This document shows positions 1 through 64,000 of a DNA stretch of 64,000 nucleotides, one piece after another (position 1 is the first letter of the stretch; every line of letters begins with the position of its first letter). Made by a program: the position numbers and the translations under genes. The stretch is from IMG/VR virus record IMGVR_UViG_3300032257_000008, positions 9,024 through 73,023 of that record. One strand, written 5' to 3'. The DNA is from a virus (Duplodnaviria; Caudoviricetes). The notes beneath the pieces are model-generated. The model was not told the DNA's origin, did no database searches, and saw nothing but the letters and a program-made list of their open reading frames with translations.

Positions 1-217
1 TAGCTGTCATACTATTCCCAGGTTTAGCTGGATCTGTACTCATTATCCGATTAACTTCTTCATCTGTCATTTCAAAAGGATTATTAGATGAAGCTGGCGG
101 TATTATACCTGGCCCAGTAGATTGCATAAGATCTGCTACTTTTTTCTCATAATCCCGGTATTGTATATTCCTACCTATTTCACGGATTCTATCGAACATA
201 CGTTTTTCATTACTCAT
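1..217 (-). CDS. hypothetical protein, runs off window start (MSNEKRMFDRIREIG...)
   Basis: ATG at 217 overlaps the stop of 214..522 (ATGA); the frame stays open to position 1. Confidence 0.6.
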   Translation of the reverse strand, partial: MSNEKRMFDRIREIGRNIQYRDYEKKVADLMQSTGPGIIPPASSNNPFEMTDEEVNRIMSTDPAKPGNSMTA

Positions 218-522
218 ACTTCACAACCTTTCACTAATGCCGTAAATTCAGGGCGTATCAACTGAGTCCCATAAAAATTACTAACACTAAAAATCTTTGG
301 TTCTCCAGCTGGGTAGAGAAGAAGATTTTCTATTTTCTCCTCTGCAGTGAGTACTTTTGGTTTACCGAACATGGTTTCTCTTACCCCAGTAATACCACTC
401 ATAGCATCCATTACATCATCATGAATAAACTTATCAGGACGCTCTATTTTAAAGTCTTTCATACCACGTATCAGATTTGCTGCCATTTTAGCTTGTAACT
501 CTATATTTCTATTAATAGCCAT
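214..522 (-). CDS. hypothetical protein
   Basis: 102-aa ORF in a chain of overlapping/abutting leftward ORFs. Confidence 0.7.
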   Translation of the reverse strand: MAINRNIELQAKMAANLIRGMKDFKIERPDKFIHDDVMDAMSGITGVRETMFGKPKVLTAEEKIENLLLYPAGEPKIFSVSNFYGTQLIRPEFTALVKGCEV

Positions 523-1015
523 CGTTTATAGCCCTCAGTACAGTTAATCTTTCTTCTGGACTTCTACCATCCAATTCATTAAATCCACGTTGATCCAGTT
601 CTCTTTGAATTCGCTCATCAACCCGACTATCACCTAAATTAATCCAGATACCATCACTTATACCTCGTATGACGTTATCACTTATAATTTTATAATGCGG
701 AAAGCGTAGTCCCCGGGCATAAGCCCAGGATCTTAATACATCACGTAAAGTTCTACCAATAATAAATATGGTTTTATTCAAGTATAGCCACTCACCACTG
801 TAATACTCATATAACCCGGGCTCTGAACCTGAGTAATACCAGTGATCATCATCTTTAGGGTCATCAGGGGGAACTTCACCAATATAAAGCCTTGGTAAAC
901 TTTCTCTGTAATCATTAGACTCTAAATTATCGGAAATAAGTAACTTAGCAGTTTCCTGCTTAATTTCTTCTTCCAGGTGTGCATTCATTGATGGCATATT
1001 TTTAAGTGGATTCAT
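512..1015 (-). CDS. hypothetical protein
   Basis: 167-aa ORF; TAATG coupling with the upstream ORF. Confidence 0.75.
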   Translation of the reverse strand: MNPLKNMPSMNAHLEEEIKQETAKLLISDNLESNDYRESLPRLYIGEVPPDDPKDDDHWYYSGSEPGLYEYYSGEWLYLNKTIFIIGRTLRDVLRSWAYARGLRFPHYKIISDNVIRGISDGIWINLGDSRVDERIQRELDQRGFNELDGRSPEERLTVLRAINDGY

Positions 1016-1311
1016 TAGCTTTGAGGGATATTACCGTAAGGGTATGGAAGGTCGTAATTAGTAAACATGGCTTTCATTATGTTATTTTTAAGCATATCTA
1101 ATTCTTGCCTGGTTACCGGACCTTGGTTACTCATGTCCTTAGTTTCCAAATTACTAACTTGAGCCTTAAGAGCAATAATGTCACCTTCTAATATACTAAT
1201 ACGTTCATCATATTCATCACGTAATTTCTGTATTAATTTTTGAGGATCCCATAAAAACTCAGCAACCTTAGATTGCTTTTCTTCTTCAGTTAACCCAGAT
1301 TCATCAATCAT
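1015..1311 (-). CDS. hypothetical coiled-coil protein
   Basis: 98 aa with heptad-like LRDEYDERISILEGDIIALKAQVSNLE; overlaps neighbours. Confidence 0.7.
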   Translation of the reverse strand: MIDESGLTEEEKQSKVAEFLWDPQKLIQKLRDEYDERISILEGDIIALKAQVSNLETKDMSNQGPVTRQELDMLKNNIMKAMFTNYDLPYPYGNIPQS

Positions 1312-1504
1312 AACCAGTTATCTCCTTCAGCTGATGCATGAAGTCACGAGCCGAATAGAATTTACTAAATTTAATTTTAGTATGTACAGTATTATCAGGC
1401 TTAAGAATTTTAATAATTAACTTCCCATCTTCAACAGACGGTACAGCTCTAACGTCATCTTCAAGCTCTATATGTTTTGTATTATTCTGTTCGTAAATAG
1501 GCAT
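1304..1504 (-). CDS. hypothetical protein, probably translated from a leaderless mRNA
   Basis: 66-aa ORF; no SD; ATG falls at the predicted +1 of the adjacent sigma70 promoter. Confidence 0.65.
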   Translation of the reverse strand: MPIYEQNNTKHIELEDDVRAVPSVEDGKLIIKILKPDNTVHTKIKFSKFYSARDFMHQLKEITGYD

Positions 1505-1510
1505 ACAAGG

Positions 1511-1539
1511 AATATAGCATTGAGGGTGTGTTTAGGCAA
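1511..1539 (-). promoter_or_regulatory. sigma70-type promoter TTGCCT-17-(TGc)TATATT
   Basis: Minus strand reads ttgcct aaacacaccctcaatgc tatatt, with an exact 17-nt spacer and an extended -10 TG. Confidence 0.65.
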
Positions 1540-1544
1540 ATTAA

Positions 1545-1870
1545 ATATAATATTTATTATTTATTATTTATAAGAAGCACTCAGATTAATGATTCCTCCG
1601 ATTACTCACGACTCCGCTCTCGCTGACGCTTCGCTCGTCGTTCCTAATCTCCTCCTCATTACTCTTCGCTTCTGAACCAAGGGAAAGACCTGGTAGATAG
1701 TATTGCCTCGCGCACGGGCGTATACAGATAGTATTAATATTTACTTATACAGGTTTTTCAAATTTTTCATATTGACTTGTGATGGTAGTACTTACTGAGC
1801 GAAGGCATCCCGTAGCGAAGTACCCCCCCTACAGCACTACAATAACGTTCCTTTTTAAACCCCTTTTTGT
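1545..1870. other. probable genome-end / terminal-repeat junction region
   Basis: Non-coding gap where leftward late genes meet the first rightward early gene; TTATT runs, a pyrimidine-skewed tract and inverted CTTCGCT/AGCGAAG heptamers; matches the N4 layout in a permuted assembly. Confidence 0.45.
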
Positions 1871-1909
1871 ACAGTGGAATATTCCAACTATTACCTGAGG
1901 TATAACATC

Positions 1910-2086
1910 ATGTGGCAAGATCTTAAGACAATCGTATCATCAATCACTGCAGTCATCACTTCAACAGCACGTACATGCGAGAAGACAGTCATGTTAGTCG
2001 AGAACGAAGTGGATAACCTAGATGCAGAGCAGAAGATTCGCTTAGCCGAAAATACTCAACGCAGACTCAAAGCAGAAGCAGAGTAG
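1910..2086 (+). CDS. first early gene, hypothetical (N4 gp1 position)
   Basis: ATG 1910 with GAGG SD; 58 aa; positional analogy only. Confidence 0.6.
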   Translation: MWQDLKTIVSSITAVITSTARTCEKTVMLVENEVDNLDAEQKIRLAENTQRRLKAEAE

Positions 2087-2092
2087 CCTACC

Positions 2093-2118
2093 TATACTCA
2101 CCCTAAGGGGTGGGTATA
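2093..2118 (+). terminator. 11-bp hairpin (TAAG loop) after the first early gene
   Basis: tatactcaccc-taag-gggtgggtata; no strong U tract, so could instead be a promoter or processing hairpin. Confidence 0.45.
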
Positions 2119-2123
2119 AACCC

Positions 2124-2149
2124 TTACACTTACACAACACATAAGATAG
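2124..2149 (+). repeat. 26-nt motif copy 1 (TTACACTTACACAaCACAtaAGATAG)
   Basis: 23/26 identical to 6033..6058; both follow a hairpin. Confidence 0.8.
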
Positions 2150-2247
2150 CGCGAAAGACTATTACTGTTAGCTCATGTACTACCTGTACTGTTCAGTACA
2201 ACTAAGCAGTGGCTTCTTGTTAAGTAGTAATTAACTAGGAGAGAATA

Positions 2248-2490
2248 ATGTCTGAAGCTTACATACTGTATAAACGTAATCCTATTACAAATAGTCCACC
2301 TATCATGCTTGATATATATGATAGTCATTTAGATATTAGATGTGCTGTGGGTGCACTAAATAGGTATGCACCTAAAGATGTTGAATACATCTACTCAGAA
2401 CATAACTCAGTAAATGAAGATGAACTTTCTGATAATGCTACGCCAGTAAAGTTCAATACTAATCATGTAATCAAACCCATTAATACTTAA
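2248..2490 (+). CDS. hypothetical early protein
   Basis: 80 aa, AGGAG SD. Confidence 0.75.
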   Translation: MSEAYILYKRNPITNSPPIMLDIYDSHLDIRCAVGALNRYAPKDVEYIYSEHNSVNEDELSDNATPVKFNTNHVIKPINT

Positions 2491-2503
2491 TTGGAGATAC
2501 ATC

Positions 2504-2821
2504 ATGTCACAATCAACTGAAGTAAAACTAGTAATGCCTATGGAATCATGTGAGTTCTATTCAGGTAGTCGTGTATTAGGGTTATCTTTAAACGTAGCCT
2601 TAAATACTGAAAAGGTTATTAAAGACCTTAATATCAGACCTTATATCATAGATAACATGAATCACTTCATTAAATGTATTGGTCTTACTAAGACTAAATT
2701 CATTATGGATATGGTAGAACATTATGAAGAATTCTACTGTATGCATGAAGAAGGGGAGCATGACTATGATCCTTCTAAGCCTGCTTGTGTACTTTCATTA
2801 ACTATCCATCATTATGGATAA
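2504..2821 (+). CDS. hypothetical early protein
   Basis: 105 aa, GGAG SD. Confidence 0.75.
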   Translation: MSQSTEVKLVMPMESCEFYSGSRVLGLSLNVALNTEKVIKDLNIRPYIIDNMNHFIKCIGLTKTKFIMDMVEHYEEFYCMHEEGEHDYDPSKPACVLSLTIHHYG

Positions 2822-2835
2822 CCTTACAATTAATT

Positions 2836-2859
2836 AAGAAGGCTCTTCGGAGCTTTCTT
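2836..2859 (+). terminator. C(UUCG)G hairpin
   Basis: aagaaggctc-ttcg-gagctttctt, 10-bp stem. Confidence 0.6.
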
Positions 2860-2878
2860 CTACTACTGGAGAAAGAAT

Positions 2879-3283
2879 ATGAATGATTTAACCATTAAAC
2901 CTATTACTCTTACCCTACAACAGCTATCTGATTATGCTGCGGGTAGTATAGGCGTTAGAACAGCTGGTAAACAGTTTCGTAATACCTCACCTGCCTTAGT
3001 CCTTATGGATGGTACAGACTTATCTGTGCAAGCTGGAGAATACTTGTATTCTGAACCTCGTGAGGACTTCGCTACACTATATACAGCCGTTGAAGTAGGT
3101 TTTCCTACCTTCGATGTACCGTTGGAATGGTTAGAGTATGCTGAAGACTCTAATAATCCTACTGGGACAGTATATCCATACATACCTATAGAAATGGTAT
3201 TAAAGTATATCAATGCTGTTGGTATTGATCCTAGTAAGTTCCCTGAAAACTTTATATTAGAACCTACCATTTCTAAAGTGTAA
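2879..3283 (+). CDS. hypothetical early protein
   Basis: 134 aa, GGAG SD. Confidence 0.75.
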   Translation: MNDLTIKPITLTLQQLSDYAAGSIGVRTAGKQFRNTSPALVLMDGTDLSVQAGEYLYSEPREDFATLYTAVEVGFPTFDVPLEWLEYAEDSNNPTGTVYPYIPIEMVLKYINAVGIDPSKFPENFILEPTISKV

Positions 3284-3284
3284 T

Positions 3285-3304
3285 AATAGCCCTTCGGGGT
3301 TATT
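3285..3304 (+). terminator. C(UUCG)G hairpin
   Basis: aatagccc-ttcg-gggttatt immediately after the stop codon. Confidence 0.55.
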
Positions 3305-3326
3305 AACTCTCAACTGGAGAACTACT

Positions 3327-3476
3327 ATGTCATTCAAAGTATACGCAGGCAACATGTATTGTGGTGTATTGGATATCGTTATCGATACTCACATATTCCA
3401 TAACTTAAACAATAAAATCAAAGCTGGTGAGTACATCAATAAGTATAAACAACTTAGATTAGTGAGGAATAACTAA
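3327..3476 (+). CDS. small hypothetical protein (49 aa; not in ORF track)
   Basis: GGAG SD, ATG 3327, TAATG coupling to the next ORF; MSFKVYAGNMYCGVLD... Confidence 0.6.
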   Translation: MSFKVYAGNMYCGVLDIVIDTHIFHNLNNKIKAGEYINKYKQLRLVRNN

Positions 3477-3733
3477 TGGAGCTAGGGATATTTATACCTA
3501 GTCTATTACTGTACTTCACATCAACGTTGTACATCATGATCTACCCTGAAAGACTATTCAATAAAGACAGTAGATATGCTCTACGTTTCATTGAGTGGTA
3601 TGAGTATCCACTGGCAGTAATAATGCTGCCTGCTGTTTACTTAGTATCAGTACAACTCCACCGTATTGAAGTACGTCGAAAGAAGCGAAACAAACTAAAA
3701 AAACTATTACTTGGAGAAACTAATGAGTATTAA
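3476..3733 (+). CDS. small membrane protein
   Basis: Two hydrophobic segments and a basic C-terminus. Confidence 0.65.
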   Translation: MELGIFIPSLLLYFTSTLYIMIYPERLFNKDSRYALRFIEWYEYPLAVIMLPAVYLVSVQLHRIEVRRKKRNKLKKLLLGETNEY

Positions 3734-3905
3734 AATGAATACTACTCGTAATAAGGCAGACTTCATTGCCTATCGTAAGACTCGAGAACGTAAGCTTGGT
3801 GTATGTCGTGGTGTGCCTAACGTACATCGAATACATCAAATCACTTGGAGAACATTCAGATGTTTTGATTGTGCTACTAAGCCTGTAAGGAGTAATGTAT
3901 GTTAA
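3723..3905 (+). CDS. small basic hypothetical protein
   Basis: ATG 3723 after GGAG; CxxC near the C-terminus. Confidence 0.55.
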   Translation: MSIKMNTTRNKADFIAYRKTRERKLGVCRGVPNVHRIHQITWRTFRCFDCATKPVRSNVC

Positions 3906-4130
3906 TTGTATTAAGCTTCTGGATACCCTTAGCTTTACTGTTTATTAGTACATCTCTTGTTCAGCCGGCATAACGTTCAGCCTATCATGGATATTTGATC
4001 TGTCAATACCCACATTTCACAATAACTATACTTATCAGTAAGTTACATATCATTGTATTTATTAATGGTAAATAACTTATTGATAGGTATTAACTGTTAG
4101 TTAGTACTCACTAACTTAGGAGCTATAAAA

Positions 4131-4349
4131 ATGACATTAACAATACAATTAGAATACTTTAAACGATCTGGTAAGTATTACTCTAGTGGTACGTTAGAGG
4201 TAGAGGTAGATTCTTACTATGAGGTGATAGATATAATACATCAACATATGATGTCTAAAACATTACCTGATCTAGTCCCTAACCATTCAGATTTCATTGT
4301 GCATGCTAATGAAGAAACTATTGGGTTTCCAATATTAATGGGGCTATAA
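4131..4349 (+). CDS. hypothetical protein
   Basis: AGGAG SD; 72 aa with YFKRSGKYY motif. Confidence 0.7.
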   Translation: MTLTIQLEYFKRSGKYYSSGTLEVEVDSYYEVIDIIHQHMMSKTLPDLVPNHSDFIVHANEETIGFPILMGL

Positions 4350-4350
4350 A

Positions 4351-4566
4351 ATGAATAGAGCTCAATTTGATAAACAAATGAAAGCTTATAATGTAGACAT
4401 GGCTGCTGCATTACTATGTAATCAAGAGATGTTAATACTACGTATACGCTCTCGTAAGATGCAGCTTGCACGTACATACTTCGAACAAGTGTATGGTAAG
4501 AAACAAATACCTGACTTCATAATGCAGAAGTACAAAATACCTTATAGGAGGTTCAGAAATGGCTAA
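4351..4566 (+). CDS. hypothetical protein
   Basis: 71 aa, abuts both neighbours. Confidence 0.65.
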   Translation: MNRAQFDKQMKAYNVDMAAALLCNQEMLILRIRSRKMQLARTYFEQVYGKKQIPDFIMQKYKIPYRRFRNG

Positions 4567-4966
4567 CCATTCAAGTAAGACTGGTAGATTCAACCATAAA
4601 TACCCAATGAATCAGATCATTAATATTGCTAAGAATATGGATGAAGCAAGAGTACAAGGATTGTCTCGTGGTAGTAGTAAGAACTCTGTATTCATGGAAC
4701 TATACAATGGTATGTTCATGGATAATGTGGATTATATTACAAATAAACCACAACCTCGTATTTATACCATTAAGTGGAAATATGATGCTGCAATGCGTAG
4801 ATACCAGAAGGCTAAAGCTGAAGCTTTACTACTTCAAGATGAAGACGCAATAAATGCATTAGTAGAACCAATACTAGATGTAGATTACCTTGATAACATG
4901 CCACAACCATCATGGCAGAAGATGCATCAGGGTAGACAGTCTAAGAAGCAACGGAGAAACAAATGA
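4559..4966 (+). CDS. hypothetical protein
   Basis: 135 aa, AGGAGG SD, overlaps neighbours. Confidence 0.75.
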   Translation: MANHSSKTGRFNHKYPMNQIINIAKNMDEARVQGLSRGSSKNSVFMELYNGMFMDNVDYITNKPQPRIYTIKWKYDAAMRRYQKAKAEALLLQDEDAINALVEPILDVDYLDNMPQPSWQKMHQGRQSKKQRRNK

Positions 4967-5253
4967 TTGAGATACCTAAGTATTACAATCCTGAATCCTG
5001 TGGTAGTACTTTCATGAAAGATATGGAGCTCATAGAGCAAGATATAATTCAAGCAGTACTACTTAATGATACTAATCTACTTAATAATCTAAAATATCGT
5101 AAAGGCAAGAAGTGTCGTAGATACTACTATAGGCTTTATGAACAACTAGGTACTCAAGTACCTGAGGAAATACAAAATGAAATTGATAAACTTATTGCTC
5201 ATCACGAGCTTATACCTAGTAACCAGTGGGTGCGTACCGTATTCGGAGAATAA
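4963..5253 (+). CDS. hypothetical protein
   Basis: 96 aa, GGAG SD, ATGA overlap. Confidence 0.65.
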   Translation: MIEIPKYYNPESCGSTFMKDMELIEQDIIQAVLLNDTNLLNNLKYRKGKKCRRYYYRLYEQLGTQVPEEIQNEIDKLIAHHELIPSNQWVRTVFGE

Positions 5254-5656
5254 CTGGGGAATGGGTTGGGAGCATGACTTCATCACTCCAATTGGTATTG
5301 AGTATCGATTAGACTATGGTATTACTACCTTCACAGCTGATGAGATTGAATACAATCTACAACTAATGGCTGAATGTATGGGTTATCCGGTACCGGACAA
5401 CAATAGTTTAATGATCGTAATAACTGATAAAGCTGGTCTTGATACTATTGGTGCTACATCCGGATCATGGGGAGTATTTAGATCATACCCTAATCTCATA
5501 GGTTTATGGGGTGGTACTCACTCCAATGAAGACTTTAGAGTAAACCATACAATGAAGCATGAGTTCTTGCATTACCTGTTGTATATCAACAATGGGCATG
5601 CAGATGATGGTCATCACAATACTCAGGCTAAAGCATGCCTGAATGGGTATGACTAA
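5177..5656 (+). CDS. putative lipoprotein zinc metallopeptidase (HExxH)
   Basis: MK + hydrophobic signal + TSG-C lipobox; HEFLH followed by a downstream His cluster; GAGG SD. Confidence 0.6.
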   Translation: MKLINLLLITSLYLVTSGCVPYSENNWGMGWEHDFITPIGIEYRLDYGITTFTADEIEYNLQLMAECMGYPVPDNNSLMIVITDKAGLDTIGATSGSWGVFRSYPNLIGLWGGTHSNEDFRVNHTMKHEFLHYLLYINNGHADDGHHNTQAKACLNGYD

Positions 5657-5790
5657 GTAGTAAGAGTTGCTTTTTGTAACATGAAGTGAAGAGTACTATG
5701 CACTTAATATCGTTAGTACCTTACCCATAGTATTGGGTTCGTATACAAACAAGGATGTTCTAATTACATAACTATGTAGGAGTAGTTAAA

Positions 5791-5997
5791 ATGGCATATG
5801 TCGAAGATGAAAATAGTGTTGTATGGGATGAAGCTGTAGCCGTTCATGAGTTCGGTGCAGAATATGTACAACAGAACTTTCGTAAGTTAAGTATCAATGA
5901 AACTATCTTGTTTGAGAACCAATCAGCGTTATCAAATGAGTTCTTTCGTGAACTACCTTTAACCCCATCAGCAGTGAAGCACTCTTTAGCTCACTAA
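5791..5997 (+). CDS. hypothetical protein
   Basis: 68 aa, AGGAG SD. Confidence 0.7.
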   Translation: MAYVEDENSVVWDEAVAVHEFGAEYVQQNFRKLSINETILFENQSALSNEFFRELPLTPSAVKHSLAH

Positions 5998-6003
5998 GTA
6001 ACT

Positions 6004-6023
6004 GGCGCCTGGCAACAGGCGTT
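6004..6023 (+). terminator. GCAA-tetraloop hairpin
   Basis: ggcgcctg-gcaa-caggcgtt followed by T-rich sequence. Confidence 0.55.
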
Positions 6024-6032
6024 TAGTTCTCT

Positions 6033-6058
6033 TTACACTTACACACCACACCAGATAG
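6033..6058 (+). repeat. 26-nt motif copy 2 (TTACACTTACACAcCACAccAGATAG)
   Basis: 23/26 identical to 2124..2149. Confidence 0.8.
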
Positions 6059-6170
6059 TTCACTATAGTCTGTCCCTATCGTTCTAACCTGAGTGATAGA
6101 GACTATCTATCAGCTTAACTTCTCTTTTTGTTAAATGATAATTAAATCAACTTTTAACTGGAGAGTTACA

Positions 6171-6422
6171 ATGGAACAAGTTCAATCAACTAATAAAGCT
6201 GGCGACAAAAAATCATCTAAAGGCTTCAGCCTCGTTATGGATGGTACAATCGTTGGGTTTTTAACAATCAATGAGCGCCTACCTGAAACTACTCAGGACG
6301 CTATGCAATTGGAAGCTAACATGAAAGCTGTACTAGCTTCTGGTGATCTTGTGTTTAAGCCTTATGGCCAGCAAGAAACTGGTACTCTGGATAATATCCT
6401 TGCGGGTACTACTACAGAGTAA
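6171..6422 (+). CDS. hypothetical protein
   Basis: ATG 6171 with GGAG SD; 83 aa. Confidence 0.7.
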   Translation: MEQVQSTNKAGDKKSSKGFSLVMDGTIVGFLTINERLPETTQDAMQLEANMKAVLASGDLVFKPYGQQETGTLDNILAGTTTE

Positions 6423-6468
6423 AAATATGAGCACCTTCGGGTGCTCTATTTCTGGTGGAGATAATGTC

Positions 6469-6657
6469 ATGTCATTTGAACAATGTATTACCTGTCGTTG
6501 GTATGTTTGTGTGGATAATGAGTTACATCATGTTGAATGGTGTGGCCATGAGTTAAATCCTGAACATAGTAAAGACAATACAACTGAAGAACTCTGTCCC
6601 ATTGTGGGAAAGCCTGAACCAAAGTACTTACATCATCCGGAGAAAGATAATGAATAA
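6469..6657 (+). CDS. small Cys-rich protein
   Basis: GGAG SD before ATG 6469; CITC...C...C...C. Confidence 0.55.
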   Translation: MSFEQCITCRWYVCVDNELHHVEWCGHELNPEHSKDNTTEELCPIVGKPEPKYLHHPEKDNE

Positions 6658-6973
6658 GAAGTCCCTGATAGAACTAGCTAAAGAACATGGTTACTCAAAG
6701 GCTGAATTTAAAGACGAGTTAATGTCTATATTCGGTGCACTTGCAATAGAAGATCTGGAGAGTCCAGACAATAAAGACAAGGTAGATAACATAGTTTATT
6801 TAGTTAAGGCTGATAGTACGTTACTAACTGTAGCTATCCGTAAAGGTGTACCTGAAGGGTTTCTTGAAGAAGTGGGTATTAAAATACCTGACGATGTTAA
6901 AGAAAAAGCTGATAACAGTGAACAAATAGTAGTAGATGCTATTAAAGCAGCTTCTAACGCAACAAAACATTAA
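6650..6973 (+). CDS. hypothetical protein
   Basis: ATG 6650 with GGAG SD; 107 aa. Confidence 0.7.
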   Translation: MNKKSLIELAKEHGYSKAEFKDELMSIFGALAIEDLESPDNKDKVDNIVYLVKADSTLLTVAIRKGVPEGFLEEVGIKIPDDVKEKADNSEQIVVDAIKAASNATKH

Positions 6974-6997
6974 TACCAACTAGTGGAGTAGGTAGTT

Positions 6998-7870
6998 ATG
7001 AACCAGTTACAAATAGAAGAGAAATATTCACGCAGAAATATCCGTAAAGTAGTCATGGCTGATGTAGGTCAGGACTCACCGGTATTTCATGCATGCGTGA
7101 AAGCTATTGAGTTCTACCGCAATACTAAGTACTACGATACTAAGACTAAACGTATTGAAGCTTTAAGTATTGATAGCCATAGTGCAGCTCTGGAAGTATT
7201 CATTGCTGTATTACCTATCAAAGAATTAAGCCCAATACAGTCTGTTGCTACGCAAATAGGTAACCGTCTTGGATACCAAGCAGTACTTGATGGTGTTAAA
7301 ACAGCTGCAGAGATAATGGCAGTATGTGAAGCCTCAGGCTTATATACGCTGTATCACTCAACGAGTCCGGATAATGATACTGGTACGTTAGGTGTTAAGC
7401 CTAATTACAAGCTCAGCAGCGATACAGAGGCTTTCATTGCTAAAACGATGTATCTACCTCCTATGATTCAGGAACCTGAAGAATGGACAGATAATGCACA
7501 TGGTGGCTATCTGGAAGGTACTGGCTCAGTGATACTGGGAAACATTAACCATCATCATGAAAACCAAGCACTTGATGCTATCAATATCATTCAACGTATC
7601 CCTTGGGAGTTGAATATAGATATGCTCGAGTACGAAGAATGTCCTAATAAAACTCTGGATACCCCAGACAAGACTAAGCAATTCAATGATATGAAGCATA
7701 AATCACGCTCTGTATATGATGAAATGCTTGGGTTAGGTAACCGATTCTTCTTCACTTGGAAATATGACAAACGTGGACGTATGTACTCTCAGGGTTATCA
7801 CATTAACCTTCAATCAACAGAGTATAAGAAGTCTATTCTTCAATTCTCAAATAAGGAACTGATATGTTAA
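6998..7870 (+). CDS. RNA polymerase II subunit 1 (N4 gp15-like, N-terminal part of a T7-type RNAP)
   Basis: YLPPMIQEP, WKYDKRGRMYSQGYHINLQSTEYKK (T7-family DxRGRxY motif). Confidence 0.92.
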   Translation: MNQLQIEEKYSRRNIRKVVMADVGQDSPVFHACVKAIEFYRNTKYYDTKTKRIEALSIDSHSAALEVFIAVLPIKELSPIQSVATQIGNRLGYQAVLDGVKTAAEIMAVCEASGLYTLYHSTSPDNDTGTLGVKPNYKLSSDTEAFIAKTMYLPPMIQEPEEWTDNAHGGYLEGTGSVILGNINHHHENQALDAINIIQRIPWELNIDMLEYEECPNKTLDTPDKTKQFNDMKHKSRSVYDEMLGLGNRFFFTWKYDKRGRMYSQGYHINLQSTEYKKSILQFSNKELIC

Positions 7871-8142
7871 ATAGTTATCAACAATTTAAAAAAGATTTTA
7901 AGGACTTCATAATGTATTTTGTATTCGGCATCATATTCTGGGTAACCATAGCTAATCTATTTGAGATTGGGTATGACAGTACTGATAGTGAAGAAGGTCG
8001 TAGTGGTCTGCGACTATTCACTGATGATCTCACTGGTTGCCAGTACTTAGGTACTGCTATGGGTGGTATCACTCCCAGACTGAACGAAGAGTCTCAACAT
8101 ATATGTGATGAAGAGGCTGAAATACAACGGTTACAGATATGA
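7864..8142 (+). CDS. membrane-anchored hypothetical protein between the RNAP subunits
   Basis: One TM segment, then DSTD...RSGLRLFTDDLTGCQYL...GGITPRL. Confidence 0.65.
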   Translation: MLNSYQQFKKDFKDFIMYFVFGIIFWVTIANLFEIGYDSTDSEEGRSGLRLFTDDLTGCQYLGTAMGGITPRLNEESQHICDEEAEIQRLQI

Positions 8143-8408
8143 GAAAACGTGTTAATTCCCATAAATGGTTAATTGCCACTGAGGTCATTAGTTGTCCTCA
8201 TTGTGGTAGTAAAGATGTCTACATTCACAATCCGATACAACATGATAGAAGTAGTGATAAACAAGATCATAAGTATCTTCTATTAGATGTTCAATTGAGA
8301 TGTAGGAACTGTCAGGAAAATGTACTGCTGTATATACAGATCCCATTAAAAAACTTAATTATAGAGAGGGTGAAACTTGAAGAACTCATCGAAAATAACA
8401 CAGGCTGA
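8139..8408 (+). CDS. zinc-ribbon protein between the RNAP subunits
   Basis: CPHC...CRNC; ATGA overlap. Confidence 0.6.
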   Translation: MRKRVNSHKWLIATEVISCPHCGSKDVYIHNPIQHDRSSDKQDHKYLLLDVQLRCRNCQENVLLYIQIPLKNLIIERVKLEELIENNTG

Positions 8409-8461
8409 TCTTATGAACCAAACTAATCTCAGAACAATAACTTATGTAGGAGTAAGTACAA

Positions 8462-9457
8462 ATGGTAATACAATCAAAGAACCTAACCGGTTTAGATATG
8501 ATCAAGATCGATATAGCTAACTGCTATGGTCTGGATAAAGAAGACTGGGCTACCAGACTTATGTGGTTTCAAGTCAATGTTAATAAACTGGAAGAGCTGA
8601 TTAAATCAGCAGCAGAACCAATGTTGTATATCAAAGCTGTAATGGCTTATAGAGATACTATGGTTGGTTTAGCTTCAGGTCATAACATGTTCTTAGACGC
8701 CACAGCCTCAGGCCTGCAGATACTTGCAGTACTGTCTGGTTGTAAGAAGACTGCTCGACATGTAAACCTGATTAATACTGGTGATCGTGAAGATGTATAC
8801 ATAGAAGTCATGACTGCTATGAATAAACATCTACCAGTTGATCAACAAGTGGATCGTAACTTAGTTAAGAAGCCTGTAATGACGCATTACTATAACAAAA
8901 TGCGACAGGATACTCTGACTGGACCACAGGAAGATGCGTTCTATACAGTATTATCTGAAAGCTTTGAAGGAGCTGAAGCAGTTAAGGACTATATTAATAC
9001 TCAGTGGAACCCAGATGCTCTCGAGCATACTTGGACTCTACCTGATGGACATGTATCTCGTGTATTAGTTACTGAGATGGTTACAGCTCGTGTAGAAGTA
9101 GATGAATTAAATCATACTACCTTCTCTCACCGGTTCGAAGCCAACTTACCAAGTACTACTAGCAGTAGCTTAGTGCCTAATATTGTCCATAGTATTGATG
9201 CATACGTGGTTCGTGAAATGATACGTAGAAGTAATGCAGAAGGTTTCGAGTTAGCTCATATCTTCGATGCATTCACTGCTCATCCTAATTACATGGTGCG
9301 AGTTACTGAGTTGTACCGTGACATTATGGCTGAATTAGCAGATATGCCATTGCTTGAGAACATCATGGATGAAATACGTGGACATCATATTCCATTACAG
9401 AAGTTTAGTTATGATCTAAGTACTGATATCCGTAATAGTGAATATATGTTGAGTTAG
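8462..9457 (+). CDS. RNA polymerase II subunit 2 (N4 gp16-like catalytic part)
   Basis: LDATASGLQI (motif A), RNLVKKPVMTHYY (motif B), NIVHSIDA and HIFDAF (motif C). Confidence 0.93.
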   Translation: MVIQSKNLTGLDMIKIDIANCYGLDKEDWATRLMWFQVNVNKLEELIKSAAEPMLYIKAVMAYRDTMVGLASGHNMFLDATASGLQILAVLSGCKKTARHVNLINTGDREDVYIEVMTAMNKHLPVDQQVDRNLVKKPVMTHYYNKMRQDTLTGPQEDAFYTVLSESFEGAEAVKDYINTQWNPDALEHTWTLPDGHVSRVLVTEMVTARVEVDELNHTTFSHRFEANLPSTTSSSLVPNIVHSIDAYVVREMIRRSNAEGFELAHIFDAFTAHPNYMVRVTELYRDIMAELADMPLLENIMDEIRGHHIPLQKFSYDLSTDIRNSEYMLS

Positions 9458-9463
9458 GAACCT

Positions 9464-9504
9464 GAGTTAGGCGCACATCCGTGCGCTTAGCTCGTTTTTC
9501 TTTT
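9464..9504 (+). terminator. intrinsic terminator, 13-bp stem, ATCC loop, T tract
   Basis: gagttaggcgcac-atcc-gtgcgcttagctc-gtttttctttt. Confidence 0.8.
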
Positions 9505-9517
9505 ATAAAAAACCTAA

Positions 9518-9604
9518 AGGCTAAGGGTAATGTGGTGATCCTACTAACCCTGAATATTAACTTTCCAAAAGATAGTAAATATGGGTATAGTTACCCTGTA
9601 GCCT
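9518..9604 (+). other. 87-nt intergenic rod-like stem-loop
   Basis: aggcta/tagcct plus agggtaa/ttaccct outer stem, with inner accc/gggt and atatt/aatat stems. Confidence 0.45.
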
Positions 9605-9769
9605 ATTAAGAGGACATAAGAAGCTGTAATCCAGTACAATCAATGGAGAAGAACTATGGTTTATTGTTAGGGAATTCCCAAAAGAGACACAACTACGATA
9701 ACGGTAGTTAGTAAAGGTGCATGTGCCGGTCTTTAAACTATATGTTAATAAAGCAGTCTAAGACTGTTA

Positions 9770-9822
9770 AAAAAAGCCCCACTTTTAAAGTCAATTATGA
9801 GATTTTAAGCAGGGGCTTTTTT
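9770..9822. terminator. bidirectional terminator-like inverted repeat with extended inner stem
   Basis: aaaaaagcccc ... ggggctttttt; inner ttaaagtc/gattttaa. Confidence 0.55.
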
Positions 9823-9843
9823 CTTACTCATTGGAGATAGATC

Positions 9844-10059
9844 ATGGTATTTGAAAAGATAGATGACTATCATCGTAGAGCTCAAGTCCCAGGAGGCTGG
9901 CTCGTTAAAGTTTATGAAGATGTATATATCAATATGCATATAGATGATAATAGACCTGAACCAGGTTACGCATGGCAAGTATCAATGTGTTTCGTTCCTG
10001 ACCCTAATCATGAATGGGAATTAATAGAACTATTAACAGGTGACAAAGATGGACAATAA
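9844..10059 (+). CDS. hypothetical protein
   Basis: GGAG SD; RAQVPGGWLV motif. Confidence 0.7.
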   Translation: MVFEKIDDYHRRAQVPGGWLVKVYEDVYINMHIDDNRPEPGYAWQVSMCFVPDPNHEWELIELLTGDKDGQ

Positions 10060-10303
10060 AGAACGCCTTGCTCGCATGCTGTATCACGCATACGGGGCTC
10101 TTTGTTACGACAACAGCCAAACATTCACCAAAGAAGAAGCGGCTCAACTTAGGTCACTCAGAGAGCTTTTACATAGTAATTATTTGGAATATTCTCCAAA
10201 TGCTGATTATGATATGGGAGATCTGGAACGTACTAAGATGGCTTACCAGGCCAGACCTTATAATCCTGAACCACCTAAACCAACATTAAAAATAGTTAAA
10301 TAG
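10049..10303 (+). CDS. hypothetical protein
   Basis: ATG 10049 after AGGT; 84 aa. Confidence 0.65.
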   Translation: MDNKERLARMLYHAYGALCYDNSQTFTKEEAAQLRSLRELLHSNYLEYSPNADYDMGDLERTKMAYQARPYNPEPPKPTLKIVK

Positions 10304-10314
10304 ATAATATCTGT

Positions 10315-10405
10315 GTGCAGCCCTGGGGCTCGAGCCAACCAGCTACCCGGGTTACACTCCTACTCCATATTGCCAGCCCGGTAGTCCTGGGGCTGCACTC
10401 AAATA
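10315..10405 (+). ncRNA. GC-rich structured intergenic element followed by ACTCAAATA
   Basis: 13-bp closing stem gtgcagccctggg/cctggggctgcac with two G-U pairs; inner gctacc(c)ggg/cccggtagt stem. Confidence 0.4.
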
Positions 10406-10418
10406 TTATTTTAAGGAG

Positions 10419-10793
10419 ATGGTTATGCAATATACCTGTCCTGTTTGTGGTTCATCCGGTGGTGATAATGATGATACCTATAAAAATCCAGGTTATTTCT
10501 GTCACCGATGTAATGATGGTACCCGTATGCTACCTAGTAACAACGGTAATATTTTTGTTTATGGTATTCAATGCCATTTCACTAATATGTGGTCACATAG
10601 TGATTGGGATGAAAATAATGAACCTATTACATATGCAACCGAAGAAGAAGCACAAAAAGAATTAGATTCTACAATGCCTGATCTTGAAGATTTAGGACAT
10701 GTAGCTAATGACTGGCGAATATTCCGCTATATGCAGGATTTTCACACTAAACGAATAATAGGCATTAAGTACTATGATCGAACTGGAGAATAA
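10419..10793 (+). CDS. zinc-finger protein
   Basis: AAGGAG SD; CPVC...CHRC. Confidence 0.7.
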   Translation: MVMQYTCPVCGSSGGDNDDTYKNPGYFCHRCNDGTRMLPSNNGNIFVYGIQCHFTNMWSHSDWDENNEPITYATEEEAQKELDSTMPDLEDLGHVANDWRIFRYMQDFHTKRIIGIKYYDRTGE

Positions 10794-11361
10794 AATTATG
10801 TGGGTTTTAAGTATTTTTGGTTTAGCAGCATTATTACTAGGTTTATTTTTTATATTTCCTCCTGTAATAGCACATATTCAAATTACTAAGAAAACTAAGT
10901 TATACAACAAAGAAGCCGAAGAATTCAACAAACAGTTGATTGCTGATGGTATGCCTAAAGAACAAATGTATCATCATAGAAAAGATGCAAAAAGAATGCC
11001 TGAATTTAGGGATAGCAATATTGTCTGGCTAGGTATGGTATTAACAACAGTAGTATTATTCTTCCCGACAATATCATTAGATAATCATCTTAGTAATTTA
11101 ATAACTCTTAAAGTTAATAATCAATTAGTAAGTATTTACCAGACTCAAATTGATGATTTAAATACTGAATTTAAAACAATTGATATGAAAGCTGACGCCT
11201 TAATGAATGGGGACACACCAGTAGCTACTATGATACAGGCCAAAGTAGACCTTACTAAAAAATTAACCGAAGTTAAGGTATATGAATACCAGGCTAACAA
11301 AGAAATACTGGAACGCAGTAAAGGTGGTTTCTGGTGGATTCCTAAACTCATACCGGAGTAA
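10774..11361 (+). CDS. membrane protein with coiled coil
   Basis: Two TM segments; 195 aa. Confidence 0.7.
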   Translation: MIELENKIMWVLSIFGLAALLLGLFFIFPPVIAHIQITKKTKLYNKEAEEFNKQLIADGMPKEQMYHHRKDAKRMPEFRDSNIVWLGMVLTTVVLFFPTISLDNHLSNLITLKVNNQLVSIYQTQIDDLNTEFKTIDMKADALMNGDTPVATMIQAKVDLTKKLTEVKVYEYQANKEILERSKGGFWWIPKLIPE

Positions 11362-11400
11362 CCGTTATGCAACAAGTAACATTACCTGGAGTATACCTTA

Positions 11401-11895
11401 GTGGAAAGTAAATTCAGACAATATCAATGTCCTACTTGCAAAAATAAACAAAAATTAGAAACTAACCATATTGGTGAAATCTATACTGGTTGTAAGATGT
11501 GTGGTGCACCCACTATGTGGTGTATTGAACCAGAAGCAATTGCTGGTAGAGATACTCTTCATCAAACCAAAGTTAAATTAATACATTACAGATATGATAT
11601 TAGTAATGAAGACGATGCTCACGAGTGGGATAAATTACAGGAAAAGTTAGGGCTTACTGAAAATATTCTAACTAAAAGTTCAATACCACATCGTACACTT
11701 CAAAGATTAAAAGATATTAAGGAAGTAACCATATTTTTAGATGGTGAACTTGATAATCAATGGATTACCGATCATGGTAGATTATATGACTGGATGGAAT
11801 GTACTGTTCCAAACCATTCTGTAAAAATGGGTTATTACCTCGAAATGAATAACGAAATGTTACTCTATCGTTTAATCTCCCAAGGAGTTAAATAA
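11401..11895 (+). CDS. zinc-ribbon protein
   Basis: GTG start after GGAG; CPTC...CKMC. Confidence 0.7.
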   Translation: MESKFRQYQCPTCKNKQKLETNHIGEIYTGCKMCGAPTMWCIEPEAIAGRDTLHQTKVKLIHYRYDISNEDDAHEWDKLQEKLGLTENILTKSSIPHRTLQRLKDIKEVTIFLDGELDNQWITDHGRLYDWMECTVPNHSVKMGYYLEMNNEMLLYRLISQGVK

Positions 11896-12158
11896 TGGCA
11901 CTAACTAGATTCCAACAAAACTTAGTTGATGTTAAAAAAGCTCTAGTAATAGCTGATATAGCTTTTAAACATAAAATGGGTGATCAGAAAGTCGTAGTAG
12001 AAGAAAAATCTATGACAGCTAATTATTATCTTCATCCTGGAAAATATATTATTAATTTCTATGGTAAAGATTCTGATGCCTATTACTCAGGTTTTTCTAT
12101 ACCTGAATTTATTGAACAAATAAAAGAATGTAAAGTAACTGCTTTATTACTCAATTAA
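11895..12158 (+). CDS. hypothetical protein
   Basis: AAGGAG SD, TAATG coupling. Confidence 0.7.
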   Translation: MALTRFQQNLVDVKKALVIADIAFKHKMGDQKVVVEEKSMTANYYLHPGKYIINFYGKDSDAYYSGFSIPEFIEQIKECKVTALLLN

Positions 12159-12215
12159 TCTGAGTCTTCCTCAGGAATTATTGCAGAAAACCCCTGGAGA
12201 TAATTGGAGAATCTT

Positions 12216-12482
12216 ATGCCTTCTATCCATTGTCATTTTGCTAAATGCAACCCAGGTAGTTTAGAACTTATTTATGATGAAGCTTTAGGGAAAATCGGAA
12301 TTTTAGGGTCTGGAAAATATGATTCCATGACTTTTAGATTTATAGCCGAATCTCAAAAAGGTGGATATATGATTTATATCTACGATGAAGATAATAATTA
12401 TATTGATTACTATCGTGGTAAATCATTTAAATTATTTCCAGAAGCAGAAGCTGCGGCTGAAAAAATATTATATAACTACTAG
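12216..12482 (+). CDS. hypothetical protein
   Basis: GGAG SD before ATG 12216. Confidence 0.65.
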   Translation: MPSIHCHFAKCNPGSLELIYDEALGKIGILGSGKYDSMTFRFIAESQKGGYMIYIYDEDNNYIDYYRGKSFKLFPEAEAAAEKILYNY

Positions 12483-12497
12483 TTCGGAGATAATGTA

Positions 12498-12704
12498 ATG
12501 AAATTATTTTTCTTATTATTAATATCAGTAGAATTGAACCATACTTTACTTCCCTTATTCGAATTACAACCTATAGATGATAGGATACTTTTAGCCCTTA
12601 TTGCCTTAGCTTACTTAAGTTTTATACATCAGTTACTTAATCAATTAGTAAAACTTAAGCAAAAAGAAAATAATAATGAAGAAATAAAAGAACGTAACCG
12701 GTAA
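12498..12704 (+). CDS. small membrane protein
   Basis: GGAG SD; Leu-rich hydrophobic segments. Confidence 0.55.
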   Translation: MKLFFLLLISVELNHTLLPLFELQPIDDRILLALIALAYLSFIHQLLNQLVKLKQKENNNEEIKERNR

Positions 12705-12811
12705 TTTATGGTCAGGTAACTCAATCGAGATTCAGAAACGGGACTCTCTAAAAGCAGAAATATTGTACTTGCAGGCTGAAATCAAAAAGTACAAATGTGA
12801 GGACACCAAAA

Positions 12812-13171
12812 ATGACAATTGATATTAGTGATGAAGAGATTAAAGCCATACGAGAGCTGCAAGCTGGATTGTCGAGTGTTTTTAATGATCCACTTAATAA
12901 ACTCATAGCTCATTACGAGGCTACCAAGCAAACATGGATCAGTGTTGATGAGGGATTGCCGGAATCTGATGTGGGGCTTTATCAAGTGCTATATACCCAA
13001 GATGAAACCAACTGTGTCAGTCATAACTGTAAGTTCTTAATGGGTAGAAACTGGTACATAGATGGGCAGGGATTTGATTTTGATATAGGCGCAAAAGTAA
13101 CACACTACAGAAAAGAATTAAGCCTCGACCCCTTACCCTCGCCACCCACAGAACAGACAGGAGAGAGCTGA
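12812..13171 (+). CDS. DUF551-like phage protein
   Basis: TWISVDEGLPE...VTHY pattern in the C-terminal half; GAGG SD. Confidence 0.6.
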   Translation: MTIDISDEEIKAIRELQAGLSSVFNDPLNKLIAHYEATKQTWISVDEGLPESDVGLYQVLYTQDETNCVSHNCKFLMGRNWYIDGQGFDFDIGAKVTHYRKELSLDPLPSPPTEQTGES

Positions 13172-13368
13172 TGGTTAGAGCTAGATTGCATATTATCTGC
13201 GGCAACTGTGGATGTAATAATGAGTGGGAACTAAGAGTCAGTGAAGAACTTGATGATGAAATTGCAGATAAATTTAACACTCGCGTCACATTGGCTTGCA
13301 ACAATTGCCATACCCTACATTTTTTAGATAATTACATCAAACCCGAACAAACAGGGAGCGCGAAATGA
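13171..13368 (+). CDS. zinc-ribbon protein
   Basis: CGNC...CNNC; TGATG coupling. Confidence 0.65.
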   Translation: MVRARLHIICGNCGCNNEWELRVSEELDDEIADKFNTRVTLACNNCHTLHFLDNYIKPEQTGSAK

Positions 13369-13461
13369 GTGGAATCACAGTTGAAAAAATATTAAAAACC
13401 TATATTGACCCACAAAAAATAAATAAATAATAATAACCTTTTGAATAAATTGGGGTATCAA

Positions 13462-13671
13462 ATGGCTGATTCAGCTGACATTGCAAGTGAGCAAGAAGAA
13501 ATCTATCTCAATGCTGCTATTACTGCAGCCCGGGGAGAAGTCGTACCATATACAACTGGACCATGTAAAACATGTGGTGCCGTATCAGAACGATTACTAC
13601 GAAATACATGCGTAGCATGTCGTGAACTCGAAGAAATTAAACAAGAGCGGGCTTATGGCCATCGAAGGTAA
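13462..13671 (+). CDS. TraR/DksA-like C4 zinc-finger protein
   Basis: N-terminal DSADIA (DxxDxA), helical segment, CKTC-x11-CVAC. Confidence 0.65.
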   Translation: MADSADIASEQEEIYLNAAITAARGEVVPYTTGPCKTCGAVSERLLRNTCVACRELEEIKQERAYGHRR

Positions 13672-13676
13672 CTAAA

Positions 13677-14069
13677 ATGGAAAATGTAACATGCCCTTAC
13701 TGTGATGCGTCTGCAGAACTAGTTAAGGGTAATGTTATATATCCTTATCGAGAAGACCTTTACCACCTAAATTTTTATCTCTGTCGCCACTATAGTCATG
13801 AACCTGCATATGTTGGGTGTCATAAGGGCACATCCGTGCCCCTTGGACGACTGGCAGATACAGAGCTCAGGCAATGGAAATCAGCAGCTCATAGAGCTTT
13901 TGATCCTATCTGGCGACCAAAGCTAGGTGAAAAGCAAATGTCTCGTAAGAAAGCCTATGCTTGGCTTGCCAGGCAGTTAAATATTCCTAAGAAAGAATGC
14001 CATATTGGTATGTTTGACATAACGCTATGTGCCCAGACAGTAAAACACTCTATGAAATTAAGGAGATAA
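13677..14069 (+). CDS. DUF3268-family zinc-finger protein
   Basis: CPYC...IYP...YVGCHKGT..PLGRLA...AHRAFDPIW...AYAWLA..L.I...CHIGMFD. Confidence 0.8.
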   Translation: MENVTCPYCDASAELVKGNVIYPYREDLYHLNFYLCRHYSHEPAYVGCHKGTSVPLGRLADTELRQWKSAAHRAFDPIWRPKLGEKQMSRKKAYAWLARQLNIPKKECHIGMFDITLCAQTVKHSMKLRR

Positions 14070-14073
14070 CACC

Positions 14074-14670
14074 ATGATTAGTCGTGCTAAGAATATGGGG
14101 CAAATAGTTGTGCCTACGTATAGTGGGCATGAATCAATGATACCTTTTAATATTAAGACTTTAGAAGGAATCCCTGAAGCATTTTTATCAACAGTAAAAG
14201 CTATGCTTAATAACGTACCAGTTAAAGCTGGTATTGCTTACTTTACTATTCATGGTAAAAAATTAATTAAAAATGACACTTTACGTAGAGGTGGTCCACA
14301 TACTGATGGTAACTATGAACCTCACCAAATGGATTTTGGAAAGAGTGGTGGTAGTGGTTGGAAAGTAGGGGAAAACGGTCCCAGAATACATTCACCATTA
14401 CATAAAAGACAGTATGTAAAAGAAACCGGAGGTTTAATTTTAGCCTCAAATTATTCTTCTTCTGTTGGTTGGTTAGGGGAATATGATGAAGTACCTGGTG
14501 TTGGTGGTAACTGTGCACATATAGAGCTGAAAGACTCTTTTCTATTAAAAGAAAATACTATCTATTATGGTAACAATCATTTTATACATGAATCATTACC
14601 AGTAAATGAAACTGTTCATAGAACTATGATCAGAATTACATTACCAGAAACTCATGAATACTTAATATAG
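14074..14670 (+). CDS. 2OG-Fe(II) dioxygenase-like protein
   Basis: RRGGPHTDG (HxD), distal HESLP, then a conserved R (HRTMIRITLP). Confidence 0.65.
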   Translation: MISRAKNMGQIVVPTYSGHESMIPFNIKTLEGIPEAFLSTVKAMLNNVPVKAGIAYFTIHGKKLIKNDTLRRGGPHTDGNYEPHQMDFGKSGGSGWKVGENGPRIHSPLHKRQYVKETGGLILASNYSSSVGWLGEYDEVPGVGGNCAHIELKDSFLLKENTIYYGNNHFIHESLPVNETVHRTMIRITLPETHEYLI

Positions 14671-14886
14671 GTGGGAATAACAATGCCTCCTCGTAAAAAG
14701 AAAGAAGAAAACTTTATCATACTGGATGATACGTATGGTGAAACACATGCTTTTACAGTCGCAACAACTAAAGAATTAAATAGTGCACTTAAAAATAAAG
14801 AAGCTAAAAATATTCGAGTATATGAATTAGGTAGACAGTTAACAGTTAGAAAACGTTTTGCTATTTATATTGAAGAACATGACTAA
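14671..14886 (+). CDS. hypothetical protein
   Basis: GTG 14671 or ATG 14683; basic. Confidence 0.6.
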   Translation: MGITMPPRKKKEENFIILDDTYGETHAFTVATTKELNSALKNKEAKNIRVYELGRQLTVRKRFAIYIEEHD

Positions 14887-15808
14887 ATGGCCTAAACTAG
14901 TATTCCCTCCAATTAATTTACATAACTATCCAAAATATAAGAAGGAAAATATGACAATTTCAGTAAAAATGATCACCGATTCAGTTAATACTGATGGTAC
15001 CCGTTTATCTACAATGGTTCTTGAGTATCCACGTTTTATTCATGCAGAGTTTATGACTCATCGTGTATTTAGTCGTAACGCTTCAAGTAGTCGTGCTATC
15101 CCAGTACAAACTATTTTAAATAATATTTTAGATACACCTGCTTTACCTGTTCATTGGGGCAGTAATAAACCAGGTATGCAAGCTGGTGAAGAACTTACTG
15201 GTGAAGATTTAGAAAAAGCAAAGAATATTTGGGATATAACTAAATCTGACGTTGTGTATCAAGCAGGCATTCTTGCTAAATTAGGTTTACATAAGCAAGT
15301 TGCTAATCGTATTACTGAACCATTCGCACATATTAAAGTAGTAGTTACTGCTACTGAGTGGGAAAACTTTTTTACTCTTCGTAATCATGAAATGGCTCAA
15401 CCTGAAATACATGAACTTGCTCGTAAAATGAAAGAATGTATGGATGATTCCGTACCTGAAAATTTAGGACCACATGCTTACCACTTGCCATTTGTTACTT
15501 CTGCTGAAGTACACACACTTGGTTTAACTAAGGCTATTAAATGTTCAGTAGCACGTTGTGCTCGAGTATCTTACTTGAACCATGACAAAACAAATCCTGA
15601 TGTAGATAAAGATATTGATCTGCATGATATTTTACTGAATGCTGGTCACTACAGCCCATTCGAACATATTGCTACGCCTATTACCGAGCCCGGTACATTT
15701 GACCCATATACCTGGGGAATGGGTATTACTAATATGTGTCGTAATGGTTCATATTGGTCTGGTAATTTCCGTAACTGGATTCAATATCGTCAACTAGTTG
15801 TAGGTTAA
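14879..15808 (+). CDS. thyX: flavin-dependent thymidylate synthase (start 14879 or 14951)
   Basis: IHAEFMTHRVFSRNASSSRAIP, VARCARVSY, HYSPFEH, GNFRNWIQYR; ATG 14951 has an AAGGA SD, ATG 14879 overlaps the upstream stop. Confidence 0.9.
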   Translation: MTKWPKLVFPPINLHNYPKYKKENMTISVKMITDSVNTDGTRLSTMVLEYPRFIHAEFMTHRVFSRNASSSRAIPVQTILNNILDTPALPVHWGSNKPGMQAGEELTGEDLEKAKNIWDITKSDVVYQAGILAKLGLHKQVANRITEPFAHIKVVVTATEWENFFTLRNHEMAQPEIHELARKMKECMDDSVPENLGPHAYHLPFVTSAEVHTLGLTKAIKCSVARCARVSYLNHDKTNPDVDKDIDLHDILLNAGHYSPFEHIATPITEPGTFDPYTWGMGITNMCRNGSYWSGNFRNWIQYRQLVVG

Positions 15809-15809
15809 G

Positions 15810-16031
15810 ATGTTATTAACTTGCCCACTATGTGGACAAACTTGTTTGAGTAGAACTCAGCAAGCTTATGACACTCATCTACGGTGTAGTAAAAAACATA
15901 AGGATATGACGAGACTGGAGCGTAAGCGGGAAGTCGAGTCATTATTCCCACCAACAGAACATAGTATGCTTTCCAAACATGAAAGTATTCATGAAGAAAA
16001 AGCACTAACTAGAATATCAGGTATAAACTAA
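15810..16031 (+). CDS. small zinc-finger-like protein
   Basis: CPLC...H..C; AGGT SD. Confidence 0.5.
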   Translation: MLLTCPLCGQTCLSRTQQAYDTHLRCSKKHKDMTRLERKREVESLFPPTEHSMLSKHESIHEEKALTRISGIN

Positions 16032-16132
16032 TGTTGATTGTCCTAAATATACTCATATGGACAAGCAGCAAGCAAAGCAAGCCGTAGAAATTGAAGGGGT
16101 AAAATTCGATTATCATACCCTTTATTAATTAT

Positions 16133-16198
16133 GGAGTGGGTGCACGTTAAATTATCTTTTAATATTGTGTAGTAGCTATTCGTGTACCCACTCCACCA
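16133..16198 (+). ncRNA. acceptor-stem-like long hairpin ending in ACCA (not a canonical tRNA)
   Basis: GGAGTGGGTGCACG/CGTGTACCCACTCC 14-bp stem with one G-U, 34-nt AT-rich loop, 3' ACCA. Confidence 0.4.
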
Positions 16199-16213
16199 TT
16201 TTTAGGAACTCTC

Positions 16214-16531
16214 ATGTCTGAAAAAATAAAGCAAATACCTCATTTAAATATATTCCGGTACTACCAGGTAGCTTTTAAAATAGATGGTTATTACTTTAAA
16301 GATTGCAGAGATTCTGATTTAAAACATTTAATTCCTAAACAATGTTTTAATAAAGCAAAAGAGGAAGTAATAAGTCAAATAGAAAAAGATATTGAATATA
16401 TTCGTCTTATGACATTTGATGATTTCCAAGCAATTAAACGTGCTGATTTCAATTCTAATAGTCCTAAGAGACATGAAGTTGAAAAGCAATTACAGAGGAG
16501 TCCTCTATATCGTGAAAAACATAAATCTTAG
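16214..16531 (+). CDS. hypothetical protein
   Basis: AGGA SD; 105 aa. Confidence 0.65.
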   Translation: MSEKIKQIPHLNIFRYYQVAFKIDGYYFKDCRDSDLKHLIPKQCFNKAKEEVISQIEKDIEYIRLMTFDDFQAIKRADFNSNSPKRHEVEKQLQRSPLYREKHKS

Positions 16532-17369
16532 TGATACAGAAGACGAAATTTTTATACTAATAAAAAATGAACGACAACTTTATAATATTTATAAAGAAAA
16601 AATATCTCGTGTTAATTATGAAACATTTAAAGAGTACTTAATATCGGATTTAGAATACGATAGACATTGTGAATGGCCATTTGATTCTAAAGGAATTAGA
16701 AGCCATTCTATTGATACTCCAATACGTATTAATTACTTTCGTATCTATTTAAATCTATGTGCTGATTGGGAAATAGTACCGGATACTAAAAGTAGGACTT
16801 ATAGAGCATCCAAAAATTATAAAGATGTAAAAACATATGTAGAGTCCATACAGTATGAACGAAAACATGGAATTTCAGATAATAAAGAAAAACCACTAAC
16901 TGATATTGTTGGTGTTACCAGAACTGGTCCTACTAATAGAAGATCTATTAAAGGTAAGTATTATGAAATTACTGATAGTAAACTCTCTGATGTACCTGGA
17001 TCAAGTACTGTCCGTTTATTTATTACAGATGAATTAGGTAATCCATTAGAACCTAAATATGGTAATTTGGATTATTGGAAAGTTCATTACCTTGAACCAA
17101 ATTTTTCAGAAAAAGCTAAAACTCTTTTAAATAGTACAGAAATAAAAAAGGAAAAACCAATGCAAACAACTGTAGAAACAAAACATTTCGTAAATAATAT
17201 AGATGTAACTAACATGTCTGAACAAGACTTAATTGATGCTATTAAGATGGCAGAAAAAGAAGTTAAGTCTTTACAAGAAGTTAAAGTTGAATCTAAAAAA
17301 GTAAAAGCTAAAGTTGAAGAAATCAATGCGGCTATTGCTAAAATGGTAGAACATCTGGATAATAAATAA
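16512..17369 (+). CDS. hypothetical multidomain protein with a C-terminal coiled-coil domain
   Basis: GTG 16512 after GAGGA (ORF open from 16416); internal SD+ATG at 17160. Confidence 0.7.
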   Translation: MKNINLSDTEDEIFILIKNERQLYNIYKEKISRVNYETFKEYLISDLEYDRHCEWPFDSKGIRSHSIDTPIRINYFRIYLNLCADWEIVPDTKSRTYRASKNYKDVKTYVESIQYERKHGISDNKEKPLTDIVGVTRTGPTNRRSIKGKYYEITDSKLSDVPGSSTVRLFITDELGNPLEPKYGNLDYWKVHYLEPNFSEKAKTLLNSTEIKKEKPMQTTVETKHFVNNIDVTNMSEQDLIDAIKMAEKEVKSLQEVKVESKKVKAKVEEINAAIAKMVEHLDNK

Positions 17370-17392
17370 TTATTATTCTTTAGGGGAAGATC

Positions 17393-17704
17393 ATGTATAA
17401 AAAGACTAAATTACATCCTGATACCGGTTATAAAAATGGTGAAGATGAAACAGGTGAGTACAGACTTCCCCCAGACTACCAGGCCCACATTGATAAGCCC
17501 ACTTCAAAATACTACCCCATCCTACAACCTGCTATTCGTTGGTTTAAACGAGTATTGAAACTGAAATCTAAAATAATTTTTGGTATAATATTCGTCCTTT
17601 TTACATATAACTTTTACTATCACACGGAATTCGGTGGGACCAAAGACACCGTGATAACCTTTGTTAAAGACCCTGTGAGCAACGAATATGTCAGAAAAAA
17701 CTAA
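17393..17704 (+). CDS. membrane-anchored hypothetical protein
   Basis: AGGGG SD; one TM segment (IIFGIIFVLFTY). Confidence 0.65.
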   Translation: MYKKTKLHPDTGYKNGEDETGEYRLPPDYQAHIDKPTSKYYPILQPAIRWFKRVLKLKSKIIFGIIFVLFTYNFYYHTEFGGTKDTVITFVKDPVSNEYVRKN

Positions 17705-17770
17705 ACACCATCCAATGATTTACTTCTTATATAAACACCCACCACCTAATTTTGTAATAAATTGGAATAG

Positions 17771-17799
17771 TGGACTCCGTGAGTATCGTTAGTTATGCT
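17771..17799 (+). promoter_or_regulatory. sigma70-type promoter TGGACT-17-TATGCT
   Basis: Exact 17-nt spacer, 30 nt upstream of ATG 17830. Confidence 0.45.
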
Positions 17800-17829
17800 A
17801 TACCTTTACAACATAGTAAGGTAAATATC

Positions 17830-17982
17830 ATGGCCAATGATAAAGACAAAAAGAAGAAAAAACCTAAGAAACCACCTGTTGGTATATTAGGTACTGGTAT
17901 GGCTGATAAAGCCGGTAAAAAACTAGGTAATCGTAGAAATAAGCTTGAAGAAGCTATGCGACGACAAGGAATCAAGTATTAA
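17830..17982 (+). CDS. small Lys-rich basic protein
   Basis: AAGGT SD; MANDKDKKKKKPKKPPVGILGTGMADKAG... Confidence 0.7.
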   Translation: MANDKDKKKKKPKKPPVGILGTGMADKAGKKLGNRRNKLEEAMRRQGIKY

Positions 17983-18118
17983 AGAAACAACAAAAGTTTG
18001 TCCTAAATGCGGTAGTCGTATCCTTGCTCACTTCACCTCAATGAATAAAAAACAATGTTATGACTGCCGTATTTGGATTCCCTGGTACTTAGATAAAAAC
18101 CAGAAACCGTTACATTAA
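17945..18118 (+). CDS. small zinc-ribbon protein (not in ORF track; TTG 17945 or ATT 17978 start)
   Basis: CPKCGSR...KKQCYDC; overlaps the upstream ORF end; AAGGA lies 7 nt before ATT 17978. Confidence 0.55.
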   Translation: MKKLCDDKESSIKETTKVCPKCGSRILAHFTSMNKKQCYDCRIWIPWYLDKNQKPLH

Positions 18119-18122
18119 TAAT

Positions 18123-18144
18123 AGAGCCCATCCGGGCTCTTTTT
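18123..18144 (+). terminator. intrinsic terminator, ATCC loop
   Basis: agagccc-atcc-gggctct-tttt. Confidence 0.75.
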
Positions 18145-18163
18145 CGTTTCAATGGAGAATAAA

Positions 18164-18319
18164 ATGATTTGGTTAGCCATAGCATTAATTATCTGTGTCT
18201 ATATTATCTGTGATACATGGACCTTTTCTAAAGGTATTGATACTCCATTATTTAGTTACAAAACACCTAAAGAATTAGAACTTCAACAAACAATTTTAGA
18301 CAACTTAAAAAGGCACTAA
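18164..18319 (+). CDS. small membrane protein (51 aa; not in ORF track)
   Basis: GGAG SD; MIWLAIALIICVYII...; ends just before the AAA gene. Confidence 0.65.
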   Translation: MIWLAIALIICVYIICDTWTFSKGIDTPLFSYKTPKELELQQTILDNLKRH

Positions 18320-18321
18320 TA

Positions 18322-19347
18322 ATGAGTAATCAAGTAAATATCCCAACAGCAATTACATACCTTCAAGATGTATTACAAGCCGGCTTAGTACCTAATTTAC
18401 TGGGTAGCCCGGGCGTAGGTAAAAGTGACATAGTACGTCAGGTAGCTGAGCACTACGACCTTAAAGTTATTGATTATCGTTTAGCACAATCTGATCCAAC
18501 AGATCTAAACGGTTTCCCTACACTTAATGAAGATCGTTCACGTTCTCATTATGCTCCACCATCAACTTTTCCTTTAGCTGGTGATGAAGTACCTGCAGGA
18601 TATAAAGGCTGGTTAATTTTCTTTGATGAAATGAACTCAGCACCTAAATCAGTGCAAGCAGCAGCTTATAAAGTTGTACTTGACCGTATGATTGGTGAGC
18701 ATGACATCCATGAAAAAGTTGCAATGGTATGTGCTGGTAATCTGGAATCAGATAAAGCAATTGTTACTCGCCTATCAACAGCTATGCAATCACGTATGGT
18801 TCACATCAACTTAATGGTTGATTCAGAGTCTTGGTTAGACTGGGCAGCACAACATGACATCGACTACCGCATTAAAGCTTATATTAACTATCGCCCAGAA
18901 ATTTTACATAAGTTTGATCCTAATCACGATGGCGACACATTTCCTTGTCCTCGTACCTGGCACTTTATGTCTAAGCTTATTAAGGACTGGGCTTCGGTTG
19001 ACTACAATAAGTTACCGCTACTGGCAGGTACAATTGGAGAAGGTCCTGCACTAGAATTCCAAAGCTTTACAGATATTTTTAACGATCTACCTTCAATTGA
19101 AGACATCATTAAAAATCCACTTACTGTTAAGTTAAGTGAAGAACCAAGTAATCGTTATGCGGTTTCTTCTTTAGTTGCTAATCGTGCTACTGATAAAAAC
19201 ATTGAACCACTAATGGAATTCACTAAGCGTTTACCAATTGAATTCCAGGTAATCACTCTACAAAATATTATTAAGGGTGATAAAGCAATGATGAAGCAGG
19301 CAGCTATTCAAGATTGGATTGCAGTTAATGCTAAAGAACTTGTATAG
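18322..19347 (+). CDS. MoxR-type AAA+ ATPase (N4 gp24-like)
   Basis: Walker A GSPGVGKS, Walker B FFDEMN, CAGN, CPRTW. Confidence 0.9.
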   Translation: MSNQVNIPTAITYLQDVLQAGLVPNLLGSPGVGKSDIVRQVAEHYDLKVIDYRLAQSDPTDLNGFPTLNEDRSRSHYAPPSTFPLAGDEVPAGYKGWLIFFDEMNSAPKSVQAAAYKVVLDRMIGEHDIHEKVAMVCAGNLESDKAIVTRLSTAMQSRMVHINLMVDSESWLDWAAQHDIDYRIKAYINYRPEILHKFDPNHDGDTFPCPRTWHFMSKLIKDWASVDYNKLPLLAGTIGEGPALEFQSFTDIFNDLPSIEDIIKNPLTVKLSEEPSNRYAVSSLVANRATDKNIEPLMEFTKRLPIEFQVITLQNIIKGDKAMMKQAAIQDWIAVNAKELV

Positions 19348-19354
19348 GTGAGTT

Positions 19355-20230
19355 ATGATTACCACTACTTCATTTAAAGAATTACTTGCTACATATAATA
19401 AAAAAGGTACATATATTGATACAGGTTTTGATCCTGTAACTTTACTTCGTTATGTTAAGCGTATCGAAAAAGTGAAATTTGATAAAGGTAACGGTAATAT
19501 ATATAACGCTGGAGTTGTTATACAACATTTTGAAAATACAAATATTAGTATAACTGCTTCAATGCCTAGATTAGTAGATACTTGGAAGCCTTCAATTGTT
19601 CCTGGTTTAGTATTACATGGTACTAGTTTCTTTAAAGGTATGTTACTTAAAGATCAAGATGGTAAAAGAGTACCTGTAGCAAATTTACCTGAAGGTGCAT
19701 TTATTGAGTATAACAATAAATTTATGCAACTACCTGTAAATAATACTCATGTATTATTAAACTCTGATGCTACTTTAGAAGATTTAATTACTGAGTTTCC
19801 ACAGACTGCTTTAGCTATTCCTGATCGTAAAGCTAGAAAAGTTTCTCGCAATAAAATTACTGAGCAAATTAGCACTATTAAAGCAGAAACTTTAATTGGT
19901 GCTTTTGACTTGAACCAGTTAGCAGTGGAAGTAAAACAATACCATAGGTGTTATAACGCAAAAGATTTTATTGCTGAAGGTTTAGATTTATCTTTAGCAG
20001 TGAATTCTGTATTAGGGCGTTTAGCTATTGCTTATTATGAGAAATTTTTAACATATAACCAGTTACGTAATATATCTGAACAGTGCCCTGAAATTTCAAA
20101 TATAAATGCAAGTACAATTACATGGCTAGTAGAAAGATTCGCTAACATATTATGTGAAAGAATGGTGGGTATAGAAACTCAACCAAAATATATCGACTAC
20201 TTTACAGCAGAAGATAAACCAGAAAAATAA
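19355..20230 (+). CDS. hypothetical protein between the AAA and VWA genes
   Basis: 291-aa ORF, AGGT SD, no recognisable motif. Confidence 0.75.
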   Translation: MITTTSFKELLATYNKKGTYIDTGFDPVTLLRYVKRIEKVKFDKGNGNIYNAGVVIQHFENTNISITASMPRLVDTWKPSIVPGLVLHGTSFFKGMLLKDQDGKRVPVANLPEGAFIEYNNKFMQLPVNNTHVLLNSDATLEDLITEFPQTALAIPDRKARKVSRNKITEQISTIKAETLIGAFDLNQLAVEVKQYHRCYNAKDFIAEGLDLSLAVNSVLGRLAIAYYEKFLTYNQLRNISEQCPEISNINASTITWLVERFANILCERMVGIETQPKYIDYFTAEDKPEK

Positions 20231-20239
20231 GGTGTTACC

Positions 20240-21388
20240 ATGAATGATAAACCAATTGATCATCAAAAGCTTTTAGATAAATGTAAAATTGCTTTAATGA
20301 TGAAAGGCTCTGTATTTTTAGCTACTGTAGCTTTTAGTATGAAGCATAAATTTTATGATGGTATCCCAACTGCAGATACTAATGGTTTAGAAGTTCGTTA
20401 TAACCCGCAATTCTTTGAAGATTTAACTGAAGAAGAACGTGTAGGTTTGATCGCACATGAAGCATGGCATGTTGCTTTACAACATATGTTTCGTGAAGAT
20501 GGTAAGGATCATGAAGTATGGAATAAAGCTGGCGATTATGTAATTAACCAATTACTGCATGATGCTAGTTATGATCTGCCTTCAGGTGGTCTACAAGATA
20601 ATCAATTCCGTGATTGGAGTACTAATCAGGTTTATGATTATCTTATGGAACAAGATGAGCAAAAAAATTCTGGTAATGGTGACTTCTTTTGTGATGTACG
20701 TGAACCACCTAAAGGTGGTGATGGTGAAACAGATAAAGAAGCTGCAGAAAAACTTAAAAATACTGTTAAAGGTATTTTAGTTAAAGCTACTAACCAATCA
20801 AAAATGCAAGGTGAACAAGCTGGTAATATACCTGCTGAAATTCTTCGTGAATTAGATAAATTAATTAATCCAATTCTACCTTGGGAAACATTACTTGATA
20901 GATTCCTAAGTGATCATTGTAAAGATGATTATTCCTGGGCTCGACCAAATAAACGTTTCATGCCTGATATGATTATGCCATCTCAGTTCTCCGAATCACT
21001 TGGTTCAATAACAATTGCTATTGATACTTCTGGTTCAATCACTGATGATGATATGTCTAAAATTTTAAGTGAAATTACTTCAATTAAAGAACGTTTTAAT
21101 CCAAAAGAATTAATTATTCTTGATTGTGATTACGATATACATAGTGAGTATGTTGTAACTGAAGATATGCAAATCTGTGATTTACAATTTAGAGGTGGTG
21201 GTGGTACATCATTCCAACCTGTAATTGATTATTGTAATAAACAGAAACCTCAGGCACTACTTTACTTCACTGACCTATATGCTTCAGTTCCTGAAAATGT
21301 AGGTGAATATCCAATACTCTGGTTATGTTACTCAGAGCATGAGCCAATGCCTATTGGTGATACTATTTACTATAAAAGTAAGGAGTAA
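20240..21388 (+). CDS. metallopeptidase-VWA protein (N4 gp25-like)
   Basis: HEAWH, AGDYVIN, VWA MIDAS DTSGS, GGGGTSF, YFTD. Confidence 0.9.
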   Translation: MNDKPIDHQKLLDKCKIALMMKGSVFLATVAFSMKHKFYDGIPTADTNGLEVRYNPQFFEDLTEEERVGLIAHEAWHVALQHMFREDGKDHEVWNKAGDYVINQLLHDASYDLPSGGLQDNQFRDWSTNQVYDYLMEQDEQKNSGNGDFFCDVREPPKGGDGETDKEAAEKLKNTVKGILVKATNQSKMQGEQAGNIPAEILRELDKLINPILPWETLLDRFLSDHCKDDYSWARPNKRFMPDMIMPSQFSESLGSITIAIDTSGSITDDDMSKILSEITSIKERFNPKELIILDCDYDIHSEYVVTEDMQICDLQFRGGGGTSFQPVIDYCNKQKPQALLYFTDLYASVPENVGEYPILWLCYSEHEPMPIGDTIYYKSKE

Positions 21389-21391
21389 TTT

Positions 21392-21751
21392 ATGAGCACT
21401 GGCGCAGGGCAACCTACACAAGATCCTCGAGAGTTGATTGAGCAAAAACGTAGGGATGCTTTAGCTAAGTTAACTGATGATGATAGAGCTGCTTTATTTA
21501 ATACTGAAGACGGTTATATGATTATTGAGTTAACTTGGGGTAGTAAGGCTTTAGTACCATTTGAAGATGGTATTAAAATGTTAGAGATCCTTGGAAAAGC
21601 ACAAACTATTAGTAATGATGGTAATAGAGATTATCCTATTATTACTCCACTGAATTTCGATTCTCAATTCAATTTAGTAAGTAAGGAACTTTATACTGAA
21701 TATAAAATGAATGAATTATTAGGACTACATAAACCAGATGCCACAGAATAA
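21392..21751 (+). CDS. hypothetical protein
   Basis: AAGGAG SD; 119 aa. Confidence 0.7.
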   Translation: MSTGAGQPTQDPRELIEQKRRDALAKLTDDDRAALFNTEDGYMIIELTWGSKALVPFEDGIKMLEILGKAQTISNDGNRDYPIITPLNFDSQFNLVSKELYTEYKMNELLGLHKPDATE

Positions 21752-21923
21752 AGATAGTGATATTGAAGAAAATATACTTATCAAACTTCTAGCTCAAAAA
21801 CCTAATAAAGAAGACTGTTACACTTGTGAACATTATATTCGAGTAGTTAATAAAGGATTTATATGTAATAACGAATCTCCTAATGAATTTAACTGTATTA
21901 TAGTGTGGGAATATAAAAGGTAA
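21738..21923 (+). CDS. small Cys-containing protein
   Basis: 61 aa, CYTC; overlaps the upstream ORF. Confidence 0.5.
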   Translation: MPQNKDSDIEENILIKLLAQKPNKEDCYTCEHYIRVVNKGFICNNESPNEFNCIIVWEYKR

Positions 21924-21927
21924 AATT

Positions 21928-22509
21928 ATGAATAACGGTAATCTATCCATACAATATCCTCATGATTATAAATTAAGAATTAAAAACTATTTAGTATCTA
22001 AAATTTATAATCAAGCTGAAATAATATTTGAAGCTCAAATAAATGAATTAATTTTTGCTAATGCAAAAGAAATAGATGAATTTGCTGCATTACAAGATGG
22101 ATTTACTAGTTATGTTAATTACGAAGGCACTAACTATTTTTCAAAACCAATAAAGTATAAGGGTACTTCTGGTCGTCTTGTAGATATAAAAACACATCAA
22201 TGTACTAATAACACTCTACTTCCTGAATTTGAAGTTAAACTTAAAAAATTATTACAAGAACGTAGTGAAATAGCTGAAGAGAAATTAAAGGTTACTAATT
22301 ACATTCAAAATGTCTTAAATGAAATCAGTACTCTCGCAGATATATATTTATTATTCCCAACATCTGTACATCGGTATTTACCACCTAAAGATGATTCTAA
22401 AGCTACGTTAATTCCATATAGAGTTAAGTATGTTCAGACTCTCTACGATCACTACCAATCTGTACTTAGTGAGCGTATACTAACCAACCTTTTATTTACA
22501 GAGAAATAA
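21928..22509 (+). CDS. hypothetical protein
   Basis: 193 aa, AAGGT SD. Confidence 0.75.
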   Translation: MNNGNLSIQYPHDYKLRIKNYLVSKIYNQAEIIFEAQINELIFANAKEIDEFAALQDGFTSYVNYEGTNYFSKPIKYKGTSGRLVDIKTHQCTNNTLLPEFEVKLKKLLQERSEIAEEKLKVTNYIQNVLNEISTLADIYLLFPTSVHRYLPPKDDSKATLIPYRVKYVQTLYDHYQSVLSERILTNLLFTEK

Positions 22510-22511
22510 TA

Positions 22512-23138
22512 ATGGCTACAAAAATTGATAAGAAGATAGTGGGTTATAAGGTATTAGAAAAAGCTGAACCACAAATAATTGATAAAGGTCCTGAACCAAC
22601 TAAACCTTTAAAACGTCCTGAAATACTTAATGGTCATACTGTTAAAATTGCTAATCATGCAGAAAACTACAATCTGTATATGACAGTAAATTACCATGAA
22701 AATAAACCATTTGAATTATTTTTTGATTCATCTCACACAGAATCTACCCAATGGGTTAAAGGCTTAAGTCGTATAGCCTCTGCTTTACTTCGTTCACCAG
22801 ATGAAAATCTCAATATGGATTACCTATCTAAGCAATTAATGATGGTCCATTCAGATCAAGGTTATCACACAGGTGGTAAGGGCGGTTATGTGCCAGGTAT
22901 TGTTCACCATATTGGTAAAACTCTACGTGATCTTAAACAACCACAACTTCAACCTTTAGTTGATGAGCTGGATAAAATTGAAGAAACTATTGAAGAAACT
23001 ATTGAAGAAGAAATAGCAACACTTAAAGACCCAGCTCCCGGACAATGCCCTGACTGTCACAACTTTACCTTAGTTGTAAACGATGGTTGTAAACGTTGTA
23101 AAGATAAGAATTGTGGTTATATAGGGGAATGTGGATAG
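22512..23138 (+). CDS. nrdJb: NrdJb-like (TSCPD domain + C-terminal Cys cluster) small subunit of split class II ribonucleotide reductase
   Basis: N-terminal KIDKKIVGYKV, KRPEILNG.T.KI, LYMTVN...PFELF, LSRIASALLR; C-terminal CPDC...DGCKRC...CGYIGECG. Confidence 0.75.
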   Translation: MATKIDKKIVGYKVLEKAEPQIIDKGPEPTKPLKRPEILNGHTVKIANHAENYNLYMTVNYHENKPFELFFDSSHTESTQWVKGLSRIASALLRSPDENLNMDYLSKQLMMVHSDQGYHTGGKGGYVPGIVHHIGKTLRDLKQPQLQPLVDELDKIEETIEETIEEEIATLKDPAPGQCPDCHNFTLVVNDGCKRCKDKNCGYIGECG

Positions 23139-23164
23139 TCATTAATGAAATTAAGGGGTAATAC

Positions 23165-23692
23165 ATGCAACAATTATACAGACACTTTAATTCCAAAGAT
23201 GAATTGATGTATATAGGGATTTCCTTGAGTACTGTAGCAAGGTTAAGCCAGCATAAAGAACATTCACATTGGTTTAGTGATATTACCAAAGTTACTATAG
23301 AAAAATATGAAACCCGTGAAGAAGTATTACTAGCTGAAAAGCAAGCTATACAAACAGAAAAACCCCTATATAACATTAAACACAATAAACCTAAAAAAGA
23401 AAAAAAGCTTTCTTCTTTCGAAGAGGCAGAAATTTCACGTAAAAGGTTAACAAATAATATAGTAAATTTTCAACCTGTGTATTCAGTTCAACATGTCGCA
23501 AATATATTATATATATCTACTAATAAAGTTAAAACTTTAATGGATAAAGGTCTTTTGGGTAATTTTGAATCTAAAAAATCTTGGTCTGATCGATGGGGAA
23601 AATATATGATTACTCGATGTGTAACAGGATGGCAAATGATAGATTTTATTGAAAATCTAGAAAAAGGTATAGTAAATTTAACTGATCTGTAA
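23165..23692 (+). CDS. GIY-YIG endonuclease with a C-terminal HTH
   Basis: LYRHF...LMYIGIS...RLSQH...AEKQAIQTEKPLYN; HTH-like YSVQHVANILYISTNKVKTLMDKG. Confidence 0.75.
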   Translation: MQQLYRHFNSKDELMYIGISLSTVARLSQHKEHSHWFSDITKVTIEKYETREEVLLAEKQAIQTEKPLYNIKHNKPKKEKKLSSFEEAEISRKRLTNNIVNFQPVYSVQHVANILYISTNKVKTLMDKGLLGNFESKKSWSDRWGKYMITRCVTGWQMIDFIENLEKGIVNLTDL

Positions 23693-23703
23693 AGGTAAGC
23701 AGT

Positions 23704-25278
23704 GTGAAACATATTATATTTGATAAGCCAAGTACGCCTACGGGCCAAAGAACTGCATATAAAGTGGCTATCTTAATAAAAGATAATGCTTTTAATCAAT
23801 CAGATCTGCAACGTTATTATGTTAACCCTATTGCTGCTACTAACTTAATAATGCAACAACCGGATTTAACTTTAAATAATATTATTGCTTTTAATCTTAA
23901 ATATAATGAACATGGTAAAGCACCAGTTAAATTAATTAAATCTCATTTAACAACTGTTCTTCAAGGACTTCAAACTATTGGAGTAAAAACAGTATTAGTT
24001 GCTGATGTTGCATACTTTAAAACTTTAACTAAGTTACGTAAAGCAGAACCACATTATGGTTATGTAAAACCATGCATGTTTCCAGGTGGTGAAGGTATTG
24101 ATGTAGTATTGGTACCTAACTATAAACAATTATTTTATAACCCAGCTCTTCAAGATAAAGTTGATATGGGTATTAATACATTGTGTAACCATGTTAATGG
24201 TACTCATGTTGATCTTGGGCAAGGCATAATCCACAGTGCTCAATATCCAAAAACATTAAATGATATTGAAGTAGCATTAAATAGTTTACATCAGTATCCA
24301 GCACTGACATGTGATATAGAAACTTTTAGTTTAGAGTTTCATAAAGCAGGTGTAGGTACTTGTGCATTTGCATGGGACCAGCACAATGGTATTGCATTCC
24401 CAGTAGATCGTAAAGATGCTGCTAATGTTCCACTATTACGTGGTATCTTTAATGAAGAAGTTAAAAAGTTATTAAGAAAGTTCTTTGAGACTTATGAAGG
24501 TAAGTTAATTTACCATAATGGTAACTTCGACATAAAGATTCTTATCTATGAATTATTTATGGATGGTTTGCTAGATATACCAGGGTTAATACATGGATTA
24601 GATGTTATGTATCGTCTTATAGATGACACTAAACTGATAACTTATCTTGCTACTAACTCTACTGCAGGTAATAACTTAAGCTTAAAGCATAATGCATTTG
24701 AATTTGCTGGTAATTACGCACAAGACGACATTGAAGATATTAATCTGATACCTTTACCTGAGTTATTGGAATATAACTTAGTAGATTGTCTATCTACCTG
24801 GTACGTACACAATAAAAATTATCCTATTATGGTTCAGGATGATCAATTAGAAATTTACAATACTATTATGATTCCAAGTATGAGAGTAATAACTCATATG
24901 GAATTAATTGGTATGCCAATGGATAAAGCACAGATCATAACTACTGAGAAGGAACTACAAGCTATTCTTCAGGAGAATTATGATTTCTTAGCAGCTAGTC
25001 CATTAATAAAAGAACTTGAGTGGAAATTACAATTAGCAGAAATGATATCTGCTAATGCAAAACTCAAACAAAAAGTACGTCCAATTACGGATTTTAAAAC
25101 TAAGTACAATCCAGCATCTGTTAAGCAGACTCAAGAACTAGTTTATAAAACCATTGGTGCAGACATTATTGATACAACCGATACAGGACAACCTGCTACC
25201 GGTGCTAAAACTCTCAAGAAAATATTAAATAAATTAATTAATGAATACAACATAACCGAGGAAGAATTAAATGGCTAA
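23704..25278 (+). CDS. family A DNA polymerase, N-terminal part (N-domain, 3'-5' exonuclease, start of thumb)
   Basis: Exo I CDIET, Exo II HNGNFD, Exo III YNLVD, MELIGMPMD, YNPASVKQ, TDTGQPATG. Confidence 0.9.
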   Translation: MKHIIFDKPSTPTGQRTAYKVAILIKDNAFNQSDLQRYYVNPIAATNLIMQQPDLTLNNIIAFNLKYNEHGKAPVKLIKSHLTTVLQGLQTIGVKTVLVADVAYFKTLTKLRKAEPHYGYVKPCMFPGGEGIDVVLVPNYKQLFYNPALQDKVDMGINTLCNHVNGTHVDLGQGIIHSAQYPKTLNDIEVALNSLHQYPALTCDIETFSLEFHKAGVGTCAFAWDQHNGIAFPVDRKDAANVPLLRGIFNEEVKKLLRKFFETYEGKLIYHNGNFDIKILIYELFMDGLLDIPGLIHGLDVMYRLIDDTKLITYLATNSTAGNNLSLKHNAFEFAGNYAQDDIEDINLIPLPELLEYNLVDCLSTWYVHNKNYPIMVQDDQLEIYNTIMIPSMRVITHMELIGMPMDKAQIITTEKELQAILQENYDFLAASPLIKELEWKLQLAEMISANAKLKQKVRPITDFKTKYNPASVKQTQELVYKTIGADIIDTTDTGQPATGAKTLKKILNKLINEYNITEEELNG

Positions 25279-25723
25279 AATGAATAAAGAACAGCGCATA
25301 TTGGTATCAAAACTTATCTGTGAAGCTGCAATAAAAAACCTTACTAAAAAATTCGGTAAAACACTAAAAGAATTTAAAGCTGAGATTGTTTTATCTCGTA
25401 ACTGGCACCAGGATAGTGCTAATTTAAGTCTTAAATTTGATGATGATACACTCCTTACAACTAAAAAAGTTAAAGCTATGTTATCTAAAGCTTACCGAGA
25501 TGGTGAATACACTGTTAAGCTGAATCCAGTAGGCAAATTAGAAGCAGTATTTAATAAGTCAGTTATAAATAGAAAGAACTGGCTTATTAAACCTGTATCA
25601 GACCTACGTACTGCTGTACGTGAATTCAATTTAAAGTTAGAAAATGACTTTATGCTACAAACATCTTTTGCTGGTATTGAAGATGTGCAAGATTTTATTA
25701 AGACCTTCGCTAAAAATATTTAA
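25271..25723 (+). CDS. hypothetical protein inserted inside the polymerase locus
   Basis: 150 aa with GAGGA SD; overlaps the pol-N stop; no HNH, GIY-YIG or LAGLIDADG motif seen. Confidence 0.7.
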   Translation: MAKMNKEQRILVSKLICEAAIKNLTKKFGKTLKEFKAEIVLSRNWHQDSANLSLKFDDDTLLTTKKVKAMLSKAYRDGEYTVKLNPVGKLEAVFNKSVINRKNWLIKPVSDLRTAVREFNLKLENDFMLQTSFAGIEDVQDFIKTFAKNI

Positions 25724-25731
25724 GGTTTACT

Positions 25732-26829
25732 ATGAAAAGAGAAGAAGCTATTGAACAAGCGAAGGTACTCCAGGCATTAATTAATATTGCTAAAGTAAGT
25801 ATCATCTTAAATACATTCATTAAGCCGTTCCAAGAACGGGCTGTTAAAAAAGATAATGGATATATTTATCTTCATGGTAACTTCAACTTAGGTGGAACTG
25901 TTTCGGGTAGACTCAGTTCTTCTAAACCTAATATGCAAAATATACCTAGTAGCTCAAAATACGCCAAGTTAATTAAAAAGTGTTTTGTAGCTCCACCAGG
26001 GTGGATAATGGTTGGTGCTGACTTTGCTTCATTAGAAGACCGAATATCAGCACTTACTACTAAAGATCCTAACAAATTAAAAGTTTATACTGATGGTTAT
26101 GATGGCCACTGTCTACGTGCATACTCCTATTTTGGAGGGCAAATGCCGGACATTCAAGATACAGTTTCCAGTATCAACTCAATCTCCACTAAATATAAGC
26201 ATTTACGTCAAAAATCTAAAGAACCTACGTTCTTGCTTACATACGGTGGTACTTATAAAGGCTTAATGAATAATGTTGGTTTATCCCAGGATGAAGCATT
26301 AAGTATTGAAGCTAATTATCATGAGCTGTATCACGTATCTGATGCCTGGGTACAGGACAAGATAGAGACAGCTTCAAAAGTAGGTTACACAACCGTAGCA
26401 TTCGGTCTGAGAGTCCGTACACCGATCTTAGGTCAAACTATCATTGGTAAGAAAAGTACTCCCTACGAGGCACAGGCTGAAGGCAGGACTATGGGTAATG
26501 CTCATGGTCAGAGTTACGGAATGCTGAATAACCGGGCTGCTATTGAATTCAATGAACGCTTAATGGCTTCTGAGTTTAAATATGATGTCCTCCCCATGTC
26601 CCATATACATGATGCACAGTATTTTCTGATCCGAGAGGACCTGAAAGTAATGAAATGGTTTAATGATAACCTGGTTGAATGTATGGAATGGCAGGATTTA
26701 CCTGATATTAAGCATCCCACAGTGAAGCTGGGAGGCGAAGTAGACGTTTTCTACCCTACTTGGGCCGATAGCACTACTATTCCTAATAAATCCACTGAGG
26801 ACGAAATACAGGAGCTATTCAATGCGTAA
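25732..26829 (+). CDS. family A DNA polymerase, C-terminal catalytic part
   Basis: GRLSSSKPNMQNIP, motif A GADFASLEDRI, motif B RQKSKEPTFLLTYG, motif C HIHDA; own AAGGT SD and ATG. Confidence 0.92.
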   Translation: MKREEAIEQAKVLQALINIAKVSIILNTFIKPFQERAVKKDNGYIYLHGNFNLGGTVSGRLSSSKPNMQNIPSSSKYAKLIKKCFVAPPGWIMVGADFASLEDRISALTTKDPNKLKVYTDGYDGHCLRAYSYFGGQMPDIQDTVSSINSISTKYKHLRQKSKEPTFLLTYGGTYKGLMNNVGLSQDEALSIEANYHELYHVSDAWVQDKIETASKVGYTTVAFGLRVRTPILGQTIIGKKSTPYEAQAEGRTMGNAHGQSYGMLNNRAAIEFNERLMASEFKYDVLPMSHIHDAQYFLIREDLKVMKWFNDNLVECMEWQDLPDIKHPTVKLGGEVDVFYPTWADSTTIPNKSTEDEIQELFNA

Positions 26830-27073
26830 AGTTACTGAAGATGACCTAAGGAAAGATGAATTTAAAGGTAAAGATCCAGCTGATTATGAATTCAGAACAG
26901 ATGGTGCTGTAGTTCGTAAAGACCGATGGGAAAGAGGAATTCGTGATATTGCAGCTACACTTGATATGGATTCTCGCAGTGGTTTTGAAATCGATGATGT
27001 TGTACGTCTTGTGAAAATATTAGCTAATAAATATAAAGGGGAAACAGATGATTCGCATAGCATTAAGCGTTAA
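26822..27073 (+). CDS. hypothetical protein
   Basis: AGGAG SD; YEFRTDGAVVRKDRWERGIRDIA. Confidence 0.7.
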   Translation: MRKVTEDDLRKDEFKGKDPADYEFRTDGAVVRKDRWERGIRDIAATLDMDSRSGFEIDDVVRLVKILANKYKGETDDSHSIKR

Positions 27074-27446
27074 AGAAGATGCAAATCTACGTAAAGAAAT
27101 TAAAGAACTCGTAGAAGGTGCTATTAACGGCTTAGGTAGAGATCAAATAACTGAGATATTAGTACAAGCTACTTATAAAAAAATTGATAATCTATCGAGC
27201 CAAAATATAGTAGATATTCTTAAGGATAACCCGGAATTAAAACTTGCTGAATTATTAATAACTAAAATTGATAAAGTTAATGAAGAAGCCCTGGATCGTA
27301 TTGTAGAAAGAAAATTTAGAGAAGCTCGAGCTAAAGCTAATTCTGAAATACGTGCAACAATACGACAAGAAATAGATACTATTCAGGCAGAATTAAGTTC
27401 AGCAATAATTACTAATTTAAAGCAAGCTATTAATCCAAATGGATAA
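27048..27446 (+). CDS. hypothetical helical protein
   Basis: 132 aa, AGGGG SD. Confidence 0.65.
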   Translation: MIRIALSVKEDANLRKEIKELVEGAINGLGRDQITEILVQATYKKIDNLSSQNIVDILKDNPELKLAELLITKIDKVNEEALDRIVERKFREARAKANSEIRATIRQEIDTIQAELSSAIITNLKQAINPNG

Positions 27447-27642
27447 AAGCAAATGTTTAATATGCCCTAATTCTGATATATCAGATGTATTAAATAATAA
27501 TAATCACTATTGTAGAAATCCTTTAAATACAAAATTATTTACAATCATAAGGCACCATTATGATGATGGTGGTGACTATCCTACAGAAGTACCTGAATGG
27601 TGCCCATACGGGCACTCACTTGAATTACCTGGAGAGGAATAA
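27439..27642 (+). CDS. small Cys-rich protein
   Basis: CLIC...YC...PEWCP. Confidence 0.55.
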   Translation: MDKSKCLICPNSDISDVLNNNNHYCRNPLNTKLFTIIRHHYDDGGDYPTEVPEWCPYGHSLELPGEE

Positions 27643-28079
27643 TGAAAGACTTAGTAACTCTATTACAAAATGTACCTACTGTTAAAGTACGCTTTTATAG
27701 TGAACATCCTAATCATGGTAACAAAGAGTACACTTATAAAACAAATTTACCTTTAGCAATTGGTGACTTTGTAGTTGTACAAGTTAAAGAAGAATTTAAA
27801 GTTGTTAAAGTAGTTAAGTTAGATAGTGTACCAGCTATTGAAACCAATTGTGATTACCCACTTAAATGGATTATTACTAAAGTAGATATTAGTGGTTATG
27901 ACCGTCTACTTAAACATGACGAAACTTGTACTATGGCTGTTACTGCTGCAGAGAATAAGCGTTACCGTGAAAACATGCTTGGTGCTCTGCGTGAAGACTA
28001 TGGTGAAGAAGCTTTTGCCGAATTAACTAAGTCTACTGATATTCAGTCAATGTTAGCAACTGATAAAGGTGCATCATGA
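27642..28079 (+). CDS. hypothetical protein
   Basis: GAGGA SD, TAATG coupling; YTYKT...IGDFVVV. Confidence 0.75.
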   Translation: MKDLVTLLQNVPTVKVRFYSEHPNHGNKEYTYKTNLPLAIGDFVVVQVKEEFKVVKVVKLDSVPAIETNCDYPLKWIITKVDISGYDRLLKHDETCTMAVTAAENKRYRENMLGALREDYGEEAFAELTKSTDIQSMLATDKGAS

Positions 28080-29053
28080 AATTTACCAATGCCGGGGGTA
28101 TACCTCTATCACTTGCAGTTTGGTTAGCTACTGATGACTATGATCATTCAGATGACCCAGATGTTATTAGCGCAACATCACTACTTAAACCAATCAGAGC
28201 GATAGTGCTTGCTCGTCAGAACCGTGACTTACTTAAAGTAGGTGATGTTGAGTCTATGATACCTTCTCGTATGGGTACCGCATTACATGACTCAATTGAA
28301 CGCTCATGGAAAAATAACTATAAGCAGGCGCTTACTGATTTAAACTTTCCACCAGCTATTGCTGAACGAGTTTTAATTAACCCTGAAGACTCAGAAATTA
28401 AACCAGATTCCATAGTTATATACATGGAAATTCGTGGTACTAAGCAGGTTGGTAAATTTAAAGTATCAGGTAAATTTGATTTCTGTGCTGAAGGTGGCCT
28501 TGAAGATTTCAAATCTACCGGTACGTATAGTTTTATCAGCGGTTCGCATAATGAAAAGTATATGCAACAGGGATCTATTTACCGATGGTTACACCCAGAC
28601 AAGGTAAAATCTGATATAATGACTATCCAATTTATCTTTACCGATTGGTCGAAAGTTAAGTCATTACAGGAAAAGGATTATCCTAAAAAACGGTTACAAC
28701 CGTTAAAGCTTAATTTGATGAGTATTCCAGAAACTGAAGCTTTTGTTAAAGGTATTCTTAACAAAGTTGAGTTACTTGAGAATGCTCCGCAGGAACAGTT
28801 ACCACAATGTACACCAGAAGAGTTATGGCAGAAAGATGCAGTCTTTAAGTATTATAAAGATCCTGCTAAAACTACCCGCTCTACGAAGAACTTTACTAAT
28901 TCAGCAGATGCTTATAATCGTCTTCAAGATGACGGTAACGTAGGTGTCATTAAAGAAATTAAAGGTGAAGTTGTTCGTTGTAAATATTGTGACGTAATTG
29001 GTCTGTGTGACCAGGCTAAGGATTTAATTGAATCCGGTTTACTAATCATATAA
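28076..29053 (+). CDS. PD-(D/E)XK exonuclease (N4 gp42-like, Cas4-like fold)
   Basis: ISATSLLKP, MGTALHDSIE, SGKFD...EDFKST, C-terminal RCKYC...LC. Confidence 0.8.
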   Translation: MKFTNAGGIPLSLAVWLATDDYDHSDDPDVISATSLLKPIRAIVLARQNRDLLKVGDVESMIPSRMGTALHDSIERSWKNNYKQALTDLNFPPAIAERVLINPEDSEIKPDSIVIYMEIRGTKQVGKFKVSGKFDFCAEGGLEDFKSTGTYSFISGSHNEKYMQQGSIYRWLHPDKVKSDIMTIQFIFTDWSKVKSLQEKDYPKKRLQPLKLNLMSIPETEAFVKGILNKVELLENAPQEQLPQCTPEELWQKDAVFKYYKDPAKTTRSTKNFTNSADAYNRLQDDGNVGVIKEIKGEVVRCKYCDVIGLCDQAKDLIESGLLII

Positions 29054-29086
29054 GGGGGGACTCTTATAAAGTTAAAAGGATCATCC

Positions 29087-29476
29087 ATGTTAAGTTTAAT
29101 TACTAAGACCGCAGTAACAACCATAATCCCACACTTACCACAGATTGTAATGGACAGTTACAATTACCTCTTTGGGGAAGAGGAAAAAAAGACAGGACCT
29201 GTATTACCTCGTAAAAAAACTGATACTACTAAATTTACTCAGCATATGTATGACTTCATTAATGAAGAATACGCTGCTTGGATTTACACAGATCGAACCA
29301 AGTTATCAAATGGTTTATCTTGCAGCTCCCAGGAAGAATTTAAAGTACATATGAATGCTGCCCTAAATTTAGATAAAAGCAGAACTTCGTATGCCAGTAT
29401 TTTTAATAAAAAAGTAGATCGTAATTCACTACCTACAGGTACTCCAATACAATCATTAACTAGTACGGAGGAGTAA
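29087..29476 (+). CDS. hypothetical protein
   Basis: AAGGA SD; TAATG coupling to the gp43-like gene. Confidence 0.7.
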   Translation: MLSLITKTAVTTIIPHLPQIVMDSYNYLFGEEEKKTGPVLPRKKTDTTKFTQHMYDFINEEYAAWIYTDRTKLSNGLSCSSQEEFKVHMNAALNLDKSRTSYASIFNKKVDRNSLPTGTPIQSLTSTEE

Positions 29477-31635
29477 TGAAAGATTTAAGTACAATAAAAC
29501 ATTTTGATGCTTCAGAGAAACTGGTAAGTATTCTCATGAAGAAGACTCAAAATAAGAATCCATTGTTCTTCCGTGTATTGTCTGCTTATTACTTCGCTAA
29601 AGTAGCATCTATGATGCGTACAGGTATTAAGACACATGATCGTGGAACTATTCCTGTTAGTTTGTACGCTCTTAATCTATCTACATCTGGTAGTGGTAAA
29701 GGTTTTTCAACTAATATTATTGAAGAACAGGTTATTAACCAGTTTAGAGATCGTTTCCTTGATGAGACATTCCCTTCAATTAGTCAAATTAACTTGCATA
29801 AGTTAGCAGTCAAAAGAGCTGTTCGTGATGATATTGATGAAGAAGACGCTCTCGAGAAAGTAAATCGAGAATTTGAGTTACAAGGTAACTTAGCTTTTTC
29901 ATTTGATAGTGCTACAACTGCTGCTGTTAAACAAATGCGAACCAAACTGTTAATGGCTAATGCTGGCTCAGTTAACTTTGAAATGGATGAAGTCGGATCT
30001 AATCTGATGGGTAATCTTGAAGTACTGGGCACATTCTTAGAATTGTTTGATGTTGGTAAAGTAAAACAAAAACTGACTAAGAACACAGCTGAAAATAAAC
30101 GCAGTGAAGAAATTGAAGGTCGTACACCCACTAACTTATTATTATTTGGTACTCCAAGTAAACTATTAAACAGTGGTAAGACTGAAGAAGAATTCCTTGC
30201 TATGTTGGAAACTGGCTATGCCAGACGTTGCTTCTTTGGTTATCATCGTAAGCCAAATACTGATGCAGGTTTAACTGCTGAAGAAGTCTACGATATGATG
30301 ACTGATACATCTTCTGCCCAATATTTAACTGACTTATCTAATAAGTTAGCTGTATTAGCAGATCCTGTTAACTTTAATACTGAATTAACTTTAACTAAAG
30401 ATGTAAGCCTTATTTATATTGAATACAAAATTCAATGTGATAGAAAAGCTGATGCTTTAAAGGAACATGATGAAATTCTTAAGGCTGAGTTATCTCATCG
30501 ATACTACAAAGCTTTAAAATTAGCTGGTGCTTATGCATTTATTGATGGGAGCCATGAAGTTAAAGAAGAGCACTTGTATCCTGCAATAAAGTTAGCAGAA
30601 GAATCTGGTGAAGCCTTTAATCGTATTATGACTCGTGAACGTCCTTACGTTAAGTTGGCTAAGTATATTGCTAATGCTAATCGTGAGCTCACTAATGTAG
30701 ATTTAATTGAAGATTTAAATTTCTTCAAAGGCACAACATCTCAACAACGAGATATGATGTCTTTAGCTACAGCCTGGGGATATAAAAACAATATTATTAT
30801 TAAACGTTCTTATATGGATGGTATTGAGTTCCTTGAAGGTGAGTCAATGGAAGAGACTGACACTAGTAAGATGATAGTTTCTTACAGTAATGATATTGCT
30901 CAGGGTTTTGAACCTGAGTATGCACCATTTGATCAGTTAGATCGTTTAACAACTCTAAATGGTTACCATTACGCAGCTCATCACTTTAAAGACAAGCATC
31001 GTAACAGTATTAATTTAATCCAAGGTTTTAATCTTGCTATTATTGATATTGATGAAGGTGTAAGTTTAAGTACAGCTAAAATGTTATTGAAAGGTTATAA
31101 AGCTTTCTTTGCTACAACTAAACGACATACGCCTCAGGAAAATCGATTCAGAATTATTTTCCCATTAAGTCATATCGTTAAGTTAGACGCAACTAGCTAT
31201 TCTAAATTCATGGTGAATGTATTTAACTGGTTACCCTTTGATACTGATGAGTCTACTAAAGATTGTGCACGTAAATGGGAAACTTATCCTAATGGTACTG
31301 TTGAATACCAGGATGGTGATTTGTTGGATGCAATGTTATTCATTCCACAAACTAAAAAGGAAGAAGAGCAGTCACAAAAAATATTGGACAACAATTCCTT
31401 AAATAATATGGAACGTTGGTTCTATCTGAATACCACTACTGGCAATCGTTCTAACCAAATAATCAGATATGCTCTGGCATTGGTTGATAATGGTGAATCA
31501 GTAGAAGGTGTGCGTAATGCTATTTTAAGCTTCAATGGTAAATTGAAAGATCCTTTACCAGAAGATGAAATTAGTAATACGATTATGGTTTCAGTTGTTA
31601 AAGCTGTAACTAAACGTGACTTAAACAGTAACTAG
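29476..31635 (+). CDS. N4 gp43-like primase / P-loop ATPase
   Basis: SGSGKG Walker A, EMDEVGS Walker B, C-terminal AEP-like IIDID...TTKRH...RFRIIFP, PriCT-like GNRSNQIIRYA. Confidence 0.85.
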   Translation: MKDLSTIKHFDASEKLVSILMKKTQNKNPLFFRVLSAYYFAKVASMMRTGIKTHDRGTIPVSLYALNLSTSGSGKGFSTNIIEEQVINQFRDRFLDETFPSISQINLHKLAVKRAVRDDIDEEDALEKVNREFELQGNLAFSFDSATTAAVKQMRTKLLMANAGSVNFEMDEVGSNLMGNLEVLGTFLELFDVGKVKQKLTKNTAENKRSEEIEGRTPTNLLLFGTPSKLLNSGKTEEEFLAMLETGYARRCFFGYHRKPNTDAGLTAEEVYDMMTDTSSAQYLTDLSNKLAVLADPVNFNTELTLTKDVSLIYIEYKIQCDRKADALKEHDEILKAELSHRYYKALKLAGAYAFIDGSHEVKEEHLYPAIKLAEESGEAFNRIMTRERPYVKLAKYIANANRELTNVDLIEDLNFFKGTTSQQRDMMSLATAWGYKNNIIIKRSYMDGIEFLEGESMEETDTSKMIVSYSNDIAQGFEPEYAPFDQLDRLTTLNGYHYAAHHFKDKHRNSINLIQGFNLAIIDIDEGVSLSTAKMLLKGYKAFFATTKRHTPQENRFRIIFPLSHIVKLDATSYSKFMVNVFNWLPFDTDESTKDCARKWETYPNGTVEYQDGDLLDAMLFIPQTKKEEEQSQKILDNNSLNNMERWFYLNTTTGNRSNQIIRYALALVDNGESVEGVRNAILSFNGKLKDPLPEDEISNTIMVSVVKAVTKRDLNSN

Positions 31636-31645
31636 AGAGGTAGCT

Positions 31646-32374
31646 ATGACTGCAATAGTCGAGAATGATAATTTGGTACTTATAAGTGGAAAGTCTGCAA
31701 CGGGAAAGAGTGCAGCCTTACGAGGTATCAAAAATCCTGAAGGTGTAATTTATCTTAATTGTGAAAACAATAAGAAGCTACCTTTCAAAAGTAAGTTTAA
31801 AGAACTAACCATTACTGATCCGATGGATATTTATCAAGCTTTTTCTGAAGCTGAAAACATGCCAGATATTCATACTATTGTTGTAGATACTGCAACATAT
31901 ATGATGGACATGTATGAAAGTGTATATGTTCTCAACTCCAGCAATACAATGCAGGCTTGGGGACAATATGCTCAGTTCTTTAAAACATTGATGAGTCAGT
32001 ATGTAGCTAAGTCTACAAAAAATGTTATTTTCCTGGCACATACAATGGATGTCATTAATGAAGATATGATTAGCGAGACTATCGTTAAAGTTAAAGGTTC
32101 ATTAATGAATACTGGTATTGAAAGTTTCTTCAGTACTGTTATATCTACCAAGAAAGTATCACTTAAAGCCTTAGAAGAGTGTGAATCTGATCTGTTAAAT
32201 ATTACAGAAGAAGAAGAAATGCTTGGCTTTAAGTATGTTTTCCAAACTCGTTTAACTAAAAAAACTGTTAATGAACGTATTCGAAGTAGTCTAGGTATGT
32301 GGACTGCTAAAGAAACATTCATTGATAATGACGTTCAACATGTAATCGATAAGTTACACGATTACTACTCTTAA
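31646..32374 (+). CDS. Sak4-like AAA ATPase (N4 gp44-like)
   Basis: SGKSATGKS, YLNCE, IVVDT, GIESFFSTV. Confidence 0.85.
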   Translation: MTAIVENDNLVLISGKSATGKSAALRGIKNPEGVIYLNCENNKKLPFKSKFKELTITDPMDIYQAFSEAENMPDIHTIVVDTATYMMDMYESVYVLNSSNTMQAWGQYAQFFKTLMSQYVAKSTKNVIFLAHTMDVINEDMISETIVKVKGSLMNTGIESFFSTVISTKKVSLKALEECESDLLNITEEEEMLGFKYVFQTRLTKKTVNERIRSSLGMWTAKETFIDNDVQHVIDKLHDYYS

Positions 32375-32396
32375 TAAATAACACAGGTAAATTAAA

Positions 32397-33143
32397 ATGT
32401 TAGAAAACTTAAAAACCGACTCATCAATTGAAGAAGAAAATGACGTATTAGGTGGTAACGGTCCACTAGATACTGATGCATATGCAATGGCAATTGACAT
32501 GGCATATTTTGATACTGCAGCATCTGGTGCTATCAGTGTTAATCTTACTTTCACTGATGCTACTGGTCGTTCTGTACGCCAAACTATTTATGTAACTTCT
32601 GGTACTGCTAAAGGCGGTAAGAATTACTACATGGTTAAGAAAGATGGTAAAGAAACTGGTGAGAAGCGTTATCTTCCTGGTTTCAATATTGCTAATGCAA
32701 TTGCTCTTCTTTCTGTTGGTAAAGAAATTGCAGATGTTGAAACAGAAGAAAAAACTATCAATGTTTGGAATTCTGAACTTCGTAAAGAAGCACCAGCTAA
32801 GAAGCAATTACTTACTGAACTAATGGGTTCAGAAATTACTCTTGGCCTGGTTAAACAGATTGTGGATAAGAATGTTAAAAATCCATCTACTGGTATGTAT
32901 GAGCCATCAGGTGAAACTCGTGAAGAAAACGAAATTGATAAAGTTTTCCGCACTAAGGATCACTTAACTGTTGCTGAAATTCGTGCTGACGCTACTGAAG
33001 CTGCATTCTACGATAAGTGGGTTGCTAAGAATCAGGGTAACACTCGTAACAAAGCTAAAGGTGGCGGTACTCAAGGTACTTCTGGTTTACCAGGTGCTGC
33101 TCCTGCTGCAGATAGTGCTGAAAAGAAACCATTATTCGGCTAA
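32397..33143 (+). CDS. ssb: single-stranded DNA-binding protein (N4 gp45-like; late-transcription activator in N4)
   Basis: Position after gp44; YLPGFNIANAI, REENEIDKVF, C-terminal KKPLFG. Confidence 0.85.
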   Translation: MLENLKTDSSIEEENDVLGGNGPLDTDAYAMAIDMAYFDTAASGAISVNLTFTDATGRSVRQTIYVTSGTAKGGKNYYMVKKDGKETGEKRYLPGFNIANAIALLSVGKEIADVETEEKTINVWNSELRKEAPAKKQLLTELMGSEITLGLVKQIVDKNVKNPSTGMYEPSGETREENEIDKVFRTKDHLTVAEIRADATEAAFYDKWVAKNQGNTRNKAKGGGTQGTSGLPGAAPAADSAEKKPLFG

Positions 33144-33147
33144 AATT

Positions 33148-33346
33148 CTTTGATCCTTGTTAAGATGAGTAGTGTTAGCATAACGATTGGTGAGACTCCG
33201 ATTGGGCAAGGATAAAGATAGGGGATGAATCATCCTCACTGTGAAAATCAGCAAGTCCGGGGCGTTACAATAGTACGGGTAATGTCCGACCACTCTAAAG
33301 AGGTGGTCTACCCTTTCACTTACTCTGGTAGGTGGAGGGGATTTTT
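33148..33346 (+). ncRNA. candidate structured RNA: six contiguous stems with two T-loops, ending in a terminator
   Basis: cttt(g)atccttg/caaggataaag enclosing attgg-TGAGACT-ccgat; ggggatg/catcctc; ctg-TGAAAAT-cag; gggcgttac/gtaatgtcc; gaccactc/ga(g)gtggtc; 13-bp G-U-rich stem plus ATTTTT. Confidence 0.5.
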
Positions 33347-33350
33347 ATAA

Positions 33351-33420
33351 GCACTTCTGCCCGGGGCACGGGTACCGGGTTCCTCCCGTGCGGAATAACT
33401 CAAATAAACGGAGTGCTTTT
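33351..33420 (+). ncRNA. candidate structured RNA with an H-type pseudoknot and ACTCAAATA
   Basis: Closing stem gcacttc/ggagtgc; S1 cccgg/ccggg, S2 gcacggg/cccgtgc, L1=1 nt, L2=2 nt, L3=5 nt; followed by TTTT. Confidence 0.5.
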
Positions 33421-33549
33421 AAAAATTTAATTCACCAGTTTACAATAGTCATCCCTATTGAATTTGTGGGGTGCGTAAACGGGAATAGTGGTAGTCTTTT
33501 TAAGAACTCTGTTTTCTTCCACTTAAATACGACCAAAAAAATAAGATTG

Positions 33550-33645
33550 CTCCCCTATTAAGGAAGCCCGCGTAGATAGCAGTTTTGGTTCCCACACCAC
33601 TTAAGTGAGTCTACATGTGGAGGGAATGTCCGGAGGGGGAGTTTT
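33550..33645 (+). ncRNA. candidate multibranch structured RNA upstream of dut
   Basis: ctcccct/gggggag closing stem plus TTTT; ttccc/gggaa and ccac/gtgg inner stems; possible gtagat/gtctac pseudoknot. Confidence 0.4.
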
Positions 33646-33679
33646 ATATTATTTTTCTCAATAACTAAGGAAATTATCA

Positions 33680-34249
33680 ATGGGTAAATCCAAAAAAGAT
33701 AAAGGCGGTTTAGACGTAAACACCTCAATCCAAATAGTTGTGGCTGATGATAAGTACATGCCAGTTAAAGCACACGATACAGATGCTGCTTATGATGTCA
33801 TGGCTTGTTTAGAAAACAAAAGCAACACTACTAAATTAATCCCAGGTCAGCGTATTACATTAGATCTTGGTTTTAAACTTGGGTTGCCAGACGGTTATGA
33901 AGCACTCATATCACCACGTAGTGGCTTAGCTTCTAAGCAAGGCATCACTATTCTTAACTCTCCAGGCATAATTGATGCTGGATATCGTGGTGACGTAAAA
34001 GTTATTCTCAAAAACACAGGCGATAAACCATTTTTCTATAATGATGGTGACCGCATTGCGCAGATGCGGATTAAACAGGTACTTCCTACTACTCTGGAAG
34101 CAGTTGATGAACTTGATGAAACAGAACGTGGTGAAGGTGGCTTTGGTAGCACCGGCACAGATAACAATTCTAGTACTGATGGTTCAGATTCTGTAGAAGG
34201 TACTGATGAGTCTGGTAAAGATGATTCTTCGGATACTGGAGAAGAGTAA
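33680..34249 (+). CDS. dut: trimeric dUTPase with an acidic C-terminal extension
   Basis: AAYD, SPRSGLA, GIIDAGYRG, GDRIAQ, RGEGGFGSTG. Confidence 0.93.
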   Translation: MGKSKKDKGGLDVNTSIQIVVADDKYMPVKAHDTDAAYDVMACLENKSNTTKLIPGQRITLDLGFKLGLPDGYEALISPRSGLASKQGITILNSPGIIDAGYRGDVKVILKNTGDKPFFYNDGDRIAQMRIKQVLPTTLEAVDELDETERGEGGFGSTGTDNNSSTDGSDSVEGTDESGKDDSSDTGEE

Positions 34250-34758
34250 TGAAAAAGGTTACAGCTTTTATTGGTTGTGACCCTGGTGCATCGGGAGCCT
34301 TATGTTTACTTAAGGTTCCTGATAACCAACCAATCGAAATATTTTTTCTGGATCATGATAAAAGCACTAATCTAGAAAAGCACCAGTGGTTAACAGAAGC
34401 AGCTGAGACACTTAATGTTAAGATGTCCATGCTTGAAGATGTTCGTAGCTTATTTGGTATGTCAGCAAAATCAAACTTTAGTTTTGGTGGTGCTTATTAC
34501 ACAGCTAAGTTGTTACTTGAATTACAAACTTCTTTTGGACTTGATTTAGTTAAAGCTAAAGCCTGGCAGAAAGCAGTTGGTATTCCACCTAAGAAACCAA
34601 AAGAAAAAAGAGCTCCTGCTGAACTTAAAAAATTAGTAGCGAACCAATGTAAACAATTGTATCCGGAATGTGTAATTCATACTCCTAGAGGTAGATTGTT
34701 AGATGGTAGAAGTGATGCATTAATGATTGCTCACCATTGTATGCTTAAGCATAAATAA
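34249..34758 (+). CDS. RuvC-like Holliday junction resolvase (N4 gp46 position)
   Basis: IGCDPG, LEDV, SNFSFG, WQK, DGRSDALMIA. Confidence 0.8.
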   Translation: MKKVTAFIGCDPGASGALCLLKVPDNQPIEIFFLDHDKSTNLEKHQWLTEAAETLNVKMSMLEDVRSLFGMSAKSNFSFGGAYYTAKLLLELQTSFGLDLVKAKAWQKAVGIPPKKPKEKRAPAELKKLVANQCKQLYPECVIHTPRGRLLDGRSDALMIAHHCMLKHK

Positions 34759-34772
34759 ATTAAAACCAGTTT

Positions 34773-34818
34773 AGTTCCTCTCATCTACGGGAGTATGCCC
34801 CCCGAGGGGAACTTTTTT
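34773..34818 (+). terminator. 10-bp stem with internal hairpin and T tract
   Basis: agttcctctc/gaggggaact + ttttt; inner ggg-agtatg-ccc. Confidence 0.55.
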
Positions 34819-34835
34819 AATAAGAGATTCTGTCT

Positions 34836-35066
34836 ATGAATAATATTAACCTAATAATGCAAAAGTTAAATGAAGCTGAAAGTGTTATTCGAGGTAATAG
34901 ACTTGATAAAGAAGACTTCGAGCTTGCTCGAGATAAGCTATTTAAAATTGCAAAAACTTTACAAATTACACTTAACCCTAAATCACTGAGGACTACCCAT
35001 GAAAATAAATTGGAAGTTAGTAGCAAAGTCCACCGGTTACCAGTCGATGAAGGCAGCAGTAGCTGA
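34836..35066 (+). CDS. hypothetical protein
   Basis: 76 aa; overlaps the next ORF by 68 nt. Confidence 0.45.
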   Translation: MNNINLIMQKLNEAESVIRGNRLDKEDFELARDKLFKIAKTLQITLNPKSLRTTHENKLEVSSKVHRLPVDEGSSS

Positions 35067-35517
35067 TGAAGCTAAAAGGTGTGCTAAATTTAAACGTAAA
35101 CCTGATGAACGTTATCAAGAAGCTTTTGAATTTGCTATTCATAGAGCAAAGCATTTTGTAGTTGAAGGTTTAAAACGTCTTAATAAATACCCAGCTGATG
35201 TAAAAGATAACACAGTAATACTTATAGATATTTTAGATAAATGGGAATGTGAACGTAACTATAATTTCCTGAATTTTTATTCTGATCATCACTTATCTAA
35301 AAAACATTCTGGTGTTTTAAAAGATTGGGGCATACGTAAATATATAAAAAATATAAAAACTGACTCTTGGTACGCCAGAGATCCAAAAGAAAGAGCTGAT
35401 AGAATCCGCGATGTTATCAAACGTTTCCAAACAAGCAAGCGTGTTAAAGGTAAAGCTCGTTGGAACAATCGTCAAAGAATATATAGAGCCGATAAAATTA
35501 AATACGGCTGGAAATAG
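34999..35517 (+). CDS. basic hypothetical protein
   Basis: GAGGA SD; 172 aa, Lys/Arg-rich. Confidence 0.7.
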   Translation: MKINWKLVAKSTGYQSMKAAVADEAKRCAKFKRKPDERYQEAFEFAIHRAKHFVVEGLKRLNKYPADVKDNTVILIDILDKWECERNYNFLNFYSDHHLSKKHSGVLKDWGIRKYIKNIKTDSWYARDPKERADRIRDVIKRFQTSKRVKGKARWNNRQRIYRADKIKYGWK

Positions 35518-35747
35518 AATCTGTAAGCTGATTACCGGAAGGGAAATACGGCAGATTAATTAGAGAGTTGAGTCTTGAAAGATCATATGCCTAAGTACCG
35601 GACTAGAAGGGGGGGTTCCGTTAAACTCAAATAAAACGGAAATATCCTTCTTTCTGAAGACCGCATAAAGTCCACATGAATATACCTTTGTAGCTAACGT
35701 GATACACAGTTTAATCAGCAAGGTATGTGGACACCCCACAATTTTTT
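35518..35747 (+). ncRNA. candidate structured RNA region (three domains; ACTCAAATA in a loop)
   Basis: aatctg/cagatt; agaagg/ccttct enclosing ttccgtt-aaactcaaataa-aacggaa; rod gtccac-atacctt-gct-aac-gtg / cac-gtt-agc-aaggtat-gtggac; ends in a T run. Confidence 0.45.
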
Positions 35748-35774
35748 TAATATTTATTAACCAAGGTAAACATT

Positions 35775-36071
35775 ATGTCTATCACAATTAAGTTAGAAAA
35801 TGATGGTATCGAGGAAGCTTTACGTGATTACGTAGAGAAACTTGGTATGAAAATGGAAGGTAAAACTGCCACTATCAAATTAACCGCAGGTCGCGGTGAA
35901 GGTAAAGGTCATTCTGCTGAAGTTACTATTTCTGATACAGAACAAAAGCAAACTGAAGTACCTGCTGCTGTAACTGAAACTGAAACACCTGTTAAAGAAG
36001 AACAACCTGTAGCTGAAGAAAGTGAAAATTCTGAACCAGCAACTGTTGGTTTATTCAATAAGCCAGAATAA
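35775..36071 (+). CDS. N4 gp48-like hypothetical protein
   Basis: IEEALRDYV...LTAGRG..G.SAEV.I, acidic tail, terminal LF motif; position before vRNAP. Confidence 0.7.
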   Translation: MSITIKLENDGIEEALRDYVEKLGMKMEGKTATIKLTAGRGEGKGHSAEVTISDTEQKQTEVPAAVTETETPVKEEQPVAEESENSEPATVGLFNKPE

Positions 36072-36074
36072 ATT

Positions 36075-36245
36075 ATGATTTGGGATATTATCAAGACAGC
36101 TATAGTAGTTGTAGTAATTCTAGCTTTATGGGTGATAATCCCTTTTCTAATAATTACTGTAACTACAGCTGTTATCGCATTTGTAGTTTATAAAGTTTTA
36201 TCTGAACACCGGAAGTATCTTAAAGATCATCCCGATGCCAGGTAA
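36075..36245 (+). CDS. small membrane protein (56 aa; not in ORF track)
   Basis: Long hydrophobic stretch; stop abuts the vRNAP stop (convergent). Confidence 0.65.
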   Translation: MIWDIIKTAIVVVVILALWVIIPFLIITVTTAVIAFVVYKVLSEHRKYLKDHPDAR

Positions 36246-39200
36246 TTATTGAACTACTCCATCCAGTAGTTCGTAGCCTCCAAGGTATGTAGCTGAATCA
36301 ATCACATCCAATGGGGTGTTAAGTCTCCCTATGATGCTTGAGGTGATCAAGTTTGAATCAGCGATATCTGATACGTCCCCGAACATTTCTTGTAGAGAAT
36401 ATACTGCAAGGGATGTTGCGGGTTTTTCTTTAAAGTTTTTAAAGATTACTTTCTGAATTCTGAATAAGAATTTAGTAAACATTAGTAAACCTACATCATT
36501 GATATACTGCATTTCTCTACCAGTTGGTATGTCATAGTTTACAAATGTCTCAATAATATCTGCTAACGCTTCATCTTTAGGCATCTTATTAGTATTAATA
36601 TTATGTTGATACAAAGCGTAACGTGCAATGAAATCACTATACTGTGTACCACGTAATAATAATTTATAAGCTGCAGTATCATGAGTCATATAAACTTGCT
36701 TATAACTATCAATACCCAGACCAGGTATCTTATCGATAATTGGTTGAGCTTTACGTAGTAGTTGCTCCTTCTGACCATATATAGATTCATCAACATTTAC
36801 ATCTTCAGTAATACTTTGGAATATGCCCTCATCAACTAATTCTTTAACAGGGTTATTCTTAATATTATCTTTAAGCTGTGCTACTTCTGCTTCCATAGAT
36901 TTACGTTGACCAGGTGAGAGATCATAAGTTTTTAATCTACGCTCTAAACCATTCTTTTCTTTTACCTCAGTCATGAAATCATTAAGTGCACGTAGTGCTA
37001 GTGATTGTTGCTTAACAATATCACTTAATGGAACACCTTTAACATATAGTAATAAGTTGTTACTGTTAATATTACCTAGTAATACAACACCAGACTTAAT
37101 AACAATATTGTCTTTAGCAACACTAACAACTTCTTGTAATGTCTGTCCAAATTTACCTGAGAAGTTATTAATATTAAAGAAAGTACTCGCAATACCATTT
37201 ATTAACTGTGCAGTATGCTTACCAGCTTCTTTACCAAATAACTTAAACTCCTCAAGTGAATACTTACGATATCCAAAAATCAGATCCACAAGTTCTTCAC
37301 GAACAACCATATTATTTTCACCCCAGATTGCCTTAAGATCTTTTTTCATCTGATCAGGCATCATGTTGTAAATTTCTTTATAGCGTTCATCCTTACTATC
37401 TTCACCAATTTTTACAAATCCAGCTGGGTCCTCAGCAAATCCCTCAATATAATCTTCTCGAGCTAATTTAAGTACATTACGATTTACTTCTACAGTGTTA
37501 GCTTTATCTACAATACTGCCATACATCTTACCCATGATTACATCAAAGCGATCATCCTTCTCCAGTAATTTAACCTTATTGGTTTCAGACATCATGTACC
37601 GGTAGCCAACAGTTGCACCTTTATCATTAGTGATAGGTACCAGAGTTCCATACCGTTTACGTCTGCTTTTATTTGGTTTAGTCACATCTGGGTTAGCAAA
37701 CTGAGCATCTATTCTATTCTCAGCTGCATCCATTACTTTATTACGGTCTAATAATGCATCCAGAGTAGCAGTACTATCACCTTCATTTATGTAAGCATCA
37801 GCCAGGGTAGTACCTTTTACTTTACGGTCTGTGAGTGAAGCAATTGATTTCAAATATGTATCTGTCGATTGATTCTTAGATATATAAAGTACGGATGTGT
37901 TCGTATTCGGGTCCATCTCAGATTTCTTAAGTTCCGATACCGGTGTGAATCCCTCGAGGGCGAGAGTTGCCTCATCATCTTTAGTGCCAACTCGTATTGT
38001 TGTGTTTGGATTAAAGATTTCATGAGTATATCCTTTTATCATAAGCCCCTTTTTACCACTAAATATTCGATTTAAGGCATTTTCTTTAAATCCTTTATGG
38101 AAGTTCAAAGTCATCAAAATTCCATTATCAGTAGAATCTGCCGCATACTCAGCACGTATTACCCGGGCAGCTGCATTCTTATTTCCATTCTCTGTGAAAT
38201 CTAATGCATATAACGTAGCTAATTGGTCTATAAGCTGTTCTGCAAGCTTAGTGTCCCCATTGGGTGTACGTTCCCCTAAACTCGTCATATTGGCTATATT
38301 GTGGGCATTGAGCATCTGTGTAGCATCTGCTTCAGTTGTGCCCTGTGCCATGAGCTCACCTAATCCTCTAGCCTGATTAATATAATAATTAGCACTGTTG
38401 CCAAAAGTAGTATCCAACTGAAGTTTAGTATCACTGATAGCGTCATTTAGTTTCACCTGATTTTCCATTAGGTCTATTACATCATTAATATCCATACCAC
38501 CCTCTAACAGGGTCACCAGGTCAGTTTTCAATACAGCACGGTTAATTGCCGCACTATCCTGCTCTGTGTACTCTGTGTGGAACGTATTGATGATCTGAGC
38601 TGTTATCTCTTCAGCTTCATGGCGTCGCGCCTGGTCAATGTATTTCTTAGAATAACGCAGCATTGAGTGCCACTTAATATTATTCTTAGTAGTACCTACA
38701 CCTTCCCGAACCAACTTAACTAACATACTGTCCTCCGCAATCTTAAGATTACGTGATACAGCTTTGACTGCTTTACCAAAATTTTCTGCAGTAGCAGATA
38801 CCGGTAGGCCTGTAATAGTTTTTAGAGCTCTACCCGTAATAGATTTACTATCTTTCAAACGTTCATTATGGAATTTAATGATTGGCTGGAAAATCAGATT
38901 ATTTAAATGATTCTTCAGTTCTTCATTGTATCCCTGCAGTATATCCAGCTTTTTGTATAGAGCTGTACGATTCTTAGTATGAATACCGGTCATCTCTTCA
39001 ACCAGACGTACTAATGCCTGATCTGCTTTCAGACCCTGGGTGCCATAGAATCTACCACTTAACCAGTCCAGTAATTTTAAGAAGGCTGCTTCCAGTCTTT
39101 CTTTTAGGGATCCGTGTTTAGTATCTCGTTGAGGTCCTGCCTCTACTTGTGATAATTTTTTAAGTAGCTGCTGATTGGTGAGTCCGTGAGCCACAAATTC

Positions 39201-42200
39201 ATGAAGGAAGTTATTACTCGACTCACGAATTGTATGACCAGTCTTAGGATCAACTTTAGTTGTTTCAGTTTGCTGTGTATTCTCGAATATATACTCATAA
39301 CGAGCCTTAGCAGCTGCTTCTTCTGCTTGTTGATTAACAGCAATAATAATATTGCCTTGAGCATCCCGGGCCATAAAATCTTCCCAGGTAATTACTTTCT
39401 TCGCTTCACGGAATACTTTTAATAGTTCCTTACGAATATTAAAGTTACCATCAACACCTTCACGGGTAATAGCATGCACTAACTCATGTACATACGTTTC
39501 CTGCGCACTCATCTGTGTAGCGTTACCAACATTACCAATAGCTGAGTTGATATAAACCTTATTACCTTTTATGGCACCGTAGGTAACATCACCATCTTCT
39601 TTAAGTTTAAGTTCTAATTCCTGGGCCGGGTTTAATACACGGTTAACCAAATCAGTTAGTAAACTCTTAAGATGAGTAGTATGTGTCTGTGGATCTTTAA
39701 CATTACCTAAGTTCTTAAGTTCATTAAATACTGTAACAGTGTTCTGAGATGTGATATCACGCTCAAAAGTACTATTAAAGTTATCAAAATCAATCGCATC
39801 CGGAATGGACTGTAATAATTTATCGATAGCCTCCTGAATCTCAGATTCAGTCGGAGCTTCCACAGGCGCATTATGAGTGTACGTAGCACCCGGGTGAGGC
39901 ATTTGAGCTACATTAATTGGCCCAGTAAATAACTTATCTCGATTTTCTTTTGAAACTGATACTTCAGTAGATAAATCAGCAGTAAGTTCTTCAATAGAAC
40001 GCCCCTGGGTACCAGCAGAATAATCCAATTGTACCTGCGTATTGAATGCGCTATAAGCAGCTGGGTCTTCCAGACGGAACTGAGCCATAGAATCTACAAA
40101 GGCTTCATGTACTGCTTCCAAAATAGAGTATTGCTCATTGACATCAATCCAAGATTTGTTAAATGCAGTAGTAGCGTCAACCACATCATCTAGTTTGTAA
40201 TAGCCGGCATCAAATACATTTAGAGCATCGAAATTTTTAAGCATACCCTGTATGACTGCACTATCGATCGAATGGATCGCTAGGATCATAGGCGCCACAC
40301 CACCATCTTTATACTCACGCTGAGACACAGTACCAGTAACCTGTTTAGTGCCCTCACCAGTGTTAATATTTAGGGTGTTTTTAACAGGTTCATTATAAAC
40401 CTGAGTAACCTGGTTATCCTCGGTATAAGTTCTGGATAACACAGTCTTCATACCAAGAATACCTTCCTGACGATTCTCAGATAATGGCCCTTTAAACGTA
40501 GGTTGGTATGCTTGTAACTCTTCAGCTACAGCTTTCTTTTGGTTCTCAGTAAGAGCTTTACCATTATTATCAACAACAGCTTGTTCAACCCGGGCATCAT
40601 AAAGTTGTTTAAATACATTAAACATTACCTTCATGGTGTCATTTACAGTTTTACGGTATACAACGAAATCCCCGAATTGCTCATCTAATGCTGCTTTTAA
40701 AGCAACACCATATGTATCGGTGACTTTACCCTTAATGAGATTAATTTGTTCTGAAGAAAGCTCAAAATTCAATGCTTTCTGACCACCAGGAATAGCATTT
40801 AATAATTGGCGAGCAACATCTTTATCGCTGATTCCTAGCAATCCATTTAGAGTTGTCTGAACTACTTTTAATTTATCTGGATCATTACGATGTTTCATAA
40901 CGTCAGAATAAATTAATTTAATAATATCATTACTAAACTCTTCAATTACTTTATCTACAGCTGAACCATAGTTAGTAATCATCAAAGGGTTCTTACTTAA
41001 GTTACGAGCTGTCTTTGCTACAATTTCATTCTTAGCATCTGACAGGAAAGAGCCCACTAATTTATTAACTGCAGCTGCATCTTTACGATTATCTACCTGC
41101 TGTAACATTTTACGCCAGCCAATAGCTAAACGCTCATAACTATCTTTACCACCTTCATCTTTGTACTGGCCATAGTCAACCATAGTTAAATCAGTAAATA
41201 CTCCACCAGCATTTAACTTAGCAAGATCGTCAGCACCGGTCATAGCCTGGATAGTACCAATAATTATTCCACTGGTTTTACCATCAGTCTCATTTGCCAG
41301 GTTAGTAGTAAATGGTTTAGTTGGGTGGTATTGAGTTAATGCTATTAAAGCATCAAGCGTATGCATACCTTCCCCACCATGAGAAATAGCATCTTTAATT
41401 AACTGCTTATGTTCAGCTGTACCATTACCTTCCTGTACTGCTTTAAGTGCTTCAACACCTGCTTGTACAGTTTCATTATTTATTAGTAATTCAACTTCTA
41501 ATAAAGTTTTAAGGGCCGGCTGTGAATCTACATCTAAACCAAAAGCTAAACCAATAGCATAACGGAACTCATCCCGGAGCTCTGCAGTATCGATTGTAGT
41601 TTCCCAGGCTTTAGCACCAAATACATGGCGGTGTATTTTACTTTTCTGTAAAGAGATCGTGTTACTGGTATCACCAATACGACCATTTTTCCAAGCTTCA
41701 TACTGGAAATATACTGATTTAGTTAAATCATCAGCATGCTCTTCTTGAAAATTAAATATGTGCCCAATCTCACGCTCGAGAGCTTCGTTCTTACCTATAG
41801 CGTTATCCTGCTCAGAGATATGAACTGTGTTTTCAATATCATTGTTGTAACCATTAATTTCTAATAGGTCTGCTTCCCCTAAGAAATCAATTACATCAAA
41901 CATATTTTGTTTAGCAGACCACTCGACTGCTTGCATTTTAACTATTGTGTCCTGAACATCCTTAGGTACATTTTGGTTAGTACCTTTTTGTTTCTTAGGT
42001 GCATGCGTAGATTTCTCAGTAAGTGGTTTGACTTCATATGATTCGACCCCAAATAATGATTCAAGCAAACCTTTACCATCTTTTAAACTATCACGAATAT
42101 AAGTGATCTTTTTAGATGGGTATAAACGATTAAGTTCAGCTTTACCTGACTTCGGATTTATTTTTGTATTATTTACTTTTATAAAATTAGATTTAGATTC

Positions 42201-45200
42201 GTTATTTTCAGAGATACCTTTAAACTCATCTGCTTCAATTGTTTTTTGACTTACAAAATCATTATTCAACATAGCAGTAATAGCTAACTCACCTAGAGAT
42301 AACTTTAATCTTGCTTCTAATTTACCGTCAGTAGTTACTTTAGTTTGTAACCCAAGCTGCTTATAAATATCATTACCAAGTAACTCCGCTAAACTATTAC
42401 GAGGTGTTCCTGCATGTTGTAATAACTCTCGCTCGTCAGGTGTAATGTCTATATTATCTTCATATCGAAGTATTTTACGAATTGCTTCGTCATCATTAAA
42501 TAGTGTACGACTACCTTGAGTACCTAACCAATTATAAGAACTGATAGCTGCAGCACTTAGTAAGTTTTTGTTAAGTGTACGGTTACCATCCAGATCCACT
42601 TGGATCAGATAACCTAACGGATCTTTAACTAAATCTTCATCATAAACTAATGAGTTCTTAACTAAGAACTTAAGTAATGGTTTAGTAGCTTTATCCCCTA
42701 AAACCGTATTAGTAAATAAAGTATTGAATTTCTGAAGCCCAGTGAGCGTAGCGGTCTGGGGTTCAGATAATTCACTTAACTTATTAGTAACTTTATCACT
42801 AGTTAAATTATTAAATAAATCAGGCACTACATTAAGTAGTCCTGTTAGTTTCTTAGTACTACGTTGTAATAAACTATCACTGGTATGCTTATAATCTTCA
42901 TCAGATAATTTTTGTTTAGTAGCTTTTAAGCCGTTCACTAAAATAGATTCAGCAATAGCACTTTCTGCACTGAACTCTACTGTCTTGTCAGTCTCTGAGT
43001 CACGTAATTTTTTGACTTCAGATTTAATCCAAGTTTCAGCGTCCTTACTAAGGGTCGTTTTACTCTCAGCATTTAATACATCCTCCAGACGTTTAATTAT
43101 CTTCTGACGATGAGCATGTGCTGCAGGATTAGATAATTCCAGTCCAGCTAACTCATCACGGTAATTACCCACCTTATTATCAGTAGGTGCTGTAGTTTCT
43201 TCAGTAGTACCTGTAACTCTACTTGCTTTAGTCTTCTCAGATCTACGTGTAACAGACGCAACAAATTGAGCCAAGTTATCTGCAGCAGCAGCCGATACTT
43301 CCTCACCCTCAGCAATACGTTGAATTCTAGCTTCTACATTCGCACGTTTCTTAACTTGAGCTGGGGTAATATCTTTATCTTCAATATTTTGTAAGCCGGC
43401 TAATATAGGAGCAGCATTACTTTTATTGATTCTATTTACCGGTAAATTTTCTGCAGCTTTTCTTTCCGGTAGGGGGTAGCCTTCATTATAAGCAGCCTGA
43501 GCTTTCTCTTTGGCTACTTTCAATCCAGCAATATCATTCTTAACAGCAGCAATAAATTTAGGAGTACGTGCATTAATAAAATATGGTTTCTTACGGCCCG
43601 GCCAATCTACAGTAGTCTCACCAGTAATTTTTCCTGAGGAGTCTGTAATTGAAGCTACAGCAGTTTCCAATAAGTTTAATTTCTTTTCCTGGCTTGCCTG
43701 GAATGCAGATAATTCATTAATAGTACTTTTAGCTGTTTCAATATCTCCAGAATTCACTGCAGTTTGAACAGTTTCCAATTGCTCTGTAATACCTTTAAAG
43801 CCTTCACTACCCTTAGCAATATCATTTGATACTTCAGAGAGTGTTTTAAGACTTTCTTTATATTGCTCCACCTGAGCAACTTGCTCTTTGGTAGCAACAT
43901 CTTGGAATATTTTACTTTCTAAAATTGCATCAACTTCAGCTTCTGTAATCTCATTTGAAGTTTGCATAGACGCAAGTGTACGCTCTACAACTTTATCAGT
44001 AATAGAATCTGTTTCATTAGCAGCAGTAATAGTACGGACCGCTTCCTGAGTAGTTACACCATGCTCTTCTTTATCCTTAAGAGATTTATGTATCTTAAGC
44101 ATATCTGTGTAAATTTCAGTATTACGATCATCTTCTTCTAAAGCTTTACTTTGCTCAGCTCCCTCTAATTTAGAGGTACGATCAGATACTTCTATTAATG
44201 CAGTACGTAACTGGTTTAAGTGTTCTTTGCGTTTATCAGCAGATAACTCTGTAATATCTAAATTAGTTATTGTATTAATAACTTTATCTGGATCATTACT
44301 TTCTACAGCTTCGGTAATAACAGCCTCTTTATCTTTATTAAGAGCACTCTTAAATTTATCAGTAGTAGAAGCTACTGCGTCTTTAGTAGTAATGCCAGCA
44401 TCAATAGTTTTACCAATATTTTCTGGTAAATCTTTAACTGCTTGTGCACCGGTACCACCAACTACACCAGAACCTAAACCAAGTGTTCCTGCCACATAAG
44501 CTTTTTTCTGTACGTCCTTATCAGTAAGTACATCTAAATCTTGTTGGCCACCTAACTCAGCCAGTATAGTTTGTGAGCCTTCTTCTATTGGTTCCGCTGC
44601 ACCACCTTTTGCTCCTCGAGCAACGGTAGCTGTTAGCGGTATTTTATCTACAGTTTTAACACCTGCAGCTGCAGCTTTCATAGTAGTACTAACAATTGGA
44701 TTTGCTGCTAAACTTTTTAAACTTTGGTTTACAGCTAAACCTAATGGGCCAGTACCTAATGCCTTATCGAATACTGGTTTGCCTAAAACAATTTTAGAAG
44801 CTGCGGTATCAATTAAAGTAGCAGCTACACTGGTACCAAGAATTGTTGCAGACTCTTCTGTATTTGGTTTACGACCATACTTCTGCTCAAATATTTCTGT
44901 AGACTCTCGAGCATTTTCCCCAGTAATAGCAATAAAGGTAGCAGCACCCTGCATACCATTTTTAGCAAGAGCAACCATCTGAGGTAATGATTGAGCAAAT
45001 TGCTCTGCAGCAGCCACAGGATTATTTTTAGCAGTAACTAGCATGTTACCGACACCTTCAATAAATCCTTCACTATCTTCAAATGCTTGGCCAGCTTCAG
45101 CAGCAAATTGATTAACTTTAGTTTGGTTATAAAGAGGATCTGTTAATTCAGTGAAATCAGCATCATAACCATTTTGCTTACCAGCAAATAACTCTGTAGC

Positions 45201-45722
45201 TTTATCTACAACATCACCGGTACCTTCAGCAATTTTCTGAAGAGCAGAACCCTGGTATGCTTCATCCAAAGCTTCATAGCCCGGGATATTTCTAGCCAGG
45301 GTGTCAAGACTTCCAATAGTTTTATCATACTGCTCAGAGATGAATTCCGGAGCTTCAGTAAAAGAATCTGCTAAGGCGCCTAAACCATGAACTAATGCTC
45401 CACCGACATTTACTGTTCCACCAACTAAGGTATCTGCAGTTTCGTCTGACATTAGAGCATCTGTATCAGAATGGCGACTAATACCTTTAGCATCAGCTTC
45501 CAGTCCAACACGTTGGGTACGTAAATTTTTTATTTCATTAACGAGATTTTGACGACGAAGTTCATCCTCAGGAGAGAGGATACCTAAACTTTTTTGTTTA
45601 CTCTTAGTAGCCGATTGAACACTATTGGCTTTATCATTAACTGTATTAGTTCTTGATACGTATTCTTCTAATGAATTTGTACCTTGCACTCGTGAGAGTG
45701 CATCAAATAGCTTAGTGCTCAT
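36246..45722 (-). CDS. virion-encapsidated RNA polymerase (N4 gp50-like)
   Basis: 3158 aa, no Cys seen; WKNGRIG, ETDGKTSG (motif A), RNLSKNPLMITNYGS (motif B), LNVFDA (motif C), HELVH. Confidence 0.95.
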   Translation of the reverse strand: MSTKLFDALSRVQGTNSLEEYVSRTNTVNDKANSVQSATKSKQKSLGILSPEDELRRQNLVNEIKNLRTQRVGLEADAKGISRHSDTDALMSDETADTLVGGTVNVGGALVHGLGALADSFTEAPEFISEQYDKTIGSLDTLARNIPGYEALDEAYQGSALQKIAEGTGDVVDKATELFAGKQNGYDADFTELTDPLYNQTKVNQFAAEAGQAFEDSEGFIEGVGNMLVTAKNNPVAAAEQFAQSLPQMVALAKNGMQGAATFIAITGENARESTEIFEQKYGRKPNTEESATILGTSVAATLIDTAASKIVLGKPVFDKALGTGPLGLAVNQSLKSLAANPIVSTTMKAAAAGVKTVDKIPLTATVARGAKGGAAEPIEEGSQTILAELGGQQDLDVLTDKDVQKKAYVAGTLGLGSGVVGGTGAQAVKDLPENIGKTIDAGITTKDAVASTTDKFKSALNKDKEAVITEAVESNDPDKVINTITNLDITELSADKRKEHLNQLRTALIEVSDRTSKLEGAEQSKALEEDDRNTEIYTDMLKIHKSLKDKEEHGVTTQEAVRTITAANETDSITDKVVERTLASMQTSNEITEAEVDAILESKIFQDVATKEQVAQVEQYKESLKTLSEVSNDIAKGSEGFKGITEQLETVQTAVNSGDIETAKSTINELSAFQASQEKKLNLLETAVASITDSSGKITGETTVDWPGRKKPYFINARTPKFIAAVKNDIAGLKVAKEKAQAAYNEGYPLPERKAAENLPVNRINKSNAAPILAGLQNIEDKDITPAQVKKRANVEARIQRIAEGEEVSAAAADNLAQFVASVTRRSEKTKASRVTGTTEETTAPTDNKVGNYRDELAGLELSNPAAHAHRQKIIKRLEDVLNAESKTTLSKDAETWIKSEVKKLRDSETDKTVEFSAESAIAESILVNGLKATKQKLSDEDYKHTSDSLLQRSTKKLTGLLNVVPDLFNNLTSDKVTNKLSELSEPQTATLTGLQKFNTLFTNTVLGDKATKPLLKFLVKNSLVYDEDLVKDPLGYLIQVDLDGNRTLNKNLLSAAAISSYNWLGTQGSRTLFNDDEAIRKILRYEDNIDITPDERELLQHAGTPRNSLAELLGNDIYKQLGLQTKVTTDGKLEARLKLSLGELAITAMLNNDFVSQKTIEADEFKGISENNESKSNFIKVNNTKINPKSGKAELNRLYPSKKITYIRDSLKDGKGLLESLFGVESYEVKPLTEKSTHAPKKQKGTNQNVPKDVQDTIVKMQAVEWSAKQNMFDVIDFLGEADLLEINGYNNDIENTVHISEQDNAIGKNEALEREIGHIFNFQEEHADDLTKSVYFQYEAWKNGRIGDTSNTISLQKSKIHRHVFGAKAWETTIDTAELRDEFRYAIGLAFGLDVDSQPALKTLLEVELLINNETVQAGVEALKAVQEGNGTAEHKQLIKDAISHGGEGMHTLDALIALTQYHPTKPFTTNLANETDGKTSGIIIGTIQAMTGADDLAKLNAGGVFTDLTMVDYGQYKDEGGKDSYERLAIGWRKMLQQVDNRKDAAAVNKLVGSFLSDAKNEIVAKTARNLSKNPLMITNYGSAVDKVIEEFSNDIIKLIYSDVMKHRNDPDKLKVVQTTLNGLLGISDKDVARQLLNAIPGGQKALNFELSSEQINLIKGKVTDTYGVALKAALDEQFGDFVVYRKTVNDTMKVMFNVFKQLYDARVEQAVVDNNGKALTENQKKAVAEELQAYQPTFKGPLSENRQEGILGMKTVLSRTYTEDNQVTQVYNEPVKNTLNINTGEGTKQVTGTVSQREYKDGGVAPMILAIHSIDSAVIQGMLKNFDALNVFDAGYYKLDDVVDATTAFNKSWIDVNEQYSILEAVHEAFVDSMAQFRLEDPAAYSAFNTQVQLDYSAGTQGRSIEELTADLSTEVSVSKENRDKLFTGPINVAQMPHPGATYTHNAPVEAPTESEIQEAIDKLLQSIPDAIDFDNFNSTFERDITSQNTVTVFNELKNLGNVKDPQTHTTHLKSLLTDLVNRVLNPAQELELKLKEDGDVTYGAIKGNKVYINSAIGNVGNATQMSAQETYVHELVHAITREGVDGNFNIRKELLKVFREAKKVITWEDFMARDAQGNIIIAVNQQAEEAAAKARYEYIFENTQQTETTKVDPKTGHTIRESSNNFLHEFVAHGLTNQQLLKKLSQVEAGPQRDTKHGSLKERLEAAFLKLLDWLSGRFYGTQGLKADQALVRLVEEMTGIHTKNRTALYKKLDILQGYNEELKNHLNNLIFQPIIKFHNERLKDSKSITGRALKTITGLPVSATAENFGKAVKAVSRNLKIAEDSMLVKLVREGVGTTKNNIKWHSMLRYSKKYIDQARRHEAEEITAQIINTFHTEYTEQDSAAINRAVLKTDLVTLLEGGMDINDVIDLMENQVKLNDAISDTKLQLDTTFGNSANYYINQARGLGELMAQGTTEADATQMLNAHNIANMTSLGERTPNGDTKLAEQLIDQLATLYALDFTENGNKNAAARVIRAEYAADSTDNGILMTLNFHKGFKENALNRIFSGKKGLMIKGYTHEIFNPNTTIRVGTKDDEATLALEGFTPVSELKKSEMDPNTNTSVLYISKNQSTDTYLKSIASLTDRKVKGTTLADAYINEGDSTATLDALLDRNKVMDAAENRIDAQFANPDVTKPNKSRRKRYGTLVPITNDKGATVGYRYMMSETNKVKLLEKDDRFDVIMGKMYGSIVDKANTVEVNRNVLKLAREDYIEGFAEDPAGFVKIGEDSKDERYKEIYNMMPDQMKKDLKAIWGENNMVVREELVDLIFGYRKYSLEEFKLFGKEAGKHTAQLINGIASTFFNINNFSGKFGQTLQEVVSVAKDNIVIKSGVVLLGNINSNNLLLYVKGVPLSDIVKQQSLALRALNDFMTEVKEKNGLERRLKTYDLSPGQRKSMEAEVAQLKDNIKNNPVKELVDEGIFQSITEDVNVDESIYGQKEQLLRKAQPIIDKIPGLGIDSYKQVYMTHDTAAYKLLLRGTQYSDFIARYALYQHNINTNKMPKDEALADIIETFVNYDIPTGREMQYINDVGLLMFTKFLFRIQKVIFKNFKEKPATSLAVYSLQEMFGDVSDIADSNLITSSIIGRLNTPLDVIDSATYLGGYELLDGVVQ

Positions 45723-45737
45723 ATAGCCTCTTAATTA

Positions 45738-46940
45738 TTATAGGGCGTTATTTATTTTATCAAGTTGTCTTTGTAAAACAGCTTCCTGATTTATATTACT
45801 TTCTAAAGCTTTAGCGCCTGATAACTTATCGATTTCTTTATTAAAACCAGTTAAATCAAAATTACCTTGGAATGAAGATTTAGAGAATTTACCTAGAGTA
45901 TTCAATACAGAATCAACTGGAAGACCTTTACTAAATGCGTTATTTAATGCATTAAAAGCATCTTCTCTTTCTGTAGTACCAAACCAATCGAAAGTATCAT
46001 CTTCAATAACACTATTGATTAACGAAACACGTTTAGCTGGATCAGCAAACCCAGCTTGGAATTCTCCCCGCATAAGTTGTAATTTATCATCGATCTTAGC
46101 CTGACGTTCTGCTTTATTACGAGCAGCAGCTTCTTGCTTAGCTATACCGGTATCAGTTTTAAGTTTCTGTAATCCAGAAGTTACTTCACCAGATTTTAGG
46201 TACTTCTTAGTAAAGTTAAATAAGGAAGCTTGATCAATTTTACCATCTGCATCTTTCTTAATTTTTCCACTAGACAGTGCACGATCGATAATTTTATCAT
46301 CAGTTAAGCCAAATGAATTACGTAACTGTTTAAAGTTAGCTGCTTCCTCAGCTGGACTTAGTTTATTATCTGCAACATTCTGTTTATTAACACTAGTAAG
46401 AAATGCAAAAGTATCATCTAATGAGGATGTACCATCAACAATATTTTTAATAGCTGAGGTATTACTACTAATAATTCCAGCGTTAAACTCACGAATATTT
46501 CTTTGACGGTTATCTTCATTAACCGCACTTTGAGTTTGTTGGTTAGCTAAGCTAGCACGATTTAAATTATTCTCCCGGGAACTCTGTAAATAATCCCGTG
46601 TTAAGTCAGCATCAGATTTAGTTTGTAGTCTGTTACTAGCAGTATTTGCTGCCTTACTTAAACCAAGAAAATCTACATTCGAACTCTTATCTAAACCAGC
46701 AATCTCATTAGTGATAGCCGCAATTTCATTTGCAGATTTAGCACCACTCAATCTTGTTAAGAACGGGTCTGTACCAGCTTTACGTTCAGCAGTGTCCTCT
46801 TCAACTTTAAGAGCTTGATAACTTTCAGCTGCTTTACCGAAATCATCGAAAGCTCTATTGAATACACTACCAGCATTCTTTAATGCAGCGGTACCAGCAT
46901 TGGTATCACCGAATACATTTTTCCAAGTGGGATTAGCCAT
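45738..46940 (-). CDS. ejection/internal virion protein (N4 gp51 position)
   Basis: Directly upstream of vRNAP; MANPTWKNV start; Cys-free and Ala-rich. Confidence 0.7.
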   Translation of the reverse strand: MANPTWKNVFGDTNAGTAALKNAGSVFNRAFDDFGKAAESYQALKVEEDTAERKAGTDPFLTRLSGAKSANEIAAITNEIAGLDKSSNVDFLGLSKAANTASNRLQTKSDADLTRDYLQSSRENNLNRASLANQQTQSAVNEDNRQRNIREFNAGIISSNTSAIKNIVDGTSSLDDTFAFLTSVNKQNVADNKLSPAEEAANFKQLRNSFGLTDDKIIDRALSSGKIKKDADGKIDQASLFNFTKKYLKSGEVTSGLQKLKTDTGIAKQEAAARNKAERQAKIDDKLQLMRGEFQAGFADPAKRVSLINSVIEDDTFDWFGTTEREDAFNALNNAFSKGLPVDSVLNTLGKFSKSSFQGNFDLTGFNKEIDKLSGAKALESNINQEAVLQRQLDKINNAL

Positions 46941-46950
46941 AATCTACTCC

Positions 46951-47391
46951 TTAAGCTGGTAGAATAGTACCAGATACACCAGCACCGGCTATATAAGCAT
47001 CTACATCAGCTTGTGTTACTTGATTGCCTTGTGCCAATTGGTTATTACGCCATTGATTGCCCATTTGACTATTAATAGTCTGAGCTTGGTTAAATAGATT
47101 AGTACCATACTCAGCCTGAGCCTGATCAAATTGTTCATTACTAAGATCAAGATTTTCAAAGCCTAAATAAGTATTAGCTAAACCACTAAAAGCATTAATA
47201 CCTGCTGTCCAAGGATTAATCTGGGTAGGGGTACTACCACCTATATTGAGTCCAGTATTGCCTGGCTGGTTAGTATTACCTGGTCTCCAGTCCAAGAAGT
47301 TACCAGCATTACCAGGTGAACTAATATTAGTACCTGGTAAATTAGTATTAAATGTGCCATTTCCCCAATGAGAGAATGAATTGCCGTTCAT
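46951..47391 (-). CDS. ejection protein (N4 gp52-like)
   Basis: 146 aa; G/N/Q-rich, AGINAFSGLANTYLG...NEQFDQAQ. Confidence 0.75.
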   Translation of the reverse strand: MNGNSFSHWGNGTFNTNLPGTNISSPGNAGNFLDWRPGNTNQPGNTGLNIGGSTPTQINPWTAGINAFSGLANTYLGFENLDLSNEQFDQAQAEYGTNLFNQAQTINSQMGNQWRNNQLAQGNQVTQADVDAYIAGAGVSGTILPA

Positions 47392-47419
47392 AAGAGCGTC
47401 CTCTTAGTAAGTTTTCAAT

Positions 47420-47428
47420 AGTATATCA
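47420..47428 (-). promoter_or_regulatory. extended -10 promoter TGaTATACT
   Basis: Minus strand tgatatact in the gap upstream of the gp52-like gene; no canonical -35. Confidence 0.5.
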
Positions 47429-47445
47429 GTTAATAATCTACACTA

Positions 47446-49836
47446 CTAACGGATAATACCTGGTTTAAATTCTGGTAATTTAAGAGCATTGTCTACATAA
47501 GACTCAATTTGACTTAATGCGAGTACTCCAGGGTTACCGGTATGTACGGTTCTACTATAAAATTCAGTTGGTGACTCATAAGGATTATTCTCTACAACTT
47601 GCAATACATCATATACTTCCAGATCACTATCAGAATACGGATCTAAACCAGCTTGTATAGCATCGAGTTCATCCTGCTGGTCTTCATAGGTAGAGTTGAG
47701 ATCTGCAAAATCTTCATTTAAAGTCTCAAATTGATCGGCTATATCAATAGCTGCTGACTGCCCTACAGAACTTACACCAACTAATAACTGATCAGCAAAA
47801 GATAATCCATCTCTACCACCACCCCAGTTATAGAAGGTACCGATTGCATGTAATGTTACTGCAGTATTACGAGCATCTACATCATCTGGTTCTATGTCTT
47901 CTAAAATATCTTCTAATACAGCATCGAGAGCTGCCTGTATTAATAATGTTTTGCCTAGCTCCCATAGGAAAGTACTTAAGTTGCCTGAACCACTAATTAA
48001 AGAAAAAATAGCTAAAGCTTTAAATGCAACATCTACTAAACCAATAAACCTTGGGGTTTCATACCACTCTAAATATTGAGAGTCTTGAGCGTAAATAACT
48101 AAATGCAATGTTTCATATATTAAATCTTGTTCTTCAGTTAATTCAAAAGAATCAATCATATTATGAGACACTGGAAGTATAAAATTATTCCTTTCCGCCT
48201 CATCTTCACTTAAAGCTACAAGTTTAGTTTTAGCTTCCCCTGTTGCAATAGATACAATTGAAGTAACCATGTATAAACCATGAACTTTTAATTCATGATA
48301 CGTTGTTTCTGTAATTTGGTATTGTATGGTCATATAACTTAATATATCACCACCAGTTTCCTCATCAGTTTCTTCATCAACAACTATAGGCTCATTAGGT
48401 AAAATAGTATGTGATACCGTGCATTCACCTAAAGGACATACAGTACCTAAAATATCTAATGTTCTGGTTATATAGTTATATCTAACAAGAGTATTATAAT
48501 TTTGTTCTTGCACATGATAAGTATTAGCTGGTTTAGGGTAATCAGCATTATTATATGTTGTTATATCTATAGCTAAGTTAGTGAATAAGTTATTAAATAA
48601 TAAAAATAATAACTGTTTACCATGTACAGTATCAGTATAAACATTTAAACCAAATAATATAAAGACATCACTTATTAAATCTATATCTGGATTATCATGA
48701 ATACTATTTAATATAGTATCTAAATTTATACCAACTTTCCTAAGTAATTCATACGTAGTTAAATACTCGGGAGAAAGTAAATCATTATTTATACTTACGT
48801 TATTTTCTCTTACAGGAACAATAGATAACATTCCAGTACCATCGGTACCACTAGCCGGCACTATATTTAATGCTGGATATGTTCCTAAAGCTCTTCTGTA
48901 TATCCATACTTTATTTACTGTAGGATCCGAATCTAAAGAATAAATCACAGTGTAATAAAATTCTTCTAATGGTTTAAGAATTCCAGTAATAGTAGTTGTT
49001 TGACCATCTTCTACAACATTTGATGTTAACCCAGTATTAAATACACCATCATTACTACCATCCCCAGGTTGTTGAGTAACTACTGGAGTACCATACGTAG
49101 TTGTAACATCTGGAGGGTTGGTACCATCATCAACAGTAACTTCTGTTTTTTCAGTAGTGGTAGTTGTTTCAGTACCACCTACAGTATTAATAACAATATC
49201 CAGTGATATAACTGTTGTTGTAATTATTACGTTAGAAAAATTAGCAATATATTCTGTACCTAAACCATTAAGTTCAGCACCGGTGTATAACCAGTCAACA
49301 CCAGCTATATTACATACACCTGTATGATAATTAAATATTTCACTTTCTTGTAAATACCAGCGTACCCAGTTATCCATTTTCGGAACAGCAAGACGTACAA
49401 ATGAAGAAGTTACAGGTTCTAACTCAATGGAAGCTATAACAGTTTCTACATCACTTTTTCTGGTGTCAGAATAATTTAAAGTACTAGTAGGTATGCCATG
49501 CACATAAGTATTAGCACCGTAATAAGCGTAACTTCTTAAACTAGCGCTAATACCGGTAACATACTCTCTTTTAAAACCATCAGCTATAGATTTATTATCA
49601 ATAGCATGACGGAATATGATTCCTTGTATAGGATTTTTAGGGGGATCACTTATTAATGGTACTGTAATAACTTCAACTGCAACTACAGTCTCACCTTCAA
49701 TACCAATAATACCCATTATATCTTCAATGGTATCATCAACAAATCCAGTAAAACTATCCCAGTTATCTTCTCCAACAACTGGTTCAATAATTTCTTCTTC
49801 TAACCAGTCCCAGGCATCTGAAAAGATATCACCCAT
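47446..49836 (-). CDS. structural protein (N4 gp53-like)
   Basis: Synteny; C-terminal YLEWYETP and YESPTEFYSRT pattern. Confidence 0.75.
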   Translation of the reverse strand: MGDIFSDAWDWLEEEIIEPVVGEDNWDSFTGFVDDTIEDIMGIIGIEGETVVAVEVITVPLISDPPKNPIQGIIFRHAIDNKSIADGFKREYVTGISASLRSYAYYGANTYVHGIPTSTLNYSDTRKSDVETVIASIELEPVTSSFVRLAVPKMDNWVRWYLQESEIFNYHTGVCNIAGVDWLYTGAELNGLGTEYIANFSNVIITTTVISLDIVINTVGGTETTTTTEKTEVTVDDGTNPPDVTTTYGTPVVTQQPGDGSNDGVFNTGLTSNVVEDGQTTTITGILKPLEEFYYTVIYSLDSDPTVNKVWIYRRALGTYPALNIVPASGTDGTGMLSIVPVRENNVSINNDLLSPEYLTTYELLRKVGINLDTILNSIHDNPDIDLISDVFILFGLNVYTDTVHGKQLLFLLFNNLFTNLAIDITTYNNADYPKPANTYHVQEQNYNTLVRYNYITRTLDILGTVCPLGECTVSHTILPNEPIVVDEETDEETGGDILSYMTIQYQITETTYHELKVHGLYMVTSIVSIATGEAKTKLVALSEDEAERNNFILPVSHNMIDSFELTEEQDLIYETLHLVIYAQDSQYLEWYETPRFIGLVDVAFKALAIFSLISGSGNLSTFLWELGKTLLIQAALDAVLEDILEDIEPDDVDARNTAVTLHAIGTFYNWGGGRDGLSFADQLLVGVSSVGQSAAIDIADQFETLNEDFADLNSTYEDQQDELDAIQAGLDPYSDSDLEVYDVLQVVENNPYESPTEFYSRTVHTGNPGVLALSQIESYVDNALKLPEFKPGIIR

Positions 49837-49838
49837 TA

Positions 49839-50807
49839 TTAAGCACTTAAACCATTTTGTGCATCTGTAATAATTGCATCAATAGTAGCGTCACCCATTT
49901 TAGTACTTGGATTTATAGCAGAACCATCCACAGATTTACGAACTGCCCAGTTATCCATCATGATTTTAAGTAATTTCTGTTCCGCATCACGGTCGAAACC
50001 AGCTGCTTGTTTATCATATAAAGCTTTCTGTGCACCGACAGTACCAGCAACAGGAGTTAGACCATCAGATATTGTATCTGCTGTTTGAGCAAATTCAGTT
50101 TCTTTCTTCTGTGCAAGTAATGCTGCTTCACCAATAATTTTAAGTGCTGCTTCAACTTCAGTAAGAATCTTTTTATCAAGTAAGTTTTCTTCTTTACCTA
50201 CTTTAAGAGTTTCAGCTGCAGAACGTGCAGTATCTTGAACAATTTGCAATGCAACTTTTAACTCAGTTGCTGCTTTATTATCTATTAAAATTTTCTCAGC
50301 ATTAGATTTAGCAACTTGTGCTATTACTAATAATGCATTTTCAATTTCAGTTAATGCTTTTTTATCTATTAAAGTTTTTTCAGCATTGGCTTTAGCAGTG
50401 TTAGCAGTAACTAATAAAGTATTTTCTACCTCAGTTAATAACTGCTGACCTATTAAAGCTGTTTGAGCAACAACACGATTTAACTCTTCTACAGTAAGTA
50501 AACGTTGTTGATCAACATTTAAAGTATTAGCAGTAGTAAGTTTAGTATTCTCTACTTCAGTTAGAGTTTGTTGTTCAATTAAGTGAGCTTGCTTATCTGC
50601 AACATCTGCTCCTAATATAAATTGAGCAGCAGTAGACATTACAGTTTGCATAGAGCCCAGGTAAACATTAGCGTAGTCAGTACCTTTAAGTCTTTGTTTG
50701 TCCCATTGATTATTTAAGTGAGCTTCCACTGAAGACATCAATTTTTCAAACAAACCCTCACCATCTTTATCACCGGTGGTTAATTCTTTAATAGTTACTT
50801 CTGGCAT
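49839..50807 (-). CDS. structural protein (N4 gp54-like)
   Basis: ELTTGDKDGEGLFEKLM...HL..QWDKQRLKGTDYANVY; QKALYDKQAAGFDRDAEQK. Confidence 0.85.
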   Translation of the reverse strand: MPEVTIKELTTGDKDGEGLFEKLMSSVEAHLNNQWDKQRLKGTDYANVYLGSMQTVMSTAAQFILGADVADKQAHLIEQQTLTEVENTKLTTANTLNVDQQRLLTVEELNRVVAQTALIGQQLLTEVENTLLVTANTAKANAEKTLIDKKALTEIENALLVIAQVAKSNAEKILIDNKAATELKVALQIVQDTARSAAETLKVGKEENLLDKKILTEVEAALKIIGEAALLAQKKETEFAQTADTISDGLTPVAGTVGAQKALYDKQAAGFDRDAEQKLLKIMMDNWAVRKSVDGSAINPSTKMGDATIDAIITDAQNGLSA

Positions 50808-50828
50808 AATGTTTCCTGGGTTAGTTCA

Positions 50829-51440
50829 TTATCGGTCTATTGAACCTGATAATGCTTGTTGTGATGCCAATTCTTGTAGCTCTTCAGATGTTAAAGGATC
50901 CATTAATTCTACAGCGAATTCCTTAACTAACTTTGGCTCAACAATCTGGTTACCGCGTGGACCCTTACGTTTAACAAACGCTTGGTATCGACGTTCTTTA
51001 ATTGTTTCATAAATAATACGTGGTACATGCCAACCTTCATCAGCATCAAATGGTATAAACTTTTTAAATGTACCTAACTTACTTGAACCGACAGAGATAA
51101 TTTCACCGGGCCAATCCTTTTTATTAGGATTCATACACGCTACACGCACACGTACTAGCTCAGAACATTTCTTTTTCTTACGAGCCATTAACTGACGAGG
51201 TGTTAGATTTTCCAATAAATTTTCTAATTTTTCTTTGCTCTCAGCTTCCTTAGCTTCTTCAATGCTTGGTTGCTCAGAAACAGGGGGCTTGTCTTCTAAC
51301 TTAGCCGCAATCTTTGTTTTTAACTTATCAACACCAATATTAGGATGATATTTAATACCCATTAAATCTGCCTGAGATTTAAGAGCAATTAATTCATCAG
51401 TACCGGTTGTTTCTTCTACTACATTTTCTTCTTCTGACAT
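50829..51440 (-). CDS. N4 gp55-like protein
   Basis: LKSQADLMGIKYHPNIG, LVRVRVACMNPNKKDWPGEII, DPLTSEEL..LA. Confidence 0.85.
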   Translation of the reverse strand: MSEEENVVEETTGTDELIALKSQADLMGIKYHPNIGVDKLKTKIAAKLEDKPPVSEQPSIEEAKEAESKEKLENLLENLTPRQLMARKKKKCSELVRVRVACMNPNKKDWPGEIISVGSSKLGTFKKFIPFDADEGWHVPRIIYETIKERRYQAFVKRKGPRGNQIVEPKLVKEFAVELMDPLTSEELQELASQQALSGSIDR

Positions 51441-51491
51441 TTTGTTGCTACCTTTTAAAGAGGGTGATACCTCTGTTATTAATAAAGGATC

Positions 51492-51517
51492 GGCCCCTTA
51501 CCCTCGCGGGTGGGGCC
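51492..51517 (-). terminator. GNRA hairpin downstream of the major capsid gene
   Basis: Minus strand ggcccc-accc-gcga-gggt-aa-ggggcc. Confidence 0.55.
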
Positions 51518-51536
51518 TCACCATATTACTTACTGA

Positions 51537-52958
51537 TTACAGCTCAGCGATAGTTTTAACTACTGCTAAACGCTCAGAGCGTAAGATCATAGTACCGTAG
51601 TACCACTTGATGCTGTAGAAACCAGTCTCACCATATGGATCAGTGCGATCATGAGTTTCATCAGGCTTCTTGTGCTTGATCTTGAATTTTACAGTTTTAC
51701 CATCAGTCTGGAAACCGATAGTTGTAAAAGACTCAGAACCAATTACTAACATTGGGAATACGTCATACTTACCATTAGTTTCATGGAAAGAAGTACTCAA
51801 TGTAGTTACAAGTGCACCTGCACCTTCCCACTTCATCATTTCAGGAACAACGATGATGCGGAAGCCGGCTACAGAACCGATTTCACCGCGAGCAATATCA
51901 CCAGCGTTAGCATAATGCTGAACCGGGATGAATGCCTGGTTACCGTGTAAGTCTTTCATACGTTCCAGTGAAGGAATTAATTCAGAACCTACATACATGT
52001 AACGAGCAGCTGATACAGTTTTAGTATCAATCATACGAGAACCAGAGATGATCTTAGTATGCTTAGGTGTACGGTTGTTATCCAACTCAATACCCAGCTT
52101 CATTAGATCTTCATAAGTTACCGCATCATTGGTATTACCAGTACCAAATGGATCAGTATCATCATTACCTTGCAGATCACTAACAGCAGCAGCGCCACCA
52201 GTAAAGCGAACAACACCAGCGCCTTCTAACAAATCAATCTGAAGAGCATCTTCAGTCATTTCGTTAGCAGCTTTCACTGATTCAGTAGTGATGTGCATTT
52301 CCAGTTCTGCATCTGAATCGAAGTCCAGAGATTCCTGAGTGTACTCATCGAAGAAACCGAATTTCTCGATAGTGCCTTCCAGTTCGATACGTTTCATACC
52401 GACACGGTTAACACGACCACCAGTTTCTGACAGAGCTGGAAGCTTACCAGAAATAGTACCTACATCTTTGCTTGAACCATACAAAGAAACAGCACCACTA
52501 GTAGCAGCGGCTACAACGATGTCAACAGTATAAGCTACGTCAGCAGCGGCAGCAGCAGTAGCATAATCACCACCTGCATGACCTAAGGCATTCAGGATTG
52601 GAAGAGCTTTAGCTTCTGCATCTGCAAGAGCAGCAGCAGCATCAACACCAGTACCAGTTACTACAATTACATCTGCAGCATCAGGAGTGATTGTGATAGT
52701 ACGAGAGAACAGGATACTGATACCAGAAGCATCGATACCTTGATCATTAATGTTACGATCGTCCAGGATTGGAAGATAATGGTACTGCTTAATTTTCTTA
52801 CCCATGTTCTTAGGCATAGAACGAACATCAGCCATTTGACCGAAGTACATTTCTTTAGCAGCTTCTACAAGAGCTTTCTTATAGAACATATCCGTCCGGA
52901 TCTGAGTACCTACACTCGAATCCTGGCCGTTTACTGGATCATTATAAATTTGTGGCAT
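51537..52958 (-). CDS. major capsid protein (N4 gp56-like) with an Ala-rich insertion
   Basis: YLPILDDRNINDQGIDASG, LYGSSKD, GGRVNRVG, FQTDGK, DPYGETGF.SIKWYYG. Confidence 0.95.
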   Translation of the reverse strand: MPQIYNDPVNGQDSSVGTQIRTDMFYKKALVEAAKEMYFGQMADVRSMPKNMGKKIKQYHYLPILDDRNINDQGIDASGISILFSRTITITPDAADVIVVTGTGVDAAAALADAEAKALPILNALGHAGGDYATAAAAADVAYTVDIVVAAATSGAVSLYGSSKDVGTISGKLPALSETGGRVNRVGMKRIELEGTIEKFGFFDEYTQESLDFDSDAELEMHITTESVKAANEMTEDALQIDLLEGAGVVRFTGGAAAVSDLQGNDDTDPFGTGNTNDAVTYEDLMKLGIELDNNRTPKHTKIISGSRMIDTKTVSAARYMYVGSELIPSLERMKDLHGNQAFIPVQHYANAGDIARGEIGSVAGFRIIVVPEMMKWEGAGALVTTLSTSFHETNGKYDVFPMLVIGSESFTTIGFQTDGKTVKFKIKHKKPDETHDRTDPYGETGFYSIKWYYGTMILRSERLAVVKTIAEL

Positions 52959-52980
52959 TTTGTTTACCTATAAATGATAG

Positions 52981-54195
52981 TTACAATTTACCAGCCATAG
53001 CTTTTTCGAAATCTTCATCCGACATAGCCAAAGGATTAAAATCATCCTTAGCTTTACTATTGCTGGTGCTTTTGGTCGTACTTGCAGCACGTTTTTTACT
53101 TTTACGTTTAGATTCAGTTACCTTTTTCTTAGTAGCTGTATCTTCAGTCGTAGTATCCGCAGATTTACTATCATCAGGCTTTGGATCGAATCCACCCTGA
53201 GCATTGATCGCATCACCAACATGTTTATAGGCTTCTAAGTCAGAAAGCCCCGGGAGTTTACCTAATGCTCTTTGATGATCAACAACATCCATTACACGTT
53301 TGTAAATGCCTGTTGCTACATGATCATTAATCGTACTAAGTACCTGGGGATTACTTACAGCAAAATCTCTGCTCTTATCGTCCCATTTATTTTTAATGAT
53401 ATCGATCGTGTCTTCAAATGAGTCTGTATCTTTGATCTCAGCAAGTACGCCATCAAGTTCCACTTCTTTATCATCTACAGTGTAATCTTCTGTGGGTTTG
53501 TAATCCGCATTAGATTTCACATCAATATCCAGTGGATCAATACCACTGTCTTTGATTAGTTTCTTAATAGCTTCCGGATCTTTTTTATCCAGATCTATTA
53601 AGTAAGTTAACTTACTTTCATCAAGTAAATTGTTGTTATCAAGCATCTTAAGTACTTTAAGACCTGGCTTCATTGCTGCCATTTTCTTATTGTAGTTAGC
53701 ACCCATTTTCATGAATGTAAGAGCTTCTTCAACAGAGTTAACCTGCATATCTTTTCCGTTTGCACGGAAAGGAGCGAATAACTTAGCTAACTCTGTTTTA
53801 GCGTCAGTTTTGTCATCGTCCTCATCTTTATCAGAGTCTTTTTCTTTATCGTCATCTTCCTTGTCTGCATCAGTGTCGTCGTCACCATCTTCAGATTTAT
53901 CATCCTCAGCATCGTCGTCTTCATCAGTTTTATCGTCGTCTGACTCATCATCATCAGAAGCATCATCTGCGTCTTCATCAGAATCGGACTCATCATCCTT
54001 AACATCTTCATTATCATCTTCATCCGAATCATCATCAGAAGAAGAATCATCAGACTCTTCAGTAGTACCTTCTTCAGGAATACCACCATTAGCAAGAAAT
54101 TCTGTAAATTCCTCATCACCCATACTTAAAGGATCAACTTCAGTAGTTGTACCCTCTTCAGTAGTGGTGCTTGTATCTGTTTCTTCTTCAGCCAT
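52981..54195 (-). CDS. N4 gp57-like protein (acidic; scaffold/tape-measure annotation)
   Basis: Long D/E-rich linker, FAPFRANGK, MKMGANYNKKM, DFNPLAMSDEDF. Confidence 0.85.
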   Translation of the reverse strand: MAEEETDTSTTTEEGTTTEVDPLSMGDEEFTEFLANGGIPEEGTTEESDDSSSDDDSDEDDNEDVKDDESDSDEDADDASDDDESDDDKTDEDDDAEDDKSEDGDDDTDADKEDDDKEKDSDKDEDDDKTDAKTELAKLFAPFRANGKDMQVNSVEEALTFMKMGANYNKKMAAMKPGLKVLKMLDNNNLLDESKLTYLIDLDKKDPEAIKKLIKDSGIDPLDIDVKSNADYKPTEDYTVDDKEVELDGVLAEIKDTDSFEDTIDIIKNKWDDKSRDFAVSNPQVLSTINDHVATGIYKRVMDVVDHQRALGKLPGLSDLEAYKHVGDAINAQGGFDPKPDDSKSADTTTEDTATKKKVTESKRKSKKRAASTTKSTSNSKAKDDFNPLAMSDEDFEKAMAGKL

Positions 54196-54197
54196 GA

Positions 54198-54545
54198 TTA
54201 TTCACCATCATCTTCATGCTGTAACTCTTGAAGAGCTTCTTCATGACTTTCAAGTGAAGCTTCCATAGCAATACCAGTTTGCATAATCGAGCTCAGGTAC
54301 ATACGTAAATGACCGATAGCGGTAATCTGATCATTGATAGTTTTCTGGGCTTCCGGACTTTGTTGTGAAGGTTCAGCACGTATTAACACAAGACGACTGG
54401 CTTCATCACGGAAATAACCATCACCAATAATAGTTTTCCACTCAGGAGTAGCAGACATTTTAGCCAACATTTCCATAACACGAATAGTTTCTTTCGCGTC
54501 TTCAATACTAAGTTCAACTTGTTGTATTTGTTCTTCGGTATTCAT
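54198..54545 (-). CDS. N4 gp58-like protein
   Basis: IQQVELSIEDAK, GDGYFRDEASRLV; between portal and gp57. Confidence 0.8.
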   Translation of the reverse strand: MNTEEQIQQVELSIEDAKETIRVMEMLAKMSATPEWKTIIGDGYFRDEASRLVLIRAEPSQQSPEAQKTINDQITAIGHLRMYLSSIMQTGIAMEASLESHEEALQELQHEDDGE

Positions 54546-54577
54546 TTACATGTGTCCTCTTACGAGATAATTAATAA

Positions 54578-56692
54578 TTAACCTAAAGCGGCTAACCCTG
54601 GGATTGGAGCATTTTCATCTCCTTTACTTTTAGGCGCAAATAAATTATCTGCAGCCTTAAGGTCTAACTGAGTTCCACGATCGTGATCTTTTATATCAAG
54701 GTCACGTTGATGCTTCACACCAGTCTCTTGCTCGAGAAAATCTAAATCTTTTTTGTCAGCATCACTGTTAAGATTCTTAGCTTTAGCTTGCTCGGTTTGA
54801 GTCTTAGCTGCTTTGAGTCCAACATCGACTGCGTTTTCTTTACCTTTAGCCTGTTCATTGAACACTTGCGCTTTGAGTAATTCTACTTCAAGTAACGCTT
54901 TCTGTTGTGCAACAGGGTCAGGTTGAGGTTCATAGTCTTCGATCTGCTTAGAAAGAGTAGGCATTTTTCTAAGTCGAGCAATATCTGTTAGGACCATTTT
55001 GGAAATACCTGGGTCGATATTGTTGCCCATAGTTTGTAGCATAAATGCTAATTCTTGGGCTTTTTCATTATCGGCTTCCGCAGTACTAATAGATAACTTG
55101 AGATCAAAGTTACCTTCCAAATCGTCCCTTCGGATTTTAATAAATTGTTCATTGGTAACCCGAACTACTTCTTCTTCATCCAGGAATTCAGCATTCATGC
55201 TGATAAATTTACGACCAATTTGTTTTATACCTTCAGCAAGTCTGCGAAGGATATCTAATTCACGTTTAGATGTAGCATCAAGCGCACTACGTATACCAGT
55301 AGCTGTTGAGCCAAGTGCTGCACCACTAATACCATTATGGAATGCTTTAACACCGGTTAAGCTTTCAGCTTCAGCATTCTGCATGTTTAACATTACTTCT
55401 GCAGACTTAGGTATTTCTGGGTAAGTATGCATATGGAATACCTGGCGTGGATCTACATTACCATTAAACTCATAATCCATACCTTTATCGAACTTACGCT
55501 TATTAGTTACATCTAAAGCGTCTTTACGAATACCCATTTGACCTGAAGCACTTCGACCCATGATATCTATCATTCCACGAGTTACAGCACCAACTACTTT
55601 CTGATTATCTTCAAGAAGCATACCATCTGGCTCACCATATACAGATTTACGTACTGGTAAGTATTGAGCAACAACAAATGGTAATTTTTTATCTGGGAAT
55701 GGGGCTTTCTCCATACGAATAATTGTTCGGTTTACATAAGTAGCAATAATAGGGACTAGTTTGTTGTCACCTTCAATATCCCAATAGCCCCAGTATTCTT
55801 TAGCTACGAATAATTTACGGGCATCATCTTCAAAGTTGAAATTGGTAACATCATCTGACTCATGATCAGGAGCACCTAATACTGTTGTCTCGGATAAGTT
55901 AATGCGATCCAAGTTAAAGTAACGGTCATCTCTTTCTAATTCAGAAATAGAAGTCTCAAAACTTTTAATTACAAAACGAGCTTTATCCATATCACCATGG
56001 CATGAAGGATCAATCACTACATTTTTATAATTAAGCACTTCTACAGTAGGTTGGTTTCTAATAGTAACCATCTTAGTAACTGGACGAGTACCAATCTGTA
56101 TTTGTTCTACAGGTGGTTGCCCGGCTATTTGTAGCTCAGCACGTTTTCGAATATCAGTAACTACCTGAGTACGAAATACTGGTTCTTGAATTACACGTTC
56201 TTCTTCTTCGAAATCCCAACCAGTTTGTACAATTACTGTACCTTCATCTACTGCGGTACGGATATACTCATCAATAAAAGATACTTTATTAATCTTAGTA
56301 TTAAATTGATTATTAAGTACTAAACCATTCTGTATTGCTGCCTGCTTATCTTCAAAAGATACAGGAGCGGTATTAAAGATGTCTTCAGTACTAAGGAATG
56401 GCTCAGATAAACTGGCATAGCGCCATTCAGCTTGTTTACGTATTAGTTTAGGTGCAACACTGGATCTGCCCTTAACTTTCTTAATTTTTGCAGAACCTTC
56501 AACATTAAGATTATCTATCCATGTCTTAATTTTAGTTGTTTGTGTCTCATGAGCAGGTTTAGCGTTATCAAAGTCGTTACTAAAGTCTTTAATAGTTGGA
56601 AGATTATCCCAGTCAGGTAAACCCTTCTTAGTATCTTCATCACTAATATCAACTTCTTTATTACTTTGTAGTGCCTGGTTAGCTTCGTTCAT
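54578..56692 (-). CDS. portal protein (N4 gp59-like)
   Basis: PKLIRKQAEWRYASLSEPFL, NNQFNTKINKV, ALDATSKRE, QELAFMLQT. Confidence 0.93.
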   Translation of the reverse strand: MNEANQALQSNKEVDISDEDTKKGLPDWDNLPTIKDFSNDFDNAKPAHETQTTKIKTWIDNLNVEGSAKIKKVKGRSSVAPKLIRKQAEWRYASLSEPFLSTEDIFNTAPVSFEDKQAAIQNGLVLNNQFNTKINKVSFIDEYIRTAVDEGTVIVQTGWDFEEEERVIQEPVFRTQVVTDIRKRAELQIAGQPPVEQIQIGTRPVTKMVTIRNQPTVEVLNYKNVVIDPSCHGDMDKARFVIKSFETSISELERDDRYFNLDRINLSETTVLGAPDHESDDVTNFNFEDDARKLFVAKEYWGYWDIEGDNKLVPIIATYVNRTIIRMEKAPFPDKKLPFVVAQYLPVRKSVYGEPDGMLLEDNQKVVGAVTRGMIDIMGRSASGQMGIRKDALDVTNKRKFDKGMDYEFNGNVDPRQVFHMHTYPEIPKSAEVMLNMQNAEAESLTGVKAFHNGISGAALGSTATGIRSALDATSKRELDILRRLAEGIKQIGRKFISMNAEFLDEEEVVRVTNEQFIKIRRDDLEGNFDLKLSISTAEADNEKAQELAFMLQTMGNNIDPGISKMVLTDIARLRKMPTLSKQIEDYEPQPDPVAQQKALLEVELLKAQVFNEQAKGKENAVDVGLKAAKTQTEQAKAKNLNSDADKKDLDFLEQETGVKHQRDLDIKDHDRGTQLDLKAADNLFAPKSKGDENAPIPGLAALG

Positions 56693-56736
56693 AGTTACTC
56701 TTAATCATTAAGTAGTACTAGCTAGTTATATTGCGA

Positions 56737-56765
56737 ACTATACCAGTAACATTAGTGTAGTACAA
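56737..56765 (-). promoter_or_regulatory. sigma70-type late promoter TTGTAC-17-(TGg)TATAGT
   Basis: Exact 17-nt spacer and extended -10, upstream of the portal gene. Confidence 0.65.
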
Positions 56766-56817
56766 ACAACAACTTATAGTTAATTGTTTATCCTTTAGGC
56801 TACCTTTAGGTATTATA

Positions 56818-57282
56818 TTAGTAATCATTTTCATCTTTAAGTTTATTTACATCAATAATAGATCTAAGAGATGCTTCATCATTAGCACCATCAATATCTA
56901 TCTGTAATGCAGCATCTTTTTTTCTTATATCTTCTCTAGCATTCTCAGCTGCTACTAAATCAGTGCCGGGAATATTCTTAACTATGATGTCATCATATGG
57001 TTTAAATTTCTTATCTCGTACTAATCTACGCATAGTATGTGTTAGTTCTTTTGCTTTAGTTACATCTAAACCAATAAAATCTTCAGGATTACTATCATCC
57101 CAGGCATTCCTAAAAAGACGATCTTTTGGTAGTTCATTAATAGTAGCCCTACGATAAGACACTGTTCCTTCTGGTAGGGCTACCTTTATTAGATCTTCAT
57201 AGGAAATACCATCCCCACCTTGAAGTACTCCTACAGACCCATCTTCCATTGTAATAATGACTCTTTCTAATTCATGGTTCAT
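56818..57282 (-). CDS. tail fibre assembly/chaperone-like protein
   Basis: GGAG SD before ATG 57282; ELPKDRLFRNAW...DVTKAKEL; directly downstream of the fibre gene. Confidence 0.6.
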   Translation of the reverse strand: MNHELERVIITMEDGSVGVLQGGDGISYEDLIKVALPEGTVSYRRATINELPKDRLFRNAWDDSNPEDFIGLDVTKAKELTHTMRRLVRDKKFKPYDDIIVKNIPGTDLVAAENAREDIRKKDAALQIDIDGANDEASLRSIIDVNKLKDENDY

Positions 57283-57283
57283 C

Positions 57284-60200
57284 TTAAACTCCAAAAAATA
57301 CAGCTGAATTATGAACATTATCTACTGCTGCTCTACTTGTACCTGCACTTGTCCAGTTAGTCTCTAATCGAATTTGTGAAACAGTTTTTAATAGAGAATC
57401 ATTATCCATTTCCATTACATGTGTAGAACCAGTCCCAGTTGAGTTTGAGGTTGTTTGTCCTATAAACACGTAATTTATATCAATGAAATTTGCACTAAAG
57501 GTTATTGTAGGTTTGCCTGTACCTGAATCAAGAAATGCAGATATTCCGTAACTTGCATGCATAGCAGCTGTACCTACCATACTGAATTCTAGCCAGGCAT
57601 GTGGGGCCAATTGTGTAGCTTCCATAGCTACTGCTCTCCATTCAGGTTTGGGAGCTATTTCATTACCTTGTGAATAGTATAAAGTGCCACTGTTACTCAC
57701 CCAGAAACCACCTGCTATTCCAGTATGAGTAGGCTTAGGTGTATAAGCAGTTGGCCATAATTGTAAAGCACAACCCTGACTGGTTGTTTGATCATTCTTT
57801 ATTGTTACAACTGATTTACCTGTACCGGGGTTACCTTGTAACCAAGCAGCTTCAATTTCATTACCTAATACTTTTAATGGTATTATGCCCGTGAGTAGGT
57901 TACCAAAAGTTCCTCCAAATTGGGCTATAACTTCATCACCATCATGATTTGAAAGACCAATACTAGCTATAATATCGTTGTATGAGCCATTAAGTCGGGT
58001 GACTACTAACTCATTCCTATCTTGTAATAAAGCTATTCCTTCACCTTGTGCAATATACGTACCTGAAGGTAAGGAAGTAAAACTCCTATTCGTTATACCA
58101 GTTAGTGTAGTAGCGGTTTTACCTGTGTAATTAAATTCATCTCTTGATACACCATCACCGGGTACAATTACAGCTTTACCTGAAGCAGTAAAATCTGTGG
58201 TATCTCCGACATCTATTGTTGTAGCACCTGCTGCTGTCACAGATGTTGTTAGAGTACCATTTCCATATACTGTAGAACCTTTAATACTACTAGCTTCCAT
58301 AGTAGTACCAGTAATAGCACTACCTGTTATGTTTCCTGTAACAGTTAAGGCTGTACCATCCCACTGTAGGCTATTATTAACATCTCCAATATTAAATTTA
58401 TAAGCACTACCACCAACAGTATCCCAACCTAAGAAAAATCCAGCATCAGTATCTGCAAATGATGATTTGTAGTAAGAACGTATACCCCCACCATCAGTTA
58501 TACCATCACCAAAAACTACGCCACCTGAAGTTATTGAAACTGTAGCTTCAATTTCATCAGAAGTAACATCTGCATTACTCGGTGGTTTAGTACCAGTTAA
58601 AGCACTATAAGCCAAGCTATCCTGAGTAGCTAATGCGCCTTGTCCCAAAATAGCCGCTGCATCTAATAAGGCATCAGAAATAGTGCCGGTAAAAGTTATA
58701 CCAGCTGTACTAGTTATTAGAGATACGTTCCAGCCATCATCCCATTGAGATAAAGCAAAGTTAGAATAGCCTGCTTGAAAATCTCTAACAGAGATCTTTG
58801 GATAATCCCATATACCTATATCAGTTTCATCTCCAATAACAATACAGCATTTAGTTCCATCATGCCCAAACCTAACTGTGTTATTAGCTGTTAAGTTTCC
58901 AAATATTTGAGCAAATTCTTGATTCCAGTTAGTAGAGGTTGAATAGTTATATCCACCTAACGCTATAGAAAATGAAGCGCCAGCTGCATACTGAAATACA
59001 TCCACCACCATTTTCATCATGGTGCTAGTCCATGATTGCGGTAAAGTTATCTTGATGGCGCCATCTTGATTATTTGCGTTAATACTTAGTGATGCCCCTA
59101 CCGGTCTCGCTATTGTTAATACGTTATTATCTGTAATACCATTAGATACTCGATAGTCTGTGTAGTCAGTTACATCGGCATTATCAGCAATACCAGTAAG
59201 TTTCGTACCTTCTGCAGCATTGACATCAGATAAGGAAGTAGGAATACCAGTTATATTAGCGTAACCAGTAGAGCCAGCACCAATATTAACAGTACCTGCA
59301 ATATCTAAAGAAACACCATCCCAACGCACATAATTAGATGCATCACCTACATCTAATACATAAGCAGCTTCAGTAACATCCCAACCTAAATAAACACCTC
59401 CAGTAACATCACCGTAAGCATCTTTAAGATAAGTATGTATTGCAGCTGTACCATTTAATACGATACCACCAGAATCTACTATTACAGTAGCATCCATAGT
59501 TTTCTTAGTATCATCAGCTCCATCGACTATTGGATTATACGGAGTCCAGTCAGTGGCTTGTTTACCCTTTTCAAATTTAACATCATAAACAGTAACTGCA
59601 GCAGTTGGATTAGTTGAAGATGTAAGTTTAAAAAATCTTAATGCAGCAGTGGCCATATTTGCATTTGCTGAATTAAATACGAATTCAAACTTAGTATCAG
59701 TCGTAGGGACTGTTACCAGAAACTCTGGCAAGGTATCAGGGTAAAGATCTAATCTAAAGTCTGCATCAGCTATAGTACTGCGAGCCCAAAAAGAGCAAAC
59801 ATAATTAGTATTAATTTGTAATGGTGGTAAGTCGAAATTCATTAACTGTGTAGACGCAGCAGAACTAGGCATTGTGAACCCCCAGTTTGCTAAACCTTCA
59901 TTCACAACTGTTAATGATCCGGAATTACTATTAGGAGATGTTAATCCACGAATGACGTAGTTAGCCCCACCTACATCTGTCACATCAGCATTGTCTTCTG
60001 GTTTACCGGTACCAGAAACACCATCCCAGGCAGCAGTGCCACCCAGATTAGCTGTATCAGTTAATAATCCAGTCTCATCAAAACCATTACCCACAACTTC
60101 CCAGTCACCAGAAGTAGGACTTGGTGCTACCAGGGCCCGGTACTGAACTTTAGTTGAAGTGTTATAAAACAGATCACCAATACCTTCTACAGTAGTTGGG

Positions 60201-61384
60201 TATGCTGTACCGGTGTAAGTTGTAATTTTTCCATCAGCAGTTGCTTGAGCAGTAGCTACTTCAGCAATAGCTTGAGCTATCTGAGAATCTTGCGCATCTA
60301 CCCATACTGGATCATCCCAATATCTAGCATGCATATTGTCATCGAACCAAAGATCACCATTATCAGCTGATGTAAGACCTGTAGGAGCAGTAGACTGGAA
60401 ATAAGTATTAATCTTACCGTCTGCAGTACTTTGAGCAATTAATACATCTGAGTCCTTTACACTATCCCAGGTAACACCGTTATATCTTGCAGCTTCATTA
60501 CCATTATCTGTGTCATACCATAGATCACCAGTAATAGGATTAAGTGGTGCGGTTGCTTGGTAAAATACAGTTATATCTCGGGTAGCTAAGGCACCTGCAT
60601 CTGTAAGGTTCGCAATACCTGAACCAGCCAAGATCTTAAGATCTCCAGCAATTGAGACATTACCATTATCATCAACAGAAAAATTAGATACGTAGGAAGG
60701 ATGATTATCAGCGTAGCCATTAGAATGGCGAAGCATATATGTTCCCAGAGCATCATCAATGAATCCCATCTGAATACGTGAACTACCCAAAGCCAGGCCT
60801 GATTCATCATCGTTTAAAGTACTTCCATTGGCTGAGGCGGTAAAGATATCCGCAAGAGAAACTTTCGCTGCCATAATACCAGCAGCAATTTTACCGGCTA
60901 CCAATGAGGCAATACGAGTAGATGGAATAGCATCCGGTCCCATATTAGCTTCAATAAATGCTTGATCAGCTGCAGTAACACGTAAACCCCAATTACTAAT
61001 ACCAGGTATCTCATTTGCCTGGGTATTATGAGGATTACCATCTACGATATGACTAATAGGGGTATAACGTAAGTCTCCCCGGGCATCATTATGGTATTGG
61101 GGATGATCATCATTAGCTAATCCATAAGTAGAACTATGATTAACCAGGTATAAATCTTTAACAATAGTATCAGAAACAGTTTGGACAACTATCTCAAAAC
61201 CAGACTCATCAATGAACATTTGTTCTGGTGAATCAGTAACTACTACTTGTTCTACTGAATTGTTTGGAATAGCTTGGGTAGTTTCTGTAGTCGATACTGT
61301 ATGCTCTAGCCCTTCAACTATAGCTTGAATTTCCTCAGAGGTAACAGTAATTTGGTTACCATCATCAACTACAATAATACCCAC
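57284..61384 (-). CDS. tail fibre / receptor-binding protein, mosaic with repeats and a CBM-like module
   Basis: DDHPQY..RGDLRY, repeated APxxGDLW(Y/F)D units, three NADVT repeats, CBM-like SFWAR...KFEKGKQATDWTP, C-terminal AWLEF...DSGTGK..ITF. Confidence 0.8.
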   Translation of the reverse strand: MGIIVVDDGNQITVTSEEIQAIVEGLEHTVSTTETTQAIPNNSVEQVVVTDSPEQMFIDESGFEIVVQTVSDTIVKDLYLVNHSSTYGLANDDHPQYHNDARGDLRYTPISHIVDGNPHNTQANEIPGISNWGLRVTAADQAFIEANMGPDAIPSTRIASLVAGKIAAGIMAAKVSLADIFTASANGSTLNDDESGLALGSSRIQMGFIDDALGTYMLRHSNGYADNHPSYVSNFSVDDNGNVSIAGDLKILAGSGIANLTDAGALATRDITVFYQATAPLNPITGDLWYDTDNGNEAARYNGVTWDSVKDSDVLIAQSTADGKINTYFQSTAPTGLTSADNGDLWFDDNMHARYWDDPVWVDAQDSQIAQAIAEVATAQATADGKITTYTGTAYPTTVEGIGDLFYNTSTKVQYRALVAPSPTSGDWEVVGNGFDETGLLTDTANLGGTAAWDGVSGTGKPEDNADVTDVGGANYVIRGLTSPNSNSGSLTVVNEGLANWGFTMPSSAASTQLMNFDLPPLQINTNYVCSFWARSTIADADFRLDLYPDTLPEFLVTVPTTDTKFEFVFNSANANMATAALRFFKLTSSTNPTAAVTVYDVKFEKGKQATDWTPYNPIVDGADDTKKTMDATVIVDSGGIVLNGTAAIHTYLKDAYGDVTGGVYLGWDVTEAAYVLDVGDASNYVRWDGVSLDIAGTVNIGAGSTGYANITGIPTSLSDVNAAEGTKLTGIADNADVTDYTDYRVSNGITDNNVLTIARPVGASLSINANNQDGAIKITLPQSWTSTMMKMVVDVFQYAAGASFSIALGGYNYSTSTNWNQEFAQIFGNLTANNTVRFGHDGTKCCIVIGDETDIGIWDYPKISVRDFQAGYSNFALSQWDDGWNVSLITSTAGITFTGTISDALLDAAAILGQGALATQDSLAYSALTGTKPPSNADVTSDEIEATVSITSGGVVFGDGITDGGGIRSYYKSSFADTDAGFFLGWDTVGGSAYKFNIGDVNNSLQWDGTALTVTGNITGSAITGTTMEASSIKGSTVYGNGTLTTSVTAAGATTIDVGDTTDFTASGKAVIVPGDGVSRDEFNYTGKTATTLTGITNRSFTSLPSGTYIAQGEGIALLQDRNELVVTRLNGSYNDIIASIGLSNHDGDEVIAQFGGTFGNLLTGIIPLKVLGNEIEAAWLQGNPGTGKSVVTIKNDQTTSQGCALQLWPTAYTPKPTHTGIAGGFWVSNSGTLYYSQGNEIAPKPEWRAVAMEATQLAPHAWLEFSMVGTAAMHASYGISAFLDSGTGKPTITFSANFIDINYVFIGQTTSNSTGTGSTHVMEMDNDSLLKTVSQIRLETNWTSAGTSRAAVDNVHNSAVFFGV

Positions 61385-61387
61385 AAA

Positions 61388-61807
61388 TTATACCTTTTCT
61401 TTAAGTGTTTTATAGCATCTCACAGGTACTACGGGTATTGGCTCATTATTAGAATACTCTGTTTTACCAGTACGTAAAATAGTTTTAGTTTCTGACCCAA
61501 TAGTTCGTTTAAGACTTCCAATATATTCCCCATCAGGAACTGCACTTGTATCTTCCCGAGTGACTGGAATATAGGCAATACCTAATGCAGCATTATCAGC
61601 AACAGTTGTATCTGGTGCATCAGCAATAATAGTTGCTGCAATGTCATAAGTGACACTCATAGCATTAATAGTAGATTTTTCGTCTTTCTTAAGTACTAAT
61701 TCAAATACAGCTGTAGATAAATCTATAACCGGATTATGTGATACTTTCACATTAAAAGAGTCATCTTGTACAAAATCTTCACATACTCTAAGAAGTTTAG
61801 CTGGCAT
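61388..61807 (-). CDS. beta-rich virion adaptor (BppU-N/Ig-like) protein
   Basis: QDDSFNVKV...IDLSTAVFELVLK...GIAYIPVTREDT..VPDGEY; AAGGA SD. Confidence 0.5.
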   Translation of the reverse strand: MPAKLLRVCEDFVQDDSFNVKVSHNPVIDLSTAVFELVLKKDEKSTINAMSVTYDIAATIIADAPDTTVADNAALGIAYIPVTREDTSAVPDGEYIGSLKRTIGSETKTILRTGKTEYSNNEPIPVVPVRCYKTLKEKV

Positions 61808-61816
61808 GATTTATCC

Positions 61817-62137
61817 TTATTTTACTCTAGGGGATACCCTAATATTAATAGGAGATGATGGGTACTCTTTACCAGAAATTATAATCAATGCCTGTATTTC
61901 CCATACTCCATCTGCATCTAAATCTGTAGTCACTGTATCGTATTCTAATTCACCATCTGTACCATCACCGGTAAATACACCAACTACAGTTGAAGCAACT
62001 GCTCCTTTTCGTTTTAGTATAATGTTTTTAGTGCTAGCTCCTGAAATGTCTATAGGAAATCCTTCTTGGTCTACAATAGTAAAACGAAGTTGTATGGCTT
62101 GCCCAACAAATATTAAATCTTTTTTATTAGCAATCAT
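61817..62137 (-). CDS. BppU-N/Ig-like virion protein
   Basis: LRFTIVDQEG.PIDISGA...DGTDGELEY...DLDADGVWEIQA. Confidence 0.55.
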   Translation of the reverse strand: MIANKKDLIFVGQAIQLRFTIVDQEGFPIDISGASTKNIILKRKGAVASTVVGVFTGDGTDGELEYDTVTTDLDADGVWEIQALIIISGKEYPSSPINIRVSPRVK

Positions 62138-62283
62138 ATTTTCATTTCCATTTTTAATTGTTGAGTTACAGCTAAATCTTCATTAATGGATTGAGTGATA
62201 TAAAGATTCCCTAAATTTATAGAGACCAAAGCTACTTCTTTTGGTCCACTAGTCCATCCTCTTAAGTAGTTTAATATAAACAT
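62134..62283 (-). CDS. small hypothetical protein (49 aa; not in ORF track)
   Basis: TAATG coupling at the start and ATGA overlap at the end; MFILNYLRGWTSGPK... Confidence 0.55.
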   Translation of the reverse strand: MFILNYLRGWTSGPKEVALVSINLGNLYITQSINEDLAVTQQLKMEMKI

Positions 62284-64000
62284 TAGCCTGCTGGATCAAC
62301 CCCCGATATAGGGTTACCTGCGGCTGTTGTAACAACACCAGTCCAGGCAACGGTAGTATCATCTTCTTTATATACTGTAATCACGCCACCAGCTATAGTT
62401 ACTTTATTTCTACCGGCTCTCACGGCATTACGTAAAGTTCTTACTGTAGTAGAGCCTGAATCAGTACCTGTTGACATATCCCGGTCAAGAATTGCATCAG
62501 CAATAGCATTACGCTCTGTTACTGATAATGTGACTTCAGCAGAGGTATCAGCCAGGATAGCATCAATAATTAGGTCTAATCGCCCTCCATTGGTCCAATC
62601 ACCCTGTAATTCATTGGTATCAATAACAATAGTTGCAGTATCTTGCTTAATTGCTGCCAGGTCTGCTGCAATACTTAAACCTGCTGGAGTACCTATCTTA
62701 TTCACTTCTGTTTGTACTGCGGCAATTAAAGCTGGGATATTATCAGTTTGTAATTCATTACTATCTTGAACAATTAAAGCTGTTTCTGCTTTTATTGCAT
62801 CAATAAGAATTTTTAGGGCTCCTAAACCATCTACACCATTATCTAGGTCTGTTTGTACAGCAGCTATCAGTGTATTAATGTTACTCAAATCAGTAGGTAT
62901 ATTAAGTGGTCCTAATTCATCTAGGTAACCAGCTCTTGCAGCAGTTAACCTGGTTTCTAATGTATCAACGTAACCAACAATTGCAGCCAGGGTAGTTGGT
63001 ATATCATCTAACTGCAATTCATTAGTATCGGCAAGGATGTCTGTTAATTTAGTTGAATTAGTATCGATTTCCTGTCTGATTTGTACTGCGGTTGGTGCAC
63101 TACCTGCTGAACCAAGAGCAGCGATAACTTCTATCGTATCGCCGGCAGCCATTGTAAATACAGCAGGATCAGCTGATAGAGTGACAGTCTTAGTGGCGCC
63201 TGTATAAGCTGAAACTGTACCTACTGCTTTTTGAGTACTTGTCACACTGTCAGTGATAACAACAATAGCGTTGGTATAAGCATCATCGTCAGCACTACCG
63301 GCTGTAAGTGTAAAGCTGGTTTGTGTTGCTAATGTAGCAATCGTAGTACTTTGTAGTAATTGGGGTGGTGTACCACCGGCTCCAGTAATCCAGGCAGCAT
63401 CCCCCCGGTCTCGAATTGCCTCAAGGGAATCTGTTGCACCAGAGAATGTGCCACCTTTAATGTCTGTTAGATGAGTTATTAAAGTAGTTAATGCACCGGC
63501 ATCAGGTAATGCATCTGTAATTACTTTAATAGCATCTACCACAGTATCAACTGTAGTTAATGATGTGGCCAATGCTGCATTATCTGTACCTCGCATTGCT
63601 GCGCCATCAATATTAACAACATCTGCTGCAATAGTGTCTAAAATGGTATCTAAACGTCCTGCATTAATCCAATCTGATAGAACTGCTATTTGAGCAGCAC
63701 TTGCTGGATTATGAGTTCCAGCTGCTAATGTACCCACAATACGAGTTAATAGAGTATCAATATCTGCTGGTAAATTGGCTGCTGCTAATTCAGCAAGTCT
63801 TACTTCTGTACAAACAGAAGCTAAAGCTACATTCCCAGTTAAATAACCAAGTAAAGTATCTAAATCTAAACCGCCAGCATCACTAGTAGGTAAACCGCCT
63901 GCCGCGTCTGCTGCCGCATTTGGTAAGGCTGTCATGCCTGCTCTTACACCATCAAACATATCAATATCAGTAAGCTGAATCACGCACCCGATAACCACCA
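62283..64000 (-). CDS. long repetitive A/T/D-rich virion fibre-like protein (5' end probably outside the window)
   Basis: At least 571 aa; repeats (T/S)NELQxD three times, W(I/T)NxGRLDxI twice; beta-rich insert LATQTSFTLTAGSADDDAY. Confidence 0.7.
   Translation of the reverse strand, partial: VVIGCVIQLTDIDMFDGVRAGMTALPNAAADAAGGLPTSDAGGLDLDTLLGYLTGNVALASVCTEVRLAELAAANLPADIDTLLTRIVGTLAAGTHNPASAAQIAVLSDWINAGRLDTILDTIAADVVNIDGAAMRGTDNAALATSLTTVDTVVDAIKVITDALPDAGALTTLITHLTDIKGGTFSGATDSLEAIRDRGDAAWITGAGGTPPQLLQSTTIATLATQTSFTLTAGSADDDAYTNAIVVITDSVTSTQKAVGTVSAYTGATKTVTLSADPAVFTMAAGDTIEVIAALGSAGSAPTAVQIRQEIDTNSTKLTDILADTNELQLDDIPTTLAAIVGYVDTLETRLTAARAGYLDELGPLNIPTDLSNINTLIAAVQTDLDNGVDGLGALKILIDAIKAETALIVQDSNELQTDNIPALIAAVQTEVNKIGTPAGLSIAADLAAIKQDTATIVIDTNELQGDWTNGGRLDLIIDAILADTSAEVTLSVTERNAIADAILDRDMSTGTDSGSTTVRTLRNAVRAGRNKVTIAGGVITVYKEDDTTVAWTGVVTTAAGNPISGVDPAG

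Follow-up and report, generated by a model that had tools for sequence, protein, structure and literature searches.

The 64,000-nt window, that is, the whole stretch of DNA analysed here, is part of a 73-kb viral contig bearing direct terminal repeats, and its gene content is that of an N4-like phage (Schitoviridae). The + strand carries the genes for a two-subunit RNAPII, ThyX, a split family A polymerase, a primase, a Sak4-like protein, SSB, a dUTPase and a RuvC-like resolvase, and the virion RNA polymerase (vRNAP; 3158 aa) is encoded on the - strand. The subject of this study is the island of 536 nt (33144-33679) that extends from the stop of ssb (33143), a gene with 459 Schitoviridae-type matches among phage records, to the start of the dUTPase gene (33680). 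Its features, with those flanking it, are as follows:

32397..33143, + strand: ssb, N4 gp45-type single-strand DNA-binding protein (PHROG 743, E 1e-73), the upstream border of the island
33153..33213, + strand: D1, one long bulged hairpin, starting 10 nt past the ssb stop
33221..33237, + strand: hairpin A, folded as GGGGAUG-AAU-CAUCCUC
33260-33287, + strand: hairpin B
33288-33308, + strand: hairpin C, GACCAC..GUGGUC with a UAAA loop
33311..33347, + strand: T1, terminator-like hairpin with a 13-bp stem and a 4-nt loop, then AUUUUUA
33349..33418, + strand: E2, a 9-bp closing stem AAGCACUUC/GGAGUGCUU around a predicted H-type pseudoknot
33423..33545, + strand: stretch with a weak alignment to the L117/L118 gap between ssb and dUTPase
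33430..33486, + strand: H domain, with the basal stem AUUC-A-CC-A-GUUUAC / GUAAAC-GG-GAAU
33448-33474, + strand: apical hairpin H, GUCAUCCC-UAUUGAAUUUGU-GGGGUGC
33549..33657, + strand: long irregular hairpin closed by GCUCCCCU/GGGGGAGU, then UUUUAUAUUAUUUUU (T3)
33680..34249, + strand: dUTPase (PHROG 135, E 3e-59), the downstream border of the island
35518..35745, + strand: E3, a separate conserved structured RNA 2 kb downstream of the island, with the hairpin loop AAACUCAAAUAA

The longest ORF within the island has 57 aa and a GTG start, and none has a plausible ribosome-binding site, in agreement with the original prediction that the region is non-coding. A small protein gene was considered and rejected for the size of these ORFs and because the frame over the conserved stretch of the H region is closed by a stop in the relative L117. 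The predicted GC enrichment was also found, with 0.43-0.51 at 33100-33500 compared with ~0.34 in the flanks and 0.361 in the whole window. The island had in addition been called the largest gap of the early and middle gene block; this is true of the replication block only, since in a rough ORF map an ORF-poor stretch of the early region (1016-1873) is longer.

When the island was folded as a whole, the + strand gave a minimum free energy (MFE) of -167.3 kcal/mol (z -3.59, with 0 of 100 shuffles as good) against a z of -1.38 for the - strand, and the MFE fold held 19 G-U pairs on the + strand and 9 on the -, as expected from the strand-asymmetric folding that had been proposed. The three T tracts are present, each 3' of a stem (33341-47, 33415-26 and 33643-57), and so is the repeat of TTACAATAGT at 33265 and 33440. 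Taken domain by domain, however, structure that beats shuffles is confined to the first ~280 nt (33144-33425), with z of -2.4 for D1, -3.0 (-2.97) for hairpins A-C, -4.7 (-4.67) for T1 and -2.7 for E2, whereas 33427-33545 (-0.9) and 33540-33660 (-0.7) in the 3' half fold no better than their shuffles, which weakens the idea of an island almost fully tiled by stems. GGGATGA (33222), read from the sequence, is complementary to TCATCCC (33449), as is the 5' strand of hairpin A to that of hairpin H, but the switching suggested on this basis found no comparative support. Overall, the island is a real, folded, + strand-specific and ORF-free RNA region.

The base of D1 consists of 9 bp, AUCCUUGUU/GGCAAGGAU, with pair probabilities of 0.77-1.0 (MFE -19.5 kcal/mol), and the domain contains ATTGGTGAGAC, which had been described as a T-arm-like hairpin. 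The fold of the segment with hairpins A-C (33218-33310) was equalled by 0 of 200 shuffles. The tmRNA coding piece of the L109-L111 phage begins with the same 10 nt as hairpin A, a 10-mer that alone is not above chance. T1 dominates its ensemble (frequency 0.91) and is terminator-like on the + strand only, as its G-U pairs require, and by the usual criteria for intrinsic (factor-independent) terminators it is a strong predicted terminator. The long 3' hairpin has its T3 end 23 nt ahead of the dUTPase start. No relatives of D1, hairpins A-C, T1 or the 3' hairpin were detected in 50,697 phage records or in the related loci that we collected.

If T1 and T3 both terminate, the dUTPase gene would need its own promoter, and none was identified with confidence. 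The sigma-70-like TTTAAA-17-TACAAT at 33418-33446 matches at 9 of 12 positions, which is the chance level, and matches of this type are no commoner in the island than in shuffles. In the N4-like phage LUZ7 the middle promoter is a GC-rich DNA hairpin with a stem of at least 6 bp and a 3-4-nt loop, ~15 bp before the start site (PMC9163698). A scan of the window returned GC-rich hairpins at 9471, 13826, 18123 and 27600 whose loops are ATCC or ATAC and which by analogy are candidate promoters. Within the island there were neither middle-promoter hairpins of the LUZ7 type, hairpin A having only 5 Watson-Crick pairs, nor early promoter hairpins.

None of the known RNA families accounts for the island. 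ARAGORN called 0 tRNA or tmRNA genes in the window, and at the gathering score Rfam 15 gave no match there to any tRNA, tmRNA, Y RNA, ribozyme, riboswitch or sRNA. With E-values of up to 10 the Rfam tRNA model (RF00005) still found nothing in 32900-33900, the only matches being to eukaryotic families (miRNA, snoRNA, lncRNA, an IRES) that are irrelevant here, and ARAGORN relaxed to 80% made implausible calls only. No degenerate tRNA or tmRNA was found even at lax thresholds, and tmRNA models, one-piece or permuted (RF00023, RF01849, RF04321), were unmatched by the same tools that detect permuted tmRNAs in the relatives L021 (127 bits) and L109 (83.5 bits). The check first proposed for the island left it unmatched to any described family. 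A bacterial Y RNA or YrlA, which has a Ro-binding helix and a tRNA-like domain and whose gene is usually a neighbour of rsr (TROVE) or rtcB, was rejected as well, there being no Rfam match and, among 30 ORFs scanned with Pfam, no TROVE or RtcB. More broadly, Ro/Rsr, RtcB, CCA-adding enzyme, RNA ligase and SmpB were all missing from the ORFs scanned (30 with Pfam and 7 with PHROGs, one ORF in both), the 7 given to PHROGs belonging only to replication and nucleotide-metabolism families, and the earlier suggestion of decoys resembling Y RNA or tRNA was not borne out.

The same applies to the reading of D1 as a tRNA elbow. A T-loop or tRNA-elbow module has a 7-nt loop with a U1-A5 pair, borne by a 5-bp stem stacked on an acceptor-like helix. 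Although the loops UGAGACU and UGAAAAU fit the U..A part of this description, the fold with an acceptor-like stem, a UGAGACU-loop T-arm and a 3-bp D hairpin reaches -14.6 or -11.6 kcal/mol, compared with -19.5 kcal/mol for the MFE structure, so that the T-arm fold lies about 5 kcal/mol above the MFE and its pairs have a probability of ~0.01. A possible counterpart exists in N4, where 77 unannotated nt within the gap between gp47 and gp48 form an element conserved across 83 Enquatrovirinae records. In this element (L200:5438-5514) a closing stem is accompanied by a middle hairpin and by a second one, AUUGG-UGAGACAGU-CCAAU, whose 3' strand leads directly into the closing stem; 94.9% of the cells of its 17 pairs are paired and 10 pairs are changed on both sides, which 0 of 500 shuffles matched. 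D1 resembles it in the 11-mer ATTGGTGAGAC and in its layout, where a hairpin AUUGG-UGAGAC..-CCRAU follows on directly from a closing stem. However, a covariance model derived from nine sequences of Enquatrovirinae (R1; 17 pairs, 10 with double changes) did not match D1 (33146-33216) with filters off and E-values of up to 10 allowed, nor did it match relatives of the window phage, and the local alignment of D1 to the element was equalled by 45 of 500 shuffles. For 7 of the 9 N4-family sequences the supported fold is also the one given by the MFE, whereas D1 prefers its other fold by 5 kcal/mol. Homology of D1 to the N4-type element was consequently rejected, and what is left is a resemblance.

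The phage has no near neighbour. Its closest SSB among 5.8 billion proteins has 61% identity, the other contigs with the same SSB being identical to each other and to the phage across the island, and no close homologue of the island DNA was present in the 50,697 phage records. We compared the ssb neighbourhoods of 80 IMG/VR relatives together with contigs reached via dUTPase homologues; 80 further loci reached by the latter route held nothing related, and the pattern GGGTTCC..AACTCAAATAA gave chance matches in coding DNA only. The interval downstream of ssb contained:

G001/L021: a terminator and a permuted tmRNA (tag ANDNSYAPVAMAA, 127 bits)
L066: tRNA-Gln and tRNA-Tyr
L012, L024 and L089: tRNA-Gly
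L109-L111, in a 2.1-kb gap: tRNA-Asn, tRNA-Gln, a permuted tmRNA (tag ANDETFAQELMAA), a 117-nt tRNA match that is over-long for a plain tRNA, and tRNA-Ser
L107: an E3 homologue and tRNA-Ser, together with a tRNA-like stretch, called by neither ARAGORN nor Rfam, that was judged by eye to have no D arm
L117: no called tRNA; a terminator, plus a minihelix that ends in CCA and has a UUCGAAU loop

In G001 the flanking genes (primase, ssb, dUTPase, ruvC and the vRNAP gene) have 66-78% nucleotide identity to those of the phage while the gap does not align at all, which argues that the content of the site is exchangeable. N4 itself carries four tRNAs in its 1.5-kb unannotated gp47-gp48 gap, which is part of the same ssb-to-vRNAP block. 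Judged from these neighbourhoods, whose collection the original prediction had called for, the non-coding stretch between ssb and the vRNAP gene is an RNA-gene site of the Schitoviridae, and the pattern holds family-wide. Two-piece tmRNAs are reportedly frequent among marine and aquatic phages (PMC9004378).

Two parts of the island have counterparts at this site in other lineages, and one of them is E2. This module lies between complementary A/U runs (33341-55 / 33412-26), and within its closing stem a 5-bp stem S1 (CCCGG/CCGGG, 33360-64/33375-79) and a 7-bp stem S2 (GCACGGG/CCCGUGC, 33366-72/33385-91) cross each other, joined by loops of 1 nt (L1), 2 nt (L2) and 5 nt (L3); all stem pairs are Watson-Crick, and the pseudoknot is followed by the A-rich strand AAUAACUCAAAUAAAC. 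With crossing stems and loops able to span the grooves, E2 qualifies as a predicted H-type RNA pseudoknot. One of at least 12 bp arose in 2 of 1000 shuffled islands, and the nested MFE of E2 (-27.0 kcal/mol) is close to a rough estimate for the pseudoknot.

A 68-nt module of the same type is found in L109-L111 (L109 3101-3168), 1.2 kb from ssb and between the tmRNA and a tRNA. It has the same ends, AAGCACAUUC/GAGUGUGCUU, which enclose ACCAACA/UGUUGGU and CGUGG/CCACG with loops of 0 nt (L1), 2 nt (L2) and 5 nt (L3), and then comes AUAGCUGAACCAA. When 1.39 Mb of related loci were scanned with a descriptor, 35 perfect pseudoknots of at least 11 bp were found, and among the modules listed only E2 and that of L109-L111 sat inside an AAGCAC...GTGCTT closing stem. 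A layout kept with wholly different stem sequences looks like structural conservation, seen here in two lineages in which the stem lengths are swapped (5+7 versus 7+5 bp).

The other part is the H domain. Hairpin H has a near-identical copy in L110 (2992-3021), GUCAUCCCC-UAUUGCAUUUGU-GGGGAUG, ~50 nt past the tmRNA tag stop, and the basal stem recurs in L117 as UAUUC-A-CC-A-GUAC/GUAC-GG-GAAUA, where GUUUAC/GUAAAC is replaced by GUAC/GUAC. Aligned locally to the L117 gap, the island scored 47 against a null of 30.4 +/- 4.9 (0 of 300 shuffles), and three lineages have exact copies of ATTCACCAGT in their islands; the possibility that this sequence is a general promoter box was dismissed on its single exact copy in the window. 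A wider scan with the H-hairpin pattern produced 0 matches in viral contigs, 0 in genome contigs and 5 chance matches in metagenome contigs, of which two fell in a coding frame resembling ribosomal protein L25. By the comparisons with L110 and L117, H and its basal stem are conserved in these lineages.

The third element, E3, has homologues in G001, L066 and L107 and shows strong covariation, with compensatory changes at 13 of 50 pairs. Its loop ACUCAA pairs with an upstream UUGAGU, and in L066 and L107 the two are ACUUAA/UUAAGU. The loop AAACUCAAAUAA bears a motif that is also found in E2: the two RNAs share the 17-nt AACUCAAAU(A)AAACGGA, a match reached in 3 of 300 shuffles.

The explanation that we favour, tentatively and at somewhat less than an even chance, is that the phage has here its own form of the Schitoviridae RNA-gene island, in which small structured RNA modules stand in place of tRNA and tmRNA genes. 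The middle-phase transcript through primase, sak4 and ssb would run on into the island, where D1, the small hairpins and T1 would form a folded, protective 3' end of the ssb message with a partial stop at T1. Read-through RNA would carry E2, as a compact pseudoknot within its closing stem, and the H domain; both have counterparts within RNA clusters in other lineages, beside tRNA and tmRNA genes, which suggests that they are kept by selection. They may be cut out or persist as small stable RNAs, like the neighbouring tRNAs in sister phages, with the conserved unpaired loops AAUAACUCAAAUAAAC and UAUUGAAUUUGU possibly contacting an RNA or protein partner, and the remaining read-through RNA would serve as the dUTPase leader. 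Of the earlier proposal of undescribed phage ncRNAs after ssb, this retains a folded non-coding RNA at the RNA-gene site with parts conserved elsewhere, and drops the mimicry of tRNA or Y RNA.

A decayed remnant would explain some of the same observations: the island would be a tRNA/tmRNA cluster minus its cargo, with the spacers, processing hairpins and terminators left behind as a now functionless 3' UTR/5' UTR. Every dUTPase-bearing relative has a tRNA or tmRNA at this place or, in L117, a degenerate CCA-ended minihelix; H in L110 is just past the tmRNA tag region, an E2-like module sits between tmRNA and tRNA, hairpin A repeats the tmRNA 5' 10-mer GGGGATGAAT, and the 3' half of the island is not significantly structured. 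Nevertheless, we regard this as unlikely: no trace of a tRNA or tmRNA remains at the relaxed Rfam and ARAGORN settings, the modules shared with L110 are not collinear, the shared 10-mers are near chance expectation, and a GC content of 51% with twelve perfect Watson-Crick pseudoknot pairs persisting in a genome of 36% GC is unlike decay.

That the island makes independent small RNAs acting in trans on host or phage partners seems improbable too, be they RNAs such as E2, whose ACUCAAAUAAA loop could compete for the UUGAGU of E3, or tRNA-like decoys for host nucleases. The 17-nt motif common to E2 and E3, the change of the E3 pairing from ACUCAA-UUGAGU to ACUUAA/UUAAGU in L066 and L107, the small RNAs that LUZ7 makes from its equivalent block (PMC9163698) and the sigma-70-like match ahead of the H domain are in keeping with it. 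Yet complementarity of the island to the rest of the phage genome stays at chance (~20 runs of at least 11 nt versus 19 in shuffles), promoter-like matches do not exceed those of shuffles, tRNA mimicry failed its tests, and no RNA-repair or Ro-type partner turned up in the ORFs scanned with Pfam and PHROGs. A purely cis-acting role, with tandem terminators or attenuators after a highly expressed ssb and a promoter and leader setting the levels of dUTPase and RuvC, is distinctly unlikely. It would draw on the three stem-plus-T-tract units, the terminator-like hairpin that also follows ssb in G001 and L117, and the stepwise terminator read-through described for this operon in LUZ7 (PMC9163698), but 536 nt, and a pseudoknot module conserved 1.2 kb from ssb in another phage, are more than a terminator needs, and the island lacks the ATCC/ATAC-loop hairpins that the comparison with LUZ7 makes candidate promoters.

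We therefore retain the RNA-gene island filled with non-tRNA modules, a set of small structured RNAs peculiar to this lineage, as the best reading. Its kind is known, being an RNA-gene island with small RNAs beside tRNAs; its content is absent from Rfam, and what makes it unusual is the lack of canonical RNA genes. A bolder version, possible but doubtful, is that the island encodes at least two hitherto undescribed RNA classes, the closed pseudoknot of E2 and the H domain, as autonomous, selected parts of a modular toolkit shuffled among N4-like RNA-gene islands together with tRNAs, tmRNA and E3. In this version the ACUCAAAUAAA loop motif of E2, which in E3 makes an internal kissing contact supported by covariation, could let E2 act together with E3 or against it through RNA-RNA pairing.

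The tRNA clusters of phages are commonly interpreted as devices for codon supply. What is seen in this clade suggests a site of broader use, an RNA cassette where genomes that are otherwise collinear exchange tRNAs, two-piece tmRNAs and structured RNAs other than tRNAs, and the present island, where the canonical genes are absent and only the non-canonical modules remain, is a clean case for asking what such modules do. If E2, H and E3 are stable RNAs, they would define new Rfam families and provide an entry to the RNA-based functions of N4-like phages, among which only the sRNA hotspot of LUZ7 has been seen experimentally.

That hotspot is one parallel to the island: the 398-nt ORF69-ORF70 gap of LUZ7, within the ssb-to-vRNAP block, gives rise to sRNA1-3, several RNAs of less than 250 nt that share terminators (PMC9163698). 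Like the island, it is an ORF-free gap (~400 nt) within this block of an N4-like phage. It lies four genes after ssb, nearer the position of E3, and has no sequence similarity to the island, and its transcription has been demonstrated, whereas the island is known from its sequence. Beyond this family, E2 is similar in shape to the autoregulatory pseudoknot of T4 gene 32, a compact H-type fold beside an SSB gene in which a 1-nt L1 crosses a 7-bp stem, but E2 is downstream of ssb rather than in a 5' leader, and with the L109 equivalent 1.2 kb from ssb between tmRNA and tRNA, autoregulation in the style of gene 32 is unlikely. T4 also offers RNAs C and D, structured, small stable RNAs of obscure function that are not tRNAs and that its tRNA cluster encodes in the same precursor; T4 is an unrelated phage, and the site of the island is without tRNAs. 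Close to the island as well are the tRNA/tmRNA clusters of N4, L109, G001 and L066. They differ from it in their canonical genes, of which the island has none even at lax thresholds, but they occupy the same site, after ssb and before the vRNAP gene, on the + strand, non-coding and GC-enriched, and the cluster of L109 has in common with the island both the H hairpin and an E2-type module.

E3, a separate structured RNA lying about 2 kb downstream of the ssb-dUTPase island, has four known members in all, one in the window and three in loci of metagenomic relatives:

Window 35518-35745: E3, a structured and conserved RNA about 220 nt long
L103 3318-3585 (minus strand): E3 member
L066 5845-6075: E3 member
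L107 3176-3400: E3 member

The RNAalifold consensus for the window, L103 and L066 members (alignment A4) contains 50 pairs, of which 13 show compensatory changes, and is closed by the long-range stem GCUGAUUA/UAAUCAGC; an Rfam search with E3 returned no match. In L107 the stem of the central hairpin covaries in full. The loop of this hairpin, ACUCAA, is the complement of UUGAGU upstream, and in L066 and L107 both partners are altered jointly, giving ACUUAA/UUAAGU; this complementarity and its joint alteration suggest that the loop and the upstream strand form a kissing loop or pseudoknot. Moreover, the L107 element is found within the ssb-dUTPase island itself, adjoining tRNA-Ser, and E3 therefore behaves as a free-standing RNA gene.

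Two further structures were found in the tRNA gap of phage N4 (locus L200):

L200 5438-5514 (N4, EF056009, 33437-33513): unannotated conserved RNA element
L200 4844-4872: compact H-type pseudoknot between tRNA-Thr and tRNA-Pro

The conserved element is also present in 82 further Enquatrovirinae records; its carriers include N4, G7C, KP8 and pSb-1, where it likewise occupies the tRNA gap. It comprises a middle hairpin, a closing stem and, stacked on the latter, a T-arm-like hairpin whose loop is UGAGACAGU. Both sides are changed in 10 of its 17 pairs, a result equalled by none of 500 shuffles, and nothing in Rfam reached the gathering score. The pseudoknot, with stems GCCAGG/CCUGGC and GGAAU/AUUCC and loops of 1 nt (L1), 1 nt (L2) and 5 nt (L3), matches in geometry the modules of the type of E2, the H-type pseudoknot of the island.

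Unusual tRNA-like elements were seen in other relatives:

L109 3176-3292 and L111 1107-1223: 117-nt tRNA match (Rfam, 51.6 bits)
L107 3640-3720 and L117 800-850: tRNA-like minihelices of non-canonical form, each within an RNA island

The 117-nt match, which received no ARAGORN call, is long enough to imply some 40 nt of inserted sequence, and by eye this insert sits in the anticodon region. Neither ARAGORN nor Rfam called the minihelices, one of which has a 7-bp acceptor and a UUCGAGU T arm and lacks a D arm, while the other is a helix with a CCA end and a UUCGAAU loop.

The remaining features lie elsewhere in the window:

2099-2140: hairpin CACCC-TAAG-GGGTG, then a box
6006-6050: hairpin CGCCTG-GCAA-CAGGCG, then a box
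9471-9486, 13826-13841, 18123-18140 and 27600-27615: perfect GC-rich hairpins with 4-nt loops (ATCC/ATAC)
10304-10410: E1, very stable GC-rich hairpin immediately 5' of the gene at 10419
23704-25278 and 25732-26829: the two halves of a split family A DNA polymerase

A 150-aa ORF separates the polymerase halves, and a GIY-YIG endonuclease ORF (23165-23692) lies just 5' of them. E1 (52% GC, -46.4 kcal/mol, z -5.0) holds the third genome copy of ACTCAAATA within its 3' strand. The hairpins at 2099-2140 and 6006-6050 share the box CTTTACACTTACACA and are likely to be early promoters used by the virion RNA polymerase. GCGCAC-ATCC-GUGCGC is an example of the four ATCC/ATAC-loop hairpins, two of which are placed 20-26 nt upstream of a start codon. 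Hairpin-type middle promoters have been described in the N4-like phage LUZ7 (PMC9163698), and since the ATCC/ATAC-loop hairpins fit that description, we regard them as candidate middle promoters by analogy.
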